Below are positions 1 to 64,000 of a stretch of DNA of 64,000 nucleotides, piece by piece. The DNA comes from Patellaria atrata CBS 101060 (taxonomy: Eukaryota), in the NCBI GenBank assembly GCA_010093705.1, contig MU006094.1, forward strand, positions 905,550 to 969,549, read 5' to 3'. A program made the position numbers and the translations under genes. The notes under the pieces were generated by a model that saw nothing but the letters and a program-made list of their open reading frames with translations, did not search any database and was not told the DNA's origin. Within the stretch, counting starts at the first letter, position 1, and each line of letters begins with the position of its first letter.

Positions 1-418
1 ACTCTGGCATTCCAAACCATCTACCGCCTCCATGTCATCCCCCTCCGAACCTTCAACCTCCAAGCCTACGCTCGTCGCCGCGATCCGGTGTCGCATTCTC
101 CCCACCGAGTCAAAACCGACCCTCTACATCTCGACTATTGGCATCCTCTCACCTTACCGCTCTCATGGTCTAGCAACTCATCTTCTTTCACGCGTGTTGT
201 CGCATGCGATTGAGGAGTACGATGTTGGGACAGTGAGCGCACATGTGTGGGAGGCGAATGCGGAGGGTAGGGAGTGGTATCGGAAGCGCGGATTTGAGGA
301 GGTAGAGTGGGAGGAGGGGTATTATCGAAGGCTGAAACCGAACACGGCTATTAGGGTAGAGAGACGGGTGGGTGTAGGGGATTTGTTGATGACAGCGAGA
401 GAGGAGAGTGAGGGTTGA
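1..418 (+). CDS. GNAT N-acetyltransferase, NAA50/Nat5-like (3' part; 5' end probably upstream of the window)
   Basis: LYISTIGILSPYRSHGLATHLL (acetyl-CoA motif A), AHVWEAN..WYRKRGF and YYRRL are typical of Naa50-like GNATs. Confidence 0.75.
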   Translation, partial: LWHSKPSTASMSSPSEPSTSKPTLVAAIRCRILPTESKPTLYISTIGILSPYRSHGLATHLLSRVLSHAIEEYDVGTVSAHVWEANAEGREWYRKRGFEEVEWEEGYYRRLKPNTAIRVERRVGVGDLLMTAREESEG

Positions 419-1530
419 AGAGACGGTAATATTATGGTATGGTTCAGAGAGCAGTTCGATTGTTTGGACGCAGCAATAGGACAGACTGTAATGGTGGTTA
501 ACTCTCGACGATGCTCTTCGCCCTAAGAATTGGTGCTAAGCGATACCGTTACACCTGGAAGTAGAGATTCTGACTCTCCTCTCGATATCTATGCTACTTC
601 AGGAGACTGGCCGAAGATCGTCAGAAATTATTACGTCCCAATTACCATACGAGGAAAATGTGTTGCATCGTGAACAATTCAACCCTAACCTCGACTTTTA
701 CTCGGACCGATTCGATCATCTACTCGGTTTATTATGCACATGAGAATTGAACTTCCTTCCGGACGATGACACCACTCTTCCTATTAAAGAATTTGCAGAG
801 ATATTTGAAGAATTGAAAATGAGAGGCAGAAAACTTAGCTATTCAAGCAGTGACGCATAAAGAAAGTTCTTCAAAGCTGAGGTGGAAGCGGATGCGAAAA
901 ATGTTCCAATCCAGTGGTTTCTCGAACACTTTCCAGCACCAAGAAGAGACGGCACACGATCATGGAACGAAGAAAGCACGCAATTACCAAGTGAAAGCTA
1001 CATATAACGGATTCTTTTTCGATGACGTACAATAAAACAGGGCTCGTCAGCAGTAATTGTGAAGTTTTCAGCTCTACAGACCAGGGTTCACAAACTTTTC
1101 AGGGGAAGGAAGAGAGTTTCAGTCTTATTGTAAGCTCAGGAAATCATCTGTCAATGAGTACCCGATTCAGGTGGAACTTTAGGCGAGAGGAAAGGGGTGT
1201 CTAGCTTCTATGCTATTGAATCACTTGTCATCTCTCATATGACTATTTCTCCTTAGTCGATCGGAAATATTTGCATATCAATAATCAGTATGGCTGAATA
1301 GAATAGTTTCTTTAAGGTAGTATTTCTGAATATCGTGTCATCTCAGCACAAAATCACTTTCAAAAGGGAACACTAAACATTCAAGTCTCCGTTCAATATA
1401 TTGTATTCAGATCACCTGAAACAGGTAATAGCAAAACTCGGAAAATTACCACGAGCTTCCGCTACCGTTGACAACAATACATGACCTCTTGCGCTGACGA
1501 TTAAACCCAGACCGCTTTTAGACTTTGTGA

Positions 1531-2535
1531 TTACGATCCTTGCAGTCTCCTTCGTTCTATCCATTTCAATAAAGCTTCCACGTCGCGATCATGCTGATCG
1601 GCTGGTACGTACATCCACGTCTCCTTCTCCCTGTTCCAGCCCCGGTTTGGCATGTACGCTTCCAACATGTAGTAGTTGTCTCTATGGAAGGGGAAGTCCA
1701 AGCTTGGCGGCCCACTCCTTTCAAGGAAGTAGTCTGTTCCAGATAATTCGTCTTCTTTGGTCATGTGAAATCTTCTACGCTTGTTTCCCTTGTTCTCCCC
1801 GTGCCGACGAATAGAGCAAACAGTAGAGTTTAGATGTACCTCTAGAATGAGCGCATGCCATAAGGGGCTGCGCAAAGCTTTTGAGACTATTGCAGCGTTG
1901 GCCACGATAAGATCGGTATTCCACTGTGGTTGCGTTCCGCGCGGTATCATCGGAATAGGTTCGCCCTTCTCTAGATTAGGTTGCCAGTGGGCAAAATCAA
2001 TAACAAGACAGAGAGCGTTCCACCTGAGCATACAGGTAAGGCATGTACAGACTATGTTGGGATCAGACGGTAAGATGTGCTGGTAAGGCTTTTTATGGAT
2101 CCCTATAATCTCTTGACGCTCTTCGCTTTGCAGTATTGAATGAACGGATGGATCCATCGATTCTAACAGTACTGGGTATCGAAAGCATTTCTCTAAGCAT
2201 TGATAACGTCGGCAAATAATATGCTTTACAATGGTAGATGTCTCCTGGGTGATGAAGCCGTGTAGCGTCTTGCTAACACGTGATAATCGAAATACATCGC
2301 TTGGCCGAAGATAAGAAAGAAATTCTATCACGAGTTCGTATGGAAGATCTAATAATCCTTTAGGTTCGGTATTACGCTTCTTTTTCTGTAGTTTTTTTGA
2401 CTGCCTAGCGGTACGTTTCGAGTGCAAAATGAGCTTTTCCGTTCGATCTTCTAAAGGACCTTCATCTTCCCACGGTAATTGCGAAGATGGATCACTAATA
2501 GGAGAGGATGGCGGTTGGGGATGTAAGGTCTTCAT
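1531..2535 (-). CDS. F-box domain protein
   Basis: 334-aa ORF with the F-box motif LLDLPYELVIEFLSYLRPSDVFRLSRVSKTL. Confidence 0.85.
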   Translation of the reverse strand: MKTLHPQPPSSPISDPSSQLPWEDEGPLEDRTEKLILHSKRTARQSKKLQKKKRNTEPKGLLDLPYELVIEFLSYLRPSDVFRLSRVSKTLHGFITQETSTIVKHIICRRYQCLEKCFRYPVLLESMDPSVHSILQSEERQEIIGIHKKPYQHILPSDPNIVCTCLTCMLRWNALCLVIDFAHWQPNLEKGEPIPMIPRGTQPQWNTDLIVANAAIVSKALRSPLWHALILEVHLNSTVCSIRRHGENKGNKRRRFHMTKEDELSGTDYFLERSGPPSLDFPFHRDNYYMLEAYMPNRGWNREKETWMYVPADQHDRDVEALLKWIERRRLQGS

Positions 2536-5500
2536 TTACCTGGTCCGACAGGCAGCAAAAATACGAGTATCGAGTATCGTGCTGTGTACGTCCGTATTTG
2601 GAGAAGGTTCGTCATAACTAGATACCGTACAGCAAATGAGTGTATGCATTGTTTGCGGACTGCTTGGCTCAGCTTTACACGTGATGCAATATTGAGTAAA
2701 TATAGTAATGTCTATCACCCTTAAGTCTCATCAGATCAGACTGACCGATATTATTATTTCGTCAATCTCCCAGCACATAATAGACCAAATACTATGAACA
2801 AGGATTAATGCGAGCAAAACTTCTGCTCCTAAATATATCACACCGACCAGCCCAGCTTTCCCGATGTCGAATTGCCGAAGACGTGGCCAGCCATTTGGAA
2901 TCAAATAACTTGGGGTCCGAATACTTTGAAGTTACACGTGAAGATATGCCTTAGCTATGAAATCCAATTTCTGCTGGGGGATTGCAGCTACCACGATTGA
3001 AAGACTTGAGCGTATTTGGAGAAGGTACACAAGGAAGAGTACAGAGTACACCAAGCCGGAACCATATTCTCCAGCCGGCTGTACATCCCCGCTTTGTGTC
3101 AAATAGAGACAACCGACTGGTATATTTTCGATGTTATTACACGCGCATCTCGCATTCAGTTCCCTCTACCTAGCGAATGGGATGAGCCTACCTCGTATCC
3201 GCTGGCTTTAGCATAGCTCAAGCATGGGTACCACGAGCAGAAAGATACTTAATAGCGCACAAGATCTCTTTCCAAAACGGAAGATATGAATGACCTTAGC
3301 GGCAGTGCTCATCAAAACATGACGGAGTACGAACGGTTGGCTTTCTCCATCAATTGCACCGGCAGCAAGCTCAGACCCAGTGACTTTGACTCGGTATTGC
3401 TTATCTCTCATCAAGGTGCGAAAGAACTTTACCGTTCATTTATATTCCAAGGACAGATATAGACAGCAGAACGGAAGATATGGTATGAATCGTCAAAATA
3501 AGCTGGTTTTTGGGGTTCCAGCTGGGTGGTTAACCCAATACTTCCAGGTGTTATATGAACTATCAATCCGAGCATATCGGATTCTACCGCCAAGATCACT
3601 CGCTCAAAGTCTCTTTCTATGATAAACCAGGAGTCAAAGTTACTCTTAGTCGGGTTCCACTATTCCGACTTAGTCCCCTCTTCAAAAGAAGTTTTGTTGA
3701 CAATTCATAACGTCAGACCCACTAGATGGAAGATTTGATCATCTAGGAGAATTACACCAACGCCATTACCTCATACTTAGGTTACAGCTACGTGATTAGG
3801 TAATGTTATATTTGTAAGCTGAAACCTATGCTGTGAGACTCTGCCTAGGGAAATATTGTGTAGACATATTCGCATTCACTACTGTACAGGTACACTTCTC
3901 CCAGGTCCATGAACAGAATACAACAACCATTATGTTGAATTAGATGGAAATTTTCTGAAATGTGTGCCACAGGCGCCCAACGTCCACTCTTTCGGTAACC
4001 AGAATGAGCGTCACTTGGGACAACGATCCATATCTATGGTTCTTTACTATGCCGCAATCTGGGGTTCCACAACAGCCATCTTTAAAAAAGTTTCAACTCA
4101 ACGCTTGTTACCTTATCTTCAATATACTCTACGTCGTCCAGTTAATCTCATGTTAGTTTACCGCCGCATTTCGGTCAATATTTTAGGCACCAAACGTATT
4201 CTGAATGATGCACCATATGTATACAAGAGGCCCAGTAAGGAGGATCCGCAAGCAAGATAAACCTGGACGAATACCTGACCTTTACAGCGATATCTCAAAA
4301 CATCGGCAGTGATCAACGTGGGCTGAGCCATGCTACCACAGACCCTAATCAATCGTTACAACAGCCCAGAACATCTTCAAGCGATTCCAGTCAGCCTTCG
4401 GACATGCATTTGGATGATAATATGTTTCCGACGGGACGTTGCTCAATAAACGTGCAGCACTGTATATGTCTCGAATTGGACCTCGGAGAGGATATCAGCT
4501 TCACAGTTATATACGCACGAGACCATCTACAGGGTATGGAGACTCAGCCATCTTGATTCGGAAGTGTGCTATATGGTTCCACAACTACCGAAGAACCCCT
4601 TACATACCAGGTATCCGCACATATCCTAATTCCTGGAGTGTCGGTACAATTTATCTTCCTACAAGGGGCCTCATGTTTCGATCAAGATGTTTCGATCAAG
4701 GTGTTGCACACTCAGCTCGCCCAGTCATTCCAGCACCCAACACATCCCGGACAGTTCCCACAACTTATATCATTCTTAGCTAGGATCTATAATCGTCTGT
4801 TCATAGAATCCTAGTGGAGTGGTACGAATGATAGTCCTCATTGTCAATCATTATCCGAGGCACAAATAGTATAATTTCACAGTTGTAATCTCATTGTTAA
4901 AGTCTGGTGTCTGTATTAGCGTCATTTGCTTCAAAGATAATCCTTGTAATTTTGATATTCAACTTTCACGTACGCAGATACAATTTTCTTCTGGAACACT
5001 ATCCGTTTCTCTTCAATATCGCTTCAACGATACCCCAAAAAGAGGTGGAAAATATTGGAGAGGAAGTTCTTTGAATAATAACTGGATGTGAAACAGGAAC
5101 GGGGTGATCTGAAATATACCGAAGCTCCTCGAATCATTCAGATTGCCTTTGTTATTTGCCTAGTCCAACCTAGGAGGTCAGTATATCAGTAGTCTGAGGT
5201 CAAATCATTGTTCTTGTGATTATCTCATGCATATTATTTTGGCTTTACTCATAGCAGTGATGTCTCTGTGGGCATCAAGGCCGAGTTCCTTTCGTTACTT
5301 TCGTATATCTCCCACTTTCAGGTGATGCGGCCCTGGGTTTGATATTATCCCATCGCTGTTCTGCTCTATCTTCTTTGGGAGACAATGTGATTCCGGGCGG
5401 CCCGCCCATACACATTCAGTCTCTTAACAGGCCCAATCTATAGCTGGTAGACGTGAGTAGAGTGCTGCTGCTGCATACCACGCTGTTCTATCACAAAAAG

Positions 5501-7211
5501 CATCTCTGCCGTCTTTCTTGCGTTCCCTGATTGCATCACCGGGAAGAACTATTTTTCCCTCGCTGAAGTGGGAGTAGTTGTATCGCGCGATACGACGCGG
5601 GATGCGGCTCCCCTTCAAATAATCAGGCTTTCGATAAGGACGATCCCTTGTTTGCATTATCAGAAGTATTGACGATGATGAATTGAATATGGAAGGCGTA
5701 AAGGGTTATTGCGTAGTTGTGGGGGTTCCAGAACGCCTTTCAAGAATATCAAGTGGGGGAGGCGCTTACTAGGGTACAAATACCTGATAGATAAAGTACT
5801 ATCGATGCATAAAGGTTTAGACCACAGACATCCAAGGAGCATGTTCCTCCCCTAGAGGTTGAGGAAGCTTCATCTCAGCGATGAGGTACCTCGGCTTTCA
5901 CATTAGGATCTACTTATTACCATGTGCTTGCGCTTCCAGCATTAGGCGAACGCCTGAGTATGGGCATGTGGGAACTTGAAAGGCACGGCTCATTGCATTT
6001 TATTGTTGCTCGGTGATGAAATCTATACAGAGATATGGATATTGAGAGTCGGATGTCATTAATACGAGTTACGGTAATATTCTTACACTTTGGTCAAACT
6101 TAGTTCTACCACCTTATTCAACAATACTCTACGGAGTACCGACTATAAATAACGGCGGACTACTACCGAATACGGATCGAAGAGAGAATAGCGTATTCCA
6201 GTGACGATACACAAGTCATACGTTAACTACATAGCGACATATCGAGATTTATAGCTGGATCTTTTTGATACAGTAATCCATTACACGGCGAAAAGCTAGG
6301 AAACTATGGCAATACCGTTCTGCAGCTATCGACCTTCTCCTTAATCGGATCCTAGCAAAGCTCAGGCTGTCATTTGGTCTTATGAGAGTATTGTAAGTGC
6401 TTGAATTAAGATCTTCCCCTAGCTTAACGTTTCATGTTTGACCGGTTACGTGATATTATCGGCGTGTAATCACGGATAATATACAGCTGCACGAAGGACA
6501 TGCTCAACAAATGAAATGTATAACATGAGACGAATCGGAATCAAGTTCAAGAGGTGCTCGAGTACAGCTTAAGGTAAGTTACAAGGGCGAAATTGTAAAT
6601 GGAGGGGTGACTTTCCGTCAGCACTTCCTCCCTGAGGTACTGTAACTTATGATACAGGAGTCCCAAAGCCATGTGCCGGGAGGCTTGCAGGAATATCTCA
6701 ACAGATGGGCTGGAGTTCGGAGGGCTGTCTGGATGGAGGTGCAACGCAGAAACGGTCGACGCCATTGACAATTATCCTGGAAGCTGGCTGACGCGGGGAC
6801 ACAAAATCCCACAATGATTAGGATGCACCCGAACCGTCGCGGCACAGATACATCTTGGCATGTAGATGGAACTCGACGATCAGGACTTTTAGACATCCAG
6901 CATCATTATTGACGATATTTCAAGAAACTCGTTCTTTCAAGTTCAACGGGAAGAGTTTATCTAACCATCCATTTCGGGAATGGGTCCCACGCCAAGTCGC
7001 TTCTTTTTGCGGGAATGGGTTGATCAAGGATATCTATCTGGGGCATGCTGGAAAGTGACGACCTACGATCTCAACCGCACACGTCGACTGTGCAACTGCA
7101 AGAACTGGGGAATCGTCCTGTGAGTCCCAGTCTCAATAAAGAGTTGCGGCTTGGATGTTGAGTAAGATAAATCGGGCGACGGCATCTAGAGGTAAGCCTA
7201 GACCCTAGAGT

Positions 7212-7244
7212 ACGCATAGCACGCATAGCACGCATAGCACGCAT
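7212..7244. repeat. 9-bp tandem repeat (ACGCATAGC x3.7)
   Basis: Directly visible in the sequence. Confidence 0.9.
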
Positions 7245-8836
7245 CTTCCCCCTCTCATGTACTTCTATCTGGACACTGACTATGGCATGGCTTAGCGAAA
7301 AAACATTGCGTGCCTCCGACGTCTGCAGCTCAACCTGCGGACGGAATCCGTAGAAACGCAGGGGGGAACACATGGGTCAATTATCAAAATGCTAATGGCT
7401 AAAAGTAGTACTGCTTAGGCTACGAGCAGACCAAGCCAAGTCGAAGCACCTTCAGCATTTAGATAATTTCCACCACAGGACACCAATGGTGTTTGCTCCA
7501 GTCAGGCACAAGAATACTGCATGAGCTGGAAAGATTCCGGCAACCGGTCACCCAGCCGCTCATTCTTGAGCAACATGCAGCTGGGACTTGCCAATGATTT
7601 AACTGCGGTGTCGGTTTAATATAGAAATAAACCCTCAAAACATTGATTTGCAGGGTCGATCTTAACTACCACGAGGACTTTCGCAGGGATCTGTCCGCAT
7701 AAGGTTCCAAGATGGTCATTTTCTGGTATACACTTACAGAATAACGACCAGGCTATCAATCAATTCTCCATGCACTCCCACAAAGTCAAGTTGAGACCAA
7801 GATGGCCGCCGGCGCCTACGTACGACATCACATAGCCCGCCTATCAATGATCTTCAACCGTCAAGCCTCACCGTTAGCATGGCGTATGGCTTGTGGTAGC
7901 TTCACGCCATCTCCACAGGAACACAGTAGGTGGCTTGTTAACGAGGAACGTAGGTGTCTTTGCGCCCCAGAATTCTAGTGATTAAATGAACAGACGGACC
8001 TCCGTAATGTACTACTTTGTGCTTGGGGACGTCACCAGAAGTACCTAGATGGACAAGATATCCCCTTCTGTAGGACAACGTTGAACACTGTAATCCCACG
8101 CGGTGTTTGTAACCGTCCCCCGGTCACCCCTCGTGCTGATCATGGTGCCTTTCCCGGGCCGTCTACGATCCTTGCTATCTATCTAGAAGCTGGCTTCAAT
8201 TATGCTCTTCTACCAGCACATAGAATCATTTCCCTGTACCTACCTGGCTTCTCATCTAGGATCAACCGACGCCAAAACTCAGTTTCGCTTCCAGTGCAAC
8301 GGTTTGACGGGAACCTCTCATCTACCCGTTGTTAGTATCCTCTGAAGTTGACATGGTCCAGAAAATGCCTATACGATACTTCCTAGTCCCCCAACAACGT
8401 ACTACATCTACCGTGGACTTTATTTTCACCAGCTAGTTTTACCAGACGAGCTCAGTGTCGTTGCGTTTTCCGGGTAAGCGCAAACTGGGAAAGGCTCTGT
8501 CCGAATTAAGCCCCGGTGGTTTGGAACTCATTTGCACACACAGCTTGTTATCTCCTCTGTACCGACGGGGCCAAAACAACGTGGGTGGAAGGGATCAGGC
8601 CTGAATATATGTTCAGGAGTTGACTTAAAACTTCAAAGCGTCCCTAACAGACGGAAGGAAGGTCTGCTTGATAACATCAGTGTCAGTTGTAGCCAGACCA
8701 TCGATACTTGACCTGAGTAACACTATCATCCTTTTGGGCGTTCTTCCGCGTTGACCTCGTATTAGCGGGTTATTTAGGAAAATAAAGGCTTACTGTCGAT
8801 CGTGGCGTAGAAGTGGGCTTTGAAATAACACGGATC

Positions 8837-10385
8837 ATGTCACCTTACAGCAAATACCCGCAGAATATGGACATTCTCTACAACAGTCACTCAACACCTT
8901 CACTTGGCTCACTTGCCGCATCATCAACATCTTCTACAATTTCCTCAAGACATTCAGTTTCCGTTCGCCATCGAAGAACACGATCAATTACAGGAGATCT
9001 GAAGGATGACAATGTTGCATATCCTCCTCGGCAACGAGATGTGACAACAAAACTCCGAGCAGCATGTGACTTTTGCCATTCAGCCAAAGTCAAGTGTACC
9101 GGGGAGGCAACTTGTGCCCGATGTAAGAATTATGCGGTACCTTGTGTTTATAGCTTTGCTATTAAAGCTGGTAAACCTAAGGGTAGCAAGAATAAGAAGA
9201 CAATAGAAAAGTTAGAGATGCTCCGACTACGTGCGGATACATCTTCAGAACAATCTTATATCGATAAGGACTCAAGAGGGTCTATATCGAACTCAACTGC
9301 AAGCCCCGAATCAGTATCATCAAGACCTTCACCACCACTTGGAAATGAGATAATTCCAGCCGGATATAAAGATTGTCCCTCCGTTTCGAACGAATTTTGG
9401 GTGAATGGCAATGTATATCCGGGTCTCTATAGGAATAACTCAAATACGGAGTCCAGGAGCCAGTTTAGCACTGCTAGTCTAGAACCGACTGTCGGAGTCA
9501 TATTGTCTCCAACTGAGGTGAGTTCTGCAAAGATTAGTCGGAGACCTAGAGACACGTCCGCAATGCTAATCAGTGGTCTAGTATACTCCGAGGTCTCATG
9601 AACATGGCGGTCCAAACATATGGACGTTAGCTCATGCAGCCACCGAACCCAATTGTGATTCTGTAACATCATTCGAGTTGTATGATCAGGTTTCACCTCT
9701 TTATGCTTCCTGTTCTAGCATATCATCCGGATCAAGTCATGCTCTTCAACAAACAAGTAACGAGCAAAACAATACTTGGCTTCAGAATTTTTCACATAGC
9801 GCTTCTGTGGCCAGTAGCAGCGATCTGCCATCTCCATCCAGCATTTCAGATCCCGGTCTGACAGTCAATTGTAATTGTTTTGAGCGTCAAAATGTTGAAA
9901 TGTCCAACCTATGTGCGATCAAAAGCAAACGATTTGACAGCCGTCTACGCAGCATCATGTCTACACTAGACGCAGTCGACTCTTTCCTCCGCTGTTCGAC
10001 CTGCGTAAGGAATTCCCAATTTCTTTGGGCAACGGTTGCGACACTACAGCTTCTCGTACACCAACTATGTGCATTAGCGACCGAGTCAAATACCACGGAT
10101 CAATCTACAGACCAAGGTGAAAGCAGAATCACAGTTGGAGACTATCTCCCCAGCACGGACGACGAAAAAGTCATGAAAGCCGTGTTAATATGTCGCACGG
10201 CGGGAAAGGCTTCTGCGATCCTGAGCAGCGCTGGAAGACTTATTGAGGAGGTCGCGGCCGGGAACTCCATGGGCGATCAGAACCTGGGAAACGTGAGATA
10301 CGCCTTTCAGAATTGCAGCGCTACTCTCGAGAAATCGGTACGGCCGTCTCAACAGTTGGTCTATTCAACACTAGGTCCGGTATGA
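8837..10385 (+). CDS. Zn(II)2Cys6 transcription factor, AflR-like architecture; intron 9518-9581
   Basis: RAACDFCHSAKVKCTGEATCARCKNYAVPCVYS cluster followed by GKPKG; the GTGAGT..GCTAAT..TAG intron joins ORFs 8813 and 9678 in frame; the C-terminal CNC..CSTC helical region resembles AflR-type regulators. Confidence 0.85.
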
Positions 10386-11589
10386 ATTGATAGCCAATTC
10401 CAAACAACGAGTTACGACGGTACGAAGAGTATGAAAGCTGTGCAGCTGAAGGGACGGTGGTTTTCTTGTTCGCTCGAGTTGGACTTTCATTCTTGTAATT
10501 CCAGACATCCTTTTTTTTTTATGTTTTCTTAGCAGGTCCTGCACATCTTGCTTTTTCTCTCTGCCATTGTCCTCTGATTTATTCATACCCTTTACTCGCC
10601 TTTTTTCGTGGGTAGGTTGTCTGAGTATCCATTCTCCTACGTATGTCCGATAGATCTCTTGGCGTACATGACCTCAAAAGTTCAATGTCCACTCGTGCAG
10701 GTACTGGGACTTTGTTCCCCCGTCTTCCCTGCTAGATATATTGTATAATTAATATCCTTCGTAGACACATTGTCATATATTTGTCAGTAAAAAAACTTAT
10801 TACTGCAGTAAAAGGAGAAACCTGGATACGGTAGTTTGCTCTTTGGCCTTGTTATTGAGTGATATGTCCATCTTCACGTCAAGCCGTTCCAGTACCTCGC
10901 TGTCCCCCCGTCCCCCTTCCCCGAGAGAAAGAACATAAGAAAAAAGAAATAGTCCAGCTCTTTAGTATATCGAGTTAAACCGCACCAGGCCTAAAAAAAA
11001 AAAAACATCATCCGATCTTCTCCAAACCCTTCAAGAGAGTCACGGACCTTCCCGCCGACAAAACATGCATCTCACAATTACTAAACGCGGAAGCTTCAAG
11101 TGACGAGGATTCAGTCACGACGGTCGCAGCATCGGCTTCGCTTTCCAATACCTTACTCTCCCTGCCCTGCCCTGCCTGCTCTGGTCTAGTCCGCTTCTCT
11201 CAAATACCCACCACGAATCGATCACTCCTGTCACTCACGTCGATCACCTGCGAGTGGAAAAACTATCTGTGCTTTAGCGTTAGGGTTTAGCATAGCTTAC
11301 CCTCTGCTGCAGAACTGATGCTAGATCCCAGACCTGAAAGAAAGGGGTGTTACTTGATTGGAACCACCTAACCCACGGGATTATGCTCAGGGGCTGAGGG
11401 ATATATCCAACGTTTGATTCTCTAAGATGTATTGTTCCATAGTGGATAATATACTACGTGAGGTGACCGTGACATGACATGCTAAGACTGACATCTAGAT
11501 GCTTGTACTATCCATCCTGCTATCTATTCCCTCCCCCCCTTTCCCCCTCTTCCGCCTCTTCCCCCTCACACCCAAAAACCGCAACTACC

Positions 11590-13410
11590 CTACGAACTCG
11601 GCGCCTCAGCCCCGCTCCTCCCCGCCACCAGCGCGATAAGCGCAGCACCAACCCCACTCCCATCCTTCGCAATCCCGATCCTGACCCTCTCCTCCTTTTC
11701 CCCAATCCCCTCGACCTCCCTCAACGCCTCCCTCAAATACATCTCAAAGCCAGGATAAAACTCAACAAGAGATCCATCGACGCCGACATCGACGACATCT
11801 TCGGTGTCAAGGCGGCCGGAAGCGAGTACGACAGCCGCGATAGCGACGGCGGAGAGACGAGCGGCGCGCCGGCCGATGGCGCCTGCGATGGCGCGGACGG
11901 CCTTTGCGTGATCGGTCGAGGCGGAGGCGACGGCGAAGTCATTTTCGAGGGCTTGGCGGGTGATGTTCAGGTCTGGGGTTTGGTCTGCTTCCGTGAGAGA
12001 GAGGAATGAGGTATCGAGGCCCCAAGTTTTCAATAAGGGGGAGTTGGGAGCGAGATCGGCGGCGTCGGAAGTTTCGTCTTTGAAGAGGGCGTGGTCGTGG
12101 GCGAGGGAGATTAAGGCCCTTCGTAAGATCTCGCCGAGGAACATGCCGGAGACTCGCTTCTCGAACATTTGGATGCCCGGGTTCACGCTGGCTTTGTCGA
12201 GATCCGCGTCGTAGGGGGTGTTGGGGAGAACGCTCAGGGAGTTGTCGAAGGAGCCCCATTCTGTGTTTACGATCATTTCGCCGGTGCTCTCGTCGTAATC
12301 GCCTGCGTTTTTGTCTTCTACCAATTTCTTGATCGATGGGAGTTTCTCGACGTAAGCACCGTTGGTGCCGGTGCCGAATATGGCGCCTAGGAGCGTGGTA
12401 CTCTTCCCCGGCGAGGTGTACGAGCGCGCCATGAGTGTACCCACGGTATCGTTCACGAGCGCGGCAACGCGGACGGGGAGGTGTAGGGCATCGAGTTCGT
12501 CCTGCAGCAAAACACACACGTCCTTGCCCACCGCATCCTGGATATCGAAGCCCTTGGTCCAGCGTATAAGCATGCCCCTGTTAATCCCGATCTGCTGAAC
12601 CGGGAAGCTGAACGTGAAACCCAAATCGAAAATCTCCTCCTCTTCCGTGTTGTCGCCGGCCTGCTTCTTGCGCTTGTACCCCTGGTAATGGTCGTTGTGG
12701 TGAGTCTCAAGGAAAAGCTGGATCTGTTTGGCGAGAAAGGAGAAGAGCTCTTTGGCGGTCTTTGCTACCATAAGCTCGTGTGGGATGGGGACTTTCGACT
12801 GGGTGAGGGAGAAAGTTGTGTTGCCGTGTAGTTGGACGGAGCAGACGCGGAAGTTTGTACCGCCGAGGTCGACGGCCATGTATAGACCCTGTGTAGACAT
12901 ATTAGCGGGTACTGGTCTTGAAGCTATGAGTGTCTCTTCCCCCTGCGGTGAGATTGCCCAATTGCGTACGCTCGCATCCGAAAAAAGTTTCTACCATGAC
13001 GTACAGCAGGCCGAGGACGTACAGAGGTCTCCTGACTGTACCAGTGGCTTGACAGTATAGATCGTAAGAGCTCTTTAATCTTTCGTACAATGGCTCCCAG
13101 CCATCAAGTGTCCAGCAAGGGCACATCACCCTCATACTACCAACCGCGATGAGGGGGAAATATAGTAATTGACCCTACCTTTTCTGTCCCATTCGGCACC
13201 GCCGTGACATACGTCGGGATCTGGCTCAAATGCGTCCCATCCTTCCGTAGACCCTCCTCTATACAACAAGTCAGTCCCAATCACGCCACCAACTAGTTGT
13301 AGTAAATTCTAACCCATTTCCCTCATAAACTCCTTTGTCGCCTTTCTCACATCTTCAGCGGAGAAGTCGAACTCGGCGACGACCCGCTTCACCTCCTCAG
13401 CGAGACCCAT
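11590..13410 (-). CDS. glkA: Glucokinase (hexokinase family); introns 13313-13259 and 13178-12889
   Basis: Motifs AVDLGGTNFRV, LGFTFSFP, WTKGF, LVNDTVGT, IFGTGTNGAY, NTEWGSFD, DGSGVGAAL; exon 2 encodes QIPTYVTAVPNGTEK; splice sites keep the frame. Confidence 0.93.
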
Positions 13411-15295
13411 ACTGCGCGGTAGGGAAGACTCGAGGAACGTATGCGCTCCTAACGGGGATCTGAGCGAAGACGGACACGAAGGATGCTTTGCGAAGAAAGC
13501 TGGTACGGGCGAGATAGGTGGAGAAGCGGGAGGGGAGCACTGCGGGAGCGAGTAGTCTGCCGGAGGAGGAGAAGAATGAGGAGAAGCAGGTTGCTGCAGA
13601 CGCGGGAGGAGAAGTTGAATCACAAGCACGAGGAAGATGCAGGCAACGGAGACTAGCTGGCTTAACGGTGGAACAGTAGAAGTAGAAGAACGTTCTGAAA
13701 CTCTCTCCACCGGACGCTTCCCACTCTCTTTATGCTCAAAATGGATGATATCGGAACTTCTTGATGCGTGAATTGTTCGTGCGCAGTCGGCAGGGCTGTG
13801 TATTTCTTCACCCGCCCGCCTTCTGGCCCTGAAGTCAAGATTTGGTGATATGGTGCTCGGGTCTGCCACCGTAATTGGCGGCGGGGTAAGAGGATAAGGT
13901 ACCTTATACCTTGGTGTGGGTGGGGTTTGACGCAGGGTTACAGGTACCTGCTACAAGTGCTGTATAGTATGAGGTAACCGTACAGTAACCAGGTTGTGGT
14001 GAGTAATATTTCTGTATACCAGTAGTCGAGGTGATATCCTGGGCGGTGCCTGAAGGAATAGAGAGGCCCAAGATTTAATAGGGATGAAGATCTGATAGTT
14101 GATAGGCTCAGATTGGTTAGTTGGGCCTCAATTGATTGTCTTGAACAGGGTTAGACGGGACGATTGATTGAGAATTCCACTCTGCTGGAATTATTACCTG
14201 CTGTAGTCTTCGAGAGTATATACCTCAATTGCGGCTGTGTCTGAATTTTTGGCGTGAGAATCTTTTCAATCTACTGTACAACGACAGTTCCGTCCTCAAC
14301 GAAAATCTTAAAACATAGATTCAAAGGGGTAGTTTCTAATGCACGTGATATAAGGGTATCAACTAAGGCTCACCTTTCTTTTTTCAATGTAATATACGTT
14401 AACATGTTCAACTGAGCAATTGTAGCAAATTAAACCATGTTTTGATATTTGGGTAAATAGAACTCTGTCCCAACATATGTATGCTTCGCTACGACAACTT
14501 TGGCCTCGTATTCCCCGTGCCAACTTGAATAGCATCAAAAGAGCTTCTCATACTCGATGTTCAACCCCAAAACTTTTCACTCCCTCAGCAAGAGTTATAG
14601 ATAATACAATTCCCCTGTGATCAGCTTTCCACCACCTCGATCACGGGTCCTGACGAATGCTACCTCAAAAGCCCCGATTAACTGGTGAGAAAAGCAAGAC
14701 GGGCAAAATCTGATGTATCGTGTAGAGATAGAAACAATAGCAAGATGAAAATCAAACCAAACTGGCCATCCCCATGCAAATCAGTATTAGGCGGGGGACC
14801 AGGTTCTGCAAAAGCTCCAGATGAGGGAAGTACGACGTTTGCCACCCGAACGTCTTATATATGTACGGATAGAGGCCAGGGGGAGGAAAAGGAACCAGAG
14901 TCAAATTGGGAGAATCGAACATCCATCTAAGGAATCCCACGTGTACGTAAATCTTCCCCCGATAGCCCCATTCCGATCTATTGCTGTCATCAAAGGTAAC
15001 AGACATAAAACTGCCTGCTACCCAAATTCGTAAACGCGAGTCAAAGCGCGCAAAATGAAATATGAACAAATGAGCGTGGTGAGTGTGAGACCTCGAGAGG
15101 ACCCCGCACCCTTCAAAGAGGCCTAGAGACGGATTGAAAGAGGGCCAAATCAGCGAAGTGGGAGGAGGATGAGGCCGAGAAGGGGGAGATGGAAGTTAGA
15201 AGACGAGGAAAGAGTCGAAATTGGACTACGCATGAACCGGTGGAATAACAAAAACGCCGTGTGGAATGCTGTGAGAGAAGGGAAACGCCCCTCTA

Positions 15296-17978
15296 TTACC
15301 GAACGCCGATGGGGGGACGGGGTCCCAGACTGCTCTGGCTGCTATGCGCAGAGTTTTCCGAATCTAAGAGAGCGCTGGCGCCACTATCACCACTCCCCGC
15401 GCTAGCGCTCGCACTTCCAGTCAGACTGCGCACTTGAGGACCATTCTTGGGTGGGTATAAGTTGCTCACCCCGACATGTTGTTCAACCTGCTGCGGTGCT
15501 ACTACATTCCCATGCCCCGGTGGGTGCCTTGGGACCGGTTGCCTCATTCCTGGAGGCGACGGTCTGCCATTGGGTTGGTATCCATTTGGCGGGTATCCGT
15601 TAGGTGGCGATGCCCGTCTTCCTCCCTGTCGTCCCGGCATAGGACTAAGTGGGTTCCCTGGCGATTGGCTTGCACGTCTCATGGTAGGATAACCACCGTA
15701 TCCTGCGCCGCCTTGCTGTAGTTCATCCAAACGTGCTGCTGTGAGAGAGTTTGTCCTTGATTCCTGACCCATCGCTTGACGATCAACATTGCCATACCTG
15801 TTGGATGAATAACCCATTAATGGATTATTCATAATGGAGTCGTGCAAACCCGGAACGTCCGCCATCAATCTGGCGCTGGTCCTGTTCTTGTTTTGACCAG
15901 GCCTGGAAAAGGGATTTCGTATACGACTCGGAGCACCTTGCACCTGACCTTGCATCTCGGGATTCTTCCTTAACTGGCTTGCGCTTGGCGCTTTTCGAGT
16001 GCGACGGGAGGTGACACTCATCATATCGAAGTTATCCGGATCGATGGTCGGGCCACGGGATTCCATTGGGTCGAAAAAGTCGTCCTCATCATCATCCTCG
16101 TCGAACCTACCATTGTGCGAAGGTGGTGGTGGTGCCATAGGACCCCTTCGGCGCATGTGCATTTCCTGTTCCCTTAGCGCAAGCTCTTTCTGCCTTATCG
16201 CCAATTCACGTTCTCTCAGAGCTAGGTCGCTGGACGAAGAGTGCATCATGCCATCGGCGTACCCGTTCTGATTTCCGTCGCCTTCAGGCATATTATCATA
16301 GATCATTAGGTGACTAAATTCCTCGAGATTACCATCTTCAAAAGATGGGCGCTTCATGGGTTGTGGTCCCCGAGGAGGGTAACCGTTCATGCCGTTCATA
16401 CCATTCATGGGTGGTGGGCCCCTCCTTCCCATATGTGGTGGTGGCGGCCCCGTCATAGAAGGAGCTCGGCTGCCGGATGGACCGCGCATTCCGTTCTTCA
16501 TCGGACCGTTCATCATCGGAGGACGTCCATTTGGTGCTGAAGACATGCGAGGTGGTAGATTACTACCTGCTGGAGATGGGGTTGCCTGTGTGGGTCTTTG
16601 TTGATTTAGTATGTTTAGGTGGTGTAGCATGGCGTAGAGCGTCTCGACCCTCGGTACTGCGATGCCTGCTTCCTGTGCCATCTTCATGGGGGATCCCAAG
16701 TATGTTTCCACTTCCATCGGCCGCTTTGCTGTAAAATCTTGATACATGATACTATTAGTATCTGTCGGACGTATCATTGCCTCCATTGTCTTTTCCCGGA
16801 AATCTGATGGGTATTCACATCCCTGAGAACGTGCAATTGCTATCAGTTCTTGGATGGTCTCTGAAATAAGCGTTCGGACGCCAACTTTTTCTAAAAGCTC
16901 AGCGTGGTTGGGGGTCTCGAATAATACTGAAGTGGTATGGAACGCAATTGGGCTAAGAAAAAGAGAAAAAAAAAGGATTAGCTATCAATGATTAAGGGTT
17001 TATCAAACCAGATTCTTACCCGATATTTCTTTCATACTGCTGTTGCCTTATGTTCGTGGATACCTTGCAGTCGACGTGACCGGAGCTCAAAGTCATGGCT
17101 AATGCCTCAGCCATATCTGACTGAATCGACGCCGGTATAGCGGGATTCTTGTTTGCAGGTCCAACCCAGATATCTGTCATACCCTTGTGCTCAAACTCAC
17201 TTGCACCTAATTGCAAGATCTCTGCCCCAGAAACTAATGACAGGACAACATTTGTAGGGAATCGTTGTTCCAAATAAGATTCGATGCCAATTGTGTTGGT
17301 GGTGTTTATTAATATGCAGGTGTGTTGGGGAGCGACGACGGACTCAATTACAGACGCAAGATCGTAAACATCTGGTAGAGCCTTGACGCAAAGCAATACA
17401 TAGTCGAAGGGAGATTTTGTTCGTTGTGCAGCATCTTCGGGTGATCGAACGACTAAAAATCGCGAATTAGTGCGCGTTCCAAGCTAGAAGGAAGGTCAAG
17501 GGGAAAAAGTGCCAATGATGACGAGAACATACCTGCGTGAGGTTTGAAGCGCTCATTGCCAAATACTATCGATCTAAGAAGAGATACTTGTCAACATGAT
17601 GTTCCTTGATTTATGTCTCGATTGACTGGAACACGTACTTGAACGATATGCCATATTGTGCCACGTTTTCGAAGCCAGATTTCCACACTAAGGTGACATC
17701 GCAGGCATTCGTTGCCTGTAGTCTCCACGAAAGGAAGGCTGATACCGCGTTTCCACCAACTGAGCAGACTCGGATTAGTTCAGGCATTGCATCTGGTGAA
17801 GAGGTAAAGAGAAGAGAGAGAAGGAAAAACGAGTGAAGGTCGAAGGTCCGACTGGACGATCGGGTTGGACAATGTGTGAGGGCGACGAGCCTGCGATAGT
17901 GTAGTTGTTTGTGAGAAGGGGGAGAGATAGCATGTACACACCTGAGAGTATGCGGAGCCGAGGAGACGCTGGCGCCAT
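15296..17978 (-). CDS. Ketopantoate reductase (PanE/ApbA)-like protein, Svl3/Pam1 type, with a long Pro/Gly/Met-rich C-terminus; about 4 introns (first 17941-17760)
   Basis: Spliced N-terminus MAPASPRLRILS|VGGNAVSAFLSWRL (Rossmann-like), LCVKALPD, SIMYQDF..RPMEVE. Confidence 0.8.
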
Positions 17979-19878
17979 AGTTCAAATCAATGGACGGCCT
18001 GGTGTTCCAAGATTGAGGCGGTGGAAGCAGAAGTCGTGGTGGTTGGCCTGCTTGTAGCTGCAAAAGGGTTGGCGTGAAGTTGGGTCGTGTATCCAGCGTT
18101 CCAGCGTGTAATGTCCAAAGGGCCGATACGAGTGAAACCGGAGTAGGGAGATTAGGTGAAATGTATTAAGATAATAGGTTGTCAACGAGCGTGGATGGGG
18201 CGCCGATAGAGTTTGTCACGGTCGAAGCGCAGTAGTCAGTTGTATTGGATGAAAGGTATCGGAACGAGAGGCTGAGGGAGTAGCAGACAAGTACCAGCAA
18301 ATCGTAGCAGATGAGGAGCTGCAGTCGATTTGTTGAGCTTACACCTTTTGGAGAAAGCGCTTTACAAAGAGAGTAGAAAGCGACAGAAACGGGTTAGAAG
18401 TTTGATTGTGGGTAGGCTTTGGGTAGGCTTTGGGTAGGGAATTAGGGTAGCCTTTCTGTCAACGGTCGCGCGAACCTACGCCAATGCCAATTCTACCACA
18501 CGGGACAAACACCGAACGTGGGAAACTGCTTTCTTGATGCCTGAGAGGGAAGAGTAGGCAAGAGCGCGCGTCCAACAAAATTGCCTTGGACGCCCCCGAT
18601 ATTTTGATTGTTTTCGCACCGTGCAGGCCGTGACTCGTTACTCAACCTGAGATGATGTGCAGAAGTCAGGTTAGAAAACAAAGAACCTAACCTTTAAGTG
18701 GGGGGGGTTTTTTGTTTGCAGGGCTTTGGAAATAAAAAACGAGCGTGAAGGCGACTACGCGTGTGGAATTTGTGATGGCTGGTGGTGCTTGTGGGACGAG
18801 AAAGGGAGGCCAACAACGATGAAACCCTCTAAAAGAGAGAATAAAAATGCAGTCAGGATTTAGGGCAAGTAGCATCAGCAATTAACCAGCAATTACTATT
18901 TTATCACTTTCTTCGTCCATACAGATTACAGAAGAGTAAAATGAGAGAAGCGAAGGCATGGGTTGCTTGCTATAACACAGCACTGATATTCTAGGAATCT
19001 AGGTACCCGTTCACCGGTGCGCAAGAGGATCTCTAATAATGAGTTCATACAGAGATGTCGAGCTACTATTTCCTTTCTCAGGCACAATACCGCAACCGGT
19101 AAACCAATTTACAATATTTCTATTTCTATCTTGCAGGAACAACGACTGTAGATCTGGAGAGGTCTAAAGGTAAGAAGATCTTCTCTCTTTGCCTTCGGAT
19201 CATCTTACCTCCATCGCGGATTGATATCTGCAGTATCGGTTCGGTACCTGCCTGATGGTTTCGCCATCCACTATGCTCCTTCTGCGTTTGATCGTCTTCT
19301 AATAAGGTACATTCAGGTACATTCAGGTACGTACGGTATGCTCCTACTTCCCCGGTTTCTACTTCTAGACTTAATAATAATGGAAGTAACGAGTGTTGCT
19401 ATTTCTGTTGCTCTTTCTTTTCCTGCAGCCACGTCGAGAATAACTCTTTCCGCATCCTTGAAAGCATCAGCCAGATGGATTTTTACAAATCCAGAAGGAT
19501 GATGAATCCGAAAACCCGTTCCCTTCAACACAACGGGTCGCCAAGAGGTTCATGATCGATGAAGGCATTCATCCCGGCCATTTCTCTCCCGCACCAGCCG
19601 GTCGCGTGGCATATTTGCAAAATGTTGGGTTACGGAGTACCATAATGGTTTCTGCAATATTAGACTGAATTGCTGCAAATATAACCCCACCATGAGGTTA
19701 CGAGTGGTTCCAGTTTCATCCTCCCCTTCAATTTGCTTCGACGTTGGAAGATGACTTATCGAATCTCGCACGGATCATCGCTGATGTTTTGCTGCTTTGG
19801 CCTTTGGCAGCTTTGCATGCTGAACCGAATCGAGCTTGAGAAGAAATAGCAAGTGGAATTAAGCGATATGAGACGTGG

Positions 19879-19908
19879 GACTTGAGACTTGAGACTTGAG
19901 ACTTGAGA
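19879..19908. repeat. 7-bp tandem repeat (GACTTGA x4)
   Basis: Directly visible in the sequence. Confidence 0.9.
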
Positions 19909-22900
19909 ATCAAAATGTCAGCAATTCAGTCTGAGACCTGCATGCTCTCAGGATTTCACCGAGACGATTCATCACTGTATTCAGAATTGCATGTTGGATA
20001 CTAACAACGTTTTAGGCGCCCATAAGCGACCGTTGAACGAGAATTTAGGTCCTCAAATTTCTAGAGTATAACAAAGGCCTGTTAACTTCCAATCGTTGCC
20101 TGAGCGCTTCTTGTGCCGTTGAACGAGTCTTCTGAAGTGGCACTGTACCTGTACCTCTTACAGATAGCATCTCATGATTCTCACCCCTTTTATTCTGCTC
20201 TCTCTTGTGGGGAAATATTCTGGAAAAGATCCCACCCGACGCTATCTGTACCAAGTCGTCATCTGTTTCCGCGAGAAGCAAACCTTCAATTTCAAGTCCC
20301 ACTGCCAAGATGCTACTTTTTCTTCGCCGTCTCCACGACAATAAGCGATTTGCCTTCAATCGATCAAGCATTCAAAATAGTTGCTTAGAAAGAAAAATTG
20401 TCAATTGATACATTTAAAACATCTAGACTTTATCTCCAAGAATAGAGATTCTGTTTGCAGAGGCAAACCATTTTCATCAACCTCTGAAGATCTCTACGGT
20501 AACTCGCAATAAGCTTGAAGAACTGACGGCGTGGATGGATAAGAATAGCTCAACGCCACAGCAGAATGAGCAAATGATGTTCCTGATCGAGGCAGAAACC
20601 CTGTCAACTCGCTCATCTTTTTCGACAATATCTCATCTAGAACTTTGAGCATCTGAAGTCCCAATTGTCCAGAGTCTAAAATAAATCGCCATCAAACGGA
20701 GTCTAAAGAGGTGGAAGTCTCTTCCGTCCTTGTCCCGGATGTTCACTCTTCCGGAGTAATAATTTATCTGAAGTTGTGAGAATTGCTATTATGGCCTTAC
20801 CCAACCCCTTAGTTGCTGTACCAGGTAACATCGCGACTTGGAAAAGGGGCTCTCTAGCCACATTGTTAATATTGAGCGCTCGAGCATTTCTATCCTTCGA
20901 TGCCATCGCACGATCTCAATTCGCTAACTGCATGTGCACAGATAAACGCTAACTAAATGCTCATCAGGTACCGCCGCTTACTGCATCTAATAATTTGGTC
21001 CCAATTAATTTTCTGCTGCTTCCATCTCTCACAATTGTGATGATGAAAGGATTGCTTTTTCAAGGTCATATAGCCTTTGGATATTCCATTTCTAGTATCA
21101 TTATAGGTGGTGCCTACGTCTATGCGGTCCCGTAGCAGTTTTCCATAAGTTGAGTAAGGAACCGTCAAAGTTGAAAAGAATTGCCGGATCAGTTAAGGAT
21201 GAGCTCGAGCTCGGTTGCTGGCTAGCGATCAGCCACCCCCATCTCCATCCGTATCTTAACACTCACAAACCTGTATACTTACAAAACAGCACTCGCCACA
21301 GCAACCATACGATACACTACAAAACAACAAAACCTCCTCAAGCTGATTTCACTATCCCGTGGCGGTAGGCGATCTTACCCATTCCATCGCCCACCGTTCC
21401 CAATCCGTCCTGGCACTATCCCAAACCGTACCACAGTCTGTGGCAGTAAAAGTCGATCAAGCAAGAATTATCAGGAAAACATGCCTATCAGCACGCTCCA
21501 GCGCATCGTGGCCGCCATCAAAGCAGGCTTTCGCGACTCAGCAGCCCACGCTCTGTCCCGGAAACGGCCTGTGTGCGAGCAAGCCCGAGCCCGTGCGAAT
21601 GGTGACCTTGGGGATTTCTTCGTCGGCGGCGGTGCAGTACAGGGAACCTACCGAACTGCTCATCTCCCCTTTCTGGGATGTGCTTCAGGGGTCGCGATAG
21701 GGTGGAACGCGTGAGGATGAAAGTGGAGGGTACGTGCCTCGGGCGCGGATGCGCGCGGACGAGGAACAATAATTTTCTTCAGAATAATCAAAGAATTCAT
21801 AAGGAGTTTAGCCAGGAGATGGAAACTCCCTCGTTCCTGAGGCTCCAACATGGATGGGGCTCTCGCGAATTCGATTCGCGATTACGATGATTTGGAGACG
21901 GTGAATTCTCTATTTCCATCATTCTGGCGAACGGCGTTAGGGACCTACGGTTATCAATTATCACCATATCGATAACCGCTACATGAGAGGTTCTGATACC
22001 TTTCCTCAATTTCACTCAACGCGCGCGTGATGCTTTCCATATTATTCTGGCAGTCATGACTGCAGTTCACCACAACCGTTGCTATATGAAGCCGTGATAT
22101 ACCTCCCCAACATCGCATTTTCCAAATCCCATCCCCTGATCCCAGCGCGTCGCCGCGAGGAAATTAGAAGAGAATCTACGTTCTTCTATCGTCGTATCGA
22201 TACCGTGCCGATGCGAGCCTCTGATACAGTATCTGCCATGATCCCCAAACTTCGCCGCCCCGCGCGCCTGACATACAGAACTGGCCATGTCCATGTCTAT
22301 AGCTGATGCCGTACTAACATTACTGTACAGTATACTGATGAACAATTCAACGGTCGATTCCTCGCCTCAACCTCCTCGTCTGGTGAACGAGGAACCCACC
22401 CATCAAACCTCACAGAGCAAACACCAAACCTCCAACCGTCGCCCTCCCATAAACAAACCACACACAAACCCCGAACCCCTCAACTAACCTCCAAAACCCC
22501 GTATCCCCTATCAAACCCAATTCCCACGGTTCCCAACCCTGGACGTGGAAGATGACATACCAGGCCACCCCCTTACCCCTCACGATCCGCTCATTTCCCA
22601 AAATCAGGTTTATGATCCCTCCCTCCGCATTCTCCAACTCCCAAGTACAGGTAAAATTATACTGTATATAGTAGTAAGGTAGTTATAGTACCGTATATCC
22701 AAGGAGCTCGGTCGCTGCTTACATCTCTCTCATCTCATCGGGACTTCCTTCATCCGGATTAGGCGGATATCGATCATCGAACAAAAACCACGTGCCCAAT
22801 AGAAACCGTATCTGTTCTGTATGGCTATCCACCTTTCAAAGCATCGAGTATTATATTTCCAAAGACGAGGCAGTCACGATATGTTTCGAAGAGCACCAAC

Positions 22901-23301
22901 CGGTGGTAAGACGAATGACCCTGAACATACTCCATTACCCTTGCTAAGCTAAGATAAAAATACATTTATTTCCTCTCCTCTGCTCTCCTCATCTGTCTTC
23001 CGCATCAAGAAACTCTCTTAACCCATGCCCACTCAGCTTTAAGATAAAGATAATCGTCTGGCACTCTCGACATACAAACCTAGCAAAAGCAGAAAAGTCA
23101 TATAGAGACACTCACAGAAGTAAAAGAAAATTTGGTTTTCCCTTCCATCGAGAAGAAAAACATACCCTTTGTTTTTTTTAGACCGGATGAGAAAAATGAG
23201 AACCACGATACGCAACCAATTGCACGCCATGGGAAACATCTGAAAACCTCCTCCCTGAATCATTGCATCACATTTAGGGGGCGGAAGAAGCGGAATTGTA
23301 T

Positions 23302-25245
23302 CTACTTCGCCGCGGGAGCTGTGGACATGTAGCTATCGGGGGCGATGCCTTCGGCCGGGAATTCGCTGTGGCGTGATTAGAAATCTGGATATGTGAAATA
23401 CTGGAAGAGATGAAAAACTTACGGCATGGCGACCTCAAAGCGTCCTTCGATCTGCTTCAAAACCTCCTGATCTTGCTCACTGCTCACGAACGAGATACTG
23501 AGACCCTTGGTACCGAAGCGGCCAGCACGACCAACTCGATGAAGGTAGGAATCTGCATCAGCGGGGAGATCGTAGTTGATGGCAAGGTTGATGCGTTCGA
23601 TATCGATGCCACGGCCGAAGACGTCTGTTGCAACACAGATACGCTTGTTGAACTCCTTAAATTCTGTGTAGCGACGAATGCTAATCAAGTATCAGCATGT
23701 TAATGGAATGACAATGATCGGGGTAGACGTACCGTTCTTCTTGGCTAACACCAGAGTGCACTGCAATGCTAGGGAAGTTGCACTCACGAAGGAGTTTATC
23801 GAGCTCAGTGGCACGGATAGTGCTCTTGACGAAGATGATGACCTGGTTAAATTCCAAAGTGTCCAAGAGGTCATTGAGCTTCCTATTCTTTTCACCTTCA
23901 GAAAGCTTGATGTAGTATTGCTGCAATCCGTGCAGCGTCAGCTTCGTACTGTCATCAACGTAAATCTCGAGAGGGTTTTGCATGAACTTCTTGCAAATCG
24001 GGCGCGTCTCTTGCGAGAGTGTCGCGCTGAACATCATCACTTGCTTCTGAGTGGGAGTAGCGCGGAAAATCTCCTGTACATCCCGACGCATGTCTTTGGG
24101 GATGTTAGCAAGGTCTAAAGTCTAAGACTTAAAACTTACCAATCTGATCTAACATCTTATCACATTCATCAAGAACGAATTGCCTGATGCTTCCGAGACG
24201 AAGCTTCTTGTCTCGAACTAGCGCATTCAAGCGACCGGGAGTTGCGACAATGATATGAGGATGTGTCTCCTTCTTGCTAAGGGTTTCAATGTCATTTTGA
24301 ATGGGGGTACCACCGTAAAAGACAGACACCTTGACATGGGGTAGATATTTCCCGAATCGAGAATATTCGTTCTTGATTTGATAAGCCAGCTCACGGGTGT
24401 GGCACATTACCAGGACCGATGTTTCGCCGTCAATAGGGTCGACTTGCTGAAGAGTAGCAAGGACAAAAACTGCAGTCTTACCAAGACCGGATTTGGCCTG
24501 GCAAAGAATGTCGGTACCAAGAATTGCTTGGGGGATTGTAAGTTGCTGAACTGTATGTAGCAAGCCGGAAGTTAGAATATAATTGATCGTCCAAGAGCGA
24601 AACGTGTGAAAGCAGAGGACGCGTTAACGTCCATCCATCTCGTGAGTATATCGTCGATTCATAACACCACTAGGATAATTCTACAGTAGTTCGATTTGAC
24701 ATGTTGTTCATCCACCTTTCGGAACCAACACCGCTAGCTCTTCACGGCCACGTAAGCAGCCTAGAGTGACCCCGGAAGCTTTTTGAAAAGTCTTCAGTCC
24801 TTTTGCCACAGGTGACAGGACATCAAGGTAGGGGTGGTGTCCAAAAGGATGTCTTGATGAGTTGACGATACTGCCGTCAAACAAGATGCCCTCGACGCTT
24901 CTAATCTTCCTCGTCTCCATACAAATTTTGATAACTCGCATCGAACGATAGCCGCAGAGATGGATGGACGGTAACGCGGAGGGAATGAGAGCTTGGGGAT
25001 GATGATTATGACTGACCCTCCGATGGATGTTCGAACCCGTTGTCCGTTACGGCACGCAGAATTTCCGTGCTGAGAAGGAAATCCTTGAATACGGTCGAGT
25101 GGATGCCGACATAGCTGCCCTTCTTATCTCCAGTGGTTCCACTGGCAGCTTTATCTCCGTTAGAGCTTACAAGGTTCCCAGAAGGTGCATCGTTGGTTCC
25201 TATCTCCTCGTCGGAATAGTCGATTAGGTCCTCTTCGTGAGACAT
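23302..25245 (-). CDS. SUB2: DECD-box RNA helicase SUB2/UAP56; 4 introns, the first at 25016-24551 (466 nt)
   Basis: [65 protein letters not shown]. Confidence 0.97.
24620..24978 (-). other. Structured intronic element in SUB2 intron 1, bounded by a 22-nt inverted repeat
   Basis: 24620-24641 CGCGTTAACGTCCATCCATCTC vs 24957-24978 GAGATGGATGGACGGTAACGCG (21/22 complementary); internal hairpins. Confidence 0.75.
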
Positions 25246-25590
25246 GTTGCGATTGAAGAACGAGAGTAGTTAGGCGTGGTCGGGGTAAGAAGGTTGATTT
25301 ATGTTGCGTTGCTCTGGCTTTCGGCGCTTAAAGTAAATAGTGGTATCGGCCTCTACCTAGAAGTGGCTTTGGATGAACGCGTCGTGGGTTGTTTGTTTTT
25401 GGATGGTGAAAGGTAAAGAAAGTTTGCAAGAAACAAAGAACGAAGGAAGGAAGGAAGCCAAGGCCAAGGCAACCATGCGAGAACGGCCATTGCTGACTTA
25501 TCAAACTAAGGCCGCAATAGGATTAGTGGACTTGGCGAGAACGACCAATATCAAACTTCAAATGGGCATCCTACTAGTAAGTGTAACACG

Positions 25591-26229
25591 ATGGGCAAAG
25601 GTACCGCTGTCAAGAAGGCCAAAAGTGTGCCCAACCGGCACTTAAATGCTCGGATATCTTACTTGCATCAAGCAGCTAGTTACTTAGAGGCTATACAGAG
25701 TCCAATCTTAAAGCATCAAGGTTATGGGGTACAATCCAGCTCCGTAACTGACATCCAATCTGTCATTGAACCTCAACAAACCACGAGCGCGGTTCAGTTG
25801 TGCGAAGGAGCTTTAGCTAAGGATTCGCACAATTTCAGGAACAATATCCGAGATACAAATCAAAGGCCGGGTTCTTCGTCTAGGATACAAGACAATCCCA
25901 TCGAAAGTAGTCAATCCACCATAAGGTTAAAACCTTTATCATCAGGACTTCACCGATATTACCTTGCTACTGCCCGAATAACTGCTCGAAAAGCCGTTGT
26001 CCGCATCTCTCCTTCCGTAAAGCGCACAATGTGTAAACGTTGTGACACTCTCCTTGTTCCTGGCAAAACTTCTAGACTACGAATAGAAAATGCTAGCAAA
26101 GGAGGTAGTAAACCATGGGCCGATGTTTTGGTTGTTGAGTGCCTGGAGTGTGGAATGCTTAAGCGGTTTCCAGTGGGGCAGAACAGCAATTTCGCAAAAC
26201 TGGTCGAGTTCGAGAAGACTGGGGGATAG
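25591..26229 (+). CDS. RNase P subunit Rpr2/Rpp21 (Rpr2/Snm1 family)
   Basis: HLNARISYLHQAASYL; RISPSVKRTMCKRC..LVPG..VECLECG..KRF zinc ribbon. Confidence 0.88.
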   Translation: MGKGTAVKKAKSVPNRHLNARISYLHQAASYLEAIQSPILKHQGYGVQSSSVTDIQSVIEPQQTTSAVQLCEGALAKDSHNFRNNIRDTNQRPGSSSRIQDNPIESSQSTIRLKPLSSGLHRYYLATARITARKAVVRISPSVKRTMCKRCDTLLVPGKTSRLRIENASKGGSKPWADVLVVECLECGMLKRFPVGQNSNFAKLVEFEKTGG

Positions 26230-26397
26230 AATTCACAGGAGAAAAGTCTCAATAAACATGCATAGAGGTAGTCGTTCACCATGCCGGTTATTCCCTCAAC
26301 GCCGTGTAATGAAGTTCTGACCCATATCTATCCTGTCAATCATATCGAGCGTACCAGTACAATCTTGGAATTGTATAAACCTAACTCTAATCCCACC

Positions 26398-29300
26398 TTA
26401 ATACAATGTCCCCATCAACGGGAGATCCCTACTCGACCACCCAACCCAAAACCTAAACGTCCCACTCGGTAATACCCAATTCCCTCTCCTCGTATCCCAA
26501 TAACTTAAATCCTTCCTGCTCACGTCAAAGCTGACTTTGCTCCTTTCTCCGTTCCCATTGATCTCAATCTTCGTGAAATTCCTCAACACTCTTACCGGGA
26601 AGTCGACCGACTCCTGTGTGTCGGGATCCTTGTAGCCTTCTGGAAACCCGACATAGAGCTGTACAACTGCGGCACCTTTGGGCACTCCGCCCACGTTTGT
26701 CAATGTTACAGAGACCATGGCGTGCGTGTCGTAGAGGGAGGGATTACCGCCGGGTCCACCGCCAGCTGGGGAGAGCGGTGCGGGTTCGTTATAGCCGATA
26801 GGGTAGGGGTATTTGCCCTTTCTGATGTCCTCGGTACTATCGATGTAGGGGTAGATATATTTGTTCAGTCTCCTGAATCCCTCGGGCCAAACAGCTGTCT
26901 CAGGGTTTGGGATGCCGTTGTCGTATTTGGGAGGTGCAATAGGGTGTGTGGGACGCGGCTCCGGCAGCATGCTGTTGCCTTTCTTCTGCTGGACCATGAG
27001 ACTACTGAGATGGAACTGGGTATAGCTAAGTCCATGGCCAAACTCGTATCGTGGGGTGATATTATGTTTGTCGAAATAGCGATAGTCGATATAAAGGCCT
27101 TCAGTAAAATTTTGCTGGGGGACGATGCCGTTGGGGTAGCGTAGTATTCCGCTATCAGGACCATAGTCTTTGGCATCTTTACCAATAGTGTATGGAAGGT
27201 GCCCACTCGGGTTGACATCGCCGAAAAGAATATCGACAAGGGCGTTGCCGGATTCTTGACCAGGAAGATTGGCGAGGATGACGGCTTTGATGTTAGGGAG
27301 ATCAATCCATTTCTCCATAATAACGGGACCGATTGAGTGGATGACGACAATAACATCGCCTTCACCGTTTCCACATTGCGCTGCGACTTTGAGAACAAGA
27401 TCATCGCCATTCTTTTGTGCATAGAGGTCATTTCGATCACCACGGACGCCATTCCATTGAACATAACCTTCACCTCCATCGGAGTCTATGAAGACAAAAC
27501 AGAGATCCTGATCTTCCAAGATCTGTGCGCTTGCGTCCGGAATTTTGTTTTGTGGGAGGTCCGTGACATACACTGTTTCATTATCGAATGCACTTTTCAG
27601 CGCTTCCAAAGGAGTGATCAGGTAAGGAAACTCTACAGCTCCCGAACCCCATCCCGAAGCCAAGGTCCCTTCATTACAAGCACGGTCCTTGCAAGCATTA
27701 GGTCCATTTACATTTCCTCGAGCGTCTTCACCAAAGATGCCGACTCGAAAGGGGGTATTCTTCACTTGCCGTACGGTCTCATTCCATCCAGTACGGTTTA
27801 GTGGAAGTATGTCTCCTTCATTCTTAAGAAGGATATGACCTTCGACCGCGATCTTCCTCGCTATGTTGCCATGAGCCTCGTCGCCTTCACCTTGGACATT
27901 GATGAATTGATTGACTACGCCCGTGGCTTTATCGTCACTGCTGGGATGTAGAAGCCCAATCCGCTCATCAGTCCACGAGGAAAAGTTCGGTCCTCCGTCA
28001 CCATCCGGAGCAGGTAGAGGCCATCTATCCTTATCATCTTGACCAACATGATACCACGCAGCGACAACCCGGGTGACCATGTCGTTTAATCGTTCCACGG
28101 GGACGGATGTATTAAGAACCGCTTTCGTAAGTTGCTGACCCCAAAGAGATTTTCCATCTTGCCATTTCAGTCCGTCTCCCGGCATGCTCATATCAAGTCC
28201 AGCAAGTGCACTCGATACACCACTCCTTTGAGCAAGCCAATCACTCTGCACAAAGCCTTGAAATCCCAGTTCATCTTTCAATATACCGTTCAACAACTTG
28301 CTATTACCGCAGGCATACGAGTTGTTCACCTGGTTGTAGGAACACATCACACTAGCTACGCCCGCGCGCACACTCTCTGCAAAAGGCCATGTATAGAGCT
28401 CGTGTAGTGTCCTGTCGTCGATATTTGAAGATATCGCATTTGGAAGACCCCACTCGTAGCTTTGCCTGAAATGTTCCTGTTCGTTCCCAATGAAATGCTT
28501 CGCCGTTGCGATAATTCCTTCGTCCTGAATGCCCCTGATTGTTTGTGCAGCTGCAACGCCTTGTAGTACCGGATCTGTTCCAAAACCCTCCCAATTCCTC
28601 CCGCCAGCAGGTAGTCGTCCTAAAGGTCCCATGGCCGGACCGAGCAATACGTTCACTCCTTTCCCCTTTGCCTCCGCAGCATGAGCTCTTCCTCTTGCAT
28701 ACATTAATTCCCTATTCCAGGTTGATCCAACCGTAATTCCCGCGGGGAATGCTGTTATATTATCTGCGAATCGAATGCCCAGCGGCCCATCCTGTAAACA
28801 CAATGCTGGAAAGCCCAGTCTTGCTACTTGACCCGTATTTCCAACACACATATCCATGGCCCAACCTGTCCCAGTTGTGATATTGACCTTTTCTACCAAC
28901 GTCATCTGCCTTACGAGCTCTGCAGCTTTCCGATAACTCTCTGCCCATTGGCCGTCTGTACCACCTTTGGGGGATGGATACCAAGGAGGTGATTGTCCAT
29001 CCTCAGGAGCAGATTTGTACGCCCATATGCCACCAGCGCTCAATAACAAGATCAAAGACGCAGTAAATAGAAGCGTCAACCAACAACACATCCGACTGGG
29101 GATGAGCCATCTTCTTAGTCTATTATACGGCCGCTGTACGTTCTTTTGAGAGGAATTTGACGGTAATCTCAAACGTTCACCCTTAGATCGCGTTTTCCTT
29201 CTCTTTAGCGTTCCTTCATCATAGTTCAGTGGATCAAATTCGTCTAGATCTTCAAATTCGGAGTCCGAGGAATGGCGATATGCTGCATCAAGCGAGCTAC

Positions 29301-29412
29301 GTAGGGGTGAATCTGAGGGCCGATCTATCTTGGAGTATTTCCCGCGAAGCTCATACGACTCGTCTTTGGGATGGTGGAGACCCATATTTGTTCTTCCCAT
29401 GTTGTGATACAA
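26398..29412 (-). CDS. GH3 beta-glucosidase with an N-terminal membrane anchor (BglE-like)
   Basis: LQDGPLGIR, GRNWEGFG.DP, KHFIGNEQE, MCSYNQVN, GFVQSDW (nucleophile), FnIII-like C-terminus; hydrophobic segment near residues 110-130. Confidence 0.93.
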   Translation of the reverse strand: MYHNMGRTNMGLHHPKDESYELRGKYSKIDRPSDSPLRSSLDAAYRHSSDSEFEDLDEFDPLNYDEGTLKRRKTRSKGERLRLPSNSSQKNVQRPYNRLRRWLIPSRMCCWLTLLFTASLILLLSAGGIWAYKSAPEDGQSPPWYPSPKGGTDGQWAESYRKAAELVRQMTLVEKVNITTGTGWAMDMCVGNTGQVARLGFPALCLQDGPLGIRFADNITAFPAGITVGSTWNRELMYARGRAHAAEAKGKGVNVLLGPAMGPLGRLPAGGRNWEGFGTDPVLQGVAAAQTIRGIQDEGIIATAKHFIGNEQEHFRQSYEWGLPNAISSNIDDRTLHELYTWPFAESVRAGVASVMCSYNQVNNSYACGNSKLLNGILKDELGFQGFVQSDWLAQRSGVSSALAGLDMSMPGDGLKWQDGKSLWGQQLTKAVLNTSVPVERLNDMVTRVVAAWYHVGQDDKDRWPLPAPDGDGGPNFSSWTDERIGLLHPSSDDKATGVVNQFINVQGEGDEAHGNIARKIAVEGHILLKNEGDILPLNRTGWNETVRQVKNTPFRVGIFGEDARGNVNGPNACKDRACNEGTLASGWGSGAVEFPYLITPLEALKSAFDNETVYVTDLPQNKIPDASAQILEDQDLCFVFIDSDGGEGYVQWNGVRGDRNDLYAQKNGDDLVLKVAAQCGNGEGDVIVVIHSIGPVIMEKWIDLPNIKAVILANLPGQESGNALVDILFGDVNPSGHLPYTIGKDAKDYGPDSGILRYPNGIVPQQNFTEGLYIDYRYFDKHNITPRYEFGHGLSYTQFHLSSLMVQQKKGNSMLPEPRPTHPIAPPKYDNGIPNPETAVWPEGFRRLNKYIYPYIDSTEDIRKGKYPYPIGYNEPAPLSPAGGGPGGNPSLYDTHAMVSVTLTNVGGVPKGAAVVQLYVGFPEGYKDPDTQESVDFPVRVLRNFTKIEINGNGERSKVSFDVSRKDLSYWDTRRGNWVLPSGTFRFWVGWSSRDLPLMGTLY

Positions 29413-30010
29413 CTAGTCTATTGTTCTGTTCGATTGCCCGTTGTAGGTCTGACCTCACCGTACGAAATGGTCTCACCGTACAATATGACTTACAACTGGA
29501 GAATTCCTCAAACCATGGGGAATAATCGAAGTCTATCTTTACCATGGACTTTATAGCAGATCTTAAATAGGTCCTTCTACCGTAATTGTACAGCAACCGA
29601 GAGATAGAGTTATTAAGTTTTCATGTTTGCTCTTGCACGAGGGCGGATTTCGAGGGGATGCGGTCGTGTATGAGAGAGAGACAACGAAAGCTGACAATTA
29701 AGAGCTCGTTATCTTTAGGTGAACATATGTTCGATGGAGACGTTGAGGTTAGTCAAGAGTATATCGTCCTCAATTTTTGTCTATGTGCAATTAAGACTTG
29801 TCTATTTTAGGTTTAGCTCGAGGTACGATATCTACTGTAAGGTAACCCCTGAGTTAGGATTAATTGGTCAGAGCTCGAACCTCACTACTTTCATATGGCA
29901 ACGAATCAACAACTCCATTACTCAACCAAGACCTATTTACAGAGTTCTATTTTACGAAGATAGATCATTTTCCAATTTCTCTACACATTTCCGACTATGT
30001 TAATCTAGTT

Positions 30011-31707
30011 CTATGCGCCTTCGACTTGCTTCAAAATTCCAGCTAGATTGATACTCTTTGGCCTCTCAATCGGCAAACCTAACGCACGATCCCATATAAG
30101 TTGAGCGAGCGGTCCAAGACCACGGCTTACACCGAAAGTAGCGGTATAGTAAAGAGTCTCCCTGAAGCCATAATGATGGAAGAGCACACCGGATGAGGAG
30201 TCTACGTTGGGGAATGGGTTCTTCGTCTATTTCATCAAGTTAGTTACGAACACGGAGTGAATGGATCCATCTCTCTCACCTTTCCATGTTCAGTCAGTAC
30301 ACCAGGTGCGATCTCCGAATTCTTCTTGACAAGCTGGAATACCGGGTCCTTTGCGATCTCAGGTCGTGCTGAAGCGAAATCCATCAAAGCCTCGAACCTT
30401 GGGTCTGGTTTCCTAAGAACGGCATGTCCATACCCTGGAATAACGCGGCCAGATCTAAGCGTACCCCATAAATAGTCTTTGACATCTTGCTCAGAATAAT
30501 TGGTTCCAACATGTTCCTGCATCTGCAGGATCCAGCGGAGAACTTCTTGAGCAGCCAGGCCATGTAATGGACCGGCGAGGCCTTGCAATCCAGCACTGTA
30601 ACTGAGGAAAGCATCGCTGAGCGCGCTTCCAACAAGATGAGTAGTATGTGCAGAGACATTACCGCCCTCATGGTCTCCATGGAGGGCAAGGTAAAGGCGG
30701 AGAAGATCTTGGAAACCCTCGTTTTCTTTGCCGCCTTTGCCTAGCATTGCAGCAAAGTTGTAGGACCAATCCTGCTCGAGATCTACTTCGGCTGGTAGAG
30801 CTCCTCCACCGCGGTATGCATTCTGGTAAATCTTAGCGGCAATAGTGGGTAATTTAGCAAGCAGTGATATGCAATCGTCAAAAGTAGGTTCCCAGTAATC
30901 CGCCTTGTTCATGCCTTTCTCATATGCTTTGGCGAACTTCGACTCGTAGTTAAGGGCACAGACAGCACAAGCAAACTGAGTCATAGGATGAAGGTCCTTA
31001 GGGAAATCATCAAGCATCTTCTCCACGAACTTAGGAATGGATGCTTTCTCCGCAAGTTCACGCGAAAGGACGCGCACTTGGGAAGTGGTGGGAACTTCAC
31101 CGGTCAGGAGCAACCAGAACATTGCCTCGGGAAGCATCTCAGTTCCAGAGGTCCCCTTAGGGAGCTCCTTTTGACAGTCCTTGATCGTTCGGCCATGGAA
31201 ACGGATCCCTTCGTTTGCATCTAGCACAGAACCTTCCCAAACCATGGCCTTAAGACCTCTACATGATAATTAACATCAATGACTGGGTACACCGGAGCTA
31301 AACAGCCAGCATACCTCATCCCGCCAAGTGTATTTTCCACCTTGACATCTCCGAGCCTCTTGTCAGAATGAGCCTTGACTTTCTTCAGCAGTTCACGCTT
31401 AGCCGGAATGGCCTTCTTCAGAGTCTCTTTAAGATCCGGTTCCGAAGACGCAGAGTAGTTTCGGATTGGTTCGAATATTTGAACTGAGGAAGTTCGTTAA
31501 ATTGGTACTATACAGCTATGTAATGGATGGTGGGGTCTAGTATAGACGTACCGGAGCTCGCAGGCCTCGATGTTGAGGGCTAATTAAAGGACTAGTCAGT
31601 TTGATTGACCTTTATAAAATATTCTAGAGGAAGGAAATAGTTAATTATAATTGACTCACCCTAACAGCTCTGAGAGCTCTTGAAGCCGTTCTAGCATTCA
31701 GAGCCAT
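30011..31707 (-). CDS. mcsA: 2-methylcitrate synthase, mitochondrial (citrate synthase family); multi-exon, including a 28-nt exon at about 31580-31553
   Basis: [49 protein letters not shown]; Arg-rich presequence [16 protein letters not shown]; divergent from a methylisocitrate lyase gene. Confidence 0.88.
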
Positions 31708-32345
31708 GGTGTTGCGGAGTCCGGTTAACTGCGGTATAGCTCCCGCGGTGATAGCAAATTAATATGAACTGCTCTTGGACGGATCCTTTGGAAGTCTCAA
31801 GGACTGTAGTCCGATTAGAGCAATTGACCTGGAGAATAATTTTGAATCTCAAGTTAAGAGAGAATCCTAAGTTTACATCCCCGAGCGGGTCAGAAGCTTC
31901 GGCTTAAGCTCTCTCACCGGCTTTCTAGGCCCATGCGGTCATCCCTCGGTTCATTCGGACGAGAGGCACAAGCGAGGGCGAGAAGCCTGACCTTTTCCTG
32001 CAAACAACGTTCATAAGATCTAGCAGTAGAGTTTTGCTCTGAAAGTAATAGATACATCGCAATATATGATGCTAACCCTTCGGTTGATTCATCTTTTCAC
32101 TATGGTGTGCTTGTGAGAATCTCTCCCTTCTTGAACCAATTCCTTAACATCGTGACGGAAAACCACCTTCGGTATTGTCCTATTCCCTCGTTGTCCGCCC
32201 TCAACCACTGCACTACGGCCAGTGAACCGCTAAAACCAGTAATCTTCCGTTCGTATCATCGCATCTCCCTCGAAGTTGACAAGAACTCATACGATCTCTG
32301 GAGAGGCCGTAGTCATCATTATCCCATTGAGCACCGCGAGAGACC

Positions 32346-34458
32346 ATGTTCAGAACAGCGACTCGTACGCTGTTAGGGCAAAGCCGGTTGCTGAAAACTA
32401 ACAAAGCAGTTACGTTCTTTCTACGTCCCATGACATTGTCCACGATACGAATGTCCCCATCTCCACTACCGGTCGTCGACCCCCCAGTATCCTCCGTCCT
32501 TCCGGGCGACTCATATCAACTTCTCCCTGAATTTTCCAAAGCCGGTGATGCTGAGGATGCTTTATTCGATGCGCAAGTGCAGCAGGTGAAGGATTGGTGG
32601 GCATCTCCACGGTACAAGGGGATCAGAAGATCATATTCTGCTGAAGATGTTGTAAGCAAGAGAGGGACATTGCAACAATCGTACCCTAGCTCTCTGATGG
32701 CGAGAAAGTTGTTCAATTTGTTTGAAGAAAGGGCACAGCAGGGTCTACCAGTACATACTAGTGCGTCGAACCAATATGCAATATATCTCTCTCATGATCG
32801 AATATAATTGCTTCCCTCAAACCATGTGGATAGGACATTCTGACCTTGAACAGTGGGGGCTATTGACCCCATTCAGATGACACAGCAAGCACCCAACCAG
32901 GAAGTCCTATATATTTCGGGGTGGGCTTGCTCGTCTGTGCTTTCCACAACGAATGAGGTCTCTGCGGACTTTGGCGATTATCCTTACAATACAGTTCCGA
33001 ATCAAGTACAGAGACTGTTCAAGGCGCAACAACTACATGATCGTAAAAACTGGGATAACCGCAGAAAGCTGACCCCTGAACAGCGCCAGAAGACACCTTA
33101 TATCGACTATTTGCGCCCCATCATTGCTGATGGAGATACTGGGTAAGCTTCTTTAAAACAATCAAACGACGCCTCACTTACATAATCGTAGTCACGGAGG
33201 CCTTTCCGCAGTTATTAAATTGGCGAAGCTCTTCGCAGAGAATGGCGCTGCAGCAGTACACTTCGAGGACCAACTGCACGGTGGAAAGAAGTGCGGTCAT
33301 TTAGCTGGAAAGGTGCTCGTTCCCGTCGGAGACCATATCAATCGACTGGTTGCGGCTCGGTTTCAGTGGGATATGATGGGATGTGAAAACCTAGTGATAG
33401 CTCGCACTGATTCTGAGAGTGGGAAACTCATTAGTAGTGCTATTGATGTCCGTGATCATGAGTTTATTAAAGGCGTCACAGAAGATGTAGCTCCATTGGC
33501 AGAAACCCTACAGGTTATGGAGCAGAACGGGGCTGCTGGCGCCGAAATCGACAAGTTCGAGGCCGAGTGGGTTAAGAAGCATAAGCTTGTCACCTTCGAT
33601 GAAGGTAAGTAATCTCTTTCCTTTATTCGGCTATCTAGACATGTGCTAATTCCGGTCAGCTGTAATTTTACACCTGCAGGACGAGGGAGCATCACAAAGC
33701 AAAATTGATGAGTATCTTCAGGAGACGAAGGCGGCTCCTAATACCCCTTTGACACAACGTCGTAAGATGGCCGCGAAATACGCCAAATCTCCTCTATTCT
33801 TCGATTGGGACATTCCACGTACGAGGGAAGGTCACTACCACTATAAAGCAGGAATAGAAGCAGCAACTAAGCGTGCTATCGAATTCGCTCCATACGCGGA
33901 CCTTCTGTGGCTCGAAACTGCAGACCCGAGTGTTGAGAAAGCAGCGGGTTTCGCTGGGTACATCAGAAAAGCGCATCCGGGAAAGAAACTTGTATATAAC
34001 TTAAGTCCAAGCTTTAATTGGATGGGTCATGGGTTTTCAGAAGAGAGTTTAAAGAGTTTCGTTTGGGATCTAGCGAAACATGGGTACGTACGCAAGTCTG
34101 AGTGATCTGAGATGCGATATTGACCTGTTTCAGCTTCGTTCTCCAACTTATCTCCCTAGCCGGTCTACATTCTACTGCAACCATCTCGAATGAGCTCTCG
34201 AGAGCATTCAAGGATCACGGTATGCTCGCTTACGTAAACTTGGTACAGAAGCGGGAGAAGGAAACGGGTTGCGACGTACTTACTCACCAGAAATGGAGCG
34301 GAGCGAGCTATATCGACGGTATTTTGGGACACATTCAGAGCGGTAGCAGTAGTAGTAAGAGTATGGGTGAAGGGAATACGGAGACAAGTAAGGAATCATT
34401 CTGTACCCTTCTTCATCCTTTGGATCTACGCTAACTAATCATGTGTATAGCTTTCTGA
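32346..34458 (+). CDS. mclA: 2-methylisocitrate lyase, mitochondrial (isocitrate lyase family); about 5 introns
   Basis: [54 protein letters not shown]-terminal presequence; context next to the methylcitrate synthase. Confidence 0.88.
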
Positions 34459-34994
34459 TCGCTATATGGTATCGAATTGGCCTTTCAAGCTCTGCACTGG
34501 TGCAAAATTTATAGATGGAAACGTGATGGCCCCGGAGTATACAAGGACCTCTATAATTGGTACGGGGAAGTCGCAGCAGCATTCAGTACAATCTCGACCT
34601 TCATGTATGATAGGGTTGAGGATAACTTGAGAGAGGTGGCGTACATAGTATTAAGTCAATATCAACAGGCTGGCTATTCAATACGATCAGGAATTCCCTG
34701 TACTCTCTTCTCTACGGTAAAGGTAGGGACGATGTTATCTACAAGAGTCGAGTAATGCCCAAGCCTGACAGGGAAAGGGACGACCTTTTTATTTACCTTA
34801 GCTGGTAAAGTACCGTACCTTAGGTTATAGTACGTTGTTCTTACCTAGCTTGTTACAAAAAAGCGCTTCGTAACGGTGTTTACCCCTCCCCCGCCATCAC
34901 CCCTGGCGCGGCATTGAACTACAGTAAGCAACGACGTCACAGCTCAATCAAGACTATACAACAAACCTCATAAATACTCTAGACCCTCCTCCCA

Positions 34995-35542
34995 ATGCCC
35001 GACCTTCCAGATCATACCAAGACCAACAAGAAAAAGATAAACTATAAAGAGTTAGTTAACGAATACTATCGAAAGAAGCAACCGTATCTAAGGGCACGAC
35101 AAAAAATCCTTGATAGAGATATGCCTGTCCATCGCAAAGAAGAGGAGACTGGTGGCGGTAAGTGAAAGTTCCTTTTATTCCTGAACCCTTTCCCCAGAGA
35201 AGTGTCGACTACTTGTAGAATGCTTCAACTAAACTCCTTCTTACAGACATCACCGATCAGGTGGCGAAAGAGTCGTCTGTGAGCACGGCCTCCGATCATC
35301 CTGTCCACCAAGAAGACACTGGAGCTTCAAGTGGTGGTTTGAAAGCGACAGCAGAGCACCACAAAGCTCATCCGGTATGTGACCCATATTATAATTCTCG
35401 CATCTCCAACCAAATCTATCTTTGCAATATGGGCACTTTCTGACGAGAATGGGTTTCATAGGGTCCTGCAATTCCAGACGAAATGCCTAAGGCAGCATCA
35501 AGAGAGGAGCTTCAGAAACGCTCGGAGGAATTGAATAAGTAA
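34995..35542 (+). CDS. Small hydrophilic hypothetical protein (123 aa); introns 35158-35246 and 35375-35461
   Basis: Canonical GTAAGT/GTATGT donors and AG acceptors give an open frame ending HHKAHP|GPAIPDEMPKAASREELQKRSEELNK*. Confidence 0.7.
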
Positions 35543-36141
35543 CTTTACACTTCAATGCATCTGGGAGTTGGACTGATGGGATCGAGGTCGAGCAAAATAT
35601 GATCAACGACTTGAGGTCTGTGTGAGTATTATGACATGGCTGGCATAGGTCCACGAACATAGGGTTACCAAATAATATTGATAGAAACCACCCTTTCTCT
35701 TGCCGTGGTGTGTGCTGCCAGTTTGGTGTCAACTCGTGTGCTATCTTGCTAACTTAAACAAGTGCAGAAGGATGATAATGTCAATAGAACCCACAATCTC
35801 TTAAAACTAACTGTGATGCATATGATCATCATGATCATTGCATGCGTCGTTTGAGATTAGATATAGATTGATTAGATATAAAATTACGCACTGACCACCC
35901 GATCATCAGGTCAACGTCTCAGCATCATCTTCAAGCAACTTCAGTGTTTTGCACCCCAATTAATCATACGCAGGAGAATCTTGAGTCCTGCGCGATTTCT
36001 AACATATGAAGCCAACCATACCGTGCCTTGATACAGGCTTATTCTTCTCTCCAAATGTACTTAATCCAAGCTTAGAGGGAAGCGGTTTCGTAGAGCGATT
36101 TATACTTGACCTGCATTGTGTACTTCTAGGGGTCCTCAGGA

Positions 36142-37054
36142 ATGTCAACCCCTTGGACTTTCGTTTCACCCGCATCCCGTGGCATCGGCCTTGCGATTGC
36201 CCGAAAGGTCCTTAGGACGACGAACGCACCATTGGTCGCGACTGCGCGGCGTGATCTAGATAAGACGAAAAATGAGATATTGCGAGGGCTGGAAGGTGAA
36301 GCGTGGGATAAGGCGGAGAAGAGAGTTAGAGTAGAGAATGTAGATGTGCTCGGTAAATAGTGTATCGCACCCGCATTCCAAATTGTCTCACTCATCTCAT
36401 GTATTGACAGATGAAGAGATTATTTCAAAGACCTGTTCAGACCTCTCCCAAATCTTCCCCAAAGTATCGCACCACCTGCATCTCTCCTTTATCCTCCCCG
36501 GCGTCTTATTTCCTGAAAGATCTCCCAAGCAGATTCACCAGGATGACGTTCTCATGACCCTTCGGACGAACGTCCTAGGGCCCTTACTCCTCCTTAAACA
36601 TCTCTCTCCACTCCTACCAACGAAATCTACCTCTATTTCCGCTACACCTCAGTCTACAGAGCTATATGCCGGTCTCGCTAGCCCGGCTACACTCGCACTG
36701 ATGTCCGCTCGCGTTGGCTCCATCTCCGACAACCGTCTCGGCGGGTGGTACTCATACCGAGCATCCAAAGCGGCGCTCAACCAGGTCATCAAGACCTTTG
36801 ACAACCATTTACGCGGAATGGCTGGGGACAAGGCCATGGCGATGGGTTTGCATCCTGGTACGGTGCGAACGGGACTAAGTCAAGAATTCTGGGGAAATGT
36901 GAAAGAGGAGAAGCTGTTCGAACCGGAATGGGTCGCAGAGAGATTGGTGGGGCTCGTCTGTGGTGGCTTAGGGGGGTTAGGTTTGGATAAGGGTATAGGA
37001 TTAGATGGGAGAGGGAGAGTATGGGACTGGAAAGGGGAGGAAGTACCTCCATGA
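36142..37054 (+). CDS. Short-chain dehydrogenase/reductase, CsgA/C-factor-like; intron about 36353-36410
   Basis: PASRGIGLAIA, MSARVGSISDN, YSYRASKAALN (YxxxK), LHPGTV.T. Confidence 0.9.
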
Positions 37055-37804
37055 AGACTTTCGTTAGAAGCCAGATTATGGTGAACTAATGGTGTGTGAA
37101 CGTGTGTCGGAAGGATTGGAAATATGACTAGCGGCCTTTAGGTGAGCGTCCTCTTCCGTCAAAAGATTGACCTAGACTGTTTTTTGGTCTATGGCATGCA
37201 GATGTGAGTTTGGATACTGACTTCTCGTGGGTCTAGGTCTTCCACATTTTTATTGGATTATTCATTGGACATTTGACTTACGATTTGACTATAGATTGCT
37301 TCACTAGTATTATCCAGCTACGATCCACACCGTTGGACCACACTTTGGGAATTATGGATCTTGATACATAGTTAGTATTTTATAGCGAGACAATATGCAA
37401 CCTATCAGGTTATTTACTCCCATACAGTCCTGGTTCAGTCACACCGCGGTTATGCAATTCTAATCCGATAATTGTAGTTAAAATCTCAATAACGAAGTTT
37501 CAACAGCATCATTAGACTGTGGTAACCGTTTAGTCTATCTACATAGTCAAAATGCTAATCTCAAAAACAACAAAAAAACGTCTTCATCCTCATACCTTTC
37601 TCTTATCATCAGATTTCACTTCAGTTCGGAATAATCCATCACGCTACACTGTTCTCTGATAATAACTAACTCGACTACAAAGCTACTTTCACTCGCCCTT
37701 ATACAACTCTCATACAACACCTAACACACTTTCTAGTACAGTACCTTTCCATCTTCACTTACCTTATGTACCTTACTGACATACCCTTAGAATCCAATCA
37801 AATT

Positions 37805-40370
37805 ATGCGCTCAGTAAACCGGGTCCATAGCCTTATGGCCCTGTTATTACTATTTTGAATATTTATATTCCTCGGCGGTGCGACCCCAACCAGCATTATA
37901 ACTTTATCTACGGCTACACTCGAGCCTTTTATTACCTCGTCGCTTGCCTCTGGTCCTGTTACTGTTACTCGCATTGGATCCCCCGAACTTATGATACTTA
38001 CTGAGACGCTGATTTCGTATATCAACGTTACGAAGACCCCTGTTACCACATATTCGTTCTCATCGTCGTCGTCTTCATATAGCAACGTTACAGGGACCCT
38101 CGCTATAATCTTCGCAACTGAAACTGGACGTCCTGAAACGATGGTATTTATTCAGACGTTGAATTCATACATCAACGTAACGGAGACCCCTGTCGCCACG
38201 TATTCGTTCTCCTCGTCTTCGTCATCTTCATCTTCAGCTGCGCCTCCACTTCCGACTCCAGATAACCATAATGCAGCGGAACTCGCGAAGATTTTAGGAG
38301 GGACATTGGGATCCGTTGTGGAATCAATCGGTACGGTCGCCATAATAAACGAAGCGATCACCTTCCTCGAACGATTGGGGTTTCCCCCATTAGACTCTAT
38401 ATTGAACCCTGAATTTCAGTACGAATGGGCCCAAACTATCGACCTAGAGATGGAAAATCTAGTGAATCAAATAGCTGTCCAAGCCATGCGTACATTCTTC
38501 GGCTGGGCGGACGACGAACTCTATAGAAATTTTAGACCAGCCCAAAGCTTCAGAGAGTGGCGACAGGCACAAAACTATATATCACGATCGGAGTACATGG
38601 AAGAGTGGAGACAGTTCTTCAATGGAGCTAGCGACACACCTCCTAGTTCTAATTATCAAAATTCAGTGGACTCAAGCGTTGACGGTTCAGTAGACTCAAT
38701 CATTGACGGTTCGGCGGGCGCACCTATTGACAATCTGGTGGACGTCACCAGTGACACTTTTGTCGGGAACATGCAAAACTGGATCAATCGGGTTGTTTTA
38801 TCCAGCGTGATACAAGAGAACACATTAACTCAAGTAGACAATTCCATCAGGCCATTGATGTCTGATCTCCAAAGCATGTCAGAAAGGATCATTAATTGGC
38901 GTAATCCTATTATGGAGGAGACGGTTGTAAAAACTACCCTTTCCGAAAAGATCGCAGATTTGCTGAGGCAAGGGAAAAACCCTTTCGACAACAAGTATAA
39001 GAAGCTGTACGAGATTAAGAATTGGCAACACCCTCTTTACATCGCGGATGGCTTCGACACGAGCGCGATTCAAAGTTTGATTGATAAGTTCCATGGTCAA
39101 CAACCAGCAATGACTCCAGAAGAGATCACTCCCATGCCTGAACTACCACCAATCGACCTTAACCCGGTCCCAGATCCGACCATTGCTTTAACAAGACTTG
39201 TGCAGATGGCGTACCGGGAAACGTTTCAGACTTCCTGGAGCATTAGTAATATGGCGGATCGATTCGCGCAGAATGGCGACGATTTGGCGGTCCAGGATGC
39301 GTACCAGGTGGCCAAGCTGACCTCAGTTGCGGCCGAACATCTTCTTAACTTTTCTAACCGCCTCACCTATTTAATGAAAGATGGATTTACCGTGGAGGAG
39401 AAAAAAGACATGCTCATTGAGGCACACGAGAAGTTCTCAAACGATAGAATTGACATGGCGCAGAGGTTTGGGCTAAGTGCACAACCCGCTGTAGACAAAG
39501 ATTACCATAATCCAGATGATAATGTGAGAGCTTCCTATCTCCGCGCACCAGACTACCACCATCAGTCGACAGAAATGGATATGGCAACCTGTTCTGAGCT
39601 CATTGACAACGACTTTGACTCCCTCGTTGACCTTAGCTACACCTACGCCTTCTAATCTGGAAGGTCCTGGTGGTGACGAGAGAGTTTCCTTTACAGTCTC
39701 ACCAGACTCCCAACCGCAGTCTACTGCTAAGCAATCGGAACCCTCTGTGCTGAGTGTTACTACAGTCACCAGTGCGCCTTCTACCTCGACCTCCTTCTTG
39801 TCAAATTTGGCTTTACCTACGCGTTCATCTTCTTCTAAGATGGATAAAACTCCAAAGTTTTCCGTCACCAGTATCCCCTTAGCATCAGGCTCACGTACAG
39901 TGAAGTCGGCTTCCTCTTCACCGGGATCGACGACACAAAGCACGTTTAGCACCATCCTAAGGACGACTACCATCAAATCCAGTGTCGTAACTTCATCGGG
40001 CAAATCAAGACCCATAACTTCGTCTGGACCCGTAACTCCATCCAGATCCGCAACTTCATCTAGACCCGTAACTTCATCCAGACCCATAACTTCATCGGTT
40101 AAACCAAGACCGACGCATAAAGGAGGTGAGAGGGCACGGATCGATTGTGAACCAATGTAAGCACCCTTTCCCGCTCCTCTATAATAATCTTCGTACTAAC
40201 AGCATTTTAGTAACGGACAGGACAAGAACTGTAATTGCAAGTTTGTTGACAACACTATCGAATGGGTTGACAAGAAGACGAACGGAAAATGCCCACGGTA
40301 CTATGCTGAACATACTGGAGTTAGCGGTGGGTACACAATAAAAGAAGAGACAGACAAGGGCCGGGACTGA
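37805..40370 (+). pseudogene. Secreted-type Ser/Thr-rich protein gene with an in-frame TGA (37856-37858) and an apparent frameshift at about 39530-39600; Cys-containing last exon
   Basis: Signal-peptide-like MRSVNRVHSLMALLLLF*IFIFLGGATP in frame with ORF 37991; overlapping ORFs 37991-39655 and 39603-40160; intron at about 40157-40210, then NGQDKNCNCKF..KCPRYY..*. Confidence 0.55.
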
Positions 40371-40963
40371 AGCCGAGGCCTATTTTCGAAGAAGATGACT
40401 ATTTCTGTGGAAGAAGCATCATTTCAATCATAATGTTCTTAGCTACGACGGTCGGAGCCGAATGGCTATCATCCCGGTGATGATTTATGAAAAATTATAG
40501 AGGGCGTCTGTGGCCGCCGCCTTGGTGAGCTTATTCATACTCTTGGATGCCCGTTGGTTAGTTTAAATCGGGCTTCTGATATTTACGTTCAGTTTGGCGT
40601 TGATTTTATTCAGTTAACGTCTGATTCTTTCAACCACAGCACTATAATTCTGTGTATATAGTTATACTCGTAACGATATTTTCCGCATTTTAATTGCACA
40701 AGCTCTCTGATATACTTTTCAACTGGACCCTCTCCGGCCGTGCTCCCCAATTTTCATCTCAAATCCAGTCCCTCTCCGTTTGACTGTGCGTATCATGACT
40801 ACTTCACTCAGTATCAGTGAGCCACTTAGAGATATACGATGAGTCTTAGGAGTCCTTGACATCAGATAATGATTCTCTACTCTGAAAAGCTTGTTTGCCG
40901 ATAGACTTTTTGATGTAAAGATACTCGGTACAGTCGATTGGTTTCTCAGCCGGATTAGGGACC

Positions 40964-41119
40964 GTATAAAGGGGGAGACTGTATAGAAGGGGAGACTGTA
41001 TAGAAGGGGAGACTGTATAGAAGGGGAGACTGTATAGAAGGGGACAGTGTAATAGTGTATGGAATGGCGATACTGTGCTGGAAGGCGATGCTGCACTGGA
41101 AGACGATACTGTATTAGGA
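40964..41119. repeat. 17-bp minisatellite (GTATAGAAGGGGAGACT, about 5 copies) followed by about 3 degenerate 18-bp units
   Basis: Units start at 40964, 40981, 40998, 41015 and 41032; GGCGATACTGTGCTGGAA-like units at 41066-41119. Confidence 0.9.
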
Positions 41120-42199
41120 GGTGATCCTGCATTAAAAGGGCATGTTATACAGAAAGGGGAAAAAGAATGAAGTTCGCATAGGTAGGCATATAAGGAAGTC
41201 ACAGAGGGAAACCATATAGTTAGGGGTAACGGAGTGTAGAAAGCACTTCTAGTATCACTACTTATATTCTTCTCTCTGCGTATATTCGTATAATTCTTTA
41301 TTCTCTACTCCTCTAAATCATTTCGATAACTTCTTTACCGATACTTCAAAACTGTCTGTTATGTACAATATATTAGTATCGATTTTACTAAATACCCTCT
41401 TCGCCTTCTAACCTAATCAGCCGCCATTGCTGCATACTGCTACTTGTATTGTCTTCTCTGCGGATATCCGTACGGTTCTTCATTATCATTCCTCCAAACT
41501 GATCCTGAAAAATTTCTCCACCGATACCTCCTCGTCTTTATCCACAAGAACATCGGCATCTGGTACCGTACAGTTTCGTCACATCCAGTCCTGGGGTCAG
41601 CTACATCATCTTGCAAAGCATGCTCGCCCTTACACACAAGAACATCAGCATCCAGTACCACTTTGTCGAATTCCGCTATACGTAGGACTTAACCATGGAG
41701 ACCAGTAGCTTCATCGAGACCAGTAATTTCATCGGTTAAACCAAGTCCCGCAAGTTCATCGGTTCCCTCCTTGCTAGGACCAGCTACACCATCAAGACAA
41801 GTCTACTACGTAGATTCATATGTTTCTAGGTAGGTCCCAGTCACTTTGAACACCCTCGTTGATCTACTGCTAATGCTGTTGTAGCATCTTCAGACTTTTA
41901 TGGATAGGCACTGAAGGCTTGCTCTACTGCTCGTTGCGGCGAACACGCTACTCTCTCTGGTCACGCTTGCAGGCTAAATTGCATAAGCCTCACGGCCTTA
42001 TTGGTCCTGCCTTGCATTGTTCCAGTACTGAGCACCAACGATGATACCTCCTCGTCCTCTCCATCCTCAGTTCTCGTGGATCCCGATACCAGCATTGATA
42101 CCGCGTCTATAATGCCATTCCTCTCGTGGTTGCTATCTCAGCTGAGGCCAATGTTGAGTCTCTCATAATCTCGTAAGCTGTCAGTCCCTTTCTTTTCAT

Positions 42200-42870
42200 C
42201 TTGACTTACCTTGTGTACTTTACTAATATTCCTTAGCACTTAATCTAAAGATGCATCTATCAAACGGGATTCATCTTGGTGCGACCTTAACCAATACTAC
42301 TTCGTTGTTTGAGGCTCCCCTGGAGTCTCCAATAGCGTCATCGCCAACCTCCAGTCCCATCATCGTCACTATAACCGGCGCAGAACCTCCCGATGTTACC
42401 GTTTTTACTCGGATATTAACATCCTATGTTACTCAAGCTCCATTCAATTCTCTGTTAAATTTTCCTATAGCCTCATCGTTGGCTGCTTCTAGCCCTGCTA
42501 TTATCACTGTAATCAACACCAGACCTGCTGAGATTGAGGAGTTTCCTCGTACTTTGACATCATATGTCACTGCACCGTACTCCACCATTCTCTCAACCCA
42601 TTTCTCAACGTCGTCTTCCTATTCATCTTCTTAATTCATCTTCCTCTTCATCCTCGGCTCTAACTCCAATAGCAACTCCCGAAAACCACCATGGAGTGGA
42701 GCTGACAAAGATCTTAGGAGGAACGTGGGATCAGTCGTTGGGTCGATCGGAACGGTGACCATCTTAAGTCAAGCGATCCATAACCTCCATCGATTGGGGT
42801 TTCTCCCTTAGAGGGTATAGTGAATCCCCAATAGCTACTCCAGACAAGCACCATGCAGCTGGCCTTGTAC
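42200..42870 (+). pseudogene. Degenerate partial paralog of the 5' part of the 37.8-kb gene
   Basis: Shares the upstream CTTACCTT.TGTAC.TTACT.A intron-like end, GATxT, TLTSYVT and HHGVELTKILGGT vs HNAAELAKILGGT; contains a stop and frameshifts. Confidence 0.7.
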
Positions 42871-43052
42871 AGATCGCACTATTTGCTCGCATGACGGCGA
42901 CCCCGACGATTTCTGAAGGCATGTCAAGATTATGGAAAGGTCTATTCGCTATTGGTGGTATTCTGGTGGTGTTCTGGTGGATGTGCGGTGAGCAGTGCGA
43001 GGTGACAATTGGAGCGATGATGTATGATATCAATAAGACAAAATACTCTAAA

Positions 43053-44711
43053 CTACCCCAGAGCTCGCTCCTCGCTTCCGAGCACTCTTGAATCCACGTC
43101 GCCTCCATATGCACCTCCGTCAAGAATCCACTGCTCATTGTCATCATCATTCTGAACCCTGCGCCACGTACTCTTCTTTTCTCTTTCTGGACTTCCCTTT
43201 TCCTTTCCTCTCGATTCTCTTGCAACCGGTTTCACCAACCCGCCAAGTAACGGATTGCGACTAAACGTTCCTCCAGGAATAGCACTTTCGCTTCCTTGGT
43301 GATGGCTTTCTTCTTCTGTGTCTGCTTCAAGTTCATCCTCTGGGCTCCTTGGTCTCTCCAACGCAGCCATCTTTCGGACTACTTTCCCTCCCTTCAAGTC
43401 TATACTAGCAACCACTCTCCTCTTCTCATACTCCGGTCTAGAGTTCCACTCCTGCTCTCTAAGGACTTTTTGTTGTCTCTTAAGCTGCAATGCCCGCTCT
43501 GCTGGACTTGCCCACATGCTTTGCCCCGCAACAGGAGTTTCAAAGTCAGCGGCCTCATCATATATGCGCGTGCGCCGTGCATTCTGAGATTGGAAGGCGA
43601 GAAGTTTATCTCTGTGTGCTTGAGCAAGCGCTAACTTGTCACCACCTTTCGCATTCCGGTTTGGTCCCTCGGAGTCGGATGCTGACGCGGACGTGGTTGC
43701 CGGAGTCAATGCTCCTGGTGTAGAGAGATTTGAAAACGGTCGAGGCTTTTGGGATACCTCAGCGCGCCGCTGAGAAGCGTTGTTCGCCTCCATCTTTTCC
43801 TTACCGCGTTCTTCACGAAGAACCCGGACCATAGATTGTATCTCAGTAGACGATAAAATCGGAGTGTTGCAAAAGGTACAAGGACCTAGGCCCTCCTTTA
43901 CGCAAATGATCTTACCGCATGAAAGACAATTGGGTGCAGCAGCAAGTAACGGGTGGCGTGTCGCCATGCAATTACAACGCCGTTTGGCAATGTCTGAAGG
44001 GCCAGTAGCGGAAAGAGACGGATTTGTCTGGATCTCTAAAGCACGGATCGCGGAGTCAAGATCGTTAATGATACTTGAGGCACCTTGCATCGAGGTACCA
44101 CCAGAAATGTTTACTTTCGTCTTAGACGCAGACTGTTTCGGGCCGGGAGAGGATGTTCTAGATGAGAGATTGTCTGATATGAGAGTGCCAGCAGCTGATG
44201 GTGGAGGCTTGGAGGACGGATTCCTTGAGGATGTGGCTGGGGCTGGGACGGGAAGCTGTTGGGCATCTGACTGGGATTCCAGAGCCAATGTATGAGATAA
44301 AGAAGCTTGTTTTTTCGTTTTGGATGCACTGGCAATGTAATCTTCGCTATCCTTTTTCATGTACCCACCTGTAATGTTTCCGTAATCATCGGGCCTTCGT
44401 GGGTTGGGAAGTCTGTTGGTTTTTGACGCCGACTTATTCTTTGGTTTTGGTTTTGGCACTTCTGATAATTCATTACTGCTTTGTTTTTGAGCATGGCTAC
44501 TTTGAGACGCACTCGGAGATATACCTCGACGAGAATTGAAAGATGTGATGAATTCTAGTGCTGGTGGCGAATCTCCTAGAAGGTTTTTCAGATGCTCAGC
44601 AGCCGCAGACTTCGAAAGAGTGTCAGTATAGGTAATAATTTGAGTTAATGACTCCTCGTCTATGGGTAAGAGACGGGAAAGCTGTGGAAGAGCCCACGTC
44701 GTGAGCGACAT
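43053..44711 (-). CDS. RQT4: C2HC5 zinc-finger protein, RQT4/TRIP4 (ASC-1) homolog
   Basis: CNCMATRHPLLAAAPNCLSCGKIICVKEGLGPCTFC; RDKLLAFQ..RTRIYDEAADF. Confidence 0.88.
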   Translation of the reverse strand: MSLTTWALPQLSRLLPIDEESLTQIITYTDTLSKSAAAEHLKNLLGDSPPALEFITSFNSRRGISPSASQSSHAQKQSSNELSEVPKPKPKNKSASKTNRLPNPRRPDDYGNITGGYMKKDSEDYIASASKTKKQASLSHTLALESQSDAQQLPVPAPATSSRNPSSKPPPSAAGTLISDNLSSRTSSPGPKQSASKTKVNISGGTSMQGASSIINDLDSAIRALEIQTNPSLSATGPSDIAKRRCNCMATRHPLLAAAPNCLSCGKIICVKEGLGPCTFCNTPILSSTEIQSMVRVLREERGKEKMEANNASQRRAEVSQKPRPFSNLSTPGALTPATTSASASDSEGPNRNAKGGDKLALAQAHRDKLLAFQSQNARRTRIYDEAADFETPVAGQSMWASPAERALQLKRQQKVLREQEWNSRPEYEKRRVVASIDLKGGKVVRKMAALERPRSPEDELEADTEEESHHQGSESAIPGGTFSRNPLLGGLVKPVARESRGKEKGSPEREKKSTWRRVQNDDDNEQWILDGGAYGGDVDSRVLGSEERALG

Positions 44712-45055
44712 GGCTCTTTTTCTCGAACACGTTTTGAGATTACCAAAACTATAAGAAGCCTCCTCTTTGTAGAAGCAATTCTAGAGAACCGTAATACAGT
44801 ACCAATTGTTTTTATCAACCTGGAACCCAAAAAGCATATATCTCATAGAGTCATAGTTGAAAAGAAAGTTGTCCGACGTCAAGAATAAGTTCAATATCCA
44901 GTCTTGGCGCGTCATCCTAGTTCTGCCACCGCCTGGCATCGGAGAACCTATTAACCGAGCGGCCACACTGAATTGCCAAAAATACTAACGCCGACGTCTG
45001 ACCACAACATTGAACACCAACCCCAAAGTATAGGTATCGCATTACACTCGTCAAC

Positions 45056-45806
45056 ATGCGTACCTACGACGATTCCTTCAGTGGTCAAAAGATCTACCCT
45101 GGAAAGGTGTGTTTGGCCCTCAAACCTCAAAACCGCAGGCCCCGTGTGCGACACTGCAAGATCATACCAAGGCTTGGAACTTTTAATGGAATGCGAACAT
45201 TACTAACTGAGATCTTGTGAGAACAGGGCAAACTTTACGTCCGTGGTGACAGCAAAATCTTCCGATTCCAAAATGGCAAGACCGAGAGCTTGTTCCTCCA
45301 GCGGAAGAACCCCCGCCGAATTGCATGGACTGTTCTATACCGAAGGCAGCATAAGAAGGGTATTTCTGAGGTTAGTCAACCACTACAACGTGGCTGGAAT
45401 TGGTCTTTTTGTGCGCTAGGCAAAGAGCTGAAAATTATCATGCACATTTTTATTGTTCAAAGGAGGATATGGACCATATCGACGGTGATTTTCCACTAAC
45501 ACTCTATATACTCGGTAGGAAGTTGCTAAGAAACGCACACGTCGTACCGTTAAACACCAACGCGCTATTGTTGGTGCCTCCCTAGACGTTATCAAAGAGC
45601 GCCGTTCACAACGACCCGAAGCCCGTGCGGCCGCCCGTCAAGCCGCCGTCGAAGCTGGAAAGAAGCAGAAGGCTGCCTCTGAGAGCAAGAAGAAAATGGA
45701 GAAGGCAAAGGGTGCTGCCGGTGCCGCGAGAGGTCAAACGCAACGTATCCAGAGCAAGCAGGGCGCAAAGGGGGCACCAGCCAAAGTACAGGCGAAGACT
45801 CGTTAA
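45056..45806 (+). CDS. RPL24: 60S ribosomal protein L24 (eL24); introns 45107-45226 and 45371-45518
   Basis: [63 protein letters not shown]. Confidence 0.96.
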
Positions 45807-47251
45807 AGGGAGTAGAGGGTTTGTATTAATCAAATAGGGCACTGGTCTGCAGGTTTTCACAATTATGAAAGACAAGTTCCTAATAGGGTTCTTTATCGAT
45901 CGGGTTTTAGGGAATGCAAAACTGGTCCTGAGCTCTGTGCCGCTGAATATTCTGTGTGGAGGGGATCTAACGTCCTCTGTCAAATATTCCTTCTTATGGG
46001 TCAAATGTTTCCGCTTGAGTCAAGCCGATTCCAGCCATCTTTCTCATATTGCGTTAAGTCTTCGTGGAGATCTTGGAATCCTTCCATTACAATGCTCTTT
46101 TTCTCGGAGTTTTGGATACCAACTCGTGACTGCCGATCTTATATCTCCCCACCACTATGTATATGGTCCAACCTTTTATGCGCCATTCAACTCCAATCCT
46201 AACCTTTTGGGATCATGTTAGCATACCAATACCACCTGTGCGATCGGTGCCATACCCGTTCTCGGTGGATACTCACAATGGAGGCTATTCCAGAGTGGAG
46301 GTGGAGAGAGAGAATTTGATGTTATGATGAGGACTAGGTTGTGAGGAACGAGAGTAAAATCTAAAAAAGGATGTGCGAGATGTCGGCTTTTGGGAATTCC
46401 AGTAAATGTGAAATGTGTTCTTCGAAACATGGCTCTTTGTTGATTGTCCGAATGCACGGCATCATACTCTTTGATGGAGAGTTGACAGATTTAATATCCC
46501 GCCGACAACGCCTTTAGCGCTACGAACCAACGCGATCTGATAAGGTATTCACTCGAATAGATGAGAGTAAAAGTGCCATCTTCGATGACTTTCATTGTAT
46601 AGTGTCGAGATCAAGCTCACATATTTGATAGTGAAGGAAAATAAACTCAAACCTCAGGGAGCACATATCGCCAGTCTAAAATCCATAGTTCTTTTAAGTC
46701 TCCTCGCATTCAATATGGAGCGTGATGGACAGCAAAGTTAATTTTATGCAAAAGAAGCACTGTAAAGATTGCTAAATTTTCTTTCGGTGGGCGACCTACC
46801 TTTCCAATTCTGCGGCCCAAGTACGGAATCATGGGTGATTCCCTGCGTAGCTACTTGTTAATTTCAATTCTAGGAATACGTACATAACACCGACTTATCA
46901 GGAACACAGGAATTCGCGGTCACAACAATCCGAGAAGACCTGATGGGCACTGAACTCACAACCGGAGGAAGAACACCCCACACTTCGAGTCACCAACCCT
47001 CCAGCTCCTTAGGTTTTCTGCAGAAAAACCTGCAGATCAAACACCGTCTCAGAGTAATCCTCTGAGGTCATGACTCGACGGAGTGGACTAGGTTGAGATG
47101 GAACTGGACGTCGACCTGGCATACGTTGGTGTGATTTCCGACGGCGGTGCATGGAGTGATCTTTTGGAAGAGGAGAATTCTGTAACTCCAATAGCTCTCA
47201 CGTTAATTCAAACCTCAAGTCCATACATAGACGCATACATTCCTACTATCC

Positions 47252-48165
47252 CTATCCATCCCGTACGAAGCACACGGTTCCATCCGATCTCACTCCATCC
47301 TGCCCTTCCCCTTCCCTATACCTCTCGAAACCTACCTTTTCATAAAACTTAAATGCCCCTTCGTTCTTCCCATTAACGACAACATGCACTCCTTTCTCAA
47401 CAGCGTTACAAAAGTGCTCAATCATCTTCCTCCCCCACCCTTGCCGCTGATGCGAGGGCAAGATATCAATATGCAAATGCGCGGGCCATGTCTCTAGGAT
47501 CCTCGGATGCTTCTCATGTAACATCAGTTCCGGAGTCTGGAGCACTTTGTGCAGCTCGATGATTAGTCCGGGGTCCTTGTAATCCTTTTCCGCCTCGTGG
47601 GGCGGGCTGTTGACGGGGCTGCCAACAGAAGCTATTTTCAGGGAGGGCAGATAATTTCCTTTGACGTTCCGGACGTATTCGGAAGTATGCTGGACCCCGA
47701 TGACGTAGCCGACTGGGCGTCCATCACCGTCGTCAAGCACGAAGCAGTGAGGAGAGAGGGTTAGGTAGGGGCGACACCAGATGTGGGCGCCGACATCTAG
47801 GGCGGTGAGAGAGGCGCGAATCTGAGGAGAGGCAGTGAGCCGAAACTAGCTGGGATTAGAGGTGGTAGACGGGTGAAAGGGCTGGGTTTGAGATGGACAA
47901 GAAACACGTGAAAGAATGGAATGGCAGAATAGAAGCGATGATTGTCATCTCATGGGGACGAATGAAGATAACGAGCTGATTACAATAACACAAGATAAGG
48001 AAGTCTCTAGAACGAAGAAGAGTATCGAACAATAGGGAGGGATTTTCGACTGTCTGTTTTATAGACCGGGAAGATCTATCAACGTACGATAGTAATTACA
48101 GCATCCCGGTCTGTATCAGGATTGTAGGATCGAATGTGTGAGTGAACGGCATTATCTTCAGGCAT
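47252..48165 (-). CDS. GNAT family acetyltransferase; intron 48087-47846
   Basis: HIRSYNP..AVITI|FRLTA..IWCRPYL; PAHLHIDILPSHQRQGWG, N..A.KFYEKVGF. Confidence 0.82.
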
Positions 48166-48517
48166 CTTTGGACAAACCGCTTCCGCAATCCGTTGACTTA
48201 TAAGGGAGAGGCTAAGTCATGATATTTAACAGACATACGAGCACAAATCTTTCAGCCATTTTATATAGGTAGGTAACGCTTGGCCATGCTACTCGACATC
48301 CTTATAGGCGTAAAAGCGGGGTAGGCGGTCCGAAATGCATGGACATACCTAGAGTGATACCTCCTAAGACCGATCTTTCTTGCTGGTATATTCGGATGAT
48401 CCTGCTTTCGGGTAAATCATGGAGTTAGTATACCAGTACTGGGTACTTATTGATGGATGAAAAAGGCTACATGAAGATGCCGCGTCAATTAGTCGATTAT
48501 ATTGTACTTATACAGAC

Positions 48518-50365
48518 TCAGTCCGGATCCATTTCGTTCATTGTACGCCCCTCGTTTCCATCTCTCCATCTCTTCTTCCACCACTTCAAGCGAAACCAAT
48601 CTGCACTCCTCCCCTGTTCTCCCTTGGCTCTAGAGCCGCTTCTAAGTCGTCTACCCACTGCTTCAGGGGGTAAGTCGGGTGTGCTGCTCGCATCGGTTTC
48701 TTCACCATCTTCTGTTTGTTGCACTCTGGCGAGACTGGCTCTGTTTCGAGGTTCCCACCACCAGTGCTTTTGCGACTCATCGTTACTATCCCTTCGAGCT
48801 CCAGCAAGGAAGTTGCCGGTGTTAGCTCGACGTAGATCGACCGGTGTATTTCTTCTTTGCTTCCCATCTTTTACGGTAGGAGACCTGAGCAGTTTACTGG
48901 ATCTGGGGGACCTTAATGGAGATGGGAGGGAGGTTCGGCGATCGTTCAGCTCATCCCAGATCTCGTTCGTCTCCTCCGAAATAGTCATGCGACGGCCACG
49001 AGGTTTGATCTGGCTTCGTTTCTTAGATGTAGGCGCAAAGTTAGGAAGAGTTGCTTGTCTCGATAATAACGGTGTACGTTCGCCAGCCTGTCCTGATTCC
49101 TCGTCTGTCGGTCGTTCGAGACGGTTATGTACGACTTCGTTGACGTCGAAATCATCTTCATTATCTCCCGCAGGATCGAGTATGCCCATTCCTGGGGTGA
49201 GTGCCGTTTGAGCTGTTGGCACACGCTTCTTGGTTTTCGGTTGATCATGAGAACCTTCCTCGGCGTCTTCGAGACGCCAACTTAGGGCCAGCACACCTGA
49301 GAGCAAGATGACAGTTCCTAGTGCAATAAGTCCACCGTGCAGGGCCGAAAGGCGGGATGTTTGATGAAAATATATCAATCCGTCAAGGATTGCGACGATG
49401 TTATAAACGCAAAAAACATATGGGTATAATACGCTAGTAGAGCAAAGCTTAAGACCGCAATGAAGATAATAAAGTTGAGAAAGAGCAAGTACTATGAGCC
49501 CGAGAAGGATCATCCAAGACTGCCAGCGATTGAACTGGTTATGGCTGTCGACAATCGTTCGTACGATCAACTCTACTGCGGATTTGGCCACAAGGAGAGA
49601 GTGCGCAGACAAAATCCCGCTCATGCTGCCGAATAACATTCCGAGAGCAAGTCGTGTTCGTGGTGACGGGCGGGGATAGAAGTGTTTCGTGACCCAAGTG
49701 GTCACCATCAGCGTCAGAACGATTAGGAATGTGCCCATCAACCACAACAAGAACTGTGTACGTCCGAGGAGTTCCAGTAATTGATCCAAATTATGGGAAG
49801 GTTCTGTCATAGCTCCAAAAATGCCGATAAGGACTGCACCAATCGCTACAAGTATCGTCCCAACGAGAGAATATCGGGTGAACGGCTCGCTAAGAATAAT
49901 ACTGGCACATATGGAGTTGAACACCAGGCCAGACTGTACAGATTAGTCCACTCATGTCAAAAGCCTAAAGTGTTCCAATAGTCATACCGCTTGTAGAGTT
50001 GAGAGAACGGGGAGTGGCAAAGTCGTGATCTGGATTGTGCTTCCCACTATGTTCGCAACAACGAACATAAGCATTCCCAGCTAAACTCAATCAGACAAAT
50101 GAAGTATGCCTCCCAGTAGCTTCGTATGTGCTCACCTGCCATCTTCGCCTTCGGTATGGTGCTCTTCGGGGTTCGTCCTCGTGTTTCCTGTCCTCTATAA
50201 GATGTGATTTGCGTTGCAAGGTCAGTCCGATGCTCTGGATGCTCGTAGATAGTAATCCAACGATGACCCCAATCTATAGGGTCTTAGCAGGATTACTCGG
50301 GCTATTGGGAAGTTTGTTCTTCTTAGACTTACAGCAACGCTGGCTCCGGCGGAAAGCTCCACCAT
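48518..50365 (-). CDS. NIPA/DUF803 family membrane protein (putative Mg2+ transporter); several short 5' introns
   Basis: Exons encode STSIQSIGLTLQRKSH, RRRWQ|LGMLMFVVANIVGS..LPLPVLSTLQA, LVFNSICASIILSEPF; multiple TM helices. Confidence 0.85.
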
Positions 50366-50895
50366 GATGCGAAACGGTGGCTGAACAAGACCTGATACTA
50401 CCTATTGGAGAATGTCATCTTTTAAGAAATTGTCTTGCGACACTGCTGTACTATTTGCTGAATAGTTGAGCAGGTCGGATGTGTCTTTGTGATCGTTGTG
50501 TTGTGCTGTACGAGGGACGATGGTGCAGCTGACAAGGCCGAGACAATCGATGTCACCAGGTGCGCGAAACAAGGCGTGTCAGGGTAGACTATATGCGCGA
50601 ATGCAGGATTTATGTATAGTCAACCGTGATAATTCGAATTTCTCTTTGATGAAACATTTATCTTTGTATTGAATGCTTATACTAGAGTAAGGTATGCTCG
50701 GGTAAAGTTAGATGCTGTACATTTGGCTTGGTGTTGCTTCTTCGAGAGGTCTCCGCTGAGATCAGAGCTCCCACATCAACCCACCACCAGGCCTAGTAAC
50801 CACACCACAACCCTCCAACAACTACACGTCAGAAGCTGCACAGAGATTACAACTGTTCAGAAACCCTTCCAACTCCTTGTTTCCAATCTGTAAAG

Positions 50896-51696
50896 ATGTC
50901 GAACGTACACTCGATGTCCGATGAGCAGGTATGGGAAGCTTCCACAGTTTAACCTTGGCAGCACATACTGATGATATATAACAAAGGTCGCTGGGGAGCT
51001 GAAGAAGATGACGGCCTTTATTAGGCAGGAGGCGTTAGAAAAGGCAAAGGAAATCCAGATTAAGGCCGACGAAGAATTTGCAATAGAAAAGTCAAAGCTC
51101 GTACGCCAGGAAACCGCTGCCATAGATTCCAGCTATGAGAAGAAGTTCAAGCAAGCTTCCATGTCGCAACAGATTACGCGATCCACTGTTGCGAATAAGA
51201 CCCGGCTAAAGGTTCTCAGTGCCCGCCAGGAATTGTTGAACGATCTGTTCGAGCAGGCCAGGAAGAGGTTGGGTGACCATACTAAGGATAAGAGCAAATA
51301 CCAGGAAATCCTCAAGAATCTGATCCTAGAGGGACTCTATGCTCTGAATGAGAGCAATGTGCAAGTTAGGGCACGGAAGGCCGATTATGACATTGTGAAG
51401 AAGGCTATTGATGATGCGTCGAAGGTCTACCAAGAAAAGACGGACAAGGAAGTCAAGGTTGAGATTGACGAGAAAAACGCTTTCCCAGAAGAATCGTAAG
51501 TGCAAGTTTCCTATATCACTCTCCCCAACTAATATTTCGTTATAGTGCCGGGGGTGTCTCGATTGTAGGAACAGGCGGAAGGATTGATATCAACAACTCT
51601 TTCGAGGAACGATTAAAGCTTCTTGAAACTGATGCACTACCTTCAATCCGCGTCATCCTCTTCGGAGAGAACAAGAACCGTAGATTCAAAGACTGA
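50896..51696 (+). CDS. VMA4: V-type ATPase subunit E; 2 introns
   Basis: MSNVHSMSDEQ|VAGELKKMTAFIRQEALEKAKEIQIKADEEFAIEKSKLV..|AGGV..INNSFEERL..LFGENKNRRFKD*. Confidence 0.96.
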
Positions 51697-52178
51697 AGGA
51701 GATCTATTTGTCTACCATCCCTTCTACTATGCTGTCCCTTTTGACAGCTGATTTATGCCTTACCACTGTCCTCTTCACAACCTCTGCTGCATTTATACTT
51801 AATAGAGAGATTCATGAGCTCAAAGAGGATGTACCATACTTCTCCTATTGTTGATGGTGAGCGATCAATACTGCTGATAGATATTGCAACTTCTGTAAAT
51901 AGTGCGACCGAAGACTACAGTTGACAACACGGCTACAAGTCCTTAGTAATGATTAAATATGGTATGATCATAATAATTCCGTTTGCAATTCCATATATGT
52001 TGTGATATCGTCATAAGTGAAGCAACATGCCAAGACGCATCGGCGAATTCGCGACTCCCGTCTCCCCTCGCAACTTTTATAAACTTCATCCACTCGACTG
52101 GAGCTTCAACAACCTGCCACTCTGACAATTGACCGCTCTTGAAACCCTTCAAACCTCCGCACTCATTCACAACCAACA

Positions 52179-53439
52179 ATGCTCGTCTCCCTCACAGTCG
52201 GCAAAGTCGACGCGGGTGTAGCTGTTCTCCTCACCGAAGACAAACGACTAGTAGTTCCCCCCAGCCCGACCTCTGACCCACAGGCTCTGACCAATTTTGC
52301 AGATCGAATTTCCCTCAATTCTCCTCCCGCCCGACATCTCCTCCGGCTCCATCGTTGACATCACTGTTGCTCGCAACTTTGACTCAGAAGCCCGTACTGC
52401 TGCGGCTTTCCAATCGCTACAAAATACCATTTACCACACCTTCGGTTTGAGATCTCCTTCACCGCCCGTTTTGCGTTGCCGCAATGCCACTCAGACTTCT
52501 GTGGTACTAGAATGGGATCCGGTTGAGCTCGCCACGGCGGAGTTGCGAAGTTTGAGCTTGTATCGGAATGGCAGTAAGGCGGGTAGCATTCCACGACCGA
52601 CAGAAACGCTCGCGACAAAGATCAGCGGATTGGCAGTAGATACAGCATACACATTTCATTTGGTGCTAAGAACTAGCGCTGGAACATACAGTAGCGAGAA
52701 ATTGACGGTCCGTACGCACAAAATGACAGAGTTGAGTGGTATCACGATCACGCCTGGTATCATGGCCGCCCCACTTCGCGAATCCCTCGTCCAGACTGTG
52801 GAGCGAATCGGAGCCAAGATCATCGATACTGTCCGGATTGACACGACACACTTCGTATGCACAGAGGGGCGCGGTCAAGCGTGGGAGAAGGCGGTCGAGA
52901 GTAACGTCCCTGTAGTAGTTCCGGATTGGATTAAGGGTTGTGAGCGAGAGGGTAGAATTGTCGGTGTGCGGGCGTATTATTTAGACGCAGATCCTCGATT
53001 CAGACAGGTTGGACCGGGAGTACTGCAGCAGCATCAGCAATTGGGTCAAAATTCGGCAGGTCAGAGCCAGCAGAGCGTACCGTTGACTAGCCCGAGGACA
53101 GAAGTCACACCACCTACGCCAGAACAGCCGAAAGCGCAGTTGGCAGAACGGCCCATGGGAACCCAGGAACAGGATCGTGCACAGGGGCAACAGAGACGGG
53201 AGGAATCCGATAATGAGACCTCAAGCTCGGTACCAGAACAAGCACCGCTACCGTTAGAACACCGGCTTGAACAGAAAGTGATAGCAGAAGAACCGAAAAC
53301 GAGAACCGAAGACATGAAACCGCATCCTCCGTCTGCAGAAAAGGGTGCTGAAAATAATGATAGCGAGGATGAAGAAGAATCCGAACAGCAAAGTCCCAGC
53401 ACAGAAAACCCGAACAACTTTGACGACATTCAACTCTGA
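52179..53439 (+). CDS. CHS5: Exomer scaffold / chitin biosynthesis protein Chs5 (FN3 + BRCT); intron 52251-52302
   Basis: MLVSLTVGKVDAGVAVLLTEDKRL|IEFPSILLP; NATQTSVVLEW; IDTTHFVC..PVVVPDW; acidic tail. Confidence 0.95.
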
Positions 53440-53902
53440 GGTATTTTTTTTTGGGGGGGAAGGTGGTTTGTTTCATTCTATGTTTTTTTTTTTTCGGGGT
53501 ATTTTCAACTTTTTACGTCTCACCGAATGCCCTCTTCATATTCAAGTACCTCCTGATCAGCCACCACCGGATTACTTCGCCGACCGACACAGGAACGAGA
53601 ACCGGGAAAACCGCACCGGCTTTTGCCTGGCGGCTGATTGGGTTAGAAGTTGAAGAGGGCATTCGGTGAGTTCAATATAAATGTACGATTGAGACAGTTG
53701 GAAAAGGTTTGGGAGAGGATTGTAAAAATATTTGTAGAGGAATGATAATGAAAAACTGTATGAAGATCCGCAGAAGAATCATATAAGTAGTACTACCAAC
53801 GTGCTCCTTCCGTACCCAGTCCTCCCCCGTTGCCCCTGACCACACATCCCCTATCCCGCTGTACCCCCTTCCTCTAGATCAGATGCATAGCCCTCATCTT
53901 CC

Positions 53903-54100
53903 CTCATACGCATGCCCCTCCTTCCTCCACCTGGCATAAAACCCACCCGTAAACACCCCCTTAAGATCCAAACCATACCCGACTTTAGCAAACCCAAACC
54001 CCCTTTTCTCATACGCAGGCCCCTCCTTCCTCCGTCCGCCATAAGACCCACCTGCAAACACCCCTCTCAAAATCCCCACCAAACCCGACTTCCGCAAACC
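53903..54100. repeat. Degenerate ~105-bp direct tandem repeat, C-rich on the + strand
   Basis: CTCATACGCA..CCCCTCCTTCCTCC..CCCACC..AAACACCCC..ACCCGACTT..GCAAACC at 53903 and 54008. Confidence 0.8.
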
Positions 54101-54219
54101 TCATCCCTTATTCCACAAACCCGCCATTTTCCCCCCTCCGTCCGTCCAACACAAACCACCCAACCTCCCTCTTGGTAAAAACCCCCCAGCCCCACGTCCC
54201 CCCAAAAACAAAAACCCCC

Positions 54220-55045
54220 CTACGCTCCCCCCTCCCTCCTCTGACCAACATAAAACCCCAACCCAAAACTCTCCGTGGTAAACGTAATCGTGCTACCCTT
54301 CTCAAAATAAAACACATCCCCCTTGGTGGCGTGGACTTTTTTGCCACTCTCGTCGGAGATGTCGAATTCGCCGTCGACGATGATTTTCATCTCATGGTAG
54401 GTGTAGGTGTAGACGAGGGGCGTGCCGGACTCGAGGCGGTAGAAACCGGCGGAGATGGGGGAGGTGGGGTCGTGGGGTTCGCTGCGTGGAGTGTTAGGGG
54501 GAGTTGTGTTGGGAGAAGGGGAGGAAGGTGGGAGTGGCTTTGGATGGTGGAGGGAAGGTATGGAAGAGGGAAGGTGTGCGATGAGGAGGTGTGGGGGAAG
54601 AGGTATTGGAGGAGAAAGTAAGATTTTGTAGGAAGGGGCGGTTATACGGTTGGGACGTAGATACAGGAAGGGAGATGGTATGGGAAGGGAAAATGGTACA
54701 GGAAGGTATGATGATTATGGAAGGGTGAGATGTACGGGAAGGTGAAGTCGTACGGTAAAGGGAGGTTGTACGGTTATATAGAAATTGCAAGGGAAGGCTC
54801 ACTTGTACGGAAGGGAAAGTTATACAGAAGTAAGTTCCGGATGGAAAGGGGAAGTAGTACGGAGAGGTGAAGTTACAGATTTAAATTGTACAACGGGGGG
54901 AAGATCCTATGGTAAGGCCAGAGAAGAGGAAAGTTTGATCTCACCTCGACACAATATCCCCCAAATACGCGTTATCGTTTGCGATCAATGGAGGCTTGAA
55001 CGTCGATTGAGCGGCAGGAAAGTGGGTGAAGCTTGCCGGTGCCAT
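54220..55045 (-). CDS. EutQ-like cupin protein (120 aa); single 463-nt intron 54944-54482
   Basis: Spliced MAPASFTHFPAAQSTFKPPLIANDNAYLGDIVSS EPHDPTSPISAGFYRLESGTPLVYTYTYHEMKIIVDGEFDISDESGKKVHATKGDVFYFEKGSTITFTT..GLGFYVGQR; GTGAGA donor, CTAAC branch point, CAG acceptor; not in the ORF track. Confidence 0.88.
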
Positions 55046-56927
55046 TTTCTTCTCGGGTTTGGAGGACCGGGTGGAGGAGGATTTGACTTTACTGAGGATA
55101 CTGCCCATTAGGACTGATTGGATGTAGAGTAGTGTGAGATTATGGGATAGATTGGGGATGGGAGAGTATGCAGAGTATATGAGTGATTACTGATAGTGTA
55201 TGGAGGTCCTCTAACGGGCAAAACGGGGTTGAAGCGTCGTATGCGTTCAAAGTGGTGATTGAGGAGAAGGTGAAGAACAAGAGAAAGGGCTCGCTCCTCT
55301 CTCAAAGCATTGTACAACTTACAGATATATACAATCGATCTTACGTCTGCCGATATATGCCTTGACGGAGAACAGACAGCTTCAACAAATCAGAGAACCG
55401 AGACCGATATCCAGGCAGACAGAAACAGCTCGAAAACGCGCCCAGAGTTTATTTGGAGATAAGAAGGCTCGAGTGGAAAGTAGTATAGGTACACTATGCA
55501 GAAAGCTCCCATATCTGCAGTATACAGACTTATATATGCTCTTCCCTTTCAATAACCAATTCACGCTACTGTACGGTACAATGCTTCCTCCTCATCTGCC
55601 CCACTAATACCCCACCGTTATCAATGTTTGGACAGAGGGGTTTAAGGCAATTCTTGTCCGTATGAGGACTCAGTTGCTGAATAGAGCATGGTGATGGATG
55701 TGGAGTTCAGAGGGCTGCAGGGAAGTATGAATAAGGTGCAGACGTGCAGCGCCCATCGATGTCGACATAAAGTTCAGAGAAACTTAGACTAAAAAGTAGG
55801 GTTAATATAAGTGGAGCAAAGATATGGCCGATTACTCATCTCACCTCGACCTCAAACACTCACCCCCTCTTCTCCTCTGTCAAAGTGTTCTACATACAGT
55901 AGGATAATCATTAACAAGTCCTTGCCGTCTTATGCAAGACCTGGTCTGTACGTAATGCTGTCTGATTGTAGGCTGATGGAGAAAAGACACCTAAAATGAT
56001 GAGCTCCATATCCAAGGGGAAACTTGCCCTAAAGCGGCAATAAAAGCCTAGCCAATCATCGTGCACGAAATCAGTATGAGAGTACTACAACTCAAGCCAT
56101 ACATCTCCAGAGTGAGATAAACCACCATCTCTCGTACGAAGCACCACATGTCGATATCACGAGTTATGATTACCCAGTACAGCAGGTCTACACTCTAGGC
56201 CAGGTGTGCAAACCATCCTCCTAGGGCTGAACCTCAGTTGAACATACCATCTCCCCTGGAGCTAAGTCGAAGCACTTCATCTCGCCTAGTGTCTCCATCG
56301 TATAACTTATCCCCTATAGTCAGGCACCGTAGCCATATTAGTACACATTGCCCTTGCATTATGCTTCTGCAGTAACATTGTCAACTAATGAGAGTAAGCG
56401 GCATGTTATGAACATCCATGTGTGATACATGTATGTCCGAACCTTAAGTACAGTCAGAGTCGCTTGTCTCGTAAGGTAGAATAATGCGTGCTTATAAGGG
56501 AAGCCTGATGCGCACGCGTGCTGCGTCGAGCTATTTAAAATGAGCGTGCATATTTTGTACTGTGATAAAGCAGCCGGACAATCCAACCTTCTGCGCCATA
56601 CACCGTCCTACTCTTCAAACCCTCCGATCCTTCCAGTCCCATAATAACTCCCGTAACCTCATGTCCTCGTGTCGTGGTCTATCAGTCCCACCCGTATCGT
56701 ATCCATCATGACGCTGAAAAGAACATGAAGAAAAGACCACCTCTAGGACCTGGTACCAAACCCCGGTGCACACCCAAACCCCAGGACGCCAAGGATAACA
56801 AGAACTGGTACAAGAAGGAGAACGTCTAATAAACACTCGTACATTCAAATCCGAAGGCTAAATCTCAAAGTCTATGCGCTGGACTATACCCGAAACATTT
56901 CGCAGGTATTAGAAATATGTGAGATGT

Positions 56928-59514
56928 TCAACCCAAAAGCACTATGATGCGTCAGTGATGTTAAGCAAGAGTGAAGAACGTCATATGGAGATGTTAACTC
57001 ACCTTCCCAGCGCCAGTCCTTCATTACGCCAATCCAATGGAGATTACCTCTCACGGTAAAATTCGGATCTAACGCCCCGGTCATGGCATCGGCGGAACGC
57101 TTCCTAGATCCTGGAACTCTGATCGGATTTGGGAGATCATAAGCAGAGCAATTCGCTCTACGTTTCGGAGTTCCAAAATTACACCATCCAACAATTTCTT
57201 CCACTGGGCTTTCTTCTCTAGTCATGCTCCGCTTAAGCCCGTCACGATTTCCAGCTTCATAAGCGTCCCTCCGATCCCAGACTTCCTGGACAATCTCAGC
57301 ACACCTATCAATGACTCCGATCTTCATCCTCTGCGCCATGCAATTCCATCGGTCACAAACCCATTGCCGAGTCTCAGGATCAGTTGCTTCGCAACCAGCA
57401 GCCAAGAGTGGGTATATATGGACAATAACCGCTCTAGAGCTCAATGGCACAGTCGCAAGGAAGACAAGAACCCGCTTCGCGAGATCTCCTGATGGCTCCG
57501 ATGGTATTTCTGGAACAGCTTGGTGAAGATACAATAGAGTTGCCCATCGGTATGCTTCTGCTGTCTGGATGCTGTGTTGAACATCGAGAGAGGGATCCTC
57601 TGGATCTTCCCACCGTAGATGCGGAGGTTGCCAACTTTCGAGCATCTCCTTGAACTCTATGGCCTGAGAAATGACAGGTGGGCTATTACTTTCTGAGCAG
57701 CGCACCCGTCGAACGAGATTCGCGACGCGTCCGATAATCGGGAACAAGGTTTGAGCACAGCCCATAAGTGGATCAAGCTCAGTCACAGATTGACAATCGG
57801 GTGAGAGCATTTTGAACGGTGCATCGAAGTCCGTTGAATCATCTGCGTCGATTGAGGTGAGGCGAGCGATTACGTCCATGTATACCCACGTATTACAGAG
57901 GAACTTCAATCTGCGGAGCTCCAGTCCAAAAAAGGAAGACCTCGAATGCTGTATCAAAGCATTGTTCATCAGAATCCTCGCGCCCTTGATGTGGTTGATG
58001 CCCGTCGAGGTGTGTTGGTCCCAGGATTCCGAGAAAGCTAATACCAGAGTTGTAGCTAGGGCAGTATGGTATGGCATATTCTGTATTCCCTTTGCTAGTT
58101 GCTGTATGCTGGTCCGCATATACTCGATACCTTGCAGCCGCTGTTCCTGGTTGCCTCTGCAGGTGTGAAAGCTGGTCATCGACGCGATGGCATACCACAA
58201 TGCTGGACAGTCTTTTGCCAAAGGGTATATCAACGTTCTCCATGGATTTTCCGTCGGGCCGTCTTTTACGGACAGAATGCCACATGTATTGTGATTAAAA
58301 CTGAGAGTTACCATCTCCACACTAGTTTTCGCAAACAAAGGTGACTGAAATATACTGTAGACATAGTCCATTGGTCTGGAAATGACTGTTGCTCTATCTG
58401 ATGATCCGGACGACGAGCTCGACGGTGATGGCGATGGTAAACGCATCACCCATGCTTCATGGTCAGGATTTACCTCACTCTGTCGAATAATCTCTTCGAT
58501 ATCGTCGTCTTCAAAGTCCGTGTTCATACTATTTTGCGGTACCAAAGCCGGCGGGGCAAAGACGTCTTCATACTGAGCTCTAAAGCTAGCATACTCAGGA
58601 GGAGTAGCGGTCAAATCCGTTCCTGGCAATAGTAAATCTACTAGTTTTGGAGATTGGCCCGAGGATAGGCTGGATGGCGCAGTCGTCATAGATTGCATGG
58701 TATCTGTATCGTTACACATGCTACGCATCGTCGTGGCTGGACTGGGTTCATAATGGTCTCCAAGTGATCGCGACTGGAGAAAATAAGATGAATCGACCGG
58801 AAACAAGTTCGCCGCTGGAAAGCTACATGAGTCGACAGGAAGCACATGCCCATGAGAATAATCATGGTGAGGTTGGTGAGACTGCGGAAGAGGAATTGCA
58901 TCGTGGTCAAAGGAGTTGGTTACCGGAATCGGCTGTGCCTGGGTCACTACTCTGGCAGGAGCCTGGACGGGAGGAGGTGGAGGAGATGCTAATGTTGTTT
59001 AGATTTCTGTCCAAAGATGAATATTCATAATTCTTACATTTCTTCAACTTCCCCGGCAAGAACTTGCTCACGAAGCTCGTTTCTTCGAAGGGGCGCCATT
59101 TGAAGTCTTTCCGATATCCACCACACTGCACATTTCGGCGAGCACATTGCTGGCAGGTGGGTTTCGTCTCGTCGCATTTGAGGCGTTTCGCTTTGCAAGT
59201 AACACAACCTGAGGTGGTGGTGATCAGCAATCATGCACATAAACCCCAGCGCGATACTATTGAAACCTTCAAAGTCTGTTGCAGACCGGCGGAGGTACCA
59301 TAGAATTAGAGGTAGGATGGTCGCCCATAGATAAGGTCGCGCAGGTGAGACGGGTGGATTTACCATTTCTACTCTTAGATTGCTTCCTCTTCGTAACGAC
59401 TTCTACATCTTTTACATCTTTAAATGCTCCTTTACTTGTCGTTCCTGAACGATTTTTTGTCGCAGCTCTGAGAGTTGGGGTAGTGGGGATGGGGAGAAGC
59501 GAAACGTCAGCCAT
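56928..59514 (-). CDS. Zn(II)2Cys6 transcription factor with a fungal TF domain, Acr-2-like; about 3 introns
   Basis: KRKQSKSRNG|CVTCKAKRLKCDETKPTCQQCARRNVQCGGY; TCGILSVKDGPTENPWR; YMDVIARLTS; last exon WE|VLLG*. Confidence 0.88.
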
Positions 59515-60759
59515 ACGCCTAATCTACGATACCTTAGGGTATGTGACTATTCTAAGGTAGTGTTGTTGAATAAGGTGTACCGTACGGTTCAGTGAATAAT
59601 TCTATGCTGCGCTGCTCGGCTTGTAACCGTCCACCGGTATACAGCTTTTCTTTTCGTGTAAACCAGTAAGCATGAAATTTAAGGGAAAAAATGTGGATGA
59701 GCAGACGGGATGGAAGTTTGTATCTCGGGTGTAGTCCGTCTGAAAGAGATGCAGGAGCAGGGACCCGCGTAAGTGATGATAGGGAAGGGTTAGGGATGAT
59801 GATTGCGAATCTGTAGTCAGCGCAAATATTGGCAGCACCTCAGTGGCCCGCAATGTGCCGCACCGTGTTCGGCCCTTGGGCCGTCAGTGGCAGTGACGGA
59901 ATCTCCTCCAACAGAAAAGCAGCCGTAGTGAGGATTTTGATGGACCGACACGAAGAAGGAAGAGCGATTGAGCAAGTGACCACCTGAACGGAACCTCCGC
60001 AAGTGGAGAGAGTGGAGGGAAGCTTTGGGAAAGAGCAAGGGAGGGTCGATCTCGCGCTTTGCGACAACGGGAAAGGCGTGACCCGGTTCGCTATCAGTCG
60101 TTGATTCCGTGTGTGATTCTGATTGGATGGTGTGATTGCTGACCCTGCCACGCACCTTCTCCGGGTTCAAGGACGGAAAGAACCTCGTGGGGATGCTTGG
60201 ACTTTAGCAAATGAATCCTCCCAAGGCAAGAGCGGCCGGGATACCGAAAATGATCAAAATAACGGAAGGTATGTGCAGAGGAGGAAATGTGCGGAAATGT
60301 AAAGGTACAGTAGGGGGATGATTAAGAGCAACTTGTCTCAAAAGAGACCGCACCAAAACTTTATATAAATGCTCAACATGCACGCAGCCTAAGACTGACA
60401 GCATTACCAACCATAAACGTTATTTCTTGTGCGGGGATATACAACGCATCAACCACCGTCTTTTCGGAAGACGATATTTGTAGTAGCAAAGCACCAGCAG
60501 TGTCCGTTCACTCCTCTTGCCACCTTTGCGTGCTGGCTGCACTGTGCAACCGAACACCAGTCTGATACCCTAGTTCCAGCATGATTCAAAGATTGTGGGG
60601 GTTATTTTGCGGGTTGTACTCTACTAGACCCTTGACTATGCGATAAGGCCGCAACTATTCGTGCTCATCATCCTGGTCTCTCAGTCTCGCGAACCTGAAC
60701 TTTTCCGTACTTTGCTGTGCTAACGTCATTTTTCCCCACGCTGAAATATTGTAAAGGTT

Positions 60760-62312
60760 TCATCGCGGTAGTTCTAGTTTTACCAGAATGTGTTTCATCA
60801 ACGGACGCGTGTCGGTGAGACGCCTTGTAGCTGGGTCAGATATTGCTTGCCAGAGTTGTTCCACAGAAGGTCGACAGCTCAGAATCCGCTCAATAGCGTG
60901 TAACTCTTCTCCTCTATTCTCCGACAGAGTCAACCGCGCAGAAGCTCCAGCGAGCCCTGACGCTAACATTATACATATTGCTTTGAAAAGGACGTTGCCC
61001 CCAAGCGCAGCGCAACCCCAAGCCGAGGCTTCAATGATGGCACATGGAGAAAGACCACCATGCTGTCTGAGAGCGCTAGTGAATACTGCATACAATTTAC
61101 GTATCTCACGCTCTAGATTGCCTTCTTGAAAATCCCTTGAGTCTTCGAAACCATCGTCTTCGACAACATCTAGAGGGAGCGCGTCAGCCAAAATATAGTG
61201 CCTATTCGGGCGGTTACCAGGAAACGTATATCTGCTCCACCTGTGCGGTTCTATTGTGACCTCTGAAGCTCGCGTGGACAGGGAAGGATGATGTCACAAC
61301 GGCTGCCTCCTCAGATATAGTGGGCGTGAGCAGTGCAGAAAGGCTTAGTGCCGGTGAGGCTGCTTGGAGTCGTTCCTCATGCGTACCTGAAGATCCAGGA
61401 CCAGGTTGAGCGTTTGCGGCAACCAATACGAACGTCACATCCTGATGACCTGCATCAGACGGCTCATACTCTTCGACAATTGTTTGTACGTGAAGATTCG
61501 ACCGAGAGTGGCAAGTAAGTGCATTTTCCATTTTTGCCTCGGCTTTGTAAACCTAGAAAGCGAAGTTGTGTGACTCAAAATAGTCTCCTTGACCGAAATG
61601 ATGGAGGATTATATTGATATATCCTTTGACCGCCTGAGGGTGCCCTGGTGAGTCGAACCAGGAAGTGAAGCATGGTATGCCCCAAGTGTTACCATCAGGT
61701 TGAGCGAACGTACCTAGGAATTGATGTGCAAGAAGAGCATCAACTTACTTTCCATTCAAAGTGGTTGAATCTTCTTCCTGATGAAGAATTGGAAGTTTAT
61801 CATTGGGAAACCAAGAATAAAGGGATGCAGCTACGGACAGTAGGTTACGGACAATGTTGTTTAATACAGATGCATTCTGGTAAGCTTCTAAAGTTGAACG
61901 AAGAAATTTTGAATCGGTATCACCAGTCCCACGAAATGTATAGGCGATATCCTCAATAAGGCTACATATTGTGTTTATTGCGTTATCCTCTAGTTCTTGA
62001 ACTGCACGACCCAGCAATTGATCCAGCATTTCGGCCTGTGTTGGCGCTTCCACATCGCATATACTTAGATGATCATCGCATCGGCGTGACAAATGGGTGG
62101 GTAGCGAAAATGACATCTTTGATGAAGAGCACGACACTTATGAAGGTCATGTTGAAGCTGTTGTAGGTTTTAGAGCTCGGGTAGACCGAGGACTCTGGCG
62201 AGGAGACGAGACGACGTTGATTTTTCGGCTCGTCCGGATTCCGTGCACTTCCACCCGTTTGGACTTCAACAACAACAATTATACAAAGATTTTGTAACAA
62301 TACACCTATCAC
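60760..62312 (-). CDS. Hypothetical multi-exon gene or pseudogene; exon structure unresolved
   Basis: Chain of same-strand ORFs (62073, 61745, 61214, 60760) with protein-like composition and splice-like signals (GTAAGT at 61748; GCTGAC..CTAG near 61170-61190). Confidence 0.4.
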
Positions 62313-62537
62313 ATGCCGTCATAATCATTCATCGTTTGAGAACGGCCCCCATTCATTGCAAATTTACTGAATACGTGAGACCTAGCATTTGGCTAGTTCT
62401 GGGCAAACGAAGCGTGTGAACCCTGCCTAAAAATTCTCCTGAATGTTGCACGTCCAGTAACCGTATGAAACATAGCAACGTGTAGAATTAGATGGAATAG
62501 TAGAGATCACAGGCCTCCTGCGTCATCTGGAGTCCGA

Positions 62538-64000
62538 ATGGTGCGAAGGAAACGCGAAAGGAGAGTTCCACGATACCAAGATGATGACACTAGGCCCACA
62601 AGTAAGAAAGAATTGTGGGGTTGGTATTGCTCCGGGATAGCAGCTGAGGTATTCGCTGTCTGCGGTGTTGGTCTGTCTTTCTCAAGCCCAATTTCCCCAA
62701 AGTCCTAAGGTATATGACTGATAAAAGCAGGTTCATTCCTACCTGTGACCCTAGAGCAACTGGCCCGGGACCGAGCAGTACTCAGAAATGGCAAGCGAAC
62801 CCCGTGTACTACCGCTTCCCTCTCAGATTCAGACAGGAATACACACGTGGCGTTACTATTCAGGTCCATTCAGCCAAGGGAAGAAGACCAATGTGTAGTT
62901 TATATCCTGGGCGTTAAAGTCAACACTGCTAGTTTTGCTTTGTACACCTTCTCCCTCGCCGTTTTAGTTCAAGCTCTTACTCTTGTGTCAATTAGTGCTC
63001 TTGCAGACCATGGTAAGATATACTTTACACCAAGAATGTCAATATAGCTAATGTATCAGGTAGGCCAAAACAGGAAGAGACTTCTACTTCTGTTCGGATT
63101 ATGTGGTGCTCTCGCGAATATGCTCTTCATATTAGTCTTTCCTCCCATTTATTTTGTCGGATCAATTCTTGCTATTATTGGTGTTACGTGTCTAGGATCG
63201 TCATTCGTATTGCTCAATTCCTTTCTTCCACTCCTTGTCTCAAACGACCCTGCTATACGGAGTAAAAGAGGGGACATGTTACATAATCAGTCTCGTATGT
63301 CTCATGACGACGAAGATGGCTACTTGATGGAGGATTATGGGGAGAATGCTCCCCAGTCTACTTCAGCTGAACGTCCAATTTCACCGGCTCTAGATGATAC
63401 TGTGTCTATAACATTGGAACAGTCTAATCTTTCGAATGCAATCTCGTCAAAAGGTGTTGGACTCGGTTACACTGCAGCTGTCATTGTCAACTGTGTCAGT
63501 ATCGCAATACTTGTTGCATTTTCAAAGCAGTTTCCAAACGCGTCACATACACTGCCAATGCGAGTCATATTATTGGTTGTAGGATTATGGTGGGCCGGAT
63601 TTAACATTCCTACTGCGCTCTGGCTACGACCACGGCCAGGACCACCCCTGATTTCTGATACAGCATCTCAATCAGGCAGATTGTTTATACTGCTGCGTTA
63701 CATTGCTTTCGCATGGCAAGCTCTTTGGAGAACCGTTCAATTAGCTTTTAAGCTCAAACAAGCTTTTCTGTTCCTGCTTGCTTGGTTTCTTCTTTCTGAT
63801 GCAGTTGCGACAATATCCGGTACAGCAATTCTCTTTGCTAAAACTGTGTTGCAACTCTCGCCTCCATTACTCGGGCTCTTGTCGATCACGACGATGGTCT
63901 TTGGTATATTTGGTGCTTTTATATGGCCGAAGATATCCCACTACTTCAAGTGGAAAACAACTCAGACACTCGTAGCATGTATAATACTTTTTGAAACAAT
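62538..64000 (+). CDS. ATG22: Autophagy-related vacuolar effluxer Atg22 (MFS); runs off the window; introns about 62671-62731 and 63013-63063
   Basis: [49 protein letters not shown]-like [41 protein letters not shown]. Confidence 0.93.

Follow-up and report, generated by a model that had tools for sequence, protein, structure and literature searches.

The first intron of the SUB2/UAP56 gene of Patellaria atrata CBS 101060 carries a long-range stem, here called P1, that joins its two ends. The same stem recurs with hardly a letter changed in loci that resemble several fungal classes, which argues, on sequence comparison, that it is an old functional element; its probable role is to control how the helicase's own message is spliced. 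The initial annotation had proposed a cis-regulatory element or a hosted RNA in this intron, and the conserved pairing, the single copy and the lack of an Rfam match all support a conserved cis-acting RNA structure.

The SUB2 gene and its first intron

In the 64-kb stretch of contig MU006094.1 analyzed here (the window), SUB2/UAP56 is encoded on the minus strand, as are all of the features described below, with an ATG at 25245 in the gene model read from the sequence. Five exon pieces and four split codons give a 440 aa Sub2 with DEAD and Helicase_C domains (Pfam), and a 440-aa protein entered as 'ATP-dependent RNA helicase [Patellaria atrata CBS 101060]' matches the exon-2 peptide at 100% identity. 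Exon 1 (25017..25245; 76 codons plus 1 nt) is followed by intron 1 (24551..25016; 466 nt, GTCAGT...CAG), which splits the coding sequence in phase 1 between PSE and VQ, and by exon 2 (24140..24550) with the DEAD domain. The last 25 nt of exon 1 are near-invariant at the nucleotide level among relatives. The branch-point element UUCUAAC is at 24571..24577 with the branch A at 24572. Introns 2, 3 and 4 are 46, 52 and 57 nt, and intron 1 is, as first noted, far longer than the rest.

An in-frame TAA (25006..25008; intron positions +9 to +11) would end translation of a message retaining intron 1 after 79 aa, with the stop 9 nt into the intron, and relatives with a GTTAGT 5′ splice site have a TAG in the same frame, as read from the intron listing. 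A premature stop upon retention is a property of autoregulatory introns of the RPL7B and YRA1 type, and SUB2 intron 1 has it. There is also a 77-aa open reading frame within the intron (24708-24941), which we take to be there by chance because it lies in a non-conserved part of the intron.

A long-range stem joins the ends of intron 1

In the RNA the 5′ arm of P1 is at 24957..24978 (CGCGUUACCGUCCAUCCAUCUC; 11-nt conserved core at 24963-24973) and the 3′ arm at 24620..24641 (GAGAUGGAUGGACGUUAACGCG; 11-nt conserved core at 24629-24639), so that intron positions 39-60 pair with 376-397. The arms are 22 nt each, are 95% complementary with one mismatch, and are separated by 315 nt, exactly as the initial annotation described the inverted repeat. 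When up to three mismatches are allowed, the arm is found at just these two sites in 64 kb, with 0.00 expected from 100 shuffles. The core in the window bears a compensatory change (CCAUCC/GGAUGG). The imperfect inward extension that had also been reported is present, with a 5′ side at 24940..24956 and a 3′ side at 24642..24658; together with P1 it gives 85% complementarity over 40 columns (24620-24658 versus 24978-24940).

P1 begins 38 nt after the 5′ splice site, as originally given, and ends 47 nt from the branch A rather than 45 nt. The total linker around the stem is therefore 85 nt, which is the upper limit of the 42-85 nt modelled for the yeast spliceosome, and the suggestion that pairing collapses the intron to a near-normal effective size is overstated. 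The description of the intron as highly structured holds for the clamp stem only, because the enclosed interior (24659..24939; 281 nt inside the extended stem) folds no better than shuffled sequence (z = +0.13; 109 of 200 shuffles fold as well). The short inner complements listed earlier are present in the sequence, but they are not above chance by this same measure. Folding of the entire intron 1 gives z = −1.98 for the RNA strand and −2.00 for its complement.

The intron and its stem are conserved across fungi

We compared 80 related SUB2 loci from metagenome contigs (446,947 bases), which resemble Dothideomycetes, Lecanoromycetes, Leotiomycetes and Sordariomycetes; Sordariales-like, Trichoderma-like, Aureobasidium and Zymoseptoria-like loci are among those with the element. 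A complete intron of 410-691 nt is at the same phase-1 site in 60 of the 80, and introns 2 and 3 of these loci are 46-70 nt or absent. The arms of P1 resemble terminal inverted repeats around a segment of ~360 bp, which could point to a young insertion of MITE, introner-like or hairpin type, or to a long intron that evolves neutrally and has an inverted repeat by chance. A multicopy segment would have counted against the initial annotation, and we find it single in the window and in two probable source runs (X1 and X2; Logan contigs), where one contig of 11.7-21.6 kb spans intron 1 and a match to the intron of 80% or better is seen in no other contig. The flanks, GAGGA and GAGGG, do not form a clean target-site duplication. 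Above all, the presence of the intron at the orthologous site in 60 of the 80 loci, in several classes, refutes both the insertion and the chance reading, to which we give next to no credence. The symmetrical stwintrons and introner-like elements of the Hypoxylaceae, which have 45-55-nt terminal inverted repeats and a possibly double-stranded intron RNA (PMC8469720), are likewise fungal introns with inverted repeats near their ends. However, those elements are described there as multicopy, similar in sequence and at new, species-specific positions (PMC8469720), whereas SUB2 intron 1 is single copy, old and at one orthologous position. In two other runs (X3 and X4; Logan contigs) there are exon pieces of more distant relatives only.

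Both 11-nt cores of P1 (GUCCGUCCAUC / GAUGGACGGAC, with no more than one mismatch) are present in 46 of the 60 complete introns, and the 3′ core in four more. Thirty-nine of the 47 unique introns can be anchored by the cores, and among these 39 positions −2 to +8 are paired in 37-39. All 76 exact core matches in the 446,947 bases fall in SUB2 intron 1 or in its expected place in cut-off contigs. The contiguous duplex in relatives is 15-20 bp, compared with 22 bp in the window.

P1 is the single consensus helix that RNAalifold returns from a MAFFT alignment of 25 diverse introns, with a covariation term that is small (−0.23) because the core hardly varies. Over the 19 pairs of P1 on this 25-intron alignment, 80.6% of cells are paired, compared with 34-47% when the partners are slid. 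The covariation score is 0.165 versus 0.117±0.013 in shuffles (0 of 500 reach it), and in 11 pairs both partners change (1 of 500 shuffles), in controls that leave the relatedness among sequences in place. The flanks of the core vary by lineage, yet their complementarity persists: each flank is a better match to its own partner than to the partners found in other lineages, both in the outer flanks (2-6 of 10,000 permutations) and in the inner flanks (17-53 of 10,000). The orthologous introns are thus both long and joined by covarying pairing, in keeping with the original proposal.

The core is kept in sequence rather than merely in pairing, and the two arms could in principle be DNA-level sites, with one protein-binding motif in opposite orientations (e.g. 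an intronic enhancer) and RNA pairing as a by-product. The counts of G-U and A-C cells on one alignment (A1), 26 and 22, leave the strands indistinguishable and so fit such sites; in 39 ungapped sequences, many of them related, there are about 33 G-U-type and 8 A-C-type cells at offsets −4 to +9. However, independent DNA sites would have no need for lineage-variable flanks that complement their own partner. Compensatory changes within the core, seen in the window and two relatives (L025 and L073), and a spacing of P1 that is fixed relative to the splice signals across relatives also count against this reading. We regard DNA-level sites as very improbable.

The constraint extends over the whole intron. 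Among 20 close pairs of loci, similarity is greater in intron 1 than in intron 2 in 19, and greater than at exon-2 third codon positions in 18. The linker, measured from the cores in 39 introns, has a median of 102 nt (range 86-209), from which the outer pairs subtract ~12-16 nt.

The interior of the intron

The interior exceeds neutral proxies in conservation, and the enclosed 200-530 nt might itself be a functional RNA (e.g. a stable intronic species, a platform for protein binding or a processed ncRNA), with P1 as its closing or processing stem instead of a splicing aid. Two further helices in relatives are in favor of this. The first, P2, is nested within P1 in ~24 of the 47 unique introns, with a core GAAGUCUC/GAGACUUC at about 116-146 / 238-275 and an outer part that is self-complementary but different in the Lecanoromycetes-like (GGGCGGCC..GGCCGCCY) and Helotiales-like loci (GAUCCUGG..CCAGGAUC). 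The second, P3, is a hairpin in ~15 of the 47 whose loop is conserved (UUUCGAC/UUUCGGC) while its stem varies. Several observations stand against a functional interior RNA. Neither P2 nor P3 is present in the window intron or in several clades, the window interior folds no better than its shuffles, and RNAalifold gives 0 consensus pairs when 17 P2 domains are aligned with MAFFT, so that the support for P2 comes from per-sequence duplexes and an alifold of nine sequences. Interior 8-mers common to at least 8 of the 47 introns are confined to the P2 arms and two short blocks, so that nothing there resembles the guide or boxes of a snoRNA.

Searches of Rfam 15 are in agreement. With positions 23000-26500 of the window (E up to 10) the sole match is a U7-like chance match outside the intron, and with 13 relatives (E up to 1) it is mir-1202 in exon 1, at 26 bits against an 80-bit cut-off; the intron segment has no match to a known family in either set. 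A functional interior RNA is therefore distinctly unlikely, and the suggestion of a hosted ncRNA is not sustained for this window, where the interior z is +0.13, conserved box-like blocks are missing and the inner helices are absent.

A tentative helix closer to the splice sites, P0, could form between a leader CCCCAAG (24992..24998) and a trailer CUUGG (24591..24595). The pairing CCAAG/CUUGG is discernible by eye in many relatives' introns. A leader-by-trailer swap test is not significant (855 of 10,000), and the two halves are out of register in the columns of the MAFFT alignment.

Splicing of intron 1 in RNA-like contigs

Five of the contigs are RNA-like. Four are cDNA-like SUB2 contigs from which all introns are missing, and one of these aligns blockwise to a Tuber-like genomic locus with a 507-nt intron precisely removed. 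The fifth, L058, keeps a 455-nt intron 1 and precisely lacks intron 2, and it also lacks a 158-nt intron of the neighboring gene that is present in its 90-95% identical relative L059. Retention of intron 1 alone is therefore seen in one of the five, although genomic intron loss could also produce L058.

Relationship to known intron structures

Our literature search found no published SUB2/UAP56 intron structure. Neither SUB2, UAP56 nor a helicase is mentioned in Li & Breaker 2017 (main text and three supplements), and there is no mention of SUB2/UAP56 or a helicase in the main text of Gao et al. 2021, whose supplement could list the element. Rfam and two systematic screens for structures in fungi seem to have missed P1.

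The closest parallels are zipper stems in introns of Saccharomyces cerevisiae, RPS17B among them, for which Rangan et al. 2025 model a linker of 42-85 nt (PMC12350175). By the stem and distance criteria given there (PMC12350175), P1 would itself be classed as a zipper stem, with 22 bp, one mismatch and distances of 38 and 47 nt. There are nonetheless informative departures. The yeast stems are poorly conserved as described in that text, with 20-30% primary-sequence conservation and a sporadic presence among orthologues (PMC12350175), whereas the 11-bp core of P1 is nearly invariant across fungal classes. P1 also leaves a linker of 85-100 nt, at or beyond the yeast upper limit as reported, is hosted by a helicase gene, not by one for a ribosomal protein as described there, and is in organisms whose normal introns are ~50 nt.

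One known zipper stem is autoregulated: it is needed for splicing and is blocked by the gene's own product, so that excess protein lowers splicing, and this is the switch concept that we consider for P1. In that system the protein binds a conserved, mutually exclusive structure, whereas for SUB2 intron 1 we found no conserved alternative 'off' structure among the pairings tested. As partners for the P1 3′ arm we tried the 5′ splice site (mean z −1.1) and the exon 1 end (mean z −1.2, with a perfect 8-bp pairing confined to the window and L025/26), and we also tried kissing-loop hairpins presenting the P1 cores, in which native combinations were no better than swapped ones (6597 and 5078 of 10,000). 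Unlike that regulator, the SUB2 product is an RNA helicase, which could act on the stem itself. A second comparison is with YRA1 of budding yeast, in which an unusually large intron reportedly balances the level of a Sub2 mRNA-export partner, with the unspliced RNA degraded. SUB2 is a different gene in a different subphylum; we know of no long-range clamp stem in the YRA1 mechanism, and to our knowledge S. cerevisiae SUB2 is without an intron.

A model for P1 function

On balance we favor, by a little over even chances, the view that this is an ancient, selectively maintained long intron whose ends are clamped by P1, which acts in cis like the yeast zipper stems. The long-range duplex (22 bp plus the imperfect extension) would hold both ends of the intron, and a spliceosome tuned to 50-nt introns could then remove one of 466 nt. 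Were the intron left in, translation would terminate 9 nt inside it, and because a retained intron would stop translation, the formation or loss of P1 would be a natural control point for the amount of Sub2. A splicing-promoting effect of P1 is inferred, as is any regulation of retention, whether Sub2 or something else were responsible. The likeliest use would be negative feedback on a dosage-sensitive helicase, or coupling to general splicing capacity, and feedback by Sub2 through intron 1 is plausible. The helicase-sensing switch by intron retention and NMD that was first suggested may exist, with the early in-frame stop and the retained intron 1 of L058 as the sole hints of it.

Three observations fit a simple clamp poorly: the near-invariance in sequence of 11 bp across classes is left unexplained by spacing, the interior is also constrained, which clamping does not need, and the linker (85 nt in the window, with a core-based median of 102 nt) is at or above the yeast 42-85 nt. 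A more ambitious and rather unlikely proposal is that the intron is a Pezizomycotina-wide Sub2/UAP56 homeostat with the 11-bp duplex as the helicase's direct substrate or clamp site. Excess Sub2 would open or lock P1, a 0.4-0.7-kb intron would become unspliceable, and the message would decay. If so, it would be a protein-sensing RNA switch that is read by helicase activity and not by aptamer binding.

The invariance of the 11-bp core on both strands also suggests a sequence read-out beyond pairing alone, and P1 might instead be the recognition site for a putative dsRNA-specific factor (an RNase III/Dicer-type nuclease or another dsRNA-binding protein) acting on the unspliced SUB2 pre-mRNA. Such a factor would cut or mark the pre-mRNA, with the invariant core as its sequence determinant, and the length of the duplex, 22 bp in the window and 15-20 contiguous bp among relatives, is consistent with this. 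We know of no dsRNA factor with this specificity and consider both the site and its proposed role quite improbable.

Sub2/UAP56 is a core, dosage-sensitive splicing and mRNA-export factor, and under the favored clamp reading P1 would act on the helicase's own pre-mRNA, at a fixed distance from whose splice signals it sits. Intron structures usually drift fast, and it is rare for one to keep a duplex all but unchanged in sequence in loci that resemble at least four fungal classes. P1 raises the questions of how a conserved 0.5-kb intron is dealt with by organisms whose introns are 50 nt and of whether an RNA helicase can regulate itself via RNA structure, and it can be used as an annotation marker for the correct SUB2 gene model.

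The SUB2 gene and its first intron

SUB2/UAP56, which encodes an RNA helicase of mRNA export and splicing, is transcribed from the minus strand, with its start codon read from the sequence as ATG at 25245, the end of exon 1 placed by the gene model at 25017, and a 466 nt intron 1 (GTCAGT...CAG) extending from 25016 to 24551 in phase 1, between PSE and VQ codons. These intron bounds agree with the initial annotation, as do the gene call itself and its suggestion of a Pezizomycotina genome: the exon pieces encode DEAD and Helicase_C domains (Pfam), the peptide from exon 2 matches at 100% identity a 440-aa protein named 'ATP-dependent RNA helicase [Patellaria atrata CBS 101060]' with SUB2 of other Dothideomycetes as the next-best matches, and the window's exon model likewise gives 440 residues. 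The remaining three introns are short, as had been noted (46, 52, and 57 nt).

The divergent upstream neighbour is a plus-strand gene (25591–26229) whose product belongs to the Rpr2/Rpp21/Snm1 family of RNase P/MRP subunits (Pfam PF04032, E = 6e-26); the starts of the two genes are ~350 bp apart. The exon 1 peptide (25018–25245) has several unusual substitutions relative to the sequence common to at least 60 relatives, and these fall in a normally invariant stretch directly before the helicase core. The final 25 nt of exon 1 (25017–25041; TGCGGTTTCGARCATCCNTCGGAGG) are nearly fixed across classes at the nucleotide level (window and 46 other unique loci), synonymous positions included (GGT, CAT, TCG), which suggests an RNA-level constraint adjoining the 5′ splice site.

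A long-range stem joining the ends of intron 1

The ends of intron 1 are joined by an inverted repeat of 22 nt with one mismatch (24620–24641 and 24957–24978), exactly of the position and size first reported, and the imperfect inward extension described with it is also present (85% over 40 columns). We refer to this stem as P1. No further match to an arm with up to three mismatches occurs in the 64 kb (0.00 expected). In the RNA, the 5′ arm starts 38 nt past the 5′ splice site; the 3′ arm ends 47 nt ahead of the branch A (24572) of UUCUAAC. The initial annotation also described the intron as highly structured, which is not borne out: the 281 nt enclosed by the extended stem have a folding z of +0.13 relative to shuffles, and the whole intron reaches z = -2.0 at best on either strand. 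The further inner complements that it listed do exist, although at this interior z they are not above chance. What sets this intron apart is a single long-range stem, P1, and not a high degree of structure throughout. The 3′ arm of P1 shares its outer half with a local hairpin at 24617–24632 (GGACGUUAACGCGUCC), a potential competitor of P1 in this species; no similar hairpin is seen in the relatives.

The long intron and P1 in related loci

Querying a collection of metagenome contigs with the peptide of exon 2 yielded 526 relatives, and we retained the best 80 as loci for comparison. Sixty of the 80 have a complete intron 1 of 410–691 nt whose phase-1 position is that of the window, 13 are on contigs ending upstream of exon 2 (although one so counted, L058, in fact contains the whole 455 nt intron 1), four are cDNA-like and lack all introns (1.8–2.3 kb), and three (L075–L077) have an intron of 169–257 nt at another site. 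In these last three, whose nearest named protein is from Lipomyces, the first intron lies six codons upstream, after DCG, is pyrimidine-rich, and has neither the clamp stem nor the core motif. By nearest named protein only, and thus approximately, the loci are Dothideomycetes-like (Myriangium, Aureobasidium [98–100%], Venturia, Aplosporella, Mycosphaerellales, Pleosporales), Lecanoromycetes-like (Peltigera, Stereocaulon), Leotiomycetes-like (Lachnellula, Bisporella), Sordariomycetes-like (Sordariales, Trichoderma), Pezizomycetes-like (Tuber [95–98%], Pyronema/Tricharina), and Orbilia-like (one). Every genomic-looking locus has an intron 2 of 46–70 nt and either no intron 3 or one of 47–62 nt, so that the pattern of one long intron and the rest short is a conserved property of SUB2.

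In most introns the strongest inverted repeat is P1, with the same sequence. Both 8-nt cores (CCGTCCAT and ATGGACGG) are present with at most one mismatch each in 39 of 47 unique introns (46 from the loci plus the window). Counted by locus and allowing no more than one mismatch, the two 11-nt cores occur together in 46 of the 60 complete introns, the 3′ core occurs alone in four, and ten have neither. These ten are six Pezizomycetes-like introns, the Orbilia-like locus, and L063, L068, and L073, the last three having an inverted repeat of 19–29 nt with a different sequence in the same place as P1. With ungapped anchoring, the 11 core positions (GUCCGUCCAUC / GAUGGACGGAC) are paired in 37–39 of 39 sequences and barely variable; in the window, CCAUCC / GGAUGG replaces CCGUCC / GGACGG. 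Beyond the core the sequence is lineage-specific and the two sides are still complementary (e.g. GUAUCCGUCCAUCCCA / UGGGAUGGACGGAUAC in L012 and CCAGCCAUCUCGGAAGCGAAGCGU / ACGCUUCGCUUGCGAGAUGGCUGG in L073).

RNAalifold on a MAFFT alignment of 25 diverse introns (763 columns) finds P1, with 11 pairs, as the sole consensus helix. For a 19-pair version of P1 on this alignment, 80.6% of cells are paired as opposed to 34–47% with partners slid by 1–3 columns, the covariation score is 0.165 compared to 0.117±0.013 in shuffles (0/500 reach it), and 11 pairs change on both sides (1/500 shuffles); the variable flanks also prefer their own partner over those of other lineages (21 lineages, flanks <60% alike), with the native value reached in 2–6 of 10,000 permutations for the outer flanks and 17–53 of 10,000 for the inner, and while kinship of the sequences inflates these covariation and permutation tests, the slid-partner control, which retains kinship, agrees in direction (score at most 0.094). 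Three independent measures agree in identifying P1 as conserved and covarying, and the comparison of orthologous introns proposed at the outset supports both the long intron and its pairing. A kissing model, with the cores in local hairpin loops, found no support.

The geometry is similar across the 39 anchored introns, with a median of 51 nt separating 5′ splice site and core (IQR 48.5–55.5), 50 nt from the core to the branch A (IQR 46.5–53), 338 nt in the enclosed loop (range 195–531), and 21 nt from the branch A to the intron's 3′ end (range 16–25). Across 446,947 bases of fungal DNA the 11-mer and its complement have 76 exact matches, every one of them in SUB2 intron 1 or its expected place (seven are in cut-off contigs, where intron 1 would lie), and the core motif is therefore private to this intron within the sampled DNA.

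Mobile elements and known RNA families

Two origins raised by the initial annotation, a multicopy MITE and a known Rfam family, find no support. The segment is single copy in the 64-kb window, each of two sequencing runs (X1 and X2) that completely cover the stretch and are its possible source gives one spanning contig (21.6 or 11.7 kb) and no further contig matching intron 1 at ≥80% likeness, and there is no clean target-site duplication at the repeat flanks; copy number was judged by such indirect means (window, contigs of the two runs, and orthologous loci), and we reject a MITE. An introner-like or stwintron-type repeat was also rejected, by comparison with PMC8469720. Rfam 15 has no match in the window intron at E up to 10, the corresponding introns from 13 relatives have none at E up to 1, and a snoRNA host was rejected. 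Both runs contain a second contig, of very low depth (3–5 versus 323–450), which matches 25010–25125 with 21 differences and covers the end of exon 1 followed by a leader resembling that of the window's intron; it probably derives from a related fungus present in traces in that library.

The remainder of the intron

When fairly close relatives are compared in 20 pairs, likeness is greater in intron 1 than in intron 2 for 19 pairs and greater than at the third codon positions of exon 2 for 18, with conservation peaking in ~60 nt at each end and at 0.6–0.8 inside. The leader past the 5′ splice site (GTYAGTCATAA..TTTCNTCCCCAAGCTC) is kept in several groups including the window, and a purine-rich block ahead of the branch point (CTTGGAG / TTCGGGR) is likewise kept across several groups. 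The two could form a short helix, P0, beside the splice signals, although a test of this pairing was not significant.

Two inner helices are present in some relatives and absent from the window intron. P2, nested within P1, is in ~24 of 47 introns (e.g. L010, L013, L018, L020–22, L024–26, L028, L029, L032, L034, L036, L042, L043, L046, L049, L052, L057, L067), at intron positions ~106–146 and 238–275, with a core GAAGUCUC/GAGACUUC; the outer part comes in two versions, each self-complementary and each in a different clade, a clade-level compensatory switch. P3 is a hairpin in ~15 of 47 introns, in Dothideomycetes-like and Lecanoromycetes-like loci (e.g. L004:3663–3704, L010, L016, L025, L055; intron positions ~128–180), whose stem varies and covaries and whose loop (UUUCGAC/UUUCGGC/CAUCGAC) is conserved. 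The universal elements are the long intron, its ends, and P1, with a lineage-specific inner architecture.

Splicing and retention

One of the four intronless contigs, L033, can be aligned with Tuber-like genomic loci as five blocks and precisely lacks their 507 nt intron 1 and three short introns, which indicates that the long intron is removed at its predicted junction. L058 (1–3028) provides a different example by comparison with its 90–95% identical relative L059, the two being 95% identical without gaps from the end of exon 1 through intron 1 and exon 2. L058 retains the 455 nt intron 1, precisely lacks the canonical 55 nt intron 2 of L059, and also lacks a 158 nt GT..AG intron that L059 has in the convergent downstream gene. 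The simplest reading is that L058 is a partly spliced transcript keeping only intron 1, and it may instead be a genome with two intron losses. A retained intron would end translation after 79 residues, at a TAA at +9 of intron 1.

Possible roles of P1

SUB2 intron 1 is a single-copy, ancient, and constrained long intron that is removed in mature RNA. By analogy with the yeast zipper stems of PMC12350175, P1 would loop out the interior and bring the 5′ splice site within reach of the branch point, and this closeness would make the long intron spliceable. P1 qualifies as such a stem by position and size, with a linker at the yeast limit, and differs from those presented there in four respects: how deeply its sequence is conserved, the lineage and the gene that host it, and how far the intron exceeds normal introns in size. 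P1 may further be a control point for Sub2 dosage, since losing it would promote retention and hence an early stop. In RPL7B, a zipper stem is used in such control by the gene's own product, and a DEAD-box helicase such as Sub2 would have an obvious means of acting on the duplex.

Neither the near invariance of the 11 bp, which holds for both strands, nor the interior's constraint is explained by the zipper reading, and for this reason we keep three alternatives in play. The intron may contain a hosted RNA or a platform, to which the interior constraint would be relevant; P1 may be the site of a dsRNA-specific factor; and, more weakly, its arms may be DNA-level sites. A literature search found no published description of a SUB2/UAP56 intron stem, and the gene is unmentioned in the main texts of two systematic fungal structure screens and in the supplements of one, the other being judged on its main text. 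P1 is a real and old structure, and its function is a well-posed experimental question.
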